From an uncultured Planctomycetota bacterium (GTDB taxonomy: Bacteria > Planctomycetota > Planctomycetia > Isosphaerales > Isosphaeraceae), in assembly GCA_963823665.1 (NCBI GenBank), contig CAWGMQ010000005.1, forward strand, positions 1,408,001 to 1,472,000: a stretch of DNA of 64,000 nucleotides. Reading direction: 5' to 3'. The notes below the pieces were generated by a model. That model was not told the DNA's origin, ran no database searches, and saw only the letters and a program-made list of their open reading frames with translations. Shown here in pieces: positions 1-64,000 of the stretch. Made by a program: the position numbers and the translations under genes. The first letter of the stretch is position 1; each line of letters begins with the position of its first letter.

Positions 1-85
1 ACGTTCAGGTTAATTCTCCCGGGATGGATCGTCCCGGGCAGCGAGGCGGCTACCCGTCCGACGGGGAGGCTATTGACGGGCCGAG

Positions 86-1681
86 TCAGATATTGGCCAG
101 CTCGCCGAAATACCCCCGGTCCTCGTGTTCGCCGCCCTCCCCCTCGCCGAAGGCTTTGTGGCTCTCGCAGAACTGGATTTCCCGGATCCACTTGACCATC
201 TTGAAGCCGAGCTGGTTCTCGACCCGCAGCCGTAGGGGCGTGCCGTGCAGCGTCTTGAGCGGCTCGCCGTTCATCTCGTAGGCCAGCAACGTCTGGGGGT
301 GCATGAGGTTCTGCAGCGAGTGGCAGTCGTAATACGGGCCCCCATCATGTCCTTCGCCGAACGAGTAGAACGCCGCCACCCGCGCCTCCGGCTTCGGCCG
401 GACCAGCTTGATCAACTCCGCCATGGGAAGCCCGCCCCACTCGGCGATGCCCGACCAGCCTTGAATGCAATGGTGCAGCGTGATCTGGGTATTCTTGCCC
501 ATCGCCCGGATCTCGTCCAGCGACAGTTCGACCGGGTTCTCCACCAGGCCGGAGACCTTGAGGCGGTAGTCCCTGAAGTCATCGGCGGCGAGGGTCCTCC
601 ATTCGTCGCTAGTGGGCACCTTGCCGTTCGGCCAGAAGTAGGGCGAGATGTCCTCACGGCGGAACTCCGCAACCGGAACGGCGCGATCGAGCAGGAGCTC
701 CATGACGGGCGTGACGATCGCCCGAGCGAGATGCTGGATGGTCCGGGGATACCACCACGACATCCCGTTGGCCAGCGCGTTGAGCGCCACGACCACGCCG
801 AGTCCCACTAGGCCCAGATACAGCCCGAGCGAGCCGGTATCGTCCGTGCCGAGCACGATATGGTTCATGTTCCGCATGAGCCCGGTGAGGGCCACCATGG
901 TCACATGGCCGACGAGGAAGGCGACGAAGGCGCACATGATGAGGAAGTGGAGTGACCGGCCGATCTGGCGGTTGCCGGGCAGCTTCGGATACCACGCGAA
1001 TCGATTGGTCAGGGCCGGCGACATCGAGAGCCCGGTCAGGATCGCCAGGGGAGCCAGGAGGAAAACCACCGCGAAGTAGGTCAAATGCTGGAGGGCGTTG
1101 TAGCGGTAGAACCCGTTCGGTTCGGGCGGCATGTGGAACGTGGCGTAATGGACGAAGATGGTCCAGGCATCAGGCACGATCGACCAGGAGGGCGGCACCA
1201 GCCGCCTCCATTGCCCGGTCCCGAAGAGCAGGGCTACGAAGACCAGGCCGTTGCCCACCCAGAACAGCACGCACAGGAAGTGCCAGTGCCGGGCCATGCC
1301 GACGGTGAACCGGTAGCCGGGCAGGCCGATCCAGGGAGAGAGGTAGCGGTTGTCGTCGTTGGCCGTCCAGACGCGGTCCTTCGGCACGTCGATCGGCGTC
1401 AGTCGCAGCCACTCGGTGCCGGGTGTGCAGTGGACGTTCCAATACAACCGAGGGTGGTCCATGAGGATCTGCAAGCCGCTACGGACGAGCAGGATGAGGA
1501 ACAGGAAGTTGACGTAATGGGTGATCCGGAGCCACGCCGGGAAGCCGTGGGGCGCGGCAGCCTCGGGAGCCGCCTCGGGACTGACGGGAACCTGCGGCAG
1601 GCCGAATACGGCCCATTGCGCGTAGGCCGCGGCCACAGGGAGCAGGACGGCCGCGAGGAGCATCACTCGCCGATTTCTCAT
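86..1681 (-). CDS. Membrane cytochrome b domain fused to sulfite-oxidase-family molybdopterin domain (MsrPQ-like oxidoreductase)
   Basis: Hydrophobic N-terminal half with His motifs (ITHYVNF, RHWHF, SLHF). C-terminal HHCIQGWSG, LLAYEMNGEPL and HGTPLRLRVENQLGFKMVKW motifs. Start taken at ATG 1681 (MRNRR); the ORF extends to 1765. Confidence 0.85.
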   Translation of the reverse strand: MRNRRVMLLAAVLLPVAAAYAQWAVFGLPQVPVSPEAAPEAAAPHGFPAWLRITHYVNFLFLILLVRSGLQILMDHPRLYWNVHCTPGTEWLRLTPIDVPKDRVWTANDDNRYLSPWIGLPGYRFTVGMARHWHFLCVLFWVGNGLVFVALLFGTGQWRRLVPPSWSIVPDAWTIFVHYATFHMPPEPNGFYRYNALQHLTYFAVVFLLAPLAILTGLSMSPALTNRFAWYPKLPGNRQIGRSLHFLIMCAFVAFLVGHVTMVALTGLMRNMNHIVLGTDDTGSLGLYLGLVGLGVVVALNALANGMSWWYPRTIQHLARAIVTPVMELLLDRAVPVAEFRREDISPYFWPNGKVPTSDEWRTLAADDFRDYRLKVSGLVENPVELSLDEIRAMGKNTQITLHHCIQGWSGIAEWGGLPMAELIKLVRPKPEARVAAFYSFGEGHDGGPYYDCHSLQNLMHPQTLLAYEMNGEPLKTLHGTPLRLRVENQLGFKMVKWIREIQFCESHKAFGEGEGGEHEDRGYFGELANI

Positions 1682-2068
1682 GTATAAATTCCTATCATAT
1701 GTGGCCTGGGGAGCTCGGCCCCTCGCTCGAGGGGCACGGCGTCGTTTTCCTGAGAAGCCAGACACCCACCCTCTGGAGTCAGTTTATTCGGATGCGAGGC
1801 GCACGTCACTCGCGCACCGGTCCGAACTCCGCGCTCGCTGTATCGCCGCGGCCGATGCCGCGCGTCATACGCGCCGTGGCACCACCGTGAACAAGCCTCT
1901 GCGCTTCGTCGCCGGCGCTTGCACCGTCGGTTGCTGGTAACCGCTCAGTATGGACAGCGGTACTTCGTCGCTTACCGCGCCGGCCACGGCAACGCCGCTA
2001 GCTGGCCTCAAGTCAACCGAGTCCTGCGTCTGGCACTGCGACCAGGGCTCAACGAGTAAGCGAGCAGC

Positions 2069-2290
2069 TTACTTACAAAAACGCAGCTTGCGCGGCAGCC
2101 TTCCCCTGAAACCACTGCCGCGAGCAACGTGGCGCCGTGCGCACGAGCGAAGTTGCTCGAGCTGCGGCCTGCTTGAACATGCGGCCAAACTCGCGCACCG
2201 TGTCGACCCAGTTCGATCGATCCACACCGAGCCGGTCCAAGATCGGAGCCAGGTCTTCAGCACGCCAGAATTGCAGCCTCATCAAGCAAG
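2069..2290 (-). pseudogene. C-terminal remnant of a RAYT/IS200-like (Y1 HUH) transposase
   Basis: LAPILDRLGVDRSNWVDTVREFGRMFKQAA...CSRQWFQGKAAAQAAFL resembles the C-terminal tail of REP-associated transposases. The 5' part is replaced by a repeat cluster. A near-identical segment lies at 36590-36665. Confidence 0.6.
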
Positions 2291-2425
2291 TGGATCCCAG
2301 ACACCCATCCTTTCGTGGATCCCGTACACCCACTCATTCGCGGCTTGCACGTTCAGCGCAATGTATTCCAGACACCCATCATTTCGTCATGGCCCCAGCA
2401 TCCACTCATTCGCAGCTCGCACGTT
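2291..2425. repeat. Cluster of four imperfect ~24-bp REP-like units
   Basis: ggatcccagacacccatcctttcg / tggatcccgtacacccactcattcg / tattccagacacccatcatttcg / tggccccagcatccactcattcg. The A-B-A-B pattern has a ~72-bp period. Confidence 0.7.
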
Positions 2426-2533
2426 CGATGCAAGACCACGGCCTCTGGTCATTTCGAAAACGCAGAACGCGGGTGCCCGACGCTCGACAAACGGTGAGTG
2501 TTCGACATCCCCGCAAGCGTCGGCCGTCGCGCC

Positions 2534-3008
2534 TCAGTCGCTTCGCGCGCGGCGGCCGACTCGGCGTTGCCGGCGCCGCAAGCGTTGAACGCCGCGCTCA
2601 TACTCAAGAAGGCGGGCAAGCGACGACCCGCCAGGCAAGCCTCGCAGCCCCAGGTAGAGCTCGTTCTGGACCATTTGCCAGTTCTCTCCAGGCGCTTCAA
2701 GAATCGGACCCGAGTGCGGCTTCGGCCATCCGCCGGTGCGCGCACGGTGTGCATCAGCCCACGCCAGGATATGTTCCACAGTGAAGGGAACAAGGCCCTG
2801 CACATTCCGCAATCCGCGCTCTTCAGCGAGCAAGCGAGCAATCGATGATCCGCCAGCAAGACCGCGCAAGCCAACGTAGAGAGCGTCATGAACGCTGTGC
2901 CATGTCTCGCCCGGTGCCTCAGGGATGGCGCCGGATCCGGGCTTCGGCCAGGTGCCGTGGCGGGCTTGGTGCGCGTCAGCCCATCGGAGTATTTCTTGAA
3001 TTCGAAAG
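2534..3008 (-). pseudogene. 5'-truncated planctomycete repeat protein (~72-aa ILxWADAH...GLRGLPGGSS repeats)
   Basis: The frame upstream of the listed ORF reads PFRIQEILRWADAHQARHGTWPKPGSGAIPEAPGETWHSVHDALYVGLRGLAGGSS, followed by a second copy. It ends abruptly at the repeat at 3009 with no start codon. Confidence 0.7.
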
Positions 3009-3060
3009 GGGGAGTGAAACCGGGACGCAACTAGGGGGAGTGAAACCGGGACGCAACTAG
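3009..3060 (+). repeat. Perfect tandem 2 x 26-bp REP-like motif GGGGAGTGAAACCGGGACGCAACTAG
   Basis: 3009-3034 and 3035-3060 are identical. Confidence 0.95.
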
Positions 3061-3266
3061 TTTAGACGTTCTACGGACACCACGCCGTATTCCTTGGCAA
3101 AATCAAATCCACACACTTCGCTCTCGAGACGGCGTTTCTTTTGCAGAACGTCTCGCTTCTTCGCCAGCGTATTTCGTTGATTCCTCTCGATCGGCAAAGC
3201 GCCTCCAGCCTGACGCGCCGATCACCTGCACAGTGCGACGGGCCTCTTCACGTTCGGGTTGTCGGA

Positions 3267-3645
3267 CTACCGGGACTGGCCCCTTCGCAGGCTCCACAGT
3301 CCGCGCCGAGAGGATGAAGGTGAAGCCCCCGAGCCCGCCGAGCGCCCAGAGTGTCCAGACGAAGAAAAAGCCGCCGGGGGATCTGGCGATCTCGCCGTAA
3401 TGTGCCCCCCTCATGTGGATGACGGGCGTGCCTGCCGCGAACAATCCGACGAGCAGCATGATGACGTGCCCCGATCGCCGCTCGGGGAGCACGAGCGTCC
3501 CGTACAGGAGGACCGCGAGGATGAGCAGCGCGATGTTTGAGCTCTCGGCCTCCGATATCCCACGGACGATGTCGTCCGTAATGTGAAGCGTCAGCAAGAG
3601 GATCGAGAGCAGAGACGCGATGGTTAACATGGTGTTGTGTTTCAT
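3267..3645 (-). CDS. Small ~4-TM membrane protein, one frameshift near the C-terminus
   Basis: AAGGAG RBS before MKHNTMLTIASLLSILL and four hydrophobic segments. A frame change at ~3300 gives ...SARGLWSLRRGQSR* (TAG 3267-3269). Confidence 0.7.
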
Positions 3646-3747
3646 TGGAAATTCTCCTTGTTGGATTTGTGCGTGCCTCATTGCCCTGCTGCCTTTGCCT
3701 GCTCCCTCCAGCGCTGCTCGTTCACACCAAACACCAGGAGCCACAGC

Positions 3748-3776
3748 GGGGAGGGAAACACGGACGCGATTAGTTT
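3748..3776 (+). repeat. REP-like motif GGGGAGGGAAACACGGACGCGATTAGTTT
   Basis: Variant of the 3009 motif, same orientation. Confidence 0.8.
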
Positions 3777-3833
3777 GTCTATGCTCCCTCGGCTAAACAA
3801 GGTGTCGGGAACCCTATTGTAAGTTCGAAGCCC

Positions 3834-3925
3834 TCACCGCGGGATCGACGCCACGGCCGCCGTACGCCGCGCCGGGCTGGCCTCGAGGGCGTCGAGCAAG
3901 ACGACGGCTGCCTCGGCGTCGGCGA
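3834..3925 (-). pseudogene. C-terminal gene fragment (LADAEAAVVLLDALEASPARRTAAVASIPR*)
   Basis: High-GC3 frame ending in TGA, cut at the left edge of the 3926 repeat. Parent family not recognised. Confidence 0.45.
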
Positions 3926-3971
3926 GGGGAATGAAACAGGGACGCGACGGGGAATGAAACAGGGACGCGAC
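3926..3971 (+). repeat. Perfect tandem 2 x 23-bp REP-like motif GGGGAATGAAACAGGGACGCGAC
   Basis: 3926-3948 and 3949-3971 are identical. Confidence 0.95.
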
Positions 3972-4267
3972 GAGTATTTCCAAGGACATCGAGAACGAGG
4001 AAAATCTGGTCGCCGATTTTTAGGCGACTGCCGGCCCGTCGAAGCTCCGCGCGAGGCTCGCCGAATGGAATGCTTCGCTCGATCCGCTCTTATCTTGAAG
4101 CAACTCCGACTCGGCTCGATCTCGCCGTTGTTCTCATTCGGGAAGCGCCCGAGATCGAGGCGTTCACGAAGGGCCACGCGGTTGCACACCACCGTTGAAA
4201 TCCGTGCAAAACACGCGAATTACCGAAACAGTAAGTGCCAGAGGCGTATGGTCTTCCGCTTCTTGGA

Positions 4268-4314
4268 CCATCCTCACACGGTGGAAGTCGCCGGTTCGAA
4301 GCCAGCGCCGCCCA
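4268..4314 (+). mobile_element. 3' half of tRNA-Val(CAC): att-site remnant
   Basis: Anticodon arm CCATC-CTCACAC-GGTGG, variable AAGTC, T-arm GCCGG-TTCGAAG-CCAGC, acceptor 3' strand GCCGCCCA. No D-arm or 5' acceptor strand. Confidence 0.8.
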
Positions 4315-4336
4315 TGAGAGTCCCGGCGAATTCGAA

Positions 4337-4708
4337 TCAAACGGGTTCAAGGTCCAGCACCACCCGCATGCCCAGTGCCGACGCCAAGGTTTCCATGGTC
4401 GCGATGGTCGGATTGAATTGCTTGCCCGTCTCCAGCTTCGACAGATTTGCACCCTTGATCCCGGTGCGCCGCTCCAGATCGCTTAGACTCAGACCTTGCC
4501 GCTCTCGCTCACGCCTGATCTTTGCGAGAAACTCCACAACGACCGGGGGCGCCTCCTTCGGTGGAAATTCCTCTTTGATCTCCTCGATTTCCTGGCCAAG
4601 TTTGGCCTGGTATTCGGGGGAGCGCCAGATGCGGCGGGCCTCATCGAGCTTCGCCTGTTCTTCGGGCGTCAGCGGCTTCCCTTTGGTTCGGTTAGATCGT
4701 TCGCTCAT
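4337..4708 (-). CDS. XRE-family HTH regulator/antitoxin (copy 1)
   Basis: IRRERERQGLSLSDLERRTGIKGANLSKLETGKQFNPTIATMETLASALG; GAGGAG RBS. Confidence 0.9.
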   Translation of the reverse strand: MSERSNRTKGKPLTPEEQAKLDEARRIWRSPEYQAKLGQEIEEIKEEFPPKEAPPVVVEFLAKIRRERERQGLSLSDLERRTGIKGANLSKLETGKQFNPTIATMETLASALGMRVVLDLEPV

Positions 4709-4719
4709 GGTCCCTCTCC

Positions 4720-4860
4720 TCAGTCCAATTCGCAGGCCGTTGCAGGCCGGATGATGTTAAACGACTTGTCACCCATCACGTCGTATCCCTTCTCGACGAA
4801 AAGTTCCGTGCGATCATCGACCCCGCCCCACCAAGCCCCGACGACCCAGTACTGAGTCAT
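4720..4860 (-). pseudogene. Short probably chimeric ORF upstream of the HTH gene
   Basis: MTQYWVVGAWWGGVDDRTELFVEKGY followed by DVMGDKSFNIIRPATACELD*. The tail resembles the end of BrnT/RelE-like toxins that precede XRE antitoxins. Confidence 0.35.
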
Positions 4861-5146
4861 GACCAATTCCCTTGAAGCGCGTGTTCTTATTGCAAGAGCC
4901 ACTCGATCATCGTGCGGTCCGAAGCGACCTGAACCTCGTCGTAATGGCTCGAGGCTCACCGCAACCGTGTCACACCCTCAGTCGAATGGCAAGTCACACA
5001 TAGCCGCTCGGCAACGCCAAGTTTTTCGTCGAGCGCACGATCCCGCCGCCGCACGCGGCGCACGCGCGGTCCGTCGCTCCGCCCATGATTATAGACGACT
5101 GGAATACGGTACAATGGGTTTGTTCGCTCTAAACAGAAAGGCACCC

Positions 5147-5497
5147 ATGACAACGTTGGATTTCGAACCCTTAAGCGTGGCTGTTCGTCTGCGCGAAGAC
5201 CCTCCCGGCGTGATCCGCGTCGGAAATAGCCACGTCCTTCTCGAATTGGTCCTCAACGCCTTCAAACGGGGAGAGTCTCCGGAGGGCATCGTCAGGTCTT
5301 ATCGGACACTGCAACTTGCCGACGTTTACGCGGTCGTCAGCCGTTACCTTGCTAATCCCGCCCCGTTCGACGAGTACCTTCGGCGATGTGACGAAGAAGC
5401 GGAAGCCATTCGACGCAAGATCGAAGCATCGCAGCGGCCAGGGCCAAGCAAGGAAGAATTGCTCGCTCGCGCCCGGGCGAAGGGACTGATCCCTTGA
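5147..5497 (+). CDS. DUF433-family antitoxin
   Basis: IRVGNSHVLLELVLNAFKRGESPEGIVRSYRTLQLADVYAVVSRYL. TACAAT -10 box at 5111 and AAAGG RBS. Confidence 0.85.
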   Translation: MTTLDFEPLSVAVRLREDPPGVIRVGNSHVLLELVLNAFKRGESPEGIVRSYRTLQLADVYAVVSRYLANPAPFDEYLRRCDEEAEAIRRKIEASQRPGPSKEELLARARAKGLIP

Positions 5498-5507
5498 TCG
5501 CGTTCCT

Positions 5508-5644
5508 GGGGAGCGAAACCGGGACGCAGCTAGATTCGCATGGAGTGAAACCGGGACGCAGCTAGACTCGGAGTTCCACGGACACCAAACCTGACTCTGT
5601 CGTTCCGAGTTCCGAGACTTGAGTTCCGGGGACACCATCCCTAA
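5508..5644 (+). repeat. REP-like cluster: 2 x GGAG(C/T)GAAACCGGGACGCAGCTAG plus 2 x GAGTTCCxxGGACACCA
   Basis: Copies at 5508-5533, 5542-5565, 5571-5587 and 5621-5637. A related ttctacggacacca lies at ~3069. Confidence 0.85.
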
Positions 5645-5769
5645 CGCCCCGCCTCAGTGCCCATCTTCACCCGGTCCGCGATCGCTCGGCATGCCGCAGG
5701 TACAGAGTGCGCCAGAAGCCGATCCATCGGACCGAGCACCGCCCATATCATCGATCCATTCGGGCCGAC

Positions 5770-6897
5770 TCAAACAGAAAGAATCTGTTCCAGAACCCAT
5801 TCATAAACACCGAGCAAGGCTTCCATCCGTCCTTCCTCCACCAGGGATTCCAGCGGGAAGGACGGCCTTCTGGCGATGCTATCTACCGGAAGGGAAATGC
5901 CTGGAATCGCATTGAGTCGATTCAACTTCTCAATCCGAAGCGCCTCTGCGCCAAAGGGCGGCCTTCTCAGGTAATGCTGGAAATGCGTCTCGAAGCTGCC
6001 GTACGTGTAAACTGCGAAGAGTGGGTAGTCGATCCCCTCGTGCTGAAAGACCGGGACGAATGAGCCGGATTGTGCGCCCGCCCCCCAGTCGATTCTGGGA
6101 ACCTTCGATCTGCACCAATCGAGAATTCTCCTCGCAACTGGCACAGCGTCCGGGTGCTTCGCCTGCAAATCGGCGAAAAAGGAGGCTTCGTCCCATTTCC
6201 GCCCGGAGCTCGCTCCAACCGACTTGATCCTCTGCGCGGTCGCCGTTTGACCGATCAGAATCGGCGCAAGTGTACGCAGCCCTTGACCGACGCACTGCCT
6301 GATCTCGATCGCTAGGACTTCCGCAGGGTTCATCTGGCCGTTGAGAAACTCAACAATCCGACGCAGGCCGGGGGGTATCTCATCAGCCACGAAGATCAGC
6401 CGGATTCGACCGGCTTGGAGGTTCGTTTGAACGGCCTGCCAGAAATCTTCCCGTCCGTCTTCCGTACCGAGGAAATCCGTTAGCCTCTCGTCGGGGTCGA
6501 GCCCCCGCTCGCCACACGTCCGTTCGTAACGACTCCGGATCTCCTCAACCCGCCAGAACGCCGCACCGTTCGCGGCGTAATCCAGCATCTGGCCAACGAC
6601 CTCCCGACGGATCTGAGTGTTCGCGCTTCTCTTGACCTCCACAAGTGTCGGCACTGCATCCTGGTCGACAAACAAATGATCAAGAGAACCGCGATCGGCA
6701 CCGTCATCGCCGGAAACGCGCATCTCCCTGCTGACCAGCAGCCAACGCCTCGGCTTCTCCGGATCGATTTGGTCACCGGCTAATAAGTTCGAATAGTCGG
6801 CCAGGAGCCGTTGCAACAGAGCTTCAGAGTCATAAGGCGTTTCGCGCATCTCGACCAGCGCGCCGTCCTCGTGTAGAACGAAAATGCTGCCCGGCAT
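5770..6897 (-). CDS. PD-(D/E)XK nuclease, NucS-like N-terminal domain
   Basis: SEALLQRLL...REM...LDHLFVDQDAVPTLVEVKR...REVVGQMLDYAA motif; GAGGAG RBS. Confidence 0.75.
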   Translation of the reverse strand: MPGSIFVLHEDGALVEMRETPYDSEALLQRLLADYSNLLAGDQIDPEKPRRWLLVSREMRVSGDDGADRGSLDHLFVDQDAVPTLVEVKRSANTQIRREVVGQMLDYAANGAAFWRVEEIRSRYERTCGERGLDPDERLTDFLGTEDGREDFWQAVQTNLQAGRIRLIFVADEIPPGLRRIVEFLNGQMNPAEVLAIEIRQCVGQGLRTLAPILIGQTATAQRIKSVGASSGRKWDEASFFADLQAKHPDAVPVARRILDWCRSKVPRIDWGAGAQSGSFVPVFQHEGIDYPLFAVYTYGSFETHFQHYLRRPPFGAEALRIEKLNRLNAIPGISLPVDSIARRPSFPLESLVEEGRMEALLGVYEWVLEQILSV

Positions 6898-7083
6898 GTT
6901 GCTGACTCCTCGAAATCAAGAAGGCAATTCGCGCGAGAAGTGCTGCCAGTATGAGCGCACGCGGCTCGCATGTAAAAGTGTGGGGTTTTCCCGACCGCCG
7001 CCGCTCGATGCCCTATTCGGCCCTTGACCGCGGTTTGTATTTGTCGCGAAAGTCCTCGACGCTCATCATGGGCTTGGTTCTGT

Positions 7084-7118
7084 GGAAAAGGTGTCAGGAA
7101 CCGAAAACGGTCTTCCCG
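7084..7118 (+). repeat. REP-like motif GGAAAAGGTGTCAGGAACCGAAAACGG
   Basis: Related to aaacaaggtgtcgggaaccc at ~3795. It abuts the HNH stop codon on its right and a C-terminal gene fragment on its left. Confidence 0.6.
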
Positions 7119-7553
7119 TCACACGTCACTTGGCGGATGCCAGCTCGCGAGCACCCAGTACGCTCGCACAATGAGCGCATCAGGATCGTCCGCAAGATGC
7201 AAAGCGGCAACAGTAGCACGCCCCGTCGGCGTCAGGCCCACCACCCGAATGCCGTCCGCGGACCAGCAAAAATGCTCGGACCAACGCTGAGTCCGCGGAT
7301 TGAACAGGGCCGTTTCAATGCCAGACTCGGGATCTCGTGCCGATGTCCGATCCGATTTAAAACGGTTGCAAAGCGGGCAACACAACCACAGGTTTGATTC
7401 CGTGCTGACGCCCCCTTTACCCTTGGGAATGATGTGCTCGATCTCCAGTCGCGCCATCACAAGTCGCTGCGGACTGAGACAGTAACCGCACCGATTCCCC
7501 GCGCTCGCACGAACGCGCCGTTCAACCTCCGGCGAAATCCAGTCACGCGGCAT
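7119..7553 (-). CDS. HNH endonuclease (copy 1)
   Basis: RCGYC...EIEHIIPKGKGG...NLWLCCPLCNRFKS, LFNPRTQRWSEHF, GLTPTGRATV. Start MPRDWIS overlaps the upstream stop. Confidence 0.9.
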   Translation of the reverse strand: MPRDWISPEVERRVRASAGNRCGYCLSPQRLVMARLEIEHIIPKGKGGVSTESNLWLCCPLCNRFKSDRTSARDPESGIETALFNPRTQRWSEHFCWSADGIRVVGLTPTGRATVAALHLADDPDALIVRAYWVLASWHPPSDV

Positions 7554-7935
7554 GATCAGCATCTGCCCCGGCAGCGTCCACCGACGCTCGAAGGCCGCGC
7601 GCCACTGCTTCCTTCCACGCGCGCGCCTTCTGCACCAACCCCCGTCGATAAACGACGATAAGCTCGTCAAGCCGCGCACGCTCCGATCCCGCCAGCTTGC
7701 CCTCTCGGGCATCCGATAGCAAACCGCTCAGCTCCGCCTGAAGATCGGCGCCGATCACCGCGTCGCAAAGGGCTAAGACATCGCCATCGGGCATACCCGC
7801 CATCTCTTGCTCCGCGACCGCCTGGCCAATCCAGTCGACCGCCGCATCCTCGAGCCGGCGATTGGAGGCTGCGGCCGCGCTACGCGCGCGCCGGGCAAGC
7901 TCGTCCGAAAGTTCCACTGTGAGTGATTGACCCAT
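7543..7935 (-). CDS. Small helical protein coupled to the HNH gene (putative antitoxin, RHH-like N-terminus)
   Basis: MGQSLTVELSDELARRAR...; LSGLLSDAREGKLAGSERARLDEL...KARA. Overlaps the HNH start by 11 bp. Confidence 0.7.
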   Translation of the reverse strand: MGQSLTVELSDELARRARSAAAASNRRLEDAAVDWIGQAVAEQEMAGMPDGDVLALCDAVIGADLQAELSGLLSDAREGKLAGSERARLDELIVVYRRGLVQKARAWKEAVARGLRASVDAAGADADHAA

Positions 7936-8100
7936 AAGCCCCACCTCGACAAGCTACCGCATCCGCCGGAGCTTCCCACGCCCTGCTCGCTCGGGCCGAC
8001 CGCCCAAACCTCCTGATGATCATACCATTTCGCCGATGCCCAGGCGAAGACCAACGCAAGCCCGATTCACCCCGCCAATGGATCTTCGTCCACGAGGTCA

Positions 8101-8367
8101 GACCCTCCACGGGGTCAGACCCAGTTTCAATTTAGTTCAGAATCCGGCCAACAACGGCAGCGTCGAGCCCAAATCGCGAAGCGTGTCCCCTACCCAAGAA
8201 ATTACAACCGAGCACACGCGTTGAGCCGGCCCGCCCGGATTGATATCCCGCTCATCCCGAAAGACAAGATCTTCAAACGGATAGCATTTGGTCCCGGCGA
8301 TTTTGGGAATTCCTGATCAGTCACCCCGGAGCAACCAGAAGTATGATCCGTGTTCGACCAGTATTTC
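8101..8367 (+). repeat. ~265-bp non-coding direct repeat, copy 1
   Basis: Aligns along its full length with 8871-9137; shared blocks include cgagcacacgcgttgagccgg, cccgctcatcccgaaagacaa, aacggatagcatttggtc and cagaagtatgatccgtgttcga. Confidence 0.9.
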
Positions 8368-8580
8368 GTGAGTCGCTTTGAAGCGACGTGTTCAGTGAAA
8401 TCGAGAAGCTCGCACGGGAGCTTCGGCCAAGATTGGAGCACGATGAACGACGTTCATCCGAAAAACGTCCAAAAACAACTGGCACAAACCACATCTGGCT
8501 CTCGAGAATGAAATGTGCCACGCGGACGTTCCGGCAAACAAGGTCTCTAACTGGAAAGCCTCACTCATGTGGAGATTAGC

Positions 8581-8799
8581 ATGACTCGTCTGGTTATTCA
8601 TTCGCGAGTCGGCGCGGATGGTGTTGTGCACATCACCGTACCGATAGGCAAAGAAGACGCCGATCGGGACGTACAAGTGACCATCGATCCGGCTCCGGTC
8701 GAGCCGCCCCCGATGACGGAGCAGGAGTGGCGGGCCTTCGTCCTGTCAACAGCCGGCTCTTGGGAGGGAGACCTCGAGCGACCCAAACAGGGAGAGTAG
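8581..8799 (+). CDS. Small antitoxin-like protein, possibly C-terminally clipped
   Basis: GGAG RBS. MTRLVIHSRVGADGVVHITVPIG...WRAFVLSTAGSWEGDLERPKQGE resembles antitoxins found upstream of VapC. No toxin follows. Confidence 0.65.
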   Translation: MTRLVIHSRVGADGVVHITVPIGKEDADRDVQVTIDPAPVEPPPMTEQEWRAFVLSTAGSWEGDLERPKQGE

Positions 8800-8870
8800 C
8801 TCTTCATCCCAAAGCGACCGGAAACGGCGGTTCAGCTCGTTTTTCATTCCAATACATTGCCCTTCCATCG

Positions 8871-9137
8871 GCCCTCCATTCGATCAGACCCAATTTCAGT
8901 CTGATTCAGACGCCGGCCAAGAACCGCAGCATCGAGCCCAAAGCACGAAGCGTCTCCCCTCCCAAACAAATTTCAAGCGAGCACACGCGTTGAGCCGGAC
9001 CGCCCGGATTGATACCCGCTCATCCCGAAAGACAATATCTTCGAACGGATAGCATTTGGTCTCGGCGATTTTGGAACGTCCTGATCAGTCAGGCACCCTG
9101 GAGCAATCAGAAGTATGATCCGTGTTCGATCAGCATT
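8871..9137 (+). repeat. ~265-bp non-coding direct repeat, copy 2
   Basis: See copy 1 at 8101-8367. Confidence 0.9.
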
Positions 9138-9462
9138 CCATCAGTGGCCAAGCTCTCCGACTGCTTTCCTCTTCGATTTCTTGATTGTCCCGCCCCTGTG
9201 GCTCCGATCCGTGCCCCGCAATCCAAACGTCCCCGAGACCGCCCGTCCGAACCATCCCTCAGGAATGTGAGCGCCCGTCACGGCGCGCCCTACGACTCGA
9301 AGCAGCCCTATCACAGCGAGCCGTTAGCCCCCGATGTGGACACGGACGCAAGAGATCGCCAACGGAGCGCGGGCAGTAGCCCGGGAGATGAGTATGATAG
9401 AGAGAGAAAGCGGCGCACGAATCCTTCAATAAAAACCTGGGCTGAACGCTGGAGTATGATCG

Positions 9463-9638
9463 ATGCCACGACCCAGAACAGAGACGAAACCACCCACCCG
9501 CACGAAACAGCCCGCCAGCACTAGAGCAATCCCAGGCGTCGAGGCCTCTCCGGTCCGTGCGCACGAGTGGCCCGAGGTGCTCACCCTGGCCGAGGCTGCC
9601 ACCTACCTGCGGGTCCCAGAACTTGAAGTGGTCCGCAT
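9463..9638 (+). pseudogene. 3'-truncated HTH_17 (excisionase-type) DNA-binding protein
   Basis: GGAG RBS. EVLTLAEAATYLRVPELEVVRM stops mid-domain where the REP-like motif begins. Confidence 0.75.
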
Positions 9639-9666
9639 GGGGAGGGAAACAGGGACGCGATGAGTT
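9639..9666 (+). repeat. REP-like motif GGGGAGGGAAACAGGGACGCGATGAGTT
   Basis: Variant of the 3009/3926/5508 motif, same orientation. Confidence 0.85.
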
Positions 9667-9811
9667 CGTCTATGAATCTAACCGCTGGATGGAATCCGCG
9701 TAATTAGCTTATTGCCTCGGTCGCCATCCCGCCGACGGATCGGTTCAGGAAAAATGGTGATTTCAGCCCCTGTTTTCTTTACAATGAAGGGTAATTACAC
9801 GATGTTCACGG

Positions 9812-11077
9812 ATGGGGGAATTGCCGTACGGGCGTCTCTCATTGCGGAGGTGGCATATGCTGGGCCTTGAGTATCTGTTGCTCTTTGGCGTCCCGGGCAA
9901 TAAATGGGAACTGATCGACGGCCGAATTCGCTGGGCATTCCCGTTTCTTGAGCGAGATGTTGCTGAATCGCACTTCGAGGCCTGGACGGAAACGCTCAGT
10001 CGCTGGCAAAACGCCGGCGCGCTCCAGGCTCACTCGACAACGACCGCCAACGGATCGCCCAAGCAGATCATCCAGTTCAACGGCATCGAGATGGGGCTCT
10101 ATCCAAAGCCGATCGAGTTGCGAATGCCCGTGGACTCCGAGGTCTTTGATGCCCTGTACCCTTCATTCTGGTGCCGCGATCTCTGGCCGGGCCAGAATCC
10201 CGGCTGCGAGACCGGATGGGAATGGTCTCAACGACATCATGATGTGCAGCTCAACCTCTGGAAGCTTTTCAGAGAGTTCTGTCACGTTTACGGAGGCAAG
10301 CAAAGCGGCCGCGTGGCAATCGCGCTCGATGACCGAAACGCCGTCGAGCCGGACCAATACTACTTTGCCTCGCCACGCAGCGAATGCATGATTGAGAACG
10401 ACTACTTCCAAGGTGTTCCACCACTGATCGCCGAGGTATTTTCCCCGGCGGGCCGAGCACTCGACGAAGGCGAGCGCATGCAAGTCTACCGGCGGGCCGG
10501 CGTCCGTCACTTGTCGCTACTCGATCCTGAGGCAGAGACGATCGATGAATACACGCTGGACAAAGGGGCGTATTCCAAGACGGGACGATATCAAGCAGGA
10601 GAAAGCTTCCAGCCGGTCGCGTTTCCCAAGGAATCTGTCGCGGTGGACGCACTCTTCGATACTCAAGAAAAGCGTCACGGTTTCTCGCGGTCAGAGACGG
10701 ACCTGGAGCCGGTGCCGCCATGGTTGATTTCCCCCGAGAAACGGGTCGGGCTCGAGGCATTGTTTTTCTTCGGCCATCCCGAGCGCCGCTACGAGATCTG
10801 GAACAACCGTGCACCGTGCATGTTAGCTTTTGGTTCCGTTGAAGAGGCGCAGGTGCGATTCCGGCATTTCCTCGACGAGATCTGCCGGTGGGAACAAATG
10901 GCGCTGGCCGAGCCGAGCTCGATCGAGCCCGGCATCGATATCGCCGAGGTTGGGCGCTTTCGGCTCATTCGACGCGGGACGCTCGTCCGGTTAGACGTCG
11001 CAATCGACGCCCGAAACTACCGCGAACTCTTGCGCGTCTGGAGCAAGCGGGAGGCATGGGATTGGGGCGAAGAATGA
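9812..11077 (+). CDS. Uma2-family endonuclease with duplicated flanking domains
   Basis: Central AVEPDQYY...PPLIAEVFSPAGRALD...YRRAGVRHLSLLDPE. The N- and C-terminal segments resemble each other. Confidence 0.8.
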   Translation: MGELPYGRLSLRRWHMLGLEYLLLFGVPGNKWELIDGRIRWAFPFLERDVAESHFEAWTETLSRWQNAGALQAHSTTTANGSPKQIIQFNGIEMGLYPKPIELRMPVDSEVFDALYPSFWCRDLWPGQNPGCETGWEWSQRHHDVQLNLWKLFREFCHVYGGKQSGRVAIALDDRNAVEPDQYYFASPRSECMIENDYFQGVPPLIAEVFSPAGRALDEGERMQVYRRAGVRHLSLLDPEAETIDEYTLDKGAYSKTGRYQAGESFQPVAFPKESVAVDALFDTQEKRHGFSRSETDLEPVPPWLISPEKRVGLEALFFFGHPERRYEIWNNRAPCMLAFGSVEEAQVRFRHFLDEICRWEQMALAEPSSIEPGIDIAEVGRFRLIRRGTLVRLDVAIDARNYRELLRVWSKREAWDWGEE

Positions 11078-11140
11078 CCCGAGGGACGGCGCTTCGTGTC
11101 CCGGTCGCGCGCAGATTGGGGCTGAATACTCTGTGGATCT

Positions 11141-11457
11141 TCACGCTGCGCTCGACTTGTTTGACTCCGCAGCAGGCTCGCTCGATCTGCCGGTGACACA
11201 AAAGTACACACCGATCATCCCTCCGGCGACCGCGAACAGCAGCAAGAAGAGCATCTCAGCGATCCGGTAGCATCGGGTCAGTCCGTCCGACTTGATTCGG
11301 TTCATGCCGACCCATTCGTCCCAGCGGCCCTGCGGGTCGCTATCGTCAGAGACATGGCACCCTCCCAGAATGCGGTCGGGTTTGCGAGCGCGGCAAACCC
11401 GACGGCAATCGGCACCATCGCGGCCAGAATCATCGCGATCGAGATTCGCGGTTTCAT
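11141..11457 (-). pseudogene. Membrane-protein remnant with internal deletion or frameshift
   Basis: MKPRISIAMILAAMVPIAVGFAALANPTAFWEGAM is joined out of frame to YRIAEMLFLLLFAVAGGMIGVYF. Confidence 0.45.
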
Positions 11458-11474
11458 CGATTTCGCTCGGAGAT

Positions 11475-12224
11475 TTATCGAAATCCGCCTGAAATGTAAA
11501 ACGTTTCCCCCGTGATCCAGGCCGAGTCGGACGACGCCAGGAATACGGCTGCGGGCGCGATGTCTTGGGGCTGCCCGATCCGCCCAAGAGGCGTATGTGA
11601 CTCGTACTGCTTGCGGAAATCGCCCTCGGACAATCCGGCAGCGTGCACACCTTCGGTTTCGACCATTCCCGGATTGATCGAATTGACCCGGATCTGGCGC
11701 GCACCGAGCTCCTGGGCGAGAGAACGCGTGATTGCATCGACCGCAGCCTTCGTCGCGCTGTAAACCGAAGTGCCGGGTGGCGCAGAGCTCGCGACCACAG
11801 AGCTGATGTTGATGATGCTTCCCCCCTCCGAACCGAAATGCTTCACCGCTTGCTGTGTCGCCAAGATCAGTCCCAGCACGTTCAAGTTAAACAACTTGTG
11901 GAAGTGCTCGGACGTGACCTCCTCGATCGGAGCGAATTCATACACGCCTGCATTGTTGACGAGGATGTCAAGATGTCCGAACGCCTTCTTCGATTCGGAG
12001 AAAAGTCGGGCGATCTCCGCCTGCTCCGCGCAGTTTGCCCCGATCGCAACCGCTTTGCCACCATTGCGCTCGATCTCGGCGACGACGCGGTCGGCGCCCG
12101 TCTTGCTACTGGAATAGTTTACGACAACCGACGCCCCCGCCGCAGCCAGGTGCTTGGCGATGGAAGCGCCGATGCCTTTCGATGCACCCGTGACGATTGC
12201 GACCTTGCCTGCAAGCTTTGACAT
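11475..12224 (-). CDS. SDR-family NAD(P)-dependent oxidoreductase (FabG/glucose-1-dehydrogenase-like)
   Basis: TGASKGIG, NNAG, YSATK, INPG motifs; AGAGGAG RBS. Confidence 0.95.
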   Translation of the reverse strand: MSKLAGKVAIVTGASKGIGASIAKHLAAAGASVVVNYSSSKTGADRVVAEIERNGGKAVAIGANCAEQAEIARLFSESKKAFGHLDILVNNAGVYEFAPIEEVTSEHFHKLFNLNVLGLILATQQAVKHFGSEGGSIINISSVVASSAPPGTSVYSATKAAVDAITRSLAQELGARQIRVNSINPGMVETEGVHAAGLSEGDFRKQYESHTPLGRIGQPQDIAPAAVFLASSDSAWITGETFYISGGFR

Positions 12225-12296
12225 GGAAACCACTCCTCTGTTGGTGATCGATATCAACGCAGATATGATAGCGCGTGCGATCCCGGAGGCAAGTAC

Positions 12297-15200
12297 TCAC
12301 CTTGCGGTAAATGTTGCTCGGAACCGTGGGGCCTCCGCCCTCCTCGCGAACGACCGAAGGAGCTCGAATGGTCCGCCGATTCTATTGGACGCAATCGGAT
12401 CGATAACGATCCTCGGCCCGTTTATGGGCGCAGCCGCCCGTCCGCTCATTCCTGCCAATTCGACCACATCGATCGTCACGCTCTTCTTGGTCAATATGGC
12501 GACGGCGTTGCCCCCAGCCTGGCCGTTCTTGTCGCCGTCGATCAACCGGCCGTAGGTGTCCTGCAATCCCGACGCGCCCGTGCCTGAGACCACGAGCTGG
12601 ACCGGTTTCGCGAGCGTGAACGGGCTCTTCGGCGTCAGGGTCACCGCGTCGCTCGCGCTGGCATACATTGCGGACTTGAGCTTGATGATGCCGGCATTCT
12701 TCGCGGTGTACGAGCCCTTCTTGCCGGCAGTGGCCAGGCGGTAGATCGAGGTCTTGTCGGCTAGGGCGGCGTCGACGGCGCCGCTGAAGCTCACCACGAT
12801 CTCCTTGACCTGATGTTTCTTGTTCATCACCTCGGTGACACCGGTCATGGTCACGAGCGGTGGCGGTGGAGGGGGTGGTGGCGGTGGAGGGGGAGGCGGC
12901 GGCGGAGGTGGCGGAGGGGGATTGGTCACGACGACTCCGTCGACCACGACTTTAGGGGCGCTGATCAACCCGTTCAAGGTGATCTGGGGGCCGGTGCCAC
13001 TCTGGTTGTCGTAGTCGCCGGTAATCGTGATCGAAACCGCGGCCCGGATGGTGTTGCCGGCGTCCTGGGTGAAGTTGTCGCCGGCTTGCAGGAACACCGA
13101 GCCGGTGGTCGAATCGATCGACCCACCGCTCGCGACCATGTCGCCTCGGTCGGCGTCGTGAGTCGATGTCAAGGTGATGTTCCCCACCGCGTCGATACTC
13201 TTCGCGATCGTGATCGGGCTCATCGCGGTGATGTTGACAGTGCCCCCAGCTTGCAATCCGGAGGGAGCCGTGTTGGTGAGCACGCCGCCGATGGTCAAAG
13301 CACCGTCGTTCAGCAGCCAGATGCTGCCGGTGGTGGCCTGAGCCTGGATGTTTCCGACCTCGGTCATGAGCGGGGTGCGGGCTGAGCCGATGTTGTCGCC
13401 GGCGAACAAGTACACTCCGTCCGCTTGAATGTTCTCGTTATTCTGGCCGGCGGGGTTCCCATTCAGGATCGAGCCGGCGGCGCTCAGGTCGACGTCGCCG
13501 GTGGCCGAGAATGCGCTCTCGAGGTTCAGGTCGCCGTTCATCTCCGAGATACACACGCTCAGCTCGGCGTTCGCTTCTTCCAGCAGAGCGGTGGGTGCCA
13601 GGTCGATGGCGATCGGGTGCACGCTCGTGCCGATCCCGCCGCTATTGCCTCCTTCCAGGAATAGATTGCCGCCGGTGATGTTGATGCCCCCGGCCGGCTG
13701 GCCGTTCACGATGCCCGCGAGACCCAGGATGCGCACCACGCCGTCCGCATGCCCGCTCGAAACGCCACCTCCGGCGGTCACGACGTCGAGCGTGATCGGC
13801 AAGAGTGCACCCTGGTTCGCAACGTCCTGGCCGGAATCGAGGCAGATGTTCTGGCCGGCGGTCGCGTCCACGACACCGGTGTTTTCCAGGCTGATGCCCT
13901 TTTCAAGGTTGATGGTCAGCTCGACCGGATTAAAAGAAGGATCACTCGGCGACACCTGGACGAGAGTGTTGTTCGGACCGGCGTTGTAGAACGTGACGTC
14001 CGCGGGCTGCGCCGCCGCCAGGTCGAGGGCCTCTTGCTCGGGGAGCGCGGCCGTGATCGGCAACGGGATGGTGTCCTCGCCCGTGACCGTGCCGATGTTG
14101 CCGGAGACGACGAGCGCGACGTTCTTGCCCTCGAGGTTGGGATCGGGAATCGTCTGGACCGTCGACGGGAACAACACCGGCTCGACGATGCTGAGGCTCA
14201 TCGAGCTTTGTAACTGGCTCTGGGTCCACGCCGCCCGCTCCGCCTCGACGTCGACTTCCGAGAGGTAGTTGCCGGTGCCCGTGACGTTCGTGAGCTGGAT
14301 CGGGTCCGGCGGCGTGGCGGTCGCGTTCGCGAAGCTGGAGGCAAGGCCGATGAAAGCAGAGCTGCCCGTGTCGTTGGGGTCGACGATCACGTAGTAAGTA
14401 TCGCCGTCGGTCAAGCCGCCCACCGACCCGCCGCCCGAGTGGTAGACCACGGCCTGCGCCCGTGGTAAAGACGTTTTGAGGCAGATCGATCGACAAACCA
14501 GTCGGGGCCACTTGAGAAGCGCCAAACGTCTGGAAGATCTCGGAGAGAACGTTGTCGGTGCCGGTTACGGTTGAAAGCTCGATATAGGTCGGGTTCAGCC
14601 CGATTGAATTTGCATAGCTCGATGCGAGACCGATCTGGCTCGGATCTGAGCCGATGATCACGTAGTACGTGTCGCCGTCGGTCAGTCCGCTGACCGACCC
14701 GCCGTTGGCGTGGTACACAACGGCCTGTCCAGTCGTGTAGTCATTACCGGGCAGGCTGATCAATTCATTGAACTGAATGTTCCCCGGTCCGAAGGCCTCG
14801 TCGGAGCTGGCGAAAACATCCGAGAGGGAATTGCCGGTGCCGGTGACATTGGAAAGCTGGATCGGGTTCGCGTCCGTGGCATCCTCGTAGCTCGCGGCGA
14901 GGCTGATCTCGTTCGAATCGGCAGGGTCGACGATCGCGTAGTACGTGCTGCCATCGGTGAGCCCGCCGACCGTCCCGCCGTTGGCGTGGTAAACGATCGC
15001 TTGGCCGGTGACGTAGCCATTGCCGGCCAGGTCGATCAAGTAGCCGGTGGAATCGATGTCGGCCGGGCCGAACGTCAGGGACACGCTGCCACCAAGCGGA
15101 GTCTGATTGGCAAAGTACATGTAATTCGGATTGTAGCTGTTGCCCAGCTTGCCGAAGATCGCGTTGTAGCTGCGATATTCCTGGGTATCACCGTTGGCCA

Positions 15201-18200
15201 GCGTGGTGAGGGCGTTGTTCACGAACGCGGAGAGCGCGCTGCCGGAGAGCCCCTGCGAGGTGCCCTGGCTCGTGTAATACGTGGTCCAGGCAGCCAGTTG
15301 CCCGGGCGACAGCGTCACCTGGAAACTGGGGTCGAACACGTTGGGGTCGGGCTGTAGGTCGCGGAACATCCAGTAGGTTTGATACTCCTGATCGATCTCG
15401 TTTTCGTAGGCGCTGATGGTGTCCTCGACGCTGATCTGGGCCGTCGATTGCGTGGCCAGCATGCCCGTCCACTGCCCTTCGAGCTCGCTCAGGTTCTGGG
15501 TGTCGGGTACCGAGATATTGTTGGCATCGATTAGATTTCCGTCGGGAACTTCAACGCGGATGTTGCCCGTGGACGAGTCGATCTTGTCGACGCGCAAGTC
15601 TCCGCTCGACTGACGGACGAAGACGTCGCGGTCTGACGTCACCTCGAGGTTGTCGACGCTCGCGGTGCCGACGTCGACGACGATGGGGAGCGCATCGGCC
15701 GCAAGCGAGTCGGCCGTGCCGCCAGGGCCCAGGCTGCCGACGGAGCCGAACGACGCGGTCAGGTCGAGTGCCCCCCCTTCGACGAGACTGCCCGCATTGG
15801 CCGCGAGAATGCTCCCGTCCGCTGCCAGCGCGACGTTTCCGGTCGTCTGCGACGTGATGACCTGGCCGACCATGATCGAACCCGATTGGTCATCGATGTT
15901 GATGTTCCCGTCCGTCGAGGTCGCGTTCAACGTGCCCAGGACCGGGCTTGACGCGGTGCCGCTGTTGGTCAAATTGACGAGCAGCGGGGTAGTGCCGCCG
16001 ATGCCGGTCGCGGCGGTCAGAGTGATGTCGTTGCCGCCAACCGATCCACCTGCGTTCTCTTCCTGGATGCTGCCATCGGGGGCGCTCAAGCTCGTGAGTT
16101 CCGGCGGCGTTCTCTATCGGGCCATCGATCAGAAGGTCGCCCTCCGTGCTCACGGATACCTGTTGCTGCGTAGCGCCTGCGTCGTAGCCGGTGAAGGTGA
16201 TGTTGATCGGCCAGTCGGCCCGAATGCTGTTCGTGTTGATGTTCTTCTCCGGCGTGGTCGTGACCGTTGTTGTAGTAATAGGTCGTCACGCCGTACCAGG
16301 TCGAATCCTGTGACGATGTTGTGGTGGTCGTGGAAGTGCCGACGTTGATCTGCTGGAACGAGTACGTGTAATCAGCGGAGTCCAGGCCGGTGCCCGGGGC
16401 GACGCTTCGCCAAGCTCGCGTCGTTCGAGGCGTTATCGATCCACTCGCCGGCAAGCAACGGCTCGGACTTTCCGGCAGTCGTGGTCGTGCTGACCAGGTC
16501 GCTCGAGCCCAGATCGACGACCGAGATAAAGAGGATGTCTCGTAGTTATTGGTGACAGTCACCGAAACGGTCTTGCCCATCCTCCCAGACGAACCGCGCG
16601 GTGGCCGGCTGATAGCTCGCCGTGCGGGCGCCTGCGTTCGGGCCGGTAGTACTGCGCCGGCGGCGATACGACCGAAGCCACCGAGCCGTCGGGGTTGGCG
16701 TAATAGCTGTAGGTGTAGACCTGTCCGTTCTCGCGATAGTACTCCGTGACCAGGGGAAGGAATTCCGGGTGCAGTGGATTGGAGACGGACAGCTCTTCCT
16801 TGCCGGTGTCGGTGATCTTCAACAGGCCCGCGGTGCCCTGACCGGTCGATAGGCCGGAAGTGACCAGCGGATAATCGGTGTCGTTAATGACATTGATCGC
16901 TCCGTAGCCGTCCAGGACGTTGATGTTTCCGCTGCCGGTGGAGAGCATGTCGCCATAGAGCTCAACCAGCCCGCCCTGGACGTCAGTCTGCCCCAGGACG
17001 AGCTGGCCCGTCGGGGCTTCGTAGTAGACATCGATGTTGTCAGTCGGTGGCCTCAGGGAGCAAGAATTCCTTATAATCATTGGTGAACAAACCGTTTGAT
17101 GAGACGAAGGATTGTGCGTCTAGCAGATCTCCATTCTCGTAATCCTGGTACGCGGACACCGCGTCGCGAGATGGCGTCCGGCCATGCTCCCGTCAAACGT
17201 GCTCCCCGGGATGTCCGGGTTGTAAAGCGTCTGGAACGTGTCGTCGATCGTCACCTGCTGGTCGGGCTGGCCGCTCTGGATGGTGCCGTCGATGTTCAAG
17301 TACTGGGCGCTCACGAAGACGTCGTTGGCCACCATGATGTTGCCGGTGGCGGGTGCTCGCCAGAACGGCGGCGACCGCCTGCAGCAGCGAGGCGCCGCTG
17401 GAATTCCCAGTGCTGACAGGAGTCGCCCAGCGGCGGATTGGGATTGGCGGCGGCGGCATTGGCCTCGGTCAGGCTCGAGACGCTCGACCAGAGAGTAGAC
17501 GGGGTCGCCGCCGATGTTGTCGATCCCGGGGACGTAACTCTGGATGAAGCTCTCGCCGGCGTGGATGGTGACGCGTCCCGACGTCGATGTTTGCGTTGAC
17601 GACCACGTTACCCTGGCTCGTGACGGAGAGGACCGTCGGCGGGGCGGAGATGTTTCCGTTCAAGTCAATATCCGGGCGTGGTGAAATTGTCGCCTTCGAA
17701 ACCGGCGTTCGCAGGGTCGCTCGCGCTGTATGTGTTGGTGATCGTGATCGTGGGCGCCACGGAGGTGTTGGCAACCTGTATGGTAAACGACGGCGCCGTC
17801 TGGTTCTGATTGACGTCCTCCGATGCGCCGAGTTGCTCGTGACAGTATTCCCGTCGAAGAAGACGGTGCCGCCGGAGCTTTGCGGGATCGTGATCTGGCC
17901 GACGCTCAGGTAGGCAGGGCTGTTGTTGGTGATGGTGATGCTCACGTTGCCCGGCGCGATCAGGCTGCCGTCGCCCTCCAGGTTGTCGGCGTTCACGAAG
18001 ATGGTGCCGGCCTCGGCGAAGATGGGAGCGAGTTTGATGAATGGCACGGCGTCGATCGCACCGGCGTAGACGACGGTTCCGTCGGTCTGCGGTGTAGGCC
18101 AGGCCCAGTTGCGCCAGTTCGAACTCGACCTGCTGGATTTCGGACGTCATAGGCGCTCGACGGCGGCCGATGTCGCCCGCGTAGGCGACCACCAGGTTTT

Positions 18201-21200
18201 CCAGATTCGTCAGCTCGGTGGTCAGGTCGTTGACGAGGTTTTCCGTGTCCTGTGTGAACGAGATGGGGCCGCTCACCGTGTAATCGGTCGGGTTTGCCAG
18301 GATGTCCTTCTGGATCGTGAGCGACTGGATGTTGTCGATGCCGAGCTGGATCGTGCCATTGACGGTGACAGTGGTCGTGGTGTTCACGATGCCGGTGCCG
18401 GTATGAACGTCCGAGGAAACGCCGCTGCCGCCGAACAGGCTGGCCACGCCGCCGGCCACGGCTGTGAGCCAGTCCTTGCCGGTGCCGAACGCGTTGGTGA
18501 CCGCGTTGCCGTTTTGTTCGGCCATGAGGTTGGCGTTGCCGGCCGCCAGGAGCATCGCGCCGGAGCCGACGTTGACGGTATTGGTCTGGTCGACCTCGCA
18601 TTTCGAGACCAGCTCGAAGGCCGGGACGGCCGAGGCGTTGAGCTCGTACGCGTTCGATCCCGTGGTCAGATCGTTGAGATCGCCGTTCATATCGCCGCCG
18701 GCGATCAGGTTCAGGTTGCCCTGCGCCTGAACGAAGGCGCCCGATCCGACGTTGACGGCGTCGTTCTCGGCGATCGGTTGCTTCACCGTCGATCGAGCCT
18801 GGCGAAGCCAGGCCGTAGGTGTGGACCGTCGGCGCCACCGTGAGGTCGGCCGTGGTGCGAGTGTCGAGGTTGACGTCGCCCACCGTGTAAATGGTGGCAT
18901 CCGGGCCGATCTGGGCAGTCGCGTCGTTGGTTCCCGCGTCAATGGTCGAGGTCGCGTCGGAGCCGTCGATCACGCCGCCGGTATCGAGGTCCACGGTGTC
19001 GGAGCCATCGACGTTGTTCAAGGCGTACAGCTCGAAGAGGCCCGGGTTTGTGATGCTGCCGGTGACGTTGATATTGGCGCTTGCGCCCACATCTGCCGTG
19101 GTGTCATTGGCGATGGTCGTCGTGCTCTGGGCGGCGTTGCCCTTGCAGCACGCCTCCTGACCCGGCACTGACGTTGTTCTGGCCCGCCGGCACCAGGTTT
19201 TTCTCGGTCGTGTTCGTCGCCAGGACCTGGAGGCTCTGGGTGACGATCTGAGCGAAGTTGCCGATGTGGGCGTTCACCGTGGAGCTGTCGGTGTTGTTGG
19301 CCCACGAGCCGCTGAAGCCCGACGGCATCGGCCTGGGTCGTATCGGTCTGGCTGTCGAACTGGGCGGTGTGCAGTGCACTGATCGAGAGGCTGGAGACAT
19401 CGAGGCTCGTCCCCGGTCCGGTGTTATCGGCGATGGAGGCGGAGGTGCCGCCCCCGGTGTTGGTGTTTGCCATGGCGGCGGCGCCGGCGACCACGCCGCC
19501 GCTGCCGGCGACCGCCTGGGCGAAGTTGATGTCGTCGCCGTTCGGCAGTGATCGAGAGCGTCGGGCCGCCGCTCTGTTGGTATTCAACCGGCTCGCCGAG
19601 ATAGAAGCTGTTGGGCCCGACGTCGATGTAGCTCGTGCCGCCGCTCTGCGATAGGGCCGTCGCCGGATCGAAGGCAACGGGCGCGGCACCGACCAGATCG
19701 ACGGGGGTCAGGAGGTGGTCGCCGACCGAGAACTCCGGCTGGGAAAGCGCGATCGTGACGGCGCCGCTGCCGGGCTGCGGGAAGGTGCCGCCGGAGGTCA
19801 TGAGCGCGTTCTGAGACGAGCTTGCCAGGCTGATCAAGCTCGGGATTGGACGGATCAGGGACGACGTAGTAGATCGTCCCGTCCTGGAGATTGCCGATCG
19901 GATCGCCTGCGCTCGACGGAGACGTCGGTGCCCACCGTTGCGGTCGTCTCTGCGCTCGACTCGGCGGTCGCCGTGTTGGAGCCGGCCGCGATGATCCCGC
20001 CAAAGTCGCTGGTGCCAAGCGCGGTACTGGTCGGTATAGCTGTCCGCCTCGATGTTAACCGCATTCGAGATGTAGAGCGTCGTATTGTTGGCAATCGAAG
20101 TGGTGACGGTCCCGGAGTCGTTCGCGGTGCTCGAGGTGGCCGTGGCGCCGTACAAGGCGCCGGCCGACCCACTGGCGCTGGCGCTCGCGGTGTCGGTGTT
20201 GTTGGTCGGAAATGCCGCTGCGCTCTGGATCGAAGAAAAATCTCCGACGGAGCCCTCTTCGACTTGGGGGCCGGGAGGTAGTTCGCCACGCCCACGTCCA
20301 GGGTTGCGCCGATGATCGTGGTGCCGGCTCCGCCGGCTGTCGCGGTGACCATCGGCGAGTCGGTCGCATTGGCGACGGATGCGCCGACGCCAAGTTCGCC
20401 CGCGGACACGCCGGTGACGTCTGCGGTGGCCAGGGGCGTCACGTTCGCGAGGACGGAGACCTCGTTGACCGCATCGATCTGACTGCCGCTGCCGGTGCGT
20501 GGCGGTGATCGTCGGGTCGATGGTGGCTGTGCCGTCTGCGCCGTCGCCCGAGACGATTCCGCCCGAGGCCGCGGTGGAGTCGGCCGTCGCGTCGTCGACG
20601 CCGCTGGCGGCGATCGACACGTCGTCGCCGCTGGTCAGGTTGACGTTTGCATCCGAATGGGCATCGGTCGTGCCGGCGTCGGTGGCGGTGGCGATGCTGA
20701 CGCCGACGCCGACGACCCCCAGCCCCGCGCCGATCGCCTGCGCAAGGGCGGTGTCATTCGACGTCGCGTCGAGCGAGACGTCGTCCCCGGCGGTGAGCGA
20801 GGCACCCGTGGCGACACCGGCGTCGACAGTGGCCGATGCCGTCGACGTCGCATCCGAGCCCGCAGCGCCGACCAGGATCGCTCCCGCGCCGGAACCGGCC
20901 ATCGCGTCGGCCCCGTCCCCATCATTCTGATACTGCTGGGCCGTGACGGAGATGTCGTCGCCCGCCTGGAGCTGGGCGCCGGCGTCGACCTCAGCCGAGA
21001 TCGTGGGAGACACGTCGGCATTGGCGATGGACGCTCCCAGCGACGCGCCCGCCGAAACGGCAACGCCGTATGCGCTCGCCGACGCTTCGTCGCCGGCATC
21101 GGCATCAACGTCGATCTCTCCGGTGACGTCGATGTTGCCGGTGATCGAAGCCAGCGACGCTGGGATTGGTCGCGGCGCTGGCGTACACGCCCGTCGCACC

Positions 21201-24200
21201 GTTGCATCCGGCCGCGACGCCGTACGACTCGGCCGTGGTTGTGTCATAGGAGTCGGCACTCGAGGTCGACGTCGTCGACGGTTCCCGTCTGGCCGATCTT
21301 GACGCCGGAGTCGATGCCGGCGGATGCACCGCCGGTGGCATTGGCGATTGCGACGCCCACCCCGGCCGCGACTCCCCCGACATCGCCGCCCAGCGCCTGG
21401 GCCGTCAGCGAGCGAGACAAGTCAGCCGTGATAAATACCTCGCGGCGCCTGCGGGATCGTCACCCCGCTGTCGAGGGTGGCCGATACGGTGCTGCCGTCC
21501 TGGATGTCGACGACCTGGGCGCCCAAGCCGACAGTTCCCGCCGTGCCGGCGTAGGCGGTGCCACTCGAATTGTCGTCGAACTCGGCGTCGACAATCACGG
21601 TGTTGCCGGCGGTCACCGACGCAGTTCTGGTCGATGTACGACTGTGTATTTCCATCGATGTTGGCGATCTCGACCGATCCGCCGATGCCGACCGCCCCGG
21701 CCGACAGGCCGCCCACCATGCCGGTGTAGTTGAGCCGGTCCAGAGCGGTCGACGGTGACGACGCCCCCCGCAGTGACGCTGACACCGGAACCGATGAACG
21801 CCACCGTGCCCTGCGGCACCGCCGTGCTGTCGACCGCGGTCGCGACGGGGTCACCGGTAATCGAGCCGCGCGAGCCCGCTCTGGGCCGAGCTGATGTTGC
21901 CGCTGATATCCTGCGTGTTGCCGGCCGCGCCGTTATTGTTCGGGTCGGTCAGCGAGCCGATCAAAGCGGACGCCGCTCCGGTCTGGCCTTCCGCGTTCGT
22001 GCTGGAGCCGGAGAGCCCGTTGTTCGGCAGGGCTTGAACCGTGCCGTCGCTCGCGTTGCCGTCGGTATAGCCGGCGCTGTAGGGGTCGCCGATCGACCAG
22101 ACCGATACCGACCCGACCAGTCCCACGATTCCAGCGGCGGCACCAGGGCGTAGGTCTGTACGCTGTCATCAGACAGCGCGTTGATGGCGACGTAGTCCGT
22201 TGCATGGACGTCGGCGCCGTTGCCGAGGTAAGCCTGGGTCGAATTGTTCAAGAGGCCGACGTCGACGCCGCCGGCGATCCCGGCGATACCTCCGCCCAGC
22301 CCGCCCGCGAATGAGAAATTGGTGGCCTGGTTGACCGCCGACACGTTGACGGCCTGGTTCGAGCTGGCCCCGCTCGAGCTGGCGTTCAACCGCGCGTCAT
22401 TGCCGACGTACGCCTGCGTGTCGGAGTTGAAGATCTCGACCGACACGCCGCCGGCCAAGCCAGCGAAGAAGCCGGCCGCACCCGCCGCCGCGACATTGGT
22501 GACGTTCTCACTAGTGGCCGCCTGGACCGCGACACCGTAGAACTCCGGGTCAGTTCCGAAGGGCGACCCGTCGTAAGCCCCATCAAAAATGCCTGGAAGG
22601 CTGGAGCCGTTCCCCAGGGCATTGACTGTCGCGTGGCTGCCGATGAACGCCTCGGTGTCCTTGTTCAGGAGAGCAATACCGACCGCCCCGCCTACGCCCG
22701 CACCAGCAGCTCCGACGGAGAGGCTGCCGGTGATCAGGTAGGCAACGGTGTCGTCGGTGGCGTCGACCAGGACGCTGCCGCTGGCGTTGGCTTGTGCGCC
22801 AGCGGAGTCACTCGTCGCGTTATCGCCGATATACGCCCAGGTCGTATCGTTCACGCCGACGTATGAGACCGAACCGCCGACTGCGGCGGTGCCGGCGACC
22901 GCGCCGGCGGCGGCGATCGACAGGACGTCGCCGCTTGAGTGCGCCTCGACCTCGATATTGCCAAGGGCCGTTACCAAAGCGCCGTCGTCGATCGCGGCGG
23001 TGGTCGTGTTGTTGATCACCACCACGACGACCCCCGGCGTGATGCTGGCCGTGCCCGAGATCGAGAGTGCGGCGGCAATCCCCAGGAACGAAGCATCGTT
23101 GCCGGCCGCGACCAGGACCGACTGGCCGGCGCCGGCGCCGCTGTTGCTCGCGTTGATGGCAGCACCTGAGCCGATGTATGCGTCGGTGTGGTTGGTCAGC
23201 ACGGCGACCGAGCCGCTCAAGTTCACGGCGACGGTCCCAGAAACGCCGCCGTCGACTCCGACGCCCTGCAAGGCGTCGGAGTTCACGGCCGTGACCGCCA
23301 GCCCGGCGACCGGCTGCGTCGCGGGCGTGGCGATCCGTTCCTGGTCGAGTCTGGGGCTGGTCAGATTATTGCCCGAGCCGGTCAGGTCGGCACTGATCGG
23401 CTTGGGCTGGGCCACGCCGACCGATGAGGTGTAGGGGGCGTATGAGATGTCAAACTGGCCGTTGTCGGCTTCGATCCCGTTGCCCAATCCCAGGGCGCCG
23501 ACGTGGGCACCGGCCCCGATGAAGGCTTCGGTCGTCTTGGTGATGACCGGTACTCCCGCCGCCGCCCCGACGCTTGCCGTGCCCGAGCCGGAAAAGTTGC
23601 CCGACAGGATGTTGAGCACGGTTTGCTCCGACGCCGCGACCAGGATGTTCCCGCTCGCCTGAACGGTCGTGGCGCCTGAGGTCGGGTTGTCGGGGTCGTC
23701 GCCGATGAACGCCCGCGTGGTGATTCCCAGGACGTAAACTCCAGCCGAGCCGGCGATCGCGACGGTGCCGCTGATCCCAACCGCCCCGGTGACCGAGGTC
23801 AGGTTCTCGGCCGATGTGGCCTGGACAAGGATGTCGCCGTCGGCTGTGACCGTCGACGTTGCAATATATGCCTGTGTGTTCTTGGTGATCGAGTCGATGT
23901 CGACGCCTGCGCCCAAGCCGGCGTCGGCGCCTCCGGCGAGCGCACCGGCCGTGGAGAGGAGAGTGAGCAGGTCGGCCGCCGTGACCATCACGCCCGGGCC
24001 CGCTTCCCGGCGAACCGCCCGTTGCCGTGATGTTCGCCCCCGGCAGGACGTAGGCCAGCGTGGTGTACTTGAGATCGTTCACCGCAGCCGAGCCGGCGAT
24101 GGCCGCCGCCAGCGAGGCCGAGCCGCCCACGGCGGTCGTCTGCAAGTTCTGGAACGCCGTCGCCGTGACCGCTGCCCCGCTGAATGACGTCGTGTCGCCC

Positions 24201-27200
24201 GGCGAGTTGCCGGTGAGCACCTGGATTGCGGCCGTGGTTCCCGCCACCTTGATCGTGTCGTTGACCCCGATGTATGCATCGGTGTTCTCGGTATCGACAA
24301 CCGTCGAGACCGCGGCGCCCACGCTGGCATTGCCGCCCACGTCGAGCTGCCCGGCGAGCGTGGTCACCGCCGACTGATGGTTCGCCTGGACGAGCAGGCT
24401 GCCCTGGGCGTCGACCGTCGTATCGTGGTCGATGAACGCGCTCGTCGTGAGCGACAATTCCTCGATCGAGGCCGCGCCGGCGATGCCCACTGACTCGCCC
24501 AGCCCCGCCGCCGCGCGTGACCGAGTTGAAGGTTCCGTTCGTGTCCGACTCCACCGCCACGTTCTGGGACGCGTCGACGGTTGCCATGATTGGAGATATA
24601 GGCCTGCGTGTCTTCGGTGACGATGTTGACGTCGAGCGCCGCACCGACTCCGACGTTCAGACCGCCACCGACCCCGCCGGCCCAGTCGGTGATCGTCATG
24701 GTGTCGGATGCCGACACGGTCACCCCTTCGTCGGAATTGGCGCTCGGGTAAGTCGCCGTTCCGGTCAAGGTGTTGAGCAACACGTTATTGTTGATGTAGG
24801 CTGTCGTCGTCTCAGTGATCACGTTGACGATGAACGAGCCGGCGACCCCCGTGCCGCCTGACGCGGCGCCGGCACCTGCGGCGAACGCCGTCGGATGGAG
24901 CCCCGAGATATCCGGGATGCCGAATGAAGACGGGATGCTGTCCGCCGACGGTGTAAACGACGACTCGGCCGTGACCTGAGTTCCGTCGGCCACATTCGCC
25001 TGGACGTTCGCATCGATATAACGAGAGCGTCGTGTCGTTCACGACGTTGACGGCGACGGCGGCCCCCGCCCCTGTACTCGCCCCGACACCGAGGGTGAAG
25101 GCGATGTTCTGGAGCGTGTTGTCGCTCGACGATTCGACGGCGAGCGCGCCGAATGACTTGAGCTGGGTGCCGGCGCCGATGGAGGCCTGCGTGTTCACGG
25201 TGATGACGTTGATACCGACCGAGCCCGCGACCCCGACCTGCTTCCCGTTCGCGACTCCCAGCCCCTGCGACGTGAAGTCGTTCACCTTGCCGCTCGTTTC
25301 GAGTGCTGTCACATTCACACCATGCAGCGGAGATGACGTCGGAGGAGCCGATCGTGGCATCGTTGGTCACGTTGGCGACATTCAATGACACGGCGGCGCC
25401 GATGGAATCCTGGTTGGTCTCTGCCTGGCCGTTCGCCAGGGCGTTGGCGCTCGTCTGGTTGGTGGTTCCGGCCGTCAGCATTCCCCCGGACGTGACGGTC
25501 ACACCGTCGTCGATCGAGGCGACCGTGCTGGTCGTGATCACGTTGACCGAGACGGCCGCGGCGACACCCACTTGCGATTGGCCTTTGGCCCCGCCGGAGG
25601 CGCTGCTGGCCTTGCTGCCCGGCGAGGTCAACTGGCTGTTCGATGACGGTGGCGCCGCGACGTTGGGTGCATTCGATCCGCTTTCAGACAAGCCGAAAAC
25701 CGCTTGATTGGCCGTCTCCTGGTCCGCCGTCCCGTTGCTCCCGGTGGTCTTGGAGCTGGAGGAGGGCGCGCCGTTCTCACTGGCCTTGGCGGTGGCCTGG
25801 CTCGACGCAGTGGCGGTCGCGGTGATCGAGACGGCGCCTGAGGCCGTCACGTTGCGGTCCAGATCGGCCAGGAACGAATCTTGCACGTCATTGACGACTA
25901 CAGTGGCCCCTACCCCGACGCTTCCGCCCTGGTCGGCGGCGTCGGCATCGGCCTGCGAAACCACCGTGAACGACCCGCTGGATCCGATCGTGACTGCACC
26001 GGTGGCATCAAGCGTCTGGGTGTCCGAGCCGATGCGGGCAGTCGTCTGGTCGCTCGCGATCACAATCGCGATGCCCGCGCCGACGGCCACCGAGCCGGCC
26101 GCCCCGTTTTTCGCCGTGGTCGTGATCGTGTGGGGCGAGCTCGCGGTCACCGTCACGGCGCCGGCACCCGTCAGGCCCGCGCCGTCCTGCGACCTCTGAG
26201 TCCGTGGTGTCCGAAATGACGTTCAGGGCCAGCGAACCGCCAACGCCTACGCTGGAGGCCGAGGCGCCGCTGTTGGTCGCTGGCACGGCCGTCGCGGTGT
26301 CGGCCGCGTTGTTCGCCGAGGTCAACGAGACGTTTCCGCGGCCGGCGGAGACCGAGGCGCCGGTCTCGATCAGGGCTTGACTGGTGTCGCTCACGATGTT
26401 GATCGCGACCGAGCCGGCCACGCCCACGGTCGCCTTTTTGCCACCGGCTCCGGAGGTCGCCGAGGCGGTGAACGCATTCATTGGAGTGCCAGAGCCCGTC
26501 ATTCCCGCATTGATCGACACGCCCTGGGCGTTGATCGTCGTCGGCTCTCCGCTGGCTGACTGGATCGTCGCCTCGTCCGATGCACTCACCAGGTTCAAGG
26601 CCACTGCCGCCCCGACGCCGATCTGATCCGTCCCCGACGAGTTGCCGCTCGCGGTCGAGGTGGCGCTCGTGGTGTTGGTGGCGCTGAGTCGAGAGCGCGC
26701 CGCCCGTCGACGTGATGGTCAGACCGCTGGGAATCGTGGCATCGGCCTCGCTGTCGGCGATGTTGACGCTGACGGCCGCCGCCACGCTGACCTGGCCGTC
26801 GGAGGTGCTGGCCGAGGGAGTATTCGCAGCGCCGCTCGAGTTGCCGGCGCCAACGGAAGGCATCGCATTGCTTTCCGTGTTGGCGTAGTTTCGCTGCGCC
26901 GTGTTCTGGCTGTCGATGTTGTTGCCGTTCGTGTCTTTACCATCATTCTTGCCGTCGTCGTTATTTCCTCCGGCGGCGCTGGCCTTCGCGCTGGCCGCGC
27001 TCGAGCCTGCGGCGGTGGCCACGAAGGATATGGCGCCGCCTGCGGTGATGTTGCTGGCGGTGGTGGCGATGGTCGAGTCGGTAGCGATCGTGATGGCCAC
27101 CGAGGCGCCGATCGCCGCGCTCGAGCCGGCCGCAGTGCCGCCGGCAGTGTTCGTGGTCGAGCCGGTGTGCGTGGCCGTCGCCGACAGCGCGCCGCTCAGG

Positions 27201-29108
27201 GTAAGGGGGCTCCCGCTGCCAACTTGAGCCGTCGTGGTGTTGCTGGCAATCGAGAGCGCGACGGCGGGGCTGACGGCCACACCGCTTTTCGAGGTGGCCC
27301 CTGTCGTACTCGTCGTGGTCATCGTATCGCTCGAGCCGGCGCCCAGAGTCAAATCGTCGGCGCCCGTCAGTTGTGCCGTGTTTTCGAGGTCGGCTTGCGC
27401 GGTATTCGTGGCAACGTTCAAGGCGAGCGACGCCCCGACGCCGACGTTCGAGCCCATGCTGCCCCCGGTGAAAGGCATCGCTGACGCCGTCTCGGTGACG
27501 TTGTTCTGGGCAGAAAGTGTCACGTCGTCGCCACTGGAGACCGCCAGCGTGTCGCCGGCGTCGACCACTGCGTCACTGGTGTTGGAGACCAGGTTGATGG
27601 CAAGGGCACCGGCCACACCGACGTTCGTGCCGCCTGGCCCGGAAGTCGCCTGGCCACCGTAATTGTTTGAGCCGGGCGTGAGGGTCTGGACCGTGATCGC
27701 CGGTGCAGAGAGATTCGCATTCGCCTGGATCGAGGCCTCGTTGGTCGAATGGGCAAGGTCGATGGCGACGGCGACTCCGACTCCTGTGGCGCCAGTCGTC
27801 GCGCTGCCGTCGGCCGTGGTCGAGTCGCTCGTGCTCGAGCTCGCGTTGATGTTGATCGCGACCACGCCTGAGATCTTTCCGGTTGAGGCAATGTACGCCT
27901 CGGTGTCTCGCGTCAGGTCGGTCACTGCCAGCGCGCCCACAAGCCCGACGGCCCCGTCGCTGGTCTGCGCGTTGTACGTCGTCAGGTCCGTCTGGGTACT
28001 CGGATCGTTTTGAGTCGCGCCCAGAGGCGTCGACTTGGCCGTGGTTGTGGCGGTCGTGTTCGACGTCGACGAGACGGTGACCGTCGAACCCGAGGCGGTG
28101 GCGCTGCCGTCGATGTAGGCTTGGGTAGTCGAATTGACCAGCGAGACGACGACCACGCCGCCAGCGGCGGCCGGCCCAGCCGCCGTGCCGTCGGCGTCCG
28201 CCGTGGCGTTCGTGGTATTCGTCGCCGTCACGGCAAGGTTGCCCCCTGCCGAGATCTTTGCGGAGCCCGAAACCTGCGCGATGGCTCTCGACGTGACGGA
28301 CGAGTTGGCGACCGCCGCATCGACTCCGGTGGAACCCGGTGCGTTGGCGGGCGCGTCCGCGGTGATCATGGCGGTCGAAGTCGCTGCGATCGTGACGTCA
28401 CCTGTGCCGATGATCTGCGAGCCCGTCGCTCGGCGATGTCGGGTCGATCGCGATGGTGGCATTCGAGCCAACGTTCACATTCGCCAGGTTCGCACCCAGG
28501 ACGCCGTTGCCGTTGGTCGAGGCCGTCATCGCCCCGGCGGCGTCGATGGTGATGTCCGCGCCCTCGATCATGGAGCTCGAGATGGTGATCTGGGCACTGG
28601 CCTGGCCGGTCGTGCCGGTCATCGTACTCGTGCCGGGCTCGCTGTCGGCAATCTGAAAGGAGACGTTGCCCGTCGTGCTGAAGCCGCTATTGGTGACGTT
28701 CAGCGTGGTGACGTCCGTGACACTCGCCATCTGACCGAGACTGATCGGGCCCGCGACGCTGCCGAGATCTTTGAAGGTGACACTCTGGTTCGACAGGCTA
28801 TTGCCAGTAATGCTCAGCCCGGACGGAAACGCCGCGGGGCTGAATGCTCCGCCGCCGTAGCCCGTGCCGCTGACATCAACATTCGTGCCGTCAAACGAAA
28901 TCGTTGCACTGTCTCCGGCGGCGCTCAGGGTCACATCCAGAACCGAAGAGTTCACACTCGCGCTGACAGCGAGCAGAGTCCGGTCTTCCAAGACTTGAAC
29001 GATCAGGTCCCGAAACTCCAGGCGCCTGCGCCGCCCCGAAGAGCGAGGCCGAGAATTATCAGCCTGTACATGCCTCGAGCCGAAACGGTGCAACCAGTTG
29101 CGAGTCAT
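12297..29108 (-). CDS. Giant (~5,600 aa) secreted beta-helical adhesin-like protein, split by many frameshifts
   Basis: N-terminal planctomycete export motif RRRRLEF...VLEDRTLLA. Continuous Ala/Gly/Ser/Thr/Val-rich leukotoxin/haemagglutinin-like repeats (GVAGSVAINIVS..TQA.I) run across consecutive minus-strand ORFs with no RBS or intergenic gaps. Ends in a poly-Pro linker and a basic domain. Confidence 0.85.
12858..12920 (-). repeat. Poly-proline linker (21 CCN codons)
   Basis: 63 nt of Pro codons directly before the C-terminal domain. Confidence 0.95.
14260..15080 (-). repeat. Three tandem ~87-aa repeats (TGQAVVYHANGG.VGGLTDG.TYY.IV...I.LA.S) in the giant protein
   Basis: Visible in ORFs 13942..16089 and 12297..14525. 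Related copies lie near 19560-19900 and 56920-57190. Confidence 0.85.
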
Positions 29109-29348
29109 GGGTGTAACTCCGACGGGTCGGACTTACTGAACTAATGATTACGAAGTGCTTTTCTGACCGCTCGGCCCGCGTTAGAATCCCCAGGGAGCCG
29201 GGTCTCTTGTTTCGATCGGGATTGGGGACTTTTGTTCCGCTGTCACCCTCCTTCTACTGGGGGTGTGACCGGGCCGGCTCAAATTGATCTCCGGAGGCGC
29301 TCCTCCAAATCGGGCCAGTTCATCAGTGCACCGCGGGGGACTGGGCGG

Positions 29349-30071
29349 ATGGACCGTAACGAGCTGGACCAACATCTCAGCCGCGTCTCGACGATGTGGA
29401 CGATGGTCCTCCAGGCACACGGCGGCCAGGCCGACTCGGCGGCTCGAGCGCTCGCGGATCTGACACAGCGGTATTCTGGGGTGGTCTACCGCTACCTTCT
29501 CGGGGCCGTTCGCGACCCCGACGCAGCCGCCGAGCTCTCCCAAGAATTCGCCCTTCGCATCCTCCGAGGTGCCTTCCATCGCGCCGACCCCAGCCGTGGC
29601 CGCTTTCGCGACTACTTGAAGACGGCCCTCATCCACCTGGTCGACGACTACCATACGGCCCAGCGATCACGCCCCAGACCGCTCCGGCATGACGTCCCTG
29701 CGGGCTCCCCTCAGGATATCCCGGATACAGACCCGGATTTCCTTGCGAACTGGCGGGCGGAGCTGCTGGAGCGGACATGGAAATCGTTGGCGGACGCCCA
29801 GCCGACCTATCACGCAGTGCTGCTGTTCCGCGTCGAGAACCCCGAAGTCCCCTCGCCCGAGATGGCCGAACAACTCGCCGCTCGGCTGGGCGCATCGATG
29901 CGGCCCGATCAAGTCCGCAAAGCACTCCAGCGGTCCCATGCCAAGTTCGCCGAATTGCTGGTCGACGAGGTCGCCACCTCGCTGGGAGCCCCATCGCGTG
30001 ATGAGCTGGCCGAAGAGCTGCGCGAGCTCGATCTCCTGAAGTACTGCCGCTCCGCTCTGGAGCGGCACTGA
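29349..30071 (+). CDS. ECF-type sigma-70 factor
   Basis: RYSGVVYRYL...DAAAELSQEF...DPSRGRFRDYLKTAL (region 2) and VRKALQRSHAKF (region 4). Confidence 0.85.
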   Translation: MDRNELDQHLSRVSTMWTMVLQAHGGQADSAARALADLTQRYSGVVYRYLLGAVRDPDAAAELSQEFALRILRGAFHRADPSRGRFRDYLKTALIHLVDDYHTAQRSRPRPLRHDVPAGSPQDIPDTDPDFLANWRAELLERTWKSLADAQPTYHAVLLFRVENPEVPSPEMAEQLAARLGASMRPDQVRKALQRSHAKFAELLVDEVATSLGAPSRDELAEELRELDLLKYCRSALERH

Positions 30072-30083
30072 ACGTCGTCAGTT

Positions 30084-32675
30084 TCACCGCTTCTGAAATC
30101 GTCCTAGAAGCTGCCGGAACCGGCCCGACGACCGTAGCGAGTCGAGGTGCTCGTCCGACTTCAACAGCTTGATGCCCTCCGGAATGCGGAAGTAGCCGGC
30201 CTTCTCGGCCGCTTCGAGCATGGTGAGCGCATGCCCGGCGCAGTCCTCGGCAAACGTCTTCGAGTCGACCGGCATCGTGCCCGGCCCGGCCGGGATGACT
30301 TTCGCAGGAAAGCGCAGGTAGACCAGGGCTGCTTCGTAGTAATAGTCGCTGGACTCCGGATGCTCCCGGAGGAGCTTCTCCTCGATCTCCCGCGCGGACC
30401 GGCGGGTCGCTTCGGCCTCCGCCGGCCCACCACGCGCGTCGGCGACCAGGCTCAAGCACCGCAGGTCAAGCGCCAGGTTGTATCGGTAACCCCATGTATC
30501 GGGATGCTCGCGGACCAGCGACTCGAGCAACGCCCGGCACTTTCCCCACGAATCGGCCGCGTGGTCGATCTGCCCGTTGGATTCCAGCACCCCCAGCTCG
30601 TAGTGGCTCTTAGCCAGGAGATGCCGGTAAATGCTCCGCGCTGGCTGCTCGCGGACCAGCCGGCCCATGCGATCGAGCGCCTGAGCAAATCCCTCGGCCG
30701 CTTCGTCGGTCCGTCCGATATCGCGAAGCAGCACCGCCAAATTGAAGTGCGTGAACGCCAGGTCGTAGCGGACGCGGGTCGCGTCCAGGGCGAACGGCGT
30801 GACGGGCAGGTCGGTCCGTGGGCGTGAGGAATCTGGCGCTTCCTCCGCCAGGCCGCCGAAAATCGAAAGCGCGCTACGATACGACTCCTCGGCCCGCTCC
30901 CACTGCTTCTCAGTGCGATACCAGTTGCCCAGGTTCAGCCGGGTCTGCCCCAGGTCGCGGCGAAAGAGGAAGTTGCCGGGTTGCTCACGTACGAGTTGAT
31001 CCCGCAGGGCCAGGGCGCGCTCCCAGTCCACTCCACCCTGTTCATTTTGATTGTTTCGGCGGTGCAAGATGCCCAGGTTGTTGAAGCTGCGCGCCAGATC
31101 GCTGCGGTATTCCGGCCGGTCGGGATGGCGCTGGGCCAACCGCTCCTGAATCGCGATCGGCTCGGCCAGGAGTCTGATCCCCTCCGGAACCGAACGGGCT
31201 TCAGACACCATCACCGCCAGACGCCACCCCGCCCGCGCCCATCCAGCCTGGACGTCGGGATCGTCCGGTCGCTCCTGGGCGATTCGCTGATAAAAGTCGC
31301 GGGCCCGCTCGAGCAAGTCGATCCGCAGAGGGTCCATGGTCGCGACGTTCAGCAGCTTGTTCTCGCTCACCTCGGTGTAGAATCGCTGGACGGCGTCCAG
31401 GGCGAGCCGAAAGTCGGCCTCGGATTGCTGCTGTGCAACCTTGGCGGCGTCACGCTCGGCCTGGGCGATCGCACGTTCACGGCGCAGCCGCGCGTTGTAA
31501 GCGAGGGTCGACGCCAGGAGGGCGACCGCCGCAAGCGTGCTGACGGCGATCACCATCGCCGTGCCCGGATGCCGCCTCGTCCACTTTACGACTCGCTCCC
31601 ACGAGGCCGTGGGACGAGCCTGGATCGGCTTTCCATCCAGATAGCGCCGCAAGTCGTCGGCCAGAGCGCCCGCGCCTGCATAACGCCGTGACGGCTCCTT
31701 CTGAAGGCACCGCAGACAGATCGTCTCCAGGTCGCGAGACATGTGCGGTTGGAGCCGAGTCGGCGGCACTGGGTCCTCCGTCAGCAACTGGTGCACGGTC
31801 TCCTGCGCGGTGGCACCCTTGAATGGCGGCCGGCTCGTCACCATCTCGTACAGAATCGCGCCCAGCGCGTAGACGTCCGTGGCCGGCCCCGTGAGCTTGG
31901 CTTCTCCCCGGGCCTGTTCGGGCGCCATGTAGCTCGGCGTGCCCATGATCGCACCGCTCTGCGTATGCCCCGACGGAACATCCACCCACTTGGCCAGCCC
32001 GAAATCCGTGATCTTGGGGACACCCTCAGCCGTCATGAGCACGTTGGCCGGCTTGAGATCGCGGTGGACGATTCCGTGCTGATGGACATGCTCCATGGCC
32101 CGAGCCAGTGTTTCAGCGAGCCCGGCCGCCGAAACCGGCGCAAACGGGTTCCTGGCCAGCTTCTCGGCCAAGCTGCCGCCCTCGACCAGCTCGAGCGCGA
32201 CGTAGGGAAAGCGATTCTGCTCGCCGACGTCATAGATCGCGACAATGTTGGGATGTTTGAGCCGGGCCGCTGTCTCGGCCTCCACGCGGAACCGCGAGCG
32301 CTCGCCCCAGCCAGCATGCGCCCCGGCCAGCACAACCTTGAGCGCCACCGCGCGGCCGAGGCTCAATTGATGCGCATGATAGACCACTCCCATGCCACCT
32401 CGTCCCAGCTCTCGCAGAATCTCGTACCCCGCAATCAGCGGAGGATCGCCGGCCATTCCCTCCCGCGCCGGACCGACAGCACCAGGGGCGCCAGCGGCTG
32501 CATCCAATCCCGTTTTCGATTCCGCGCGCGCGAAAGGTGGAGGAGGAAGCTCATCCGGGAAATCGGCGTCCATCGAGGAACACTCGGTCGTTCGCGAATG
32601 CTCCGGTTCGCCGCAAACAGGGCAAGACGGAGAGACGTCATCCACCAGGGCGGAGCGGTCGTGCTCGATCGGCAT
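30084..32675 (-). CDS. Hanks-type Ser/Thr protein kinase with one TM helix and C-terminal TPR repeats
   Basis: LGRGGMGVV, VALK, HRDLKPAN, DFGLAK, GTPSYMAPEQ, DVYALG. N-terminal CPVC. The start is uncertain (ORF extends to 32801). Confidence 0.95.
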   Translation of the reverse strand: MPIEHDRSALVDDVSPSCPVCGEPEHSRTTECSSMDADFPDELPPPPFARAESKTGLDAAAGAPGAVGPAREGMAGDPPLIAGYEILRELGRGGMGVVYHAHQLSLGRAVALKVVLAGAHAGWGERSRFRVEAETAARLKHPNIVAIYDVGEQNRFPYVALELVEGGSLAEKLARNPFAPVSAAGLAETLARAMEHVHQHGIVHRDLKPANVLMTAEGVPKITDFGLAKWVDVPSGHTQSGAIMGTPSYMAPEQARGEAKLTGPATDVYALGAILYEMVTSRPPFKGATAQETVHQLLTEDPVPPTRLQPHMSRDLETICLRCLQKEPSRRYAGAGALADDLRRYLDGKPIQARPTASWERVVKWTRRHPGTAMVIAVSTLAAVALLASTLAYNARLRRERAIAQAERDAAKVAQQQSEADFRLALDAVQRFYTEVSENKLLNVATMDPLRIDLLERARDFYQRIAQERPDDPDVQAGWARAGWRLAVMVSEARSVPEGIRLLAEPIAIQERLAQRHPDRPEYRSDLARSFNNLGILHRRNNQNEQGGVDWERALALRDQLVREQPGNFLFRRDLGQTRLNLGNWYRTEKQWERAEESYRSALSIFGGLAEEAPDSSRPRTDLPVTPFALDATRVRYDLAFTHFNLAVLLRDIGRTDEAAEGFAQALDRMGRLVREQPARSIYRHLLAKSHYELGVLESNGQIDHAADSWGKCRALLESLVREHPDTWGYRYNLALDLRCLSLVADARGGPAEAEATRRSAREIEEKLLREHPESSDYYYEAALVYLRFPAKVIPAGPGTMPVDSKTFAEDCAGHALTMLEAAEKAGYFRIPEGIKLLKSDEHLDSLRSSGRFRQLLGRFQKR

Positions 32676-32888
32676 CGGCCAGTCCCCATATCTTCGAATG
32701 TTGCGAGACGTGAGATAGAAACGGGAAATCCTCATCGGTCTCGGAGCGCTGACTGTGAGGCGCATCCGCTGCGGCCGCGTACCCGCAGTGACTTCAATCA
32801 TCTCATCCAGAGCCGGGAGTTTCTACCGGCAACAACGAGTTGATTGTCAGTGGCTGTGGCTCCAAGTCTTTCGCGGTTCCTTATCCGC

Positions 32889-34940
32889 TCACGGCCCCCG
32901 CACATCGTGCGGCGGCACGGCTTCCCCCGATGCCGACGAAGTCGTCCCAGTATTCGCTGCGCCCACCTTCAACCTGGCGAGGCGCTCCCGCTCCCGGGCC
33001 TCCTTCTCCGCACGTGCACGAATCCACTCCCGTCGCCTTCTCTCCTTCCACGCGTCCCGTTGCTCGAAATCCGTCTGGGCACGTCCGACCGGCTGCGTCG
33101 ACCCTTCAATTCCGCCAGTCTCCCCACCTCCCGCCGGCATTGGCTTCGTTTGCAGAATTGGCTTCGTTTGACAATCGTCAAGTCCCGAAACACCGCCAGA
33201 ATTCGTCGGAACTTCAACAATCTCTTGATGTTGTACTATGCACACGTCATCACCAGAATTGGCTTCGTTCGGCGCATTCGCGCAGTCGTCGCCGCCGGCG
33301 ACGGAGCGGGCGTGCCCGCCAACGTCCAGAATCAACCCGGTCCCGGCGCCGCCGTCCACGCCTTCCGACCGCTCACCACAAGCCACTTCTCCCCGATCCT
33401 CGTCCATCACCGGGCCAACCCCTCCCGCGTTCACATCCGTCTCGTAAGGCCCGGCCTGCCCAGAATCCGAATTACCCGTTTCAGTGCTCGAGACTTCATC
33501 CGCCCCGTCGGCCGCGGCCTCACCCTCGCCCGCACCGCCGATGTACTTCTCCGGAAGATACCCCCCACACGCCAGAACGTCCGATTCCTCCACGACGACC
33601 GAGTCCCACCCCCGGCCGCTCCCATTCGGTGTAGCAGGCACACTCCGTGTGCCGCCCGCCCCAGCCTCACGGCCAATTTCAACGGCCGCGTCCGAACCAC
33701 CATCAGCAACTGGCCCGCCGCTCCCACACTTTGCATCCCGATCTTGGGCGAAATCCTCCTGACCCCGCCCTCCGCCCTCCGTCCTCCGTCCTCCGTCCTC
33801 CGCCCTCCGTCCTGCCTTCCGCTCGCCCCCCACGTCCGCCCTCCACCAAGACGACGGCCGCCCATCATACGGGCTAACATCTTTCCCAGGCACCGGCGGC
33901 AAAGTCTCCGCATGGTTATCCGCCTTCCGCGCCCGTACCTCCTGCCGAATTACCTTGCCCCCTCGCTCCACCGACCCCTTGGCGCGCGCGAACCATCGCC
34001 GCATCGCCTCAGCTTCCTTGGTATAAACAAATCCCTTGCGTCGCCTCGTCCGCGCAGGTTCATCCTTGATATGGGTGTCATGTTCCGCCGCAATGGCCCA
34101 CACCCGCTCGATCTCGCCCTCCACCAGCTCGATCAGGCTCTGCCTGGCCTTCTCCTTTTCACCGCGCTGCGATAGGTCAGGCCACAACGCCACGACCGCC
34201 TTCACGTGGGCCTCGAGCATCAGCTCGTTCATATCGCTGAGCAGATCGTCAAACGGCTTGCCCATCGGCCGAAGCGCGTGGCTCGCCGCGAAAACCTCAG
34301 CGACCCGCCGGTCTGCGGGGCCGTCCACAGGATTCCGCCCCAGCAACCGTAGCATCATCAGCCGATCGCCGGAGGACCAAAAACGTTTGCGAGCCCGTTC
34401 CAGCAGTTCCTCAAGAACCTCAAGGATCCAGTAGCACCCCATCGCGCTCGATTCCAGTTTGCGCATGCGTTCGTCGGGCTTGATCGCCGGCGCAGTTTCG
34501 CTACCCCATGACGGCCCCCCTGGTTTCTTGTTGTTAAACCGACGGGTGCCATACAACGAAACCGGCACGCCTCGTGAATCGGTGAACAGCAACTCGCCCG
34601 TCTCGCGCACCTCTTTGATCTCGTCGTCCTCGGCATTGTCGATCTGGCTTTGGGTGAGTTCCAGGTAGGCACCCCTCACCCGATCCATGTCCGACGCCAG
34701 GAACAGGTTGGCATTCAATAGAAACTCCTCGGGGTCACTCTCCACCCCATAATGCGCCGACCAGCGAAAGTATCGCGCTTCATACGCGATGCTTTCCTCC
34801 CGCGCGAGCTTCTCCCGCTCCGATCGCATCCCGTGCTTCCGACTATTGCGAGCGCTCTTCGCCCGGGATTCCGGACTTTTAGGCCCGGTCGAGCGCAACG
34901 CATTGCGCCGATTCGCATTGATTTGTGCGTCAGAGGCCAT
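32889..34940 (-). CDS. Hypothetical protein with N-terminal ANRRNA..STGP...KHG motif and low-complexity C-terminus
   Basis: 683-aa ORF starting MASDAQINANRRNALRSTGPKSPESRAKSARNSRKHGMRS; AGGA RBS. Confidence 0.75.
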   Translation of the reverse strand: MASDAQINANRRNALRSTGPKSPESRAKSARNSRKHGMRSEREKLAREESIAYEARYFRWSAHYGVESDPEEFLLNANLFLASDMDRVRGAYLELTQSQIDNAEDDEIKEVRETGELLFTDSRGVPVSLYGTRRFNNKKPGGPSWGSETAPAIKPDERMRKLESSAMGCYWILEVLEELLERARKRFWSSGDRLMMLRLLGRNPVDGPADRRVAEVFAASHALRPMGKPFDDLLSDMNELMLEAHVKAVVALWPDLSQRGEKEKARQSLIELVEGEIERVWAIAAEHDTHIKDEPARTRRRKGFVYTKEAEAMRRWFARAKGSVERGGKVIRQEVRARKADNHAETLPPVPGKDVSPYDGRPSSWWRADVGGERKAGRRAEDGGRRTEGGGRGQEDFAQDRDAKCGSGGPVADGGSDAAVEIGREAGAGGTRSVPATPNGSGRGWDSVVVEESDVLACGGYLPEKYIGGAGEGEAAADGADEVSSTETGNSDSGQAGPYETDVNAGGVGPVMDEDRGEVACGERSEGVDGGAGTGLILDVGGHARSVAGGDDCANAPNEANSGDDVCIVQHQEIVEVPTNSGGVSGLDDCQTKPILQTKPMPAGGGETGGIEGSTQPVGRAQTDFEQRDAWKERRRREWIRARAEKEARERERLARLKVGAANTGTTSSASGEAVPPHDVRGP
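33139..33272. repeat. Three copies of ATTGGCTTCGTT(T/C)G
   Basis: Start at 33139, 33157 and 33258. Confidence 0.9.
33765..33815. repeat. Heptamer tandem repeat (CCG(C/T)CCT)n
   Basis: About 7 units; reads RRAEDGGRRTEGGGR inside the ORF. Confidence 0.9.
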
Positions 34941-35636
34941 ATCAGTATAAATTCCTATTCAAATGAGCTTGGAAGCCTGGCCCGAAGTCCCGCGACCTCG
35001 AGAGTTTCCCCAAACCTCCCAAAGCCCTCACTAGAGATGATCTACAAATCCCCTTCTTTTTTTGCCCGATCTGGGCCGATCCCAAAAAAAGTTTTTCCGC
35101 CCGCCCGCATAATCGGACCTGACAGTGCATACCGCGCCGCTTGTGCGCGATGTGCCGTCCCAGGCGGCAGAGGGCGCGCGCGCAGGGCAGACCGCAGAGC
35201 CCAGCGTCTGGGCGCGCCCAACCCAATGTCGCCCTTCGCTCCGATCAATCCAGTTTCCTGAAATGAGGCGAATTCCCGCTGTTTTCTCGAACCGCGGTCC
35301 GATTGTGCGAGTCGTAGCGCGAGGTCCGAAAAAACAGGCATCCGAGCGCGGCGCACGTGCCTCGAACCGCCGCACCCGGGTCTCACGCCGGTCGAAACGC
35401 CCTCAACAGCGACAACGCCGATCGCAGACGCCCTTTCGGCTCAAGCCCCACTAACCTCGACCGCCCCCAGCAATGCGCGCAATCCTCGCCAGCTCGCGTC
35501 TGGGCCCAGGGCCGTTCGGCGCCAGGCGGGCCGCTTGCTCCCACACGGCCCTGGTCTCCGCCAGCCGGCCCCAGCAATTGTAGCTGGCGTGAAGCCACAT
35601 GAGCTGTATCCGGAGAAGGCCCAATTCCCCGTGATT

Positions 35637-36395
35637 TCATCCGGCCGCCGTGGCACGCGACGACCGGTAAAGGGTCGCCGAGGTATAGAGTAGCACGGCC
35701 ACCACGATCCAGCGCAGCAAGTCGACGTCCATCTCCTTCACGAGGAAAACAGCGATCAAGACGCCGGGCACTCCGCCCAACGCAAGTCCGAGCGCAGTGC
35801 GGCGGTCGAAGCGCCCTGAGCGGAAGAATCGAATTGCCGCCGCGGGTAGAATCAGGGAGGCCGAGGCGGCCATGATGGGAAAGACCGCCTTCGGATTCAT
35901 CCCCAGCATGTAGGTCACCGCCATGGTCGGTGCGTAGTTGCCGATCCCCAAGCTCGTGAGCGACCCGATCAATGCGCTGGCCAGCACCGCCGCCACGAGC
36001 GCGGCCCCCGAGAGCCCCAGCGAGTTTCCGCCCGACGGAAAGAGCTGTGTCTGGCGGAGCACGATCAAGATTGCGGTGATCACCAGCGAGACGGCCATGC
36101 CTCGCTGAATTGTTCGCCGCGGCCAGTTCACCACCATGCCCGCGCCAAACCACGCCCCGAGCCCGCCGGCCGTGACCATCGTCACCAGCGTCACGAGATC
36201 GACTTGGACCGCCGTGAGAAAGAGCGCTGCCTCCAGCATCGTCGGAATGGCATGCCCCACGTTGAGCGTCCCGGGAATCTGCTCGTCGTCAACCACCCCG
36301 CCGAGCCGAAGAACCGCGGTCGTGGTCGCGAACGATCCGACCCCGAGCGTGTCGAGAAAGTCCGTGATGAGGCCAAGTGCGAACAGTCCGCCCAT
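35637..36395 (-). CDS. TauE/SafE-family sulfite exporter-like membrane protein
   Basis: ITDFLDTLGVGSFATTT, IPGTLNVGH, LGIGNYAP, FPIMAAS; multi-TM. The true start may be ATG 36445 with a frameshift. Confidence 0.8.
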   Translation of the reverse strand: MGGLFALGLITDFLDTLGVGSFATTTAVLRLGGVVDDEQIPGTLNVGHAIPTMLEAALFLTAVQVDLVTLVTMVTAGGLGAWFGAGMVVNWPRRTIQRGMAVSLVITAILIVLRQTQLFPSGGNSLGLSGAALVAAVLASALIGSLTSLGIGNYAPTMAVTYMLGMNPKAVFPIMAASASLILPAAAIRFFRSGRFDRRTALGLALGGVPGVLIAVFLVKEMDVDLLRWIVVAVLLYTSATLYRSSRATAAG

Positions 36396-36476
36396 GCGGA
36401 ATCGGGCGCGCGCGGTTGGGGAACAGGGTCCGCACTTGGAGTCATCACGAATCCTGACGCGTCGAGGCCGAGCGGT

Positions 36477-38009
36477 TCATCCCCGCCGACCGACCCATTG
36501 CGATGTACCTCCAGCGCCGCCGGGATTTGATCGAAGCCGCCCAGGTCGCTGGGATCCAAGCAGGGAGGGAGTCCTGATCGTGGATTTGCCGCTTGAACAT
36601 GCGACCAAAGTCGCGCACCGTCTGCACCCAGTTCGATCGATCCACACCCAGCCGGTCGATGTGTCCCGGTCTCCATGCGCGGCTCCGACGTTTCGCCTGG
36701 GGACCCACCTCGCAGCGACGTTCTTCGCATTCCAAACTTTGTAGTCAGCCTCCAGCTCCTGCACCTTCGCAGAATTGGCCCTCGCGAGATCGTGTTTCTC
36801 GCCGACGTCCGTCGCCAGATTGAAGAGCCTCGGGCCGTTCCCCATATCCGTGAGCTTCCAATCCCCCTTGCGGACGGCGCGCTGAGCGCCGAACCGCCAG
36901 AACAGTGCCTCATGCGGCGCACCCGGCTTTTCACCGGTCAAGTACGGCAGGAGATTCACGCCATCCAGATTCGCCTCGGCTGGAACCTTCACGCCCGCAA
37001 GGGCGAGAGCCGTCGGATGGATGTCGAGCTGAATCACGGGTTGGTCCACGACCTTGCCGGCCGGAATGTGTCCCGTGTACTGCATGAGGAACGGCACGCG
37101 TATGCCGCCTTCCCACACCTGCGCCTTGAAGCCGTTTAGTGGGGCATTGCTCGATGTCGTGCTCATGGTCGGACCGCCATTGTCGCTCACGAAGACGATG
37201 AATGTGTCGTTCTCGAGGCCGAGCGCCCGAATCTTCGACAGAACCAGCCCGACATTGTCGTCCATCGCCGAGAGCATGGCAGCAAAGGTGCGGCGCCTCG
37301 GGTCGGGAATGTGGCGAAATCGCGTGCGGTATTTCCCGAGCGCTTCCAGCGGTGCGTGAACAGCATTGAACGGAAGGTAGACGAACCATGGTTCCCGCTG
37401 ATGCGCTTCGATGAACCTGGCCGCCTCGCGTCCAAAGGAATCAGTCGTGTAGTCGATCGAGTTCACCGGCATGGTGTCACGGAGAATGGGGTTGGCGCCA
37501 TCGGCCCTGGCGTTGCCATACGAATGAGCGCCGCCCAGGAAGCCAAAGAATTCATCGAACCCGCGCTGATTGGGCCGAAATCTCGGGCGATTACCGAGGT
37601 GCCATTTCCCGAACATGCCCGTGGCGTACCCGGCCGGCTTCAAGAGTTCGGCGAGGGTCGGCTCGTTGCGGGAAAGTCCGAATTCCCTGGATTCGGTAGC
37701 GACCGGGCCCGGGTTGAACTCGTGCCCGAACCGCTGCTGGTAGCGGCCGGTCAGCAAGCCCGCGCGTGTGGGGCTGCAGTAAGGACCGCTGACGTAGCCG
37801 CTTGTGAAGCGGACTCCGTTTCTGGCGATGCTGTCGATATTCGGCGTGGGAATCTGGGGATTGCCCTGGCACGACAGCTCGCCATAGCCCAGATCATCGG
37901 CGACGATGATGAGGATGTTGGGCTTCCTGGGTTCGCTCGCTGTGGCGGGGGATTCGAGCAGAAGCCAGGTCAGACTGATGACGACCGCGCCGACGATTCT
38001 CGTTTTCAT
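36477..38009 (-). CDS. Secreted Cys-type arylsulfatase, C-terminus fused into a transposase remnant
   Basis: Signal peptide, PNILIIVADDLG, CSPTRAGLLTGR, GKWHLG, SDNGG, EGGIRVP. Confidence 0.92.
   Translation of the reverse strand: MKTRIVGAVVISLTWLLLESPATASEPRKPNILIIVADDLGYGELSCQGNPQIPTPNIDSIARNGVRFTSGYVSGPYCSPTRAGLLTGRYQQRFGHEFNPGPVATESREFGLSRNEPTLAELLKPAGYATGMFGKWHLGNRPRFRPNQRGFDEFFGFLGGAHSYGNARADGANPILRDTMPVNSIDYTTDSFGREAARFIEAHQREPWFVYLPFNAVHAPLEALGKYRTRFRHIPDPRRRTFAAMLSAMDDNVGLVLSKIRALGLENDTFIVFVSDNGGPTMSTTSSNAPLNGFKAQVWEGGIRVPFLMQYTGHIPAGKVVDQPVIQLDIHPTALALAGVKVPAEANLDGVNLLPYLTGEKPGAPHEALFWRFGAQRAVRKGDWKLTDMGNGPRLFNLATDVGEKHDLARANSAKVQELEADYKVWNAKNVAARWVPRRNVGAAHGDRDTSTGWVWIDRTGCRRCATLVACSSGKSTIRTPSLLGSQRPGRLRSNPGGAGGTSQWVGRRG
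36590..36665 (-). pseudogene. Second RAYT-like transposase fragment
   Basis: DRLGVDRSNWVQTVRDFGRMFK; near-identical DNA to ~2170-2240. Confidence 0.7.
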
Positions 38010-38175
38010 GTGAGTGAGTCTCTCCGACGTACCCACTAGAACTCACTACTTACAGGATACTGCGAGGATGCGGCCGCCTCAACGCTCTTGAACATCGCCA
38101 AGACCGCCGTACGCTTGAGCGAGAGAATAGTCGAGGCACCGGCTTTGGGTTAAACGCGAGGTCGTGGGGTCGATC

Positions 38176-39537
38176 ATGAAGTGGGAAGTTGCGCGGGCAT
38201 GGATTCTCGTAGGTCTGTGCGCGCTGGACGCGAATTCGGCCAACGCCCCATGCTCCGCCCAATCAACCCCGGGGAGCAAGTCGCCGCCGAATATCCTGCT
38301 GATTCTCGCCGACGACCAGCGCTGGGACACGATCGGAGCACTCGGTAATTCCGAGATCCACACGCCCAATCTGGACCGATTGGTGGCACGCGGCTTCACC
38401 TTCAACAACGCATATTGCATGGGTTCGATGATCGGCGCGGTCTGTCTACCGAGCCGTACCATGCTGATGACTGGCCGTTCCCTGTGGCGCATTCCCGAGA
38501 CTCCGCACCCGGCAACAACGCCGCCGGGCGTACACGTGCTTCCGACTCTGCTCGGTCAAGCCGGCTACGTGACATTCCATTCGGGCAAAGCGGGAAACGT
38601 CTGCCGATTTGGCAACGCGGCCTTTGCAACGAACATCGAAACGGACGGCCGCACGTTCCGATCCGCCACCGAGCATGCCGACAACGCGATTGCATTTCTT
38701 GCCAAGCACGAAGGCCGGAAGCCGTTCTTCCTTTACCTGGCACCACAGGTCCCGCATGACCCGCGTCTGGCGCCACCGGAATTTACCAGGCTCTACGACC
38801 CCACTAAGTTAACGCTTTCCAGGAACTTCATGCCCCGGCATCCTTTCGACAATGGGGAGCTCGAGGTCCGCGACGAGCTGCTGTCACCAATTCCCCGCAC
38901 AGTCGACGCGATGCGCCGGGAGCTGGCTGATTACTATGCCACGATCACGCACCTGGATCACGAGGTTGGTCGCGTGCTCGAGGCGCTGCGCAAGCGCGGG
39001 CTTGCGGAGAACACGGTGGTGATCTACTCGAGCGATCAGGGCCTGGCCGTTGGTGGGCGTCACGGTTTGATGGGCAAACAGAACTTGTACGAACACATCA
39101 AGCCTCCCCTGATCGTTGCCGGCCCCGGAGTTCCCCACGGCCGGTCGGACGCATTGGTCTATCTGTTCGACTTGTTTCCGACGATCTGTGGCTTCGCGGG
39201 CGTGCCAGTACCGGCGGAGGTCGAGGGAAAGAGCCTTCTGCCGGTGATTCGCGGCGAGACGCCGCGAGTTCGCGACCGCCTTTTCGGCGCCTACCGCGAC
39301 TGTCAGCGGATGATCCGCGATGAGCGCTGGAAGCTGATCAAATACAACGCGGCCGGTGAGAAGCACGTCCAGCTCTTTGATCTTCGCGATGATCCAGACG
39401 AGATCCGGAACCTCGCGCACGACGCGCGGTTTGCCGCGGAACGCGCGCGCCTGGAACGATGGCTCGAGGAGGCGCGAAAACAATTCGGTGATCCGATTGA
39501 CTGGAGCGCCGTGAACGAGAGACGATCGGGGCCCTGA
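38176..39537 (+). CDS. Cys-type sulfatase (choline-sulfatase-like)
   Basis: PNILLILADDQR, CLPSRTMLMTGR, PHDP, SDQG...HGLMGKQNLYE. Confidence 0.92.
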   Translation: MKWEVARAWILVGLCALDANSANAPCSAQSTPGSKSPPNILLILADDQRWDTIGALGNSEIHTPNLDRLVARGFTFNNAYCMGSMIGAVCLPSRTMLMTGRSLWRIPETPHPATTPPGVHVLPTLLGQAGYVTFHSGKAGNVCRFGNAAFATNIETDGRTFRSATEHADNAIAFLAKHEGRKPFFLYLAPQVPHDPRLAPPEFTRLYDPTKLTLSRNFMPRHPFDNGELEVRDELLSPIPRTVDAMRRELADYYATITHLDHEVGRVLEALRKRGLAENTVVIYSSDQGLAVGGRHGLMGKQNLYEHIKPPLIVAGPGVPHGRSDALVYLFDLFPTICGFAGVPVPAEVEGKSLLPVIRGETPRVRDRLFGAYRDCQRMIRDERWKLIKYNAAGEKHVQLFDLRDDPDEIRNLAHDARFAAERARLERWLEEARKQFGDPIDWSAVNERRSGP

Positions 39538-39626
39538 GGAGCACAAACGGCGTACGACTAAGTCTGCGATTTCAACGTGCGGCGCGATCCAATAAGCGTT
39601 GAGGAATCCCACGCGACGATTCATCG

Positions 39627-39661
39627 CTCCCTCTCCCTCCGGGAGAGGACCGGGGTGAGGG
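39627..39661. repeat. REP-like hairpin CTCCCTCTCCCTCCGGGAGAGGACCGGGGTGAGGG
   Basis: Stem CTCTCCC/GGGAGAG; a REP type often found beside TA and endonuclease cassettes. Confidence 0.7.
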
Positions 39662-39699
39662 TCCTTTCGTCTTGGGGCATCCGGAGGCATAATGAAGCA

Positions 39700-40158
39700 A
39701 TGAGCCAGAGGCGTCCGGGAAAGACGAAAACGACCGCTGATACACTTGAGCGCTGGTACGCCGGCGCCGATGTTCCGATGTCAGTGATTCGGCGCTACGC
39801 TCGCGCGATCACGGATCGTTTTCAGCCTGAGAAGATCATTCTCTTCGGCTCTTACGCCTATGGGACGCCGCACACTGGTAGCGATGTGGACATCCTCGTC
39901 ATCATGCCCGCGCGCAACGAGTTGGCCCAGTCCTGGAAGATTGATCGGGAGCTCGCCCGCAACTTTTCGGTCCACCTGATCGTGCGCACGCCCAAGAACA
40001 TGGAATGGCGCTTGCGGGAAGGCGACTGGTTTCTCCGCGAGATCGTTGCACGCGGCAAGGTTCTTTATGAAAAGACTGACGCGCGAGTGGCTAGGCAAAG
40101 CAGAAGACGACTATCACGCGGCACACCGGCTCAGGGAAGAAAGCCGTCGATTTCATGA
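39700..40158 (+). CDS. Minimal nucleotidyltransferase (MNT antitoxin)
   Basis: KIILFGSYAYG...SDVDILVI; overlaps the HEPN gene. Confidence 0.9.
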   Translation: MSQRRPGKTKTTADTLERWYAGADVPMSVIRRYARAITDRFQPEKIILFGSYAYGTPHTGSDVDILVIMPARNELAQSWKIDRELARNFSVHLIVRTPKNMEWRLREGDWFLREIVARGKVLYEKTDARVARQSRRRLSRGTPAQGRKPSIS

Positions 40159-40453
40159 TCAGGTTTGCTTCCACTGCCAGCAGGCGGCAGAGAAGTACCT
40201 CAAGGCAGTCTTGCAGGAGCGCGGCGTTCTCTTCGATCGGACGCACGACCTGGAAAAACTTTTGATCGCGCTTCTACCAACCCACACGAGACTTCGAGGT
40301 CTACGACGCGGGTTGAAATTCCTGCGGCACTACGCGGTCGAGACGCGCTATCCGGGCGATCGCGCCACCAAACGAGAGGCCGACGCAGCCCTGCGTTGGG
40401 CCACGCGCGTACGCGAGACGTGCCGTCTCGAGCTCGGAATTCGGCCGCGATGA
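40067..40453 (+). CDS. HEPN-domain protein (MNT-HEPN pair)
   Basis: WLGKAEDD, CFHCQQAAEKYLKA, THDL, RYPG. Confidence 0.92.
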   Translation: MKRLTREWLGKAEDDYHAAHRLREESRRFHDQVCFHCQQAAEKYLKAVLQERGVLFDRTHDLEKLLIALLPTHTRLRGLRRGLKFLRHYAVETRYPGDRATKREADAALRWATRVRETCRLELGIRPR

Positions 40454-41120
40454 ACTGCTGTCACCGATCCCTCGGTCGCCCGACGCGATGCGCCGGGAGC
40501 TGGCCGATTACTATGCCACGATCACGCACCTGGATCACGAGGTTGGTCGCGTGTTTGGGGCGCTGCGCGAGCGCGGGCTTGCGGAGAATACGGTGGTCAT
40601 CTACTCAAGTGACCAGGGCCTGGCCGTTGGTGGGCGTCACGGTTTGATGGGCAAACAGAACTTGTACGAACACATCAAGCCGCCGCTGATCGTTGCCGGC
40701 CCGGGAATTCGGCACGGCCGGCCCGATGCGCTCGTGTATCTCTTTGACTTGTTCCCGGCGATTTGCGACCTCGCAGGCGTGGCGACGCCACGGGAAGTCG
40801 AGGGAATCAGCCGTCTGCCAGTCACTCGAGGTGAGACGCCGCGAGTTCGCGACCGCCTTTTCGGCGCCTACCGCGACTGTCAGCGGATGATCCGCGACGA
40901 GCGTTGGAAACTGATCAAGTACAACGCCGGCGGTGAGAAGCACACTCAGCTCTTTGATCTTCGCGATGACGCGGACGAGATCCGCAACCTCGCGGACGAC
41001 CCGCGGTTTGCCCCGGAACGCTCGCGCCTGGAACGATGGCTCGACGAGGCCCGAAAAGAATTCGGTGATCCGATCGACTTCGATGCCGTGAACGGGAGGC
41101 GACATGAGCGATCGAGTTGA
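40445..41120 (+). pseudogene. Diverged duplicate of the 3' ~650 bp of the upstream sulfatase
   Basis: Colinear with 38868-39520; lacks the catalytic N-terminus. Confidence 0.9.
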
Positions 41121-41149
41121 CGGGGTCGAAGCAGAATGCACGCCCTGCG

Positions 41150-41365
41150 AAGTCGCCTGGTCTGTCAGGAACTGGTCGCCTTAGGGGAACCGGTCGTGCC
41201 ACTGAACCTGCCCGAACTGGCGCGGGAATCCAACGTGTCTTGTTCCCGGTGCTGGCCGAGATCACGGGGAGGACCCGGTACCGCCCGCGGCGGCCGGTCG
41301 GGTCAATGCTCTGGCCCGGGCTCGGCTCCATCGGGAGCGGCACTGGGGTACGCGGGGTAAGCGAA
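41150..41365 (+). pseudogene. Decayed small hypothetical gene
   Basis: Across frames it reads QELVALGEPVVPL..ELARE....VLAEITGEDPVPPAAAGRVNALARA, like a widespread uncharacterised family found in accessory islands. Confidence 0.5.
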
Positions 41366-41582
41366 TATGCGCTGTTTGATTAGCCTCCGAAAGCCTGCAC
41401 TCGGGCTCGAGCTGCGTCCGGTCACCAGGCCAGCGGCTTTTCTTGCCGCCTCCAGAACAGCCAGCGTCGCCGCTCGCGGTGGATGCTCGTGCCAATCCGA
41501 ATTCTCGATGTGACCAGGGAATGCTCGAGCGAGTTCGAGCGGCGATTTTGTTCCCCAAAATCGCTCTCACAATCGCGCCGAC

Positions 41583-41625
41583 ATGTTGGCACTGTTGTGA
41601 CATACTATAATGGAGTGAGGAGAGG
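41583..41625 (+). promoter_or_regulatory. Sigma-70-like promoter and RBS for HTH copy 2
   Basis: Perfect TATAAT at 41606-41611, then GAGGAG before ATG 41630; weak -35. Confidence 0.55.
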
Positions 41626-41629
41626 GACC

Positions 41630-42001
41630 ATGAGCGAACGACCCAACCGAACCAAACGCAAGCCGCTGACGCCCGAAGAACAGGGGAAGCTCGATGAGCC
41701 CCGCCGCACCTGGCGCTCCCCCGAATACCAGGCCAAGCTTGGCCAGGACATCGAGAAGATCAGAGAGGAGTTTCCACCAAAGGAAGCGCCCCCAGTCGTT
41801 GTGGAGTTTCTCGCAAAGATCAGGCGTGAGCGAGAGCGACAAGGTCTGAGTCTGAGCGATCTGGAGCGGCGCACCGGGATCAAGAGTGCAAATCTGTCGA
41901 AGCTAGAGACGGGCAAGCATTTCAATCCGACCATCGCGACCATGGAGACGTTGGCGTCGGCATTGGGCATGCGTGTTGTGCTCGACCTCGAACACGCTTG
42001 A
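41630..42001 (+). CDS. XRE-family HTH regulator/antitoxin (copy 2)
   Basis: 123 aa, 12 substitutions relative to 4337-4708. Confidence 0.9.
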   Translation: MSERPNRTKRKPLTPEEQGKLDEPRRTWRSPEYQAKLGQDIEKIREEFPPKEAPPVVVEFLAKIRRERERQGLSLSDLERRTGIKSANLSKLETGKHFNPTIATMETLASALGMRVVLDLEHA

Positions 42002-42023
42002 CCGCAATTCGGCACGACTCTCA

Positions 42024-42070
42024 TAGGCGGCGCTCGAATCGAAACCGCGACTTCCACCGTGTGAGGATGG
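42024..42070 (-). mobile_element. 3' half of tRNA-Val(CAC): att-site remnant, copy 2
   Basis: Reverse complement is CCATCCTCACACGGTGGAAGTCGCGGTTTCGATTCGAGCGCCGCCTA; T-arm more decayed than in copy 1. Confidence 0.75.
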
Positions 42071-42175
42071 CCGAGAAGCGAAGATTTCAGGAAAATAACG
42101 ACTTACGTTTTTCAAGAATCGCAAGATTCACACCGATTTCAAGGTCAGCGTGCAGCGAAGCGTGCAGACCCGTTA

Positions 42176-42367
42176 CTATTCGAGCCAATTCTCGAATCTG
42201 AGCCCTGGCACTTTCTCGAAGTCTCGCCGATTTGCCGTGAGGAAAAGTGCATTATTGGCCACCGCAATACAGGCCATCTTCAGATCCATCGAGCCAATTT
42301 TGACGCCCGATTTGCGGAAGCCGTGGAACAGGTCTACCGCGTCGGCACCCAGCGCAATGAGGATCAC
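42176..42367 (-). pseudogene. vapC: VapC/PIN toxin with internal deletion
   Basis: MILI joined to KIGSMDLKMACIAVANNALFLTANRRDFEKVPGLRFENW. Only 63 aa; the N-terminal catalytic Asp region is missing. Confidence 0.8.
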
Positions 42368-42520
42368 TCTCCGAATTCCCGGCGTGCCTCTTCCCGGTCC
42401 GTATCGCGGATTTTCCTGCCTTCTTCATCGACAATTTTCGAGAACTCTCGTCCGATGAAAATACCGGCGGCGATGCGCCAATCTTTCGCGCCGGTCGCTT
42501 GCTTCTCGTTCAGGCGGCGC
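42364..42520 (-). pseudogene. C-terminal part of the cognate antitoxin
   Basis: AKDWRIAAGIFIGREFSKIVDEEGRKIRDTDREEARREFGE*; GTGA overlap with the vapC start. No convincing start codon. Confidence 0.5.
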
Positions 42521-42620
42521 TCGCTTCCGAATCGGTGCTGTCGCCCCCTCCCCTGTTTGAATTTCCGCCGCGCCGGAGGCCGATGTCCCCTCGCCCATCG
42601 GTCACACAATTACAGCACGC

Positions 42621-43016
42621 TCAGAACAGCCGTTCGGCGATCAGCGACTCCCTCAGCGTCAACGCCTCCTCGCATTTGATCTGGAGCACCCTGATCGTCG
42701 TTCGCCCGATGGCGGTCAAGCCGATCATTTCGGCTTCCTCATAGCGGAAGTGATGGCTCCATTTATGGCGGCGGGGATTGAACAGCCGGGTCAGCGTCCG
42801 GGTTTGCGGGTCAAGCCCGGAAATATCTGATCCCTTGAAACTATTACAATACCAACACGCGACGGCGAGGTTCGACGCGACGGTGCGCCCGCCATGCTTG
42901 CGGGCGATGATATGGTCGATCTCAAAAGGGACGTTGGTTGCTTTCTGCGGCAGCCGACAGTATTCGCATCGTCCGGCAGCCCGCTGGCGAACATGATGGT
43001 GCGGGTTGGCAACCAT
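42621..43016 (-). CDS. HNH endonuclease (copy 2)
   Basis: RCEYC, EIDHIIARKHGG, NLAVACWYCNSFKG, LFNPRRHKWSHHF, GLTAIGRTT. Confidence 0.9.
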   Translation of the reverse strand: MVANPHHHVRQRAAGRCEYCRLPQKATNVPFEIDHIIARKHGGRTVASNLAVACWYCNSFKGSDISGLDPQTRTLTRLFNPRRHKWSHHFRYEEAEMIGLTAIGRTTIRVLQIKCEEALTLRESLIAERLF

Positions 43017-43020
43017 TCCG

Positions 43021-43311
43021 TCAGTGAACCGCTTTGCGTTTCTTGAGCGAACGGCGGGCTTTGGAATGCATCAGGTCGAGCAGGAAGCTAACCCGGCGAT
43101 AGTTCTCCAGAGCGGCTTTTTCTTTGGTCGTGAGCTTGCCGTCCTGGTTCTTGACCGCCAGCTCGTGCATGCGGTCGAGATCGGCCTGTTCAAAACGGAT
43201 GGCAAGCCAGCCCTCCGCAACTGCACGCGACAGGGAGTCGTCTTCAGGGCGAATCAGCCGGGACAGGATAGCGGTGTCGCTTGTGCGGGAAATGGTGGTG
43301 TCGGAAGCCAT
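43021..43311 (-). CDS. Small helical protein upstream of HNH (putative antitoxin)
   Basis: RMHELAVKNQDGKLTTKEKAALENY...LMHSKARRSL; 4 bp from the HNH start. Confidence 0.75.
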   Translation of the reverse strand: MASDTTISRTSDTAILSRLIRPEDDSLSRAVAEGWLAIRFEQADLDRMHELAVKNQDGKLTTKEKAALENYRRVSFLLDLMHSKARRSLKKRKAVH

Positions 43312-43592
43312 AACGTAAGCTCTGGTGCCAGGTTGCGATACGCTATTTTAGCTGAACTTGAGATGATTGGCAAGCTGTCCTCCAACGAGAAGCTCAACCG
43401 AATCGGTCGCGGCGAGATGTTGAACGCAAGCATTGCACTGATTGAGAACGGGATGCTTATCTCCCGGAATTCTCTTCACTGTCGAGAAGCATGCTGCCGC
43501 ACCAGCGCGCATTGCGTTGCATCGGCCACGCGATTATCGTTTGGGCGAGTGCCACCAAGCTCTTGCCGCCACCAAACGGATGAGGTAATCCC

Positions 43593-44390
43593 ATGCAGCG
43601 CTTCTATGTCGCGTTAGTCGTGAGCGTCTTTGTCTCTGGCTCGGGTCGCATGGTGTCGGCAGATGAGAAGGACGTCGAGGCCATCCTCGACAAGGCCATC
43701 AAAGCCCTGGGCGGCGAGGACAAGCTCACCAAGATCAAGGCGGTCGCCTGGAAGGGCAAGGGCAAGATGATCGTCGGCGATAACCAGGAGCATGAATTCA
43801 CGAGCCAGACAATCGCCCAGGGCCTCGACCACTTCAAGTCGGAGCTCGAGGTCGAAGGGGTCTTCGGCAGGCAGCTCCGAATGCTGTCAGTCTTGAACGG
43901 CGACAAGGTCTGGCTCTCGGTTGGCGGCATGGCGATGCAGCCCGATCACGCGCTTGCCGGGCTGAAGCGCAGCGCATACCTCACTTTGATCCCGCTGACG
44001 GTCGTGCGACTGAAGGGGCCGGGCTTCAAGGTGCAGGCTGCCGGCGACGAACAGGTCGAGGCCGAGCCCGCCTTTGTGATCAAGGTCACGTGCCCGGATG
44101 GAAGCGACATGGCAATCTCGTTCAACAAGAACAGTGGCCGTCCGGTCAAGGTGGCCGGAAAGGTCTTTGCGCTTGATGATCGGGAAGTGATGCAGGAAAC
44201 GATCTTCGGCGCCTACAAGAACTTTGGAGGAATCCACGTCGCGACCAGGCTCGAAGTCAAGATCGACGGCAAGCCCTACCGAAGGCAGGAGCTCACCGAG
44301 TTCAAGATCCTCGACGACGGTGGAGCCCTCGACATTCTCCACTCCGGCGGACGCTGGCGGCCCAGAGTGAGCTCCTGCCGTACTCGCTGA
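43593..44390 (+). CDS. Secreted hypothetical protein (possible LolA-like beta fold)
   Basis: GAGG RBS, signal peptide, AILDKAIKALGGEDKL motif. Confidence 0.7.
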   Translation: MQRFYVALVVSVFVSGSGRMVSADEKDVEAILDKAIKALGGEDKLTKIKAVAWKGKGKMIVGDNQEHEFTSQTIAQGLDHFKSELEVEGVFGRQLRMLSVLNGDKVWLSVGGMAMQPDHALAGLKRSAYLTLIPLTVVRLKGPGFKVQAAGDEQVEAEPAFVIKVTCPDGSDMAISFNKNSGRPVKVAGKVFALDDREVMQETIFGAYKNFGGIHVATRLEVKIDGKPYRRQELTEFKILDDGGALDILHSGGRWRPRVSSCRTR

Positions 44391-44419
44391 GAGAATGGCG
44401 TTCCAACGAACCGGAAGAT

Positions 44420-44941
44420 TCACTCTTTCTTCCGGTACGACCGAGTCGCGTCCCGGATTGTAGCGATGGGCAGGATGAGATGCAGTTGATCGTCGATCAA
44501 CGCGGCGAAGCCGTACTTCTGGTAAAACGATCTGGCCTGCTCGTCGATCGCCTCGACTTCCACAGCGTGGACCCCAAGATTTTCCGCCAAAGTCGCGCAC
44601 CGGTCGAGCGCGTCGAGCAGGAGAATCTCCCCGAGGCGCTGGACTTGAACGGTCTGATCGACGGCCAACCGGGCCAGAAGAATCACCGGCACGGGATGGC
44701 GGAGAAGCTTCTTCGCAAAATCGCCCGGAAGATTTACAAACGGAACGGCACTCGAGGCAAGCGTGAAGTAGCCGAACACCTGCGGATCACCGGGTGTCAC
44801 GGCGACATAGGTCCGTCCGAGGTTCCGCTTCTGGTATTGGCTAACCAGACTGCGAATGAACTCATCGAGGGGTGGTTTGCCGCAGGAGAATGCAGATCGC
44901 ACATGATGGCGGTCGAGCGGTGCGATAAGCCATTCAGCCAT
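44420..44941 (-). CDS. GNAT acetyltransferase toxin (AtaT/TacT-like)
   Basis: FSCGKPPLDEF, VFGYFTL, PVILLARLAVD, ARSFYQKYGF. Confidence 0.9.
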   Translation of the reverse strand: MAEWLIAPLDRHHVRSAFSCGKPPLDEFIRSLVSQYQKRNLGRTYVAVTPGDPQVFGYFTLASSAVPFVNLPGDFAKKLLRHPVPVILLARLAVDQTVQVQRLGEILLLDALDRCATLAENLGVHAVEVEAIDEQARSFYQKYGFAALIDDQLHLILPIATIRDATRSYRKKE

Positions 44942-45206
44942 GGCGGCGGGTCCGCCTGGCGGCCGCGCGCCGGAGTGCGGCGTTGGCTTTGGGCGGGTTG
45001 TCGAGCAGCTCGAGGAAACGATCGCGGTCGCGATCGGACAGCGGAACAGCCGTTTCCTCGGCAAAACGAATCTCGTCTTGAGGGATGACCACAGCTTTGC
45101 GGATGCGAAGCTCGGTCTCGCTTAACTGATCGATGATCACCGTCGCATTCGCGAACGCCTTCGGAAGGCAGATCCGGCCCTTGGAGTCGGTTGATCGGGT
45201 TTCCAC
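44934..45206 (-). CDS. Antitoxin with AbrB-like N-terminus and DUF1778-like C-terminus
   Basis: DSKGRICLPK...; LSDRDRDRFLELLDNPPKANAALRRAA; 8-bp overlap with the toxin gene. Confidence 0.8.
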   Translation of the reverse strand: METRSTDSKGRICLPKAFANATVIIDQLSETELRIRKAVVIPQDEIRFAEETAVPLSDRDRDRFLELLDNPPKANAALRRAAARRTRRHG

Positions 45207-45564
45207 GTCGATAGCACCTCACTGGCATTCTTCCAGAGCTTGTGCCCAGTTTAGCGCTCTTTGAGAATGTGGGCCAGCGATATCTTCCCACTAGTGGGAG
45301 CAGACATTCTTGCGCTCCTGGCGCTCCAGTCTCCGCTCTCCGCAGTCAGATCACACTAGCGTCGAGCCATGCAATGAGGTATCGTAATATCCCTCGTGCA
45401 TGCAGTTTTCGTTTGATCAGGCGTCCAGGTTGGCGCAGGCTCAAAAGTTCGGCGCGGAAAGCCGTGCGTGGTGGGGTGGTCGGACAGCCAGCGGAAGACG
45501 GATTCCTCTGGAGTCGGTGCCGACTTCGGATGACACAACTTGAGTCCACCCACGGGGTGCTGAA

Positions 45565-46185
45565 GTGCTGTCAAGCGATGACCCGGTCACACTCTGGATT
45601 GATGAATTGCGCCAGGCCGATCAAGCAGCCGCGCGGAAGTTGTGGCATCACTTCGTCGCTCGTCTCTATGAACTAGGCCGGAAGAAACTGCGGCCGGAAA
45701 CTCGCCGGGTCTATGACGAGGAAGATGCGGCCCAGAGCGCGTTTCACAGTGTTTGCGCGGGGATCGCCGCCGGGCGATTCCCGGATCTGGGAAGCCGCGA
45801 GAACTTGTGGCACTTGCTGGTTGTGATCACCGCACGCAAAGTGGCTCATCGGCACCGGCACGATCGGCAACTGAGCCGCGATGTCCAGCGGAATTTGTCT
45901 GATTCCATCTTCGCGCGATACCGGCATGATTCTTCTTCCGCGGAGGTCGATTTGACCGTTTCGCGTGAGCCGACTCCAGAGTTTGCTGCCGAATTTGTCG
46001 AGACGTGCGAGTGTTTATTCGAAAGCCTCGACGATCCGGCGCTCAAGCAGGTTGTGACGCTGCGTATGGAAGGCTACACGGATGCCGAAGTTGCCGACCG
46101 GTTACGGTGCTCGCGACGCACCGTTCAGCGGCGACTTGAGGTCGTACGGCGTCGTTGGGGCCGTCTGGAGTTGTCGAGTGGATGA
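45565..46185 (+). CDS. ECF-type sigma factor (planctomycete kinase-associated type)
   Basis: VTLWIDELRQADQAAARKLW, DEEDAAQSAF, LWHLLVVITARK, EGYTDAEVADRLRCSRRTVQRRL. Confidence 0.88.
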   Translation: MLSSDDPVTLWIDELRQADQAAARKLWHHFVARLYELGRKKLRPETRRVYDEEDAAQSAFHSVCAGIAAGRFPDLGSRENLWHLLVVITARKVAHRHRHDRQLSRDVQRNLSDSIFARYRHDSSSAEVDLTVSREPTPEFAAEFVETCECLFESLDDPALKQVVTLRMEGYTDAEVADRLRCSRRTVQRRLEVVRRRWGRLELSSG

Positions 46186-49100
46186 TTTGAATCGCTATGC
46201 CATATTGTCGGACGAGCAACTCCAGGGGGTTCACGCCGCGTGTGAGACCTTCGAGGAAGCGCTGCAGAACGAACACCCGTTCCGGATCGAGGACTGCATC
46301 GCGGCGGCTGAAGAAGAAATCCGAACTCCCCTGTTTCGTGAGCTTCTCGCCATCGAGCTTGAGCGGAAAATGCCGCGCGACCGGCCTGAGCGAGTGGCCG
46401 AGTACCAAGCCCGATTTCCTGAACGCTCCGGCGACATTGAACGGGTGTACCAGGAAATATCCAGGGCAAGTCCCGCGGATGACCTACCCAAAAACTTCGG
46501 CCGCTACCGCGTCGAAAATGTTCTGGGCACTGGCGCCTTTGGGCGGGTGTACCTGGCCTACGACGAAGAGCTGAATCGCCCCGTGGCGATCAAGGTGCCC
46601 CACGCCACACTCCTGTCTCGGCCGGAGGATGCAAAACGGTAGCTGATCGAAGCCGCGTACCGTCGCCAACCTCGACCATCCCCACATCGTTCCCGTGCAC
46701 GATGTCGGCAGCACTGACGAGTGCCCCTGCTATATCGTATTCGAAGTGGATCGACGGCTCCGATCTGGCGACGCGGATCAAAAAGTCCCGACCGTCGTAC
46801 GCAGGGGCAGCCGAGCTGGTGGCAACTCTGGCCCAGGCGCTGCACTACGCCCACAAGCATGGTCTGGTGCATCGGGATGTGAAGCCGGGCAATATCCTCC
46901 TTGACCACCACGATAAGCCGTACCTCGTCGATTTCGGTCTGGCCCTGCGGGACGAGGACCTCGGTCATGGCCCACGCTTCGCCGGGACACCGCTCTACAT
47001 GAGTCCGGAACAGGCGCGGGGCGAAGGGCACCGCGTGGACGGCCGCAGCGACATTTATAGCCTCGGGGCGGTGTTTTATGAGTTGCTGGTCGGCCGCCGC
47101 ACGTTCTCCGGCCTGCGACCCAGGCAGACTTGCTGGAACAGATCGCCACGCAGGAACCCAGGCCTCTCCGCCAGATTGACGATCACGTGCCGAAGGAACT
47201 GGAGCGGATTTGCTTGAAAGCACTTGCCACGCGCGCCGGCGAGCGGTACGCAACGGCGCTCGAGATGGCCGAGGAGCTTCGGCATTTCCTGGCAACCTGC
47301 CGGGTGGAGGGTGACGGATGGCGAGTGACGGGAGAAGACGGTGCGCGCCTATCTTCGCTCGCCGCCCAGCACCCATCTCCCGCCACGCCGTGTGATTCCG
47401 ACAGCCGGCCGATCAAGATCATCCCCAAGGGCCTGCGTGCCTTCGACGAAAACGACGCCGACTTTTTCCTGGAGCTGCTTCCGGGACCGCGCGACCGCGG
47501 AGGACTGCCTGAGAGCTTGCGCTTCTGGAAAATCCGCGTCGAGGAAACGGATGCGGGGAAAACTTTCGCCGTCGGCCTGATCTACGGGCCGTCGGGCTGT
47601 GGCAAGTCGTCGCTGGTGAAGGCGGGGTTGCTGCCGCGTCTCTCCGACGCCGTGATCTCCGTTTACGTCGAAGCCACCGCCCTTGAAACGGAGACACGGT
47701 TGCTGACTGGTCTGCGGAAACGCTGCCCGGCCTTGTCCAAAAACTGGTCACTGAAAGAGACACTGGCTGCACTACGCCGCGGGCAGGGCATCGCCGAGGG
47801 TAAGAAAGTGTTGATCGTCCTGGACCAGTTCGAGCAGTGGCTCCATGCGAACAAAGCGGAAATAAACACGGAGCTGGTACACGCCCTGCGGCAATGTGAC
47901 GGCGGCCTCGTGCAGTGTGTCGTGATGGTGCGGGATGATTTCTGGCTCGCGGTCAGCCGATTTCTGCGCGATCTCGAAATCCGGCTTGTCGAGGGAGAGA
48001 ACAGCGCGCTCGCCGATCTCTTCGATACAGATCACGCCCGAAAGGTACTGGGGGCGTTCGGGCGGGCGTTCGGCAGACTTCCCGAAACGGGCGGCGACAC
48101 CTCCAAGGATCAAAAGGAGTTCTTGAAACAGGCTGTATCGGGTCTGGCGCAGGAGGGCAAGGTTGTCTGCGTGCGGTTAGCGCTCTTCGCCCAGATGATG
48201 AAGGGCAAGGTGTGGTCGCCAGCCACGCTGAGAGAAGTCGGCGGGACGGAGGGCGTTGGTGCCACGTTCCTCGAGGAGACGTTCAGTGCGGCCGGCGCGC
48301 CGCCGGAACATCGCCACCACCAGGAAGCGGCGCGGGGCGTTCTGAAGGCACTCTTGCCCGAATCCGGCATGGACATCAAGGGCCACATGCGGCCGTGCGC
48401 CCTGTTGCTGCAAGCGTCCGCCTACTCCACTCGTCCCAAGGATTTTGACGACCTGATTCGTATCTTGGACAGTGAAATCCGGCTCATCACGCCGACCGAC
48501 CCGGAAGGGTCTGGCGCCGGCCCCCGGATTTCGGCCGATCGCTACTACCAGCTCACCCACGACTATCTCGTACCGTCGTTGCGGGGCTGGCTGACACGCA
48601 AACAAAAGGAAACGAGACGTGGCCGTGCGGAGCTGCTGCTGGTGGATTGTTCGGCGGTGTGGAACGCCCGCCCGGAGAACCGCCAACTGCCGTCGCTCTT
48701 GCAGTGGTGCCAGATCAAGGCGCTCTCGCGCAAAAAGAACTGGATGCCGCCGCAGCGCAAGATGATGGGCCGGGCGACCCGGTACCATGCCCTGCGAGCT
48801 TGCGTGGCGGCCGCCTGTTTGATTTTGCTGTGCCTTCTCGGTCGGGAAAGTTATGGCCGTTTGATGGCCCACACCTTGCGAGATCGGCTGCTGGAAGCCA
48901 GCACGCCAGAGCTGCCCGGAATCGTCAAAGACCTGGCCCCATTCCGGCGCTGGCTCGATCCGCTTCTCGACGAAGCCTATCGGCAGGCCGAGCGCGAGCA
49001 CGACCCGCGAAAACAACTCCACGCCAGCGTCGCCTTGTTGCCGGCAGACCACGGGCAGTTGGACTACCTGTACGAGCGGTTGCTCACGGGGCAGCCGCAG

Positions 49101-50720
49101 GAAGTCATCGTCATTCGAGAGGCGCTTTCAGGTCACAAGCTGATTCTCACGCCACGCCTTTGGGCACTCTTGGAGGACCCCAAAAAAGACCAAGACCAGC
49201 ACTTCCGCGCGGCTTGTGCGCTCGCGGCTTTCGCCCCCGACGACCCGCGCTGGGAGAAAGTCTGTGGTAACGTGGCAGCCACGCTGGTCATCCAGAAAGC
49301 ATTTGTGATTGCCCAGTGGACCGATGCCTTCAAAGACGTGGGACGCTGGCTGATCCCGCCGCTGGCCGACTTTCTGGCAGACGAGCGACGCAGCATCTCG
49401 GAACGAGGGCTGATCGCCACGATCTATGCCACCTACTCCCCTGCCCTGCCCGATGCCTACGCGCGGCTCGAAAACAAGTTGGATGAGAAAAGCGACCCTG
49501 ATGCTTCGCTAGATGCCAGGATCGCCCTCGCCAAGCGGCAAGCCAGCATCGCGCTCGCGCTCCTGGTCATGGGGCGCGGAGAAAAGGCCTGGCCGTTGTT
49601 CGAGCATCGTCCCGACCCGACCTTGCGAAGTTATCTGATCGACCGAGCAGGTCGGGCCGGTGTCGATGCGAAAGTGCTCTGGTCACGGCTGGATGACGAG
49701 AAACAGGTCTCCGCCCGGCAAGCCATCTTGATAAGCCTGGGGGGCTTTGGCCTCGACCGCTTGGGGCTGGCCGAACGAGCCAACTTTCTACCCCGGTTGC
49801 TGCAATCGTATCGCGACGACACTGATCCAGGGATCCACGCAGCCGCCCTCTGGCTGCTGGGGCAATGGCAGGCCGATGGCAACCTCGAGGCTCTCGACAA
49901 GGGCCTCGCGACCGGTCAGGTGCAGGGAAACCGGCGGTGGTACATCAATCGCCACCGCCAGACGATGATGGTCGTTGCCGATGCCGGCGGGTTCTGGATG
50001 GGCGAAGGCGAAGAGCGTCATCGTCAGCAGATCAGCCGGCAGTTTGCCATTGCCTCAAAGCCAGTGTCGGTGTCGCAGTTCCTCGAGTTTCGCAGCGAGC
50101 ATGAATATAGCAAGAAGTACGCGCCATCACGCGACTGTCCGGTAAACATGGTGACGTGGTACGAAGCAGCGGCGTATTGCAACTGGCTGAGCGAGCAGGA
50201 GGGAATTCCGAAGGATCAGTGGTGCTACCTGGCGAATGCGGCAGGCAAGTACGAAGCGGGCATGAAGATAGCGGCGAATCATCTGCAGCGGACCGGATAT
50301 CGGCTGCCGACTGAGGCAGAGTGGGAGTATGCCTGCCGAGCCGGTGCCATTACAGGATGGTCATTTGGCGACTCAGACGAACTGCTCGGGAAGTATGGGT
50401 GGTATATGCTGAACGCAGCGAGCATGAGTCATCCGGTAGGGAGGCTCTTGCCCAACGACCTGGGTCTCTTTGACATGCATGGCAACGACTTTGAGTGGTG
50501 CCAGGATGCATACCAGGCGCTGGGCACCGGACGCGATAAAACGGCAACCGGAGATAGGGAAGATCAGGACGACGTTCGAGATGAGAATAAACGTGTCTTG
50601 CGCTCGGGCTCGTTCTCCAATCCCGCAATGATCGAGCGATCCGCCTTCCGCGCCTACAGCGTGCCGGCGAGCCGCATCACCGACTACGGCTTTCGCCCAG
50701 CAAGAACTCTCTCGCCCTGA
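46178..50720 (+). CDS. Ser/Thr kinase + P-loop NTPase + helical repeats + FGE-sulfatase (SUMF1) domain; one in-frame stop and frameshifts in 46640-47130
   Basis: LGTGAFGRV, VAIK, HRDVKPGN, DFGLA, GTPLYMSPEQ; GPSGCGKS and VLDQFEQ; YRLPTEAEWEYACRAG, PNDLGLFDMHGN, GFRPART. Confidence 0.88.
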
Positions 50721-50784
50721 AAGACCATGAGAATCCCATACTAACCCGAAGCGTTGGCGATGCCACGCCCCGAGCCGCCGTCGT

Positions 50785-52953
50785 TCATTCGAGTGCCAGG
50801 CCAGTTCCAAGCTTTCGGCCTTTTGAGCGCGTCGCCAGCGTCAGGTCGATCGTTGTGACGCTGCCGGCGCCCGTGACGTCGGCGGAGAGCGGCGTCCAGC
50901 CGATGGGTGACGAATCGCCGATCGCCACGGCGATCGTGTTCAAGTCGTTGCTGTCAACCACCCCGTCGCCGGTCACGTCGCCTAGCAAGCGGTAGAAGTG
51001 GTGGACTGCCGTTTGTCCGTCCGGGAGCTTGATGTCTACTTCGTAATAACCGTCGGCGGCCGTCGTGCTCGCGTTGCCGCCGATGCCGGCCGCTCCGAAG
51101 TCGATCTCGATGGCATGGTCGATGACGTTCAGGGTCGTGGGGCGCCCGAGTGAAACCGGCGCCTTGCTCGAGAGATCGCCATTGAGGTCGTACTTGAAGA
51201 TCTGGATGTCCGGTGACGCAGTGCCGATCGAGCGGTCGATCGCGGACAGCGCATTGCCGCTCTGGCTGTCGGTCTCGTTGAAGGTCAGGTCGAGGTAACG
51301 GACGAACGAGCGGCTGGGGCTGCCGTGCTCGACCGTGAAGCCGGTGACCTGGAGCCCGCCGGGCTGAGCGAAGATCTCGTTCGCGAAGGTGACATCCGGG
51401 TGCAAGGGCGCACTCTGAATATTACCGGCGCCGTCGATTCCGATGCTGTAGAACGAATAAGTATGCGATTGCCCATCCGTGAGGCCCTGGTAGACGACCG
51501 TCGCGTGATCCTGGCCATTGCCATCAGGCGCTCCGGCCGGGATCGCCGGGCCAAACTGCTCCACGGCGTTCGAATCCAGCGTGACGAAGACCTCGAAGTA
51601 CGCCAGCCCGCTGCCGCCGGCATCGCTGCCCGTAATGTTAAGAGTGAAGGTGCCGGTGCTCGTGTTGACCGTGCTTGGGTTGGTGCCTGTCTGAGTATCA
51701 ACGGACGTGACGGGCGGGGTCAGGTCGGGCACGTAGGTGCTGGCCTCGATGATCGGCTTCTTGACTTCGGAGTTGCCGGCTGAGTCCGTCGCAATGCTAT
51801 TGAACGCGTACGTCGTGTTGCTCTGACCGGCAAACGTGGCTGATGCGGCGGTCGCCGGCACCGTTGTCCAGAGTGTCCACGATCCACCGTTCGTGGACAC
51901 ATAGACGGCGAACGACGCAATTCCGGAGGCGTCAGGCCCTGGATCGCTGCCGGTCACCGAAACGGGGAATGCCAGGCTGGATTCGCGTTTGGGGAGCGGA
52001 CTGACCTTGCTACTGGGCGGCGTCAGGTCCATGAGCCACAACGTCGAGAGGGCGTTCGTGCCAAGATTGCCGCTGAGATCCGTGATGCCGGTCGCGCTCA
52101 CGGTCAACTTGTAACTGCCACTTCCGGTCGAGAGTCCGGCGAGTCCATTGATCTGGTAGGTCGCGCCGAAACAAAAGCCGTGGTCGCCGCACTGGTGATC
52201 AGGTTTGCCCCGCCGTCGTCGGTCAGCGTGATGTCTGCGGCGGTGAATGTGCTCAGGTTGATCGGCTCGTCGAAGGTGACTTGAACGGCCGATACCGGGG
52301 TGTTGCGCGGGTTGGGCGAAACCGGCGCGATCGACAAGAGCGCCATGACGACCTTGGTTTGTGCTTCGGCTGCTAGCGGGGTGGCCTCCACATTGCCGAC
52401 GTTATCGGTGGCGATGCTGTAGAAGCCATAGGTGTGGCCGTCCTGACCTGTGTAAGTGGCCGAGGTCTGTGTGGTCGCCGATTGCCAGAGAGTGAAGGGA
52501 CCGTTGTCGTCGGAGACGTAGACGTCGTAAGTGGCGATGCCGGAGCCGTTGGTGTCGTCTTCGCCGGCCCAGCTTACGTTGAAGTCTGCCGGGCTGAAGG
52601 GGGGGCAACGGGCCGACAGCGCTCGAGGGCGCGCCGGCGTCGATCGTGTTGAAGATCGGCGTCGTGTCCAGGGAAGTCTGGTCGGGAAGACCGGCCTGGA
52701 AGATGACTGTGGCCTTGGCGTTGATCGTGGTGCCGGTGGTGTCGGTGGATTTGGGCTGGACGGTGTAGCTGACGAATCCTTCGCCCTCGAGCGAGTTGGC
52801 GTCCGGTGGGAGGAACCCCTCCTCCGGGTTGCCGTACGGCACGTCGAAGGTCGTGGGGTCGATCGAGGTAAACGTCCAGGTGACGATGCCGGTCTGCTTG
52901 TCGAGTGCAGCGGTGACATCGACGTAGACACCGACTGTGCTGCGGGCGTCAAT
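50785..52953 (-). pseudogene. Headless 3' part of a large surface-protein gene (Ig/FN3-like domains, C-terminal dockerin-like EF-hand pair)
   Basis: IDARSTVGVYVDV...WTFTSIDP...GFLPPD, GSGIATYDVYVSDDNG repeats, GDVTGDGVVDSNDL / ADVTGAGSVTTIDL. Two frameshifts; no start codon or RBS. Confidence 0.8.
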
Positions 52954-55900
52954 GAGTTCGAGTTCGGGACTTCGTTCGCGTCGACGCCGTTAGGAGGAAT
53001 TAGCGGCTATTACTTCGGATGGATTCAATCAGGAGATGTCAACGGCCAAGGTGTCATGGATTCAACTGGCACGGCCAGCAATGCTTTCGTCCAGGCGAGT
53101 GACAGCACGGCCTGGACGTTCAGGCCCGGCTACGCCTATTCGATGGAGGCCAGTTTTGAGGCCAACGACGTCGTGGGCAACAATCCGGTCGTGCGCCAGT
53201 ATGCGGATCCCGCGACCGTAGCCCAACAGGTTGTGCTCGATCAACCCATCGTCGGGACGATCACCGGCGCGGGCACCTACGCGTTCTATTCCGACACAAC
53301 CGCGAACGACATTATTCCTGAGCTACTCCAACCTGTTGGAAACTTGAGCAACCCGAGTTCCCTGACATGGAAGGTGGTGGCGCAGGGAAAGGTGCGCACC
53401 GTCATGCAGGGCACCAACAGGTGGAACCTCGATTTCCCGGCGGGTACCTATCCCAGCGGGCTCTACTTCGGATGGGAGGATACCGGGGATTCCGGCAAAG
53501 GCGCCATCATGTACGATTCCGGAACCGCCAGCAATGCTTTCATCAACATCGGCGGCTCCTCGACATGGACATATACGCCAGGCTTCGCCTATTCGATGCA
53601 AGCCAGCTTCATCACCGAAGCCGCGGGGCTTGATACGCCGGAGACGATCGCCGTCTCGAGCGATGGCAATTCGTTCGTCACGGGTGACAGTCTGGGCAAC
53701 ATCGCGACCTGGACCAAGCAACCCCAGGACGACGGAACATTCCAGCTCAGCACGAGCGTTGGGTGGTCTCTGGCCTCGGCATCAACGGTGGCTTCAGGGG
53801 GCCAAGTCTCTGCCGTGAATGTTGCCCTGGCCGACGATGGCTCGACACAAGTCACATCCGCTTCACCCGGGTCGACTGGGCCCAATTCGTCGATCGTCTC
53901 GGCCAACGGCATACTCTTTGGCGTGAACGCGGCGTCGAGCCAGATCCAGTACTCTTTTGACGGTGGAACCACCTGGCAATTCGCCACGGTGGACGGCTCG
54001 ACCAGCGGCGAGCTCCCATCAACCGCCGCCGAAAACACAGCGGGGTTCCCATTCGCCAACGATACATTCGATCTCGACGGCGGCGCTGCAAGTTTGGCGT
54101 CGAACGGAAGCACGCTGCTCGTCGGCGTGCCGGCTGGCCAGCTCGACAACGACTCGACCAATTATTACAACGGAAGCATCCCGACCACGACAATTTCCAC
54201 GAACAACACCACGCAGTCCCAGGGTGCCCAGTCGGGGGTGGTGCTCGCCTTTCAAATCAATGCCGATGATTCCCACACTTTTGAACAGGTTTTCGCCGGG
54301 TGGACAGGCTCGGAAGTGCAGAACGCGCACTTCGGCTCGTTCATGGCCATGAACGGAAACACGGCCCTGATCTCGTACCAGAATTCCCTCGAGATCTGGC
54401 AGTACAACACAACTGTCGCCAATGGTTGGGCGCAGCAAAGCGGGATTCAAAGCTCAGGCTCCCTCCCGGGAGCCAACCTCGTTTTCGCCATCGATGGAGA
54501 CACGCTGATCACGGAGCTTCTTGCCGCCGGGGCGTCAACCCCGACGGTCCGGATTTATCAAGAGAGTGGCTCGACGTGGAACCAGACAGCGAGCTTCCCG
54601 ATCGATCCCATCGCCGTCACCATTTCGGGCAACACGGCCTCGGCGACGGACACCAGTGGTATTCTCCACATCCTCAAGCAAAACGCGGCCGGCGTGTGGA
54701 ATGACATCCAGGATATTAACACCGCCACGTCCACTCCCAATTCGACGGCGACGCTCTCCACGCTCTCCGCGACCCGCCCGCCCGCCCGACAATAATAACC
54801 CGCCTTACCTCTGACGGATCCAGGTCATCGGATTCAACGTCACGCAAGGAGTCCAAACCTCCGGCAGTCCTGACGTGTACATTTCCAGCGACCTCGGCAC
54901 CTCCCAGCCCACAAACGAGAATTACCTCTATTCGTTCCCGTCCGAAGTCGCTCAGTACGAGTATCCGGGTAACGATACGTACTTGCTTGACAATTTCCCC
55001 GTGACGACGGTGAGTCCAGGCACCACAGTTTTTTGGGTTCGACAATCAAATTCGAACTCCGACAGCAACAACGGCAACCCGTACTATGGAATTGTGCAGT
55101 TCAGCCCGGCGACAAGTTATAGCCCCGGGACGATCACGGATTACCAGGTGAGCCCGAACGGTGGCACAACGACCACCTCGTCCCCGAATTTACTATCCGC
55201 CGTTTATAGTTACGACAGTGCCGGTCGTTATATCCGCGTGACGGAGATTTATGACTGCAGCATAAGCTGGGACCAATCCGGTGACACCGGAGCGATCGAT
55301 CTCTATGTTCAAGTCAGCGTCGACGAGGCAGACCCGATCGTCCCCGTAAACACCGACACCTCCGGTTCGCTCGGCAATCTGGTCGCGATCGGTCAGACAC
55401 AAGGCACCACCGCGGTGTACGCCGAGTCGGAGCTGCAGAGCGGATGGTTCAATGCCGGAGGGGCCGTCACCGGCATCGCGCTTTCCCCCGACGGCTCGAC
55501 GGTCTACGCCACCGCCACGAATGCATCATCCGGCTCCGGCGTTCTCTATGTGCTCGACCAAGGGGCGATCAACCCGGCCGCGCCCAGCACGCTGCAACTA
55601 CAACTGGCACCGGCGGGCTCCGACCCCGATCCCGTGACCTTCGGGCCGGGTGCCGACGGGAGCACGAGCGGCCTCAGCTCGGTCAACCTGAGCCCCGACG
55701 GCACCGACCTCTACGTGACCGAGCAGTCCGGCGCCGTGTGGATGTTCGCTCGGAATGCCAACAATTCGCTGGGAACGCAAACGATGTTTCCAGCGAGCGC
55801 CAACAACCTGGATGGCGTTGCGGCCTCCGCGACGGAAGCGGCGTTCACTTTGCCGAGCGACGGTCAGACGCAGCAGTTCATCGTCACCGCCGGTGCCGGC

Positions 55901-58900
55901 GCGAACACACTCGCCACGTTCCAGCTTCTCAATGGCCAGATCATCGCCGATCAAGGGAGCAATCCCGACGGTACGAACGGGCTGGGTCAGGGCGACCCCA
56001 CCGATCTCGTCCACCAGATTCAAGCGCTCACACTGAACCCCACCGCCAGCCCAGTTGCGGGCGTGAGCCAGGTCTTCTACGCTGCACGCGCCGCTCGACA
56101 ATTCGATCTTCGTGCTCAATCGAAGCTCAGCAGGTGTCACCACCGTCGTGCAGCGATTGACGGACGGCGTGATTGGCGCCTCGGGCACCGCCGACTCGAA
56201 CCTGGCCGGGGCGGCCTGCATTGCGGTCAGTCCCGACGGCCAGTACGTCTACATCGCATCGACCAAGGACGGCGCTGTTGCCGTTTATGAACGGGTTCAA
56301 CTCACGAGTAGTAGTGGAGTCGCCTTCGACGGGCTTGAGTATGTCAATGCGTACACGACGAGCGTCTTCGATACGACAGCGACGACCTCCCAGACCGCCA
56401 CGATCGCCGTGTCGCCCGACGGCAATAACGTCTATGTCAGCGGGCCGAACGGTCTGGAGGGCTTTGTTCGTGACCCCAGTACCGGGTTGTTGCCCCAAGC
56501 TTTGAGCCCGGTGCTCGCCCACACGGTGTCCGACATCATCTTCTCCGAGGACGGCACGCGAGCCTATGCGGTCTCACCATCCACCAACGAGCTGCTCGTG
56601 TTCAACCGCGCGACGGGTGGTTTGCTGACGAATCTGGCGTCCTATAACACGCGACTAGACGATCCAGAATCCGTCGTGCTCGGCAGCGCGATCGACGCCG
56701 CGACCCAGACCACGGTCGACGACCAGTTCGTCTATGTGGCCTCAGCCGGCAACAACTCGATCGCGGTGTTCGACGAATTTAGCGCCGACGGCACCGACAC
56801 GAAGATCGACGGCAACCTGCATTTCGTGCAAATCGTGCGTGAAGGCGTGAACGGCGTGGCCGGCTTGGGCGGCGTGAGCGTTCTCCAGGAGAGCGCCGCG
56901 GTGAACGATACCACGTTGCAGTTCAATGCGGCCGAGCTGAACGTGACAACCGATACCATCACCATGCCGACCGCGGACGGCCTGGTGACGGGGCAGAACA
57001 TCTGGTTTGACCAGGACGGGCAAGCACCCGGCGGCGTGAACACCACAGCCGGCACGCCCTATTACGTCCGCTCGCTCAACAACTTCAGCTTCCAGCTTTT
57101 CACGACCGCCGCGGGGGCCGTGGCGGACGACCTGATGCAACTGGTCCCCCTCACGACGGCGGGCACGAACGGCGCGTATGTCTTGCATACCAGCCTGCCC
57201 GCCGGTGCGTTCTTGTACGCCCTGGGCACCCAGTCGAACACCATCGCAGTCTTCGCACGCGATACCAACTCGGCGAGCCCGACCGCCGGCCAGCTCTCGT
57301 TCCTCCAGGAGATTGCCAACGAAGTCGGCAATTCCACGGGCGGTGCGAACGATGGTCTCTATGAGCCCAATTCGATCGCGGCGCCGGCCGACACCGTGAT
57401 CGGAAACGATCCGGTCATGGGCATGAGCGCGGGTACCACGACGCTCGCCAAGCAATTTGTGCTGGACCAACCCATCAATACGACGATCACCACGCAGAGC
57501 GTCTACACGTTCTACGCGGGCACCACCGGCGGCACCATCACTCCGGAGTTATTCGCACCCGTCGGAGACTTGAGCGATCCGAGCACGCTCTCCTGGACGC
57601 TGGTCGCATCCGGAACGACGCGCACCATCACGAATCTCGGCCTCAATGAGTTCGAGATGGGGTTCCCGTCGGGTACCTCGGGAATCGGGCTCTACTTCGG
57701 ATGGTCTGACAGCGGTGACTCGATGCACAACACCGCCGTCGAAGTCAATCTCGGAACGACCAGCAACGCCTTCTACGAGGGAAGCGGCAGCACGACATGG
57801 ACGTACGCGCCAGGCTCCGCCTATTCGATGCAAGCCAGTTTCGGCGATACATCCTCGGTGTATGTCGGTTCCGGATTCGACCCCGTACTGATCGGCGCAC
57901 CCGGCGGTTTCGTCACGCTGAACAACAATGCCAATGACAGTGTCTCGCTGCCGCCCGGCGAGACGGATTTGACCTACACGAACATCAGCGCCCTGGACAT
58001 CACCGCCGGCTCGGGTGATGACACCGTCACTGTGAACCAGGCTCCGACAAACGGGAATACCGCGCCAGTGGCGATTCCATTCGCCATCAACAACGGCTCG
58101 GGGGCTGACTCGGTCACCTTGAACGATGCGGGCAACAACGTGACCACATCGGTCAACCTGGGCAACGGCGAAAACACCTTCACCATGGACTCGAGCCGTC
58201 AGAACTCGACCGGCGCGGTCGTCGATGTGAGCATGGGCAGCGGCTCCGACTCGGTCATGATCGTGCAAGTGGCGCCGAACACCGACTTGACCGTCAACAC
58301 GCAGGGGCCAACCGCGGAGGACGTCACGGCCCCGGCGATCCCGAGCAGCAGCGGCGTGACGATCAACAGCCCAACGGCCACCAAGCTCGTCTATCAACTG
58401 AGAGGGACGGAAGACAACTCTGATTTCGTCAACGCCGACGGCAACCAACTTCAGTTGGGCTGGCAGGACCCGAACACGCCTTACGGCAGCCTGACGACCT
58501 CGGTTGGCGGTGAAGACGAGGTACCGACGGCTTCGACCTTTGCGAGCTCCGATGACTGGCCGGTGGCCATCATCGACCCGTCGCTCGACCGCGACAACTC
58601 CAACGAGCCTTCGGGCGCCGGCCCTGCCGGCAACCTGACGGTTTACGCAGGAGACAGCGTCACGCTGCAAAGCGATAGCACCATCCCGCAACCGACGCTC
58701 GATTCCGATCAAACGGCGACCGTCAGCTATGCGTGGGACCTTACCGGTGTCGGCCTCTTCACCGACCTGGTGACCTCGAGCGCCCAGACCACCCTGAGCT
58801 GGGCCGACCTTGTGGATTTCGGCTTCGGCGCCAAGGGGGGCAGTGCCGACCATGGTCTCAGCTACTATCCCCTGGGTCTGCAAGTCACTCTGACCGTCAA

Positions 58901-61900
58901 AACGTTCGATCCCACTGTCGACCTGGTACCGCAAATCACGAGCGTCGAGCAGAGTGAAATCTATGTTCCCGTAACGGTCATCGACCCCGGTCCGACGGTC
59001 ACGAGCGGCGGATCCTCCGGCGCGAGCATCACGATGAGCCTGGGAGGCGATCCCTACGCGCTCGATCTCGCCGCGGTCCAGGACCCGACGGGCGATCAAC
59101 TGGTCACGACCGAGGTAACCTGGGGCGATAGCGGTACGAATGAGGTCCCCCAGGACTTCGCGGCGGACCTGGTCCCCACGCATTACTATCAAAGTCCGGG
59201 TACGTATACGGTCACCGCGTCGGTCGTGGACGAGGATGGCGATTCGAACGCTGTTCCCTACACGACCACGGTCAACGTCGTGTTTGACGCGACCTCGCTG
59301 AGTCCGGGCAGCGCCTATGCGATCGACCAGGGCCAGGGAGTCTCGTTGTTTGGTGCAGCGGCCGGGTCGCCCACCGGATTCGAGTGGATCGTGAACGGCC
59401 AGAACGCCGGGGCCGGGACTGCCGGTGCGTTCAATTCGCAGACCGAGAGCGTCAGCGATAGTCTGACGCTGACCTGGGCCGAGCTGAAAAGCCTGGGCGT
59501 CACGGGCAGCCAGGCCAGAACAGCTTCAATGTCGAGCTACGTGCCAACTACGCGGGCGCCTCGGCCGCGATCACTTCGAACCCGACGATCCTGGTCGTCA
59601 CCGACGTCGGGCCGACCGCGACCTTCACGAATAGCGGACCAGTCGACCAGGGCCAGGCGGCGACGGTCAGTTTGATGGCGAGCGATCTCAACGGTCCGAC
59701 CGCCACGCTCTCCTACAGCTATAACTATGGTAGCGGATTTGTGGCGGGTGGACCGACCTTTACGTTGCCCGCGTCGCTTTCGCCAGGCAATCACGTGATC
59801 ACAGGTGAGATCAGCGATGGAACGATCACCCAGACCTATACCACCACGGTGATGATCGTCGACCTGGCGCCGCAATCGAGCTTGGACGCCGGCACGAACA
59901 GTATGCAGGTCGTGAGCGTAGGTGCCACCGCATCCGTCGGCGGTACGTTCGTTAACCCCGGCGGCGCAGCGGTCACGTTCTCGGCGTCGCTGGGCACGGT
60001 CAGTCAGAATCCCTCCGCCGGAACGTGGAGCTGGAGTTACACTCCCACCTCAAGCGCACCAGAGACGACGGTCACCATCACCGTCACCGACGCGGAAGGC
60101 GACACGGCGCAGCAGTCGTTCGGTTTGCTGGTCCAGGACGTGGCGCCCACTGGAACATTCAACGTTCCCGCGAGCTGCAACCAGGGTGATGCGGTCAGCG
60201 TGAGCTTCACGGGCGTCACGGACCCATCTTCGGCCGAGACCGCCGCCGGGTTCAGCTACTTCTATGACCTCGGCGATGGGAAAGGCTTTGTGGCAGGCAG
60301 CGCGACAGAGGCGGTCCCGGCGGCTGTCGTCGCGAACAGCGGCACGGTGACCATTCTCGGGCGGGTCGTCGATAAGAATGGTTCATACACGCAATACAGT
60401 GGCGTCCTGACGGTTAACGACGTGGTGGCCCAGATCACAAGCGTGGCGGTCACGCCCACGACATTCACGATTGGTCAACTCGTCACGGTTACCGGCACGT
60501 TCGGCGTGGACCCCGGCGTGAACGATACGCACACCGTGCGCATCGCATGGGGAGACTCGAACGCGGACCTGCTCTCCCCTGGGACAACGCTCGCGGTCAC
60601 CGCAGGCGGAACAGGTTACAGCAACGCTTCCAACGTCCAGGTCACCGGAGCGGAACCGGGATGACCGTGCAAATTGCGACCACGAGCGGGGCGATCACGG
60701 GCCTGCAAATCTCGAATCCCGGCACGGGCTACAAGCCTGGCGACGTGCTTACCGTCGACCGAGGCAGCGTTGCCGGCAACGCCAAGCTGTTGCTGGTGGG
60801 AATCTTCAATGCAAACACAAGGACGTTCACCGCGGTCCATACCTACGCGGGCCAAACCGTCTCAAACCCCGTTTCGATCACGGTGACGGTTGCCGACAAT
60901 GGCGGAGTCGAGGATCAAAAGACCCTCACGGCAATCGCCAAGGGTGCTCCCACGGTGCTCACCTGGAGCACCCCGATCGCCATCACTTACGGTACGGCCT
61001 TGAGCAGCACCGAGCTCAACGCCAGTGTCATGGTCCCGGGGAGCTTCGTCTACAATCCACCCGTCGGTACCGTTCTGCATGCCGGCACAACCAGACGCTC
61101 AGCGTCAGCTTCACGCCGACCGACATGGTCGACTACTTGCCCGCCACCGCGACGGTCTCGATCGACGTGAGCAAGGCCACACCTGTCATCACGTGGACCG
61201 CGCCAGCCCCTCTTGGCGCGGGCCAGGCCCTGAGCGCCACCCAGCTCGACGCCAGCACTGGTGTTGCAGGCACGTTTGTTTACAGTCCCGCGCTCGGCAC
61301 CGTTCTCGATGTCGGAAACAACCAGACGCTTGGCGTCACCTTCACGCCCGCGGACACGACCGATTACACGAGCGCGTCGGGCACGGTAACCATCAACGTG
61401 GCGCAGGCAACGCCGGCGATCACCTGGGCCAACCCGGCGAACATCATTCTCGGCACGGCCCTTGGGGCCACCCAGCTCGATGCGACGGCCAGCGTGCCCG
61501 GACAGTTCGCCTATAGCCCGCCCGCAGGCACCGTCCTCAGTGCGGGCAGTCAAACCCTCTCGGTGACTTTCACGCCCACCGACACGACCGATTACACGAG
61601 CCTCTTCGGACACCGTCACGATCTACGTGGCGCTCACGACACAGACAACGTCGACGATCACGTGGGCCAGCCCGGCGAGCATCACGTACGGTACGGTCCT
61701 CGGGGCCTCGCAGCTCGATGCGACGGCCAGCGTGCCCGGTCAGTTCACCTATAGCCCGGTTGCAGGCACTGTCCTCAGCGCGGGGAATCAGAGCCTCTCG
61801 GTGACGTTCACGCCCAGCGACTCGACCGATTACTCGAGCGCCTCGGGGATGGTTACACTCAATGTCGAAAAACCCGCGCCGCCTCCTCCGGTGATGGTCA

Positions 61901-62280
61901 TCGGCGAGCAAGCGGTATTCCAGCGCAAGCTGAAGAAGGGCAAACCGGTCGGAAAGTCGGTTCTGGTCGGATACATGCTCGACTTCAGCGCTCCGCTCAA
62001 CCCGGCGGCGGCCAATCGGGCCAATTTCCAGGTCGCCACGATGACCACCAAGAAAGTCAAGAAGAAGGTCACGCACATCTTGCAGCCGATCACGAGTTTC
62101 AACGTCTCTTACGTGCCCGCGAACGACGCGGTCGATATCACCTTCAGCGGAACGGAGACGTTTCCGACGGGTGGTCAAATCACGGTTCTCAGCGGTGTGA
62201 CGGGCGCGACCGGCGGAGCGCTCACGGGCACCACCATCTTCACGATCGCTCCGAAAGGAACCAGAATCAGTCCGGGCTAA
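52945..62280 (+). pseudogene. Headless giant surface-protein gene (~3,100 aa): lactonase-type beta-propeller blades, PKD/Ig domains, four Ig-like repeats, basic C-terminal domain
   Basis: IAVSPDGQYVY-type blades, PTHYYQSPGTYTVT PKD motif, ITWA.PA.I.YGT.L...QLDAT repeats. About six frameshifts; begins mid-domain. Confidence 0.8.
60945..61870 (+). repeat. Four tandem ~76-aa Ig-like repeats
   Basis: TW..P..I..G..L...(Q/E)L(D/N)A...V.G.F.Y.P..GTVL..G.Q.L.V.FTP.D..DY at ~230-bp period. Confidence 0.9.
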
Positions 62281-63025
62281 GCATGACAGGAGCGGTTCAC
62301 ATTGACCAGGGCTTCAAGAGCCGGTCCCCTGGCTCTCCGTGCATCATGGTATCCACGGAGATGGGTGCCATTGCGAGCAAAATCGCGCTAACGCCCTTTC
62401 CGACATGACCACAATCGCCCCCCCCGCGACGTCCAACGATTGTGAAACTCTCGTAAAATCCTCACCAGGGGGATGACATCGCGTTACTTGCTTGTTAGTG
62501 TGCTGAACTGGAGAAGCAGCTAGCAAAGGATCTGAAGTCTCGTTCCCTCGGGTTCCGCGGACAATTCTTTCTCCCGCGCACCTTGAGTAGCCAGTCGGGT
62601 CTGTGCGAGCTCGCCTGAAGGCACCAATGGTTTCCAACAGGCAAGCTCGCCGCACTGGCCAAGCAAAAAACCAAGGAATGACGATCCGAATGGATGCGCA
62701 GGCGGCGGCGCCCGACCATGGGCGCAAACGAACGAGTGCTTGAGGCATTGCGCACACTCGTTCAAGACTATATATAACCAATTGCACGCGCGCTGGGCGG
62801 GATCGATTTCTCGATCCCATTATCAGCGCACCGGCGCGGATCGTCCGCCCACTTTGTGGGGCGAGCGAAGTCGCGGTCCGGCCATGAGGCGGCAGATCTC
62901 GCTCGTTGGATCTGCTTCGCCTGTCAAATCGTCAGATACTTGATCGTGCGAGTCGTCAGAGAGGCGTTTCTGCTGCCACGGCCGGGGCCGTGTGTGGCTT
63001 GATCCTTGAACAGGAGGCACTTGCC

Positions 63026-64000
63026 ATGAGGTTGTTTTTTCGGAGTGCGGTCGGGTCGTGTTTGATTGTAGCCGCCATGAGCTCTCTTCCCGTGACGCGT
63101 GCTCAAGAGACACGCCAGATTCGGCCCGAGGTTGATCTGCTCAAGCAGTCAATTTGTGAGAAGCTCGAGGCGGCCGCCGACAAGCTCGGCCTGACCCCCG
63201 AGCAGCGAGATAAAATCAAGGAAACGCACAGCGCTTTCGAAGCCAAGCGCAAGGCGTTAAGAGAGCAGCATCACGAGCTCTTCCAGACCGACCTGAAGGC
63301 GATTGACGAGATCCTGACGCCCGAACAGCGAAACCAGGTCAAGGCCTTCATGGAAGATCGGCCCGAGGCGCAGGAAGAGGGCCAGGGACCGCTCAAGTGG
63401 ACGCAAGACGCCTCCGTGCGCGACACTCTCGGCCAGAAGCTCCGCTCAGCGGCGGAAAAGCTCGGGCTGACGTCCGATCAGCGGTATCAAATCAAGGACC
63501 GGCTCGCCGCCTCAACCGAAAAGTACCGCGATCAACGCCATGCTCGCCACGAGCTGGTCGACGCCGAGCGCAAGGCGATTTCCGAAATCTTGACGCCGGA
63601 GCAGCGCGAAAAGGCGCGGCATTACTTTGAACAGCGCGTCTTGACCGCGCCGATCGTTCAGTCAGTGTGCGCGCGGCTCCATGCGGCTGCCGAAAAACTG
63701 AATCTGACCGCGGAGCAGAGGAAGCAGATTCTCGAAACCCACGAGAGCTTCGACGAAAAGTACGACAAGCTGGCCGAAGATCGCCGCGAGCTTCTCAAGT
63801 CAGAGTTGAAAGCCGTTGGCGAAACACTCACGCCCGAACAGCGTGAGAAGGTGCGCAACTACTTCCAGGACCATCTTGTCGTGATCGACGTCCAGTTTGA
63901 CCCAAACAACCCGGAAGCCATGGCGATGCTCAAAGAGTCGATCGCAGACCGGCTCCAGGCCGCAGGCGAGAAGCTGGGACTGACCCAGGAACAGCGCGAC
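63026..64000 (+). CDS. Secreted Spy/CpxP-like protein with multiple LTxEQ repeats (runs off the window)
   Basis: CAGGAGG RBS, MRLFFRSAVGSCLIVAAM signal peptide, repeated KLGLTPEQR...EILTPEQR. Absent from the ORF track because no stop codon is reached. Confidence 0.85.
   Translation, partial: MRLFFRSAVGSCLIVAAMSSLPVTRAQETRQIRPEVDLLKQSICEKLEAAADKLGLTPEQRDKIKETHSAFEAKRKALREQHHELFQTDLKAIDEILTPEQRNQVKAFMEDRPEAQEEGQGPLKWTQDASVRDTLGQKLRSAAEKLGLTSDQRYQIKDRLAASTEKYRDQRHARHELVDAERKAISEILTPEQREKARHYFEQRVLTAPIVQSVCARLHAAAEKLNLTAEQRKQILETHESFDEKYDKLAEDRRELLKSELKAVGETLTPEQREKVRNYFQDHLVVIDVQFDPNNPEAMAMLKESIADRLQAAGEKLGLTQEQRD

Follow-up and report, generated by a model that had tools for sequence, protein, structure and literature searches.

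Terminal repeats of a TIRtron mark one-sided breakpoints and copied gene modules in an accessory-gene array of an uncultured Isosphaeraceae bacterium

TIRtrons carry a Y1 transposase gene (TIRYT) with a C-terminal extension between inverted repeats that are unrelated to REPs (PMC3733652). In the accessible text of that description, families of these terminal inverted repeats (TIRs) are moderately abundant, occur singly, in pairs or in clusters, and number several per genome; the pattern GGGGWSAS is present in the majority of TIRs, though not in all (PMC3733652). Subclass 2.1 is the second largest Y1 HUH group, found in 14.9% of strains, and has a conserved C-terminal extension that is HTH-like in some members; within the accessible part of the survey it stands without a described substrate, cut site or role (10.1101/279083). 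TnpA-REP genes of subclass 2.1 also lie beside prochlorosin genes, where a diversifying role was proposed and the causal claim was withdrawn in an authors' note (10.1101/2020.03.09.984088). TnpA-REP itself cuts single-strand DNA between C and T far from its site, and both excision-integration and nick-extend-rejoin models have been drawn for it (PMC3333891). Our literature search, with most subscription journals outside its coverage, found no mechanism or cargo role for TIRtrons.

The window analysed here, a 64,000-nucleotide stretch of the genome designated G000, holds seven exact copies of a motif that we call TIR-A (3009, 3035, 3748, 3926, 3949, 5508 and 9639), all on the + strand, and an eighth (+) with 2 mismatches. 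The original observation of eight + strand copies at five loci was therefore correct, except that the second copy at the 5508 locus, though present, starts at 5540 and not 5542. Shuffled windows held 0.72 copies on average and never reached eight. Scanning the genome at up to 1 mismatch returned 44 matches, compared with 0 for the reversed control, and the wider pattern GGAVNGAAACNNGGACGC had 55 exact matches in G000 and 36 in G001, the same-genus genome used as the main comparison (control 0), demonstrating a repeat family away from its gene. The motif had been described as REP-like, but five TIR-A copies folded on either strand gave only 0 to -2.1 kcal/mol, which rules out a REP hairpin. It is instead the TIR of a TIRtron, an element in which TIRs flank a Y1/HUH transposase; since TIR-A is non-palindromic, unlike a REP, the closest kind is the TIRtron and not the REPtron. 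The TIR-A core, (G)GGGACGC, has no exact fit to GGGGWSAS, a pattern matched by the ends of L033, L036 and L039, further Y1 genes of this genome, and no base is preferred before the G run (T 25, A 24, C 24).

TIR-A is one component of an array (1750-9660) that combines the ends of five Y1 families, in which all 14 catalogued TIR hits point in the same direction. The cluster at 2291 and the motif at 7084, both pointed out earlier, are the ends of two other Y1 elements. The parts of the array are given below; copy counts come from comparison loci selected around TIRs, 1.5 Mb in total.

1751..2290, - strand: right end (TIR-E at 1752-1768) of a 1.8-kb element encoding a 420-aa Y1 transposase, with some 71 codons from the end of that gene (2073-2290), cut at 2290
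2291..2361, + strand: two partial tandem TIR-E copies (2291, 2316) anchored at the outer edge; repeat family D6
2362..2512, + strand: miniature element of ~148 bp with TIR-E at its ends, the right one degenerate and facing the other way; 44 other copies begin at its edge (TIR-chosen loci)
2534..3007, - strand: WADAH-repeat gene reduced to its 3' part, the 5' part being lost at the TIR edge; G001 and G021 have longer homologues, and no Pfam family matches
3008..3060, + strand: two TIR-A copies, a 26-nt partial copy and then a full end
3103..3645, - strand: complete gene for a 180-aa hydrophobic protein, cargo; no family in Pfam, NCBIfam or PADLOC
3748..3775, + strand: TIR-A of the right-end type; a degenerate TIR-B-like motif follows at 3797-3813
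3784..3925, no strand assigned: short, putatively coding segment cut at the 3926 TIR; the G001 homologue runs on without a TIR
3926..3975, + strand: two TIR-A copies, a 23-nt partial copy and then a full end
3951..4656, + strand: TIR-A-led module with a tRNA-like piece (no whole tRNA gene was found in the window) and most of an HTH_3 gene (4337-4708, - strand)
5147..5508, + strand: DUF433 gene (5147-5497) with the opening five codons of a DUF5615-type partner, cut at a G common to the TIR
5508..5566, + strand: two TIR-A copies (5508, 5540)
5542..6058, + strand: TIR-A-led module that includes TIR-D at 5620-5637
5770..6897, - strand: complete gene for a 375-aa protein that partly matches the candidate defence family PDC-S11 (E 5e-13, residues 12-245)
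7013..7083, - strand: putative gene fragment adjoining TIR-B; no homologue in the 5 genomes searched
7084..7935, + strand: TIR-B (7084-7102) heading a module with an HNH gene (7119-7553, - strand) and a partner gene (7543-7935, - strand); the 7084 motif is the exact start of 9 other module copies (TIR-chosen loci)
8093..8135, + strand: TIR-G at 8111, the kind of end found on the L038 Y1 element; a partial copy sits at 8094
9463..9638, + strand: 5' part of an HTH_17 gene, the remainder deleted relative to G001
9639..9750, + strand: internally deleted TIRtron, in which the TIR-A right end and the final codons of the cognate transposase (- strand, to 9725) adjoin a short piece from the 5' part of that gene

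The genome contains 11 Y1 matches (PF01797, over the cut-off), none of them inside the window. At L037 an intact Y1 gene lies directly inside a TIR-A, and L040 is an element with inverted TIR-A at both ends, which ties an intact Y1/HUH enzyme to the motif as anticipated; inverted TIRs at both ends also occur in L270, L182, L274, L276 and L279. The association follows the enzyme clade. Among the homologues with parsed ends (27 of 30 loci were supplied, 2 of these unparsed), TIR-A was at the left end in 9 of the 11 with at least 59% identity by regular expression, plus 2 partial cases by eye, and in 0 of the 14 with at most 52%. Similarly, all 10 genomes with a close cognate (out of 61) carry the motif, 7 of them with at least 5 copies, compared with 3 of the 51 without one. 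The HUH residues H61 and H63 and the tyrosine Y123 are nearly invariant in Y1 homologues, and E. coli TnpA-REP (4er8) is the best match by profile and by fold, whereas a single-sequence search of solved structures gave no match. The REP-transposase family NF047646 scored 46.5 bits, below its cut-off of 80. Some 90 conserved residues past the Y1 core were modelled as helical at low confidence, and a family search found no HTH family in the L032 or L035 proteins. The enzyme is probably a TnpA-Y1 of subclass 2.1. Since the intact enzyme reads Y---SP in place of the class signature Y---NP and its right TIR is lost, it may now be inactive. A second Y1 family, of ~229 aa, is represented by an intact gene flanked by TIR-B on both sides (L032). 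Two other loci carry the 1.8-kb element complete, its E ends inverted and its 420-aa frame intact; this 420-aa Y1 bears the class 2 signature Y---NP, and a 'class 3' label was dropped.

Uninterrupted homologues located most of the proposed gene cuts. G001 has a whole 130-aa HTH_17 gene where the window's copy stops at 9638, and the comparison reveals a 3.4-kb deletion ending on the TIR, in which the HTH_17 remainder, a VapC/PIN gene and four more genes are gone; this shows, by comparison, the one-ended deletion that had been suggested. At 5507, four relatives carry a 116-aa gene that starts like the five codons in the window, one of them a DUF5615 gene. At 3008, the alignment with repeat proteins of 267-524 aa (~68-70%) comes within 12-13 nt of the edge, and the proteins then continue, this junction being placed less exactly than the other breakpoints. 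Two G001 transposase copies read through 2290, confirming that the 2291 cluster cuts a transposase remnant. The DNA break at 3925 is real, because the G001 homologue continues without the motif, but three copies give no clear coding signal. Thus, three of the four gene cuts first proposed (3008, 5507 and 9638) were borne out, and the fourth remains a break of unclear coding status. No gene cut was visible at the 3748 TIR-A copy, and 8120-9104 is absent from the orthologous G001 locus. Contrary to expectation, truncated coding sequences were not enriched on the 5' side of the motif: flanks were strongly coding at 21 of 109 outer edges (19%) and 4 of 109 inner edges, compared with 54% of random positions, in a test that requires 150 open bases with a good score and overlooks cuts that are short or atypical, 5507 among them. 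Most fragments look like deletion damage, not captured cassettes.

Breakpoints nevertheless accumulate at the 5' edge of the motif, as predicted: at 20 of 97 loci alignments ended 0-9 nt from the outer TIR edge, against a background of 1.9 per bin with a maximum of 5. Repeated segments ended at a TIR edge in 103 of 331 cases compared with 14.5 in shifted controls, and had both ends at TIR edges in 11 compared with 0; the 103 include many element copies, and the pairs cannot be counted as independent. In 15 of 41 junctions, across all families, homology was lost 1-8 nt before the edge. Across the TIR-A junctions, the other half of the target lay behind an inverted TIR in 0/16; in 3/16 it was present downstream, in the form of a direct duplication. 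Solo TIRs had 86 neighbours within 5 kb in the same direction and 28 in the opposite direction.

The other side of the join has a preference for G. A G was present at 12 of 13 unique clean TIR-A junctions (null 0.52, p 0.003; 2 of 16 junctions were left out as unclear) and at 27 of 28 joins of partial tandem copies (null 17.3, p 1.5e-5). In three other genera the count was 31/35 (null 20.0, p 5.5e-5), or 13/14 per locus, with 23 neighbouring pairs below 85% identity skipped. For TIR-E the rule was not significant (13/25, null 11.0). An early idea that a TIR joins any free 3' end was given up after the G preference emerged. The joins have 1-3 G in common, i.e. microhomology, which could also be produced if ordinary two-ended transposition were followed by host recombination, slippage and microhomology repair at repeats, leaving fragments and tandem copies. 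Whole elements with paired TIRs do exist, the 1.8-kb element is multi-copy and 86 of 300 TIR loci are paired. However, breaks are confined to the outer edge, homologous recombination needs longer overlaps than 1-3 nt, and different TIR families replace one another at one nucleotide at two places. In addition, neither empty sites, target duplications nor the target's other half were found for paired elements, including the mini-element C5:9288/9565. We therefore consider this origin improbable.

Assembly errors at repeats, in what is a long-read metagenome assembly, might also create junctions and tandem copies; some genes of the assembly have frameshifts, and four junctions (3925, 5507, 7083 and 9638) are unbridged by public contigs among those listed. 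Against this, contigs from public soil runs (which may include the source sample) bridge, among the matches listed, 3008-3060 including its tandem copy (2948-3154, 0 differences), 3748 (3662-3928, 1 difference) and 9725 (9644-9850, 0 differences), with 2291 passed by only ~21 nt. The edge and G rule also recur in four other genomes, and the copied modules have diverged by 4-8%, so they are not a product of collapse. Artefact is thus very hard to credit as the source of the array.

Modules led by a TIR recur elsewhere in the genome. The 3951-4656 module is copied at G000:C8:467342-466637 (96%), where it stops 20 nt before the next TIR, against a partial inverted TIR, and 5542-6058 is copied at G000:C5:1401106-1401623 (92%), stopping at a G against another TIR-A. 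An 874-bp DUF4258/DUF2283 toxin-antitoxin block is 99.7% identical at two loci, with TIR edges at both ends in both, and is followed by TIR-E at one and TIR-A at the other. In integrons, too, sites of one direction separate blocks of accessory genes in which toxin-antitoxin genes are plentiful. The array resembles them in this respect, and it could be an adaptive analogue, with TIR edges as dedicated attachment sites at which the host uses the enzyme to gather and reorder defence and toxin-antitoxin cassettes; the 874-bp block, the uniform TIR direction and cargo such as HNH, PIN, GNAT-TacA, AbiEii, Gp49-HTH and the PDC-S11-like gene would fit. However, genes here lie in both orientations and several are cut at random codons, modules also contain catalase, kinase, esterase, TPR and oxidoreductase genes, neither a shared promoter nor a shared order was found, the window lacks a Y1 match, and few blocks other than elements have TIRs at both ends. 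Mixed cargo orientation, and edges that mostly lie outside strong coding sequence, leave a regulated analogue unsupported, and we judge it unlikely. The absence of integron machinery was as stated at the outset: none of 18 TIGR02249 (IntI) matches exceeded the cut-off (genome 92% complete), and a crude attC core-site pattern had 0 matches in 1700-10000. In conclusion, the cassette proposal holds in that motif-led modules recur elsewhere, but not as ordered, expressed or selected integron-like capture. It is doubtful, though conceivable, that TIRtrons are an HUH counterpart of integrons, in which any outer TIR edge serves for attachment and ends of different Y1 families can exchange there; single-strand circles led by a TIR and cut at any G would ferry whole toxin-antitoxin and defence modules from array to array, and hosts would retain the enzymes for this turnover.

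The reading we favour is that a Y1/HUH enzyme probably nicks the outer edge of a single TIR and joins it to a same-strand site cut at G. Such an enzyme likely works on a single DNA end at each step, cutting and rejoining it, with deletion, copying and shuffling of accessory-gene blocks as the likely outcome. The catalyst would be the enzyme of TIR-A and its substrate single-stranded; as a G on one strand is a C on the other, we can only infer which strand is cut. One reaction would give all four observed products. A second site outside the TIR would cause an adjacent deletion and truncate the neighbouring gene (as at 9638), while a nick followed by polymerase extension, a second cut at G and rejoining would yield partial tandem copies beginning at the TIR edge (3009, 3926). 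If the second site lay inside, or coincided with the next TIR, the product would be a single-strand circle led by a TIR, which could re-enter at another TIR edge, a route that would cover the 874-bp block and the copies of 3951-4656 and 5542-6058. Finally, same-strand exchange would preserve a common direction of the ends and let arrays grow in dispensable DNA. This locus family offers a rule that can be put to the test: on the TIR side the join is fixed at the outer edge, the second site shows a preference for one base, and the ends act singly. If the enzyme works in this way, it would be a general engine that deletes, duplicates and moves accessory genes without an integrase, and also a small enzyme for joining DNA that demands almost nothing of its target.

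One-ended behaviour is familiar from IS91/ISCR elements, in which large Y2/Y1 rolling-circle enzymes act on oriIS and terIS, and a single fixed end can mobilise adjacent DNA of differing length. Here, in contrast, the enzyme is a 230-aa Y1 protein (PF01797), the ends are alike and outside DNA is often deleted. IS200/IS605 elements (IS608, ISDra2) share HUH/Y1 chemistry, strand-specific exchange and the lack of target duplication (PMC3333891). They have two different subterminal hairpins on one strand, precise excision and no TIRs, whereas here the ends are inverted and alike and form no hairpin. Prochlorosin loci have enzymes of the same subclass, whole and as C-terminal fragments, among variable genes, with the end sequence and junction rule not given in the accessible text (10.1101/2020.03.09.984088). 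With TIRtrons, the likeness extends to an inverted-repeat-flanked Y1 gene with a C-terminal extension and several TIR families per genome (PMC3733652, 10.1101/279083). TIR-A, with its GGGACGC core, deviates from GGGGWSAS, and the published description is, in its accessible part, anatomical, giving neither a cleavage site nor cargo nor rearrangement (PMC3733652); TIR-A itself may already figure among published TIRtron TIRs. The E. coli REPtron, with TnpA-REP and BIMEs, has the same fold as the cognate Y1 and a second cut of low specificity, but its REPs are hairpins with a GTAG foot and its products BIME arrays, whereas TIR-A forms no hairpin (PMC3333891). Here a single G is preferred (C on the other strand) and products reach gene size. 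Even so, the two published models for TnpA-REP, as set out in the accessible text, predict the products found here (PMC3333891).

The original prediction took the repeats between 2291 and 9666 for REP-like motifs lying at gene breakpoints. The motif set is borne out: the window holds eight plus-strand copies, seven of them exact and one carrying two mismatches, against 0.72 expected. A scan of the 16.5-Mb source genome gave 44 copies at one mismatch, and exact matches to a wider pattern numbered 55 there and 36 in a same-genus genome (G001), with none for reversed controls. Gene content, together with soil runs that contain matching pieces, suggests that the source is a planctomycete of soil. 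The full end, TIR-A, spans ∼27 nt (a G run, GGAnnGAAACnnGGACGC and a tail terminating in TAG), and no hairpin was found when its folding was tested. The REP assignment is withdrawn: the repeats are TIRtron ends, not REPs.

Element ends in the window
3009, 3035, 3748, 3926, 3949, 5508, 5540 and 9639 (+): TIR-A
7084: end of an L032-type Y1 element
5620: end of an L035-type Y1 element
8111: end of an L038-type Y1 element
1752, 2291 and 2362: TIR-E ends, belonging to a 1.8-kb element that encodes a 420-aa Y1 protein and to its 148-bp miniature

All 14 catalogued end hits in 1750-9660 point one way, and the degenerate right end of the 148-bp miniature points the opposite way to the other ends of the array. 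TIR-A at 9639 is of the right-end type; just after it, on the opposite strand, come the final codons of the cognate transposase. The 1.8-kb multi-copy element (L060, L051, L173), intact at two loci, carries inverted TIR-E ends around its 420-aa Y1 protein. Its Y1 enzyme is thus arranged as in a classical IS, and its miniature is present in high copy number. Several copies of that miniature have, within the right TIR-E, a ∼760-bp insert whose ends presumably resemble an ORF-less group II intron; the copies are 93-99% identical (G000:C6:920055-920935, L129; C11:551310-552190, L136; and others).

Linkage of the motif to an intact Y1/HUH gene, proposed as a check of the prediction, was confirmed. 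A profile search found 11 Y1 transposase matches in the source genome; at L037 an intact 231-aa gene begins directly inside a TIR-A copy, and at L040 a Y1 gene has inverted TIR-A at both ends. The TIR-A-linked protein has the HUH and tyrosine motifs. Both a profile comparison (E 2e-7) and its predicted fold (E 1e-5; model mean pLDDT 68) match it to E. coli TnpA-REP. TIR-A tracks the enzyme clade: it stands at the left end in 9 of 11 parsed homologues of at least 59% identity (two more are partial by eye) and in none of 14 at or below 52%, which bear other ends. Among 61 genomes, all 10 with a close cognate have TIR-A (seven with at least five copies) versus 3 of 51 others, kin not being independent. 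Further arrays were seen near Y1 genes or built of TIRs. An IS200-type Y1 gene (L031, G000:C5:1391538-1393400) lies ∼15 kb upstream of the window, with a long array of tandem hairpin repeats, ∼70 bp each, ahead of it; at L041 (G000:C10:188500-190050) a Y1 gene comes directly after a CRISPR-like repeat-spacer array and is followed by TIR-A; and L348 (G064:C3:3912662-3913265) and L345 hold long nested TIR-A unit arrays (51-104 bp periods) mistakable for CRISPR arrays.

Most of the predicted gene breakpoints are real. In the orthologous locus of G001 the HTH_17 gene is intact, and a VapC-like gene and four more genes separate it from the matching TIR; missing from the window are 3,390 bp between a point within HTH_17 and the TIR edge (9638). 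Homologues of the WADAH gene likewise continue past its breakpoint, as do those of the 420-aa transposase. WADAH-repeat proteins (2534-3007; L205, L234, L235) have ∼73-aa units, reach 524 aa and match no family in Pfam, NCBIfam or PADLOC. At 5507 the cut gene is the one that follows DUF433; in 4 of 16 loci examined it is of the DUF5615 type and 116 aa long, and in most others it is variously broken. G001 has this cut at the same G with no TIR, which fits later TIR excision, although other causes are possible. Many relatives (L250, L252, L253, L254, L264, L268) have the DUF5615-type gene cut within its first codons, and several of these cuts abut a short motif of similar kind, perhaps the end of a different element. 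At 3925 a homologue runs on with no TIR, so the DNA break is real, but the piece is not clearly coding; for the 7013-7083 piece, a putative gene fragment, no homologue was found in five genomes. Public contigs span three junction regions with 0-1 differences, and we regard an artefact as very improbable. A tRNA-like 3′ piece at ∼4268-4315 and ∼42000 (minus strand), ahead of an HTH gene and matched in many genomes, is a possible attachment-site remnant; the stretch 4252-4727 is repeated in inverted orientation, at 90% identity, at 41611-42084.

At TIR-A joins a G predominates. The uninterrupted sequence shows it, at the position where the TIR G run starts, in 12 of 13 unique clean junctions (null 0.52). 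Tandem TIR copies are fixed at the outer edge (the 5′, G-run side) and shortened internally at 11 to 80 nt, ending at a template G in 27/28 (null 17.3; per locus 19/20). Three other genera were then sampled to test this; there 31/35 copies stop at G (null 20.0; per locus 13/14), with 23 pairs under 85% identity skipped. TIR-E lacks the rule (13/25). The other half of the target was sought behind an inverted TIR at 16 TIR-A junctions and found at none; at three TIR-A junctions it lies downstream as a direct duplication. Ordinary insertion followed by host repair seems improbable.

Edges were examined in ∼1.5 Mb of source-genome and G001 loci chosen around TIRs. Outer-flank alignments stop 0-9 nt from the edge at 20 of 97 TIR-A loci (background 1.9 per bin), and only three duplicated pairs bearing the TIR gave edge-crossing alignments. 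Of 331 repeated segments taken over all families, 103 stop at an outer edge versus 14.5 in shifted controls, many being copies of the elements themselves; 11 versus 0 have both ends at outer edges. Solo ends within 5 kb share direction in 86 of 114 cases. The expected enrichment of truncated genes failed: outer flanks are strongly coding in 21/109, more than inner flanks (4/109) but fewer than random positions (54%), so gene cutting is either a by-product or has been purged.

Modules that start at a TIR are copied. Those at 3951-4656 and 5542-6058 recur, each starting at the TIR, on contig C8 and ∼7 kb upstream of the window, respectively, and the one starting at 7084 has nine further occurrences. 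Two contigs share, at 99.7% identity, an 874-bp block carrying DUF4258 and DUF2283 genes; it begins at TIR-A on both and stops at the same base, where TIR-E follows on one contig and TIR-A on the other. G001 has a second such swap of TIR families at a block end. An integron-like purpose for such arrays is possible, and an adaptive integron analogue we consider unlikely. Of the predicted one-ended transposition or deletion, one-ended joining is what the evidence favours, through the 9638 deletion and the one-sided edges.

HUH enzymes cut a single strand, keep the 5′ end on the tyrosine and then rejoin it to a 3′ end. From the junctions, we infer that the transposase probably handles one end per reaction and links it to a G. 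For the second site of TnpA-REP, C|T suffices and cuts are possible >400 nt from the binding site, according to PMC3333891, which draws excision-integration and nick-extend-rejoin models. Transferred here, a fixed cut at the TIR outer edge with a loose cut at a G would produce adjacent deletions, edge-anchored duplications, TIR-led circles and same-direction arrays.

The element kind is already described. Its anatomy, a Y1 gene flanked by TIRs, is that of the TIRtron, named in PMC3733652 and equated with subclass 2.1 in 10.1101/279083. The papers found give TIRtrons neither a cut site nor a junction rule and describe no movement of cargo, and PMC3733652 may itself list TIR-A. To known TIRtrons, this locus adds a one-sided breakpoint count, a replicated G rule and cross-family exchange.
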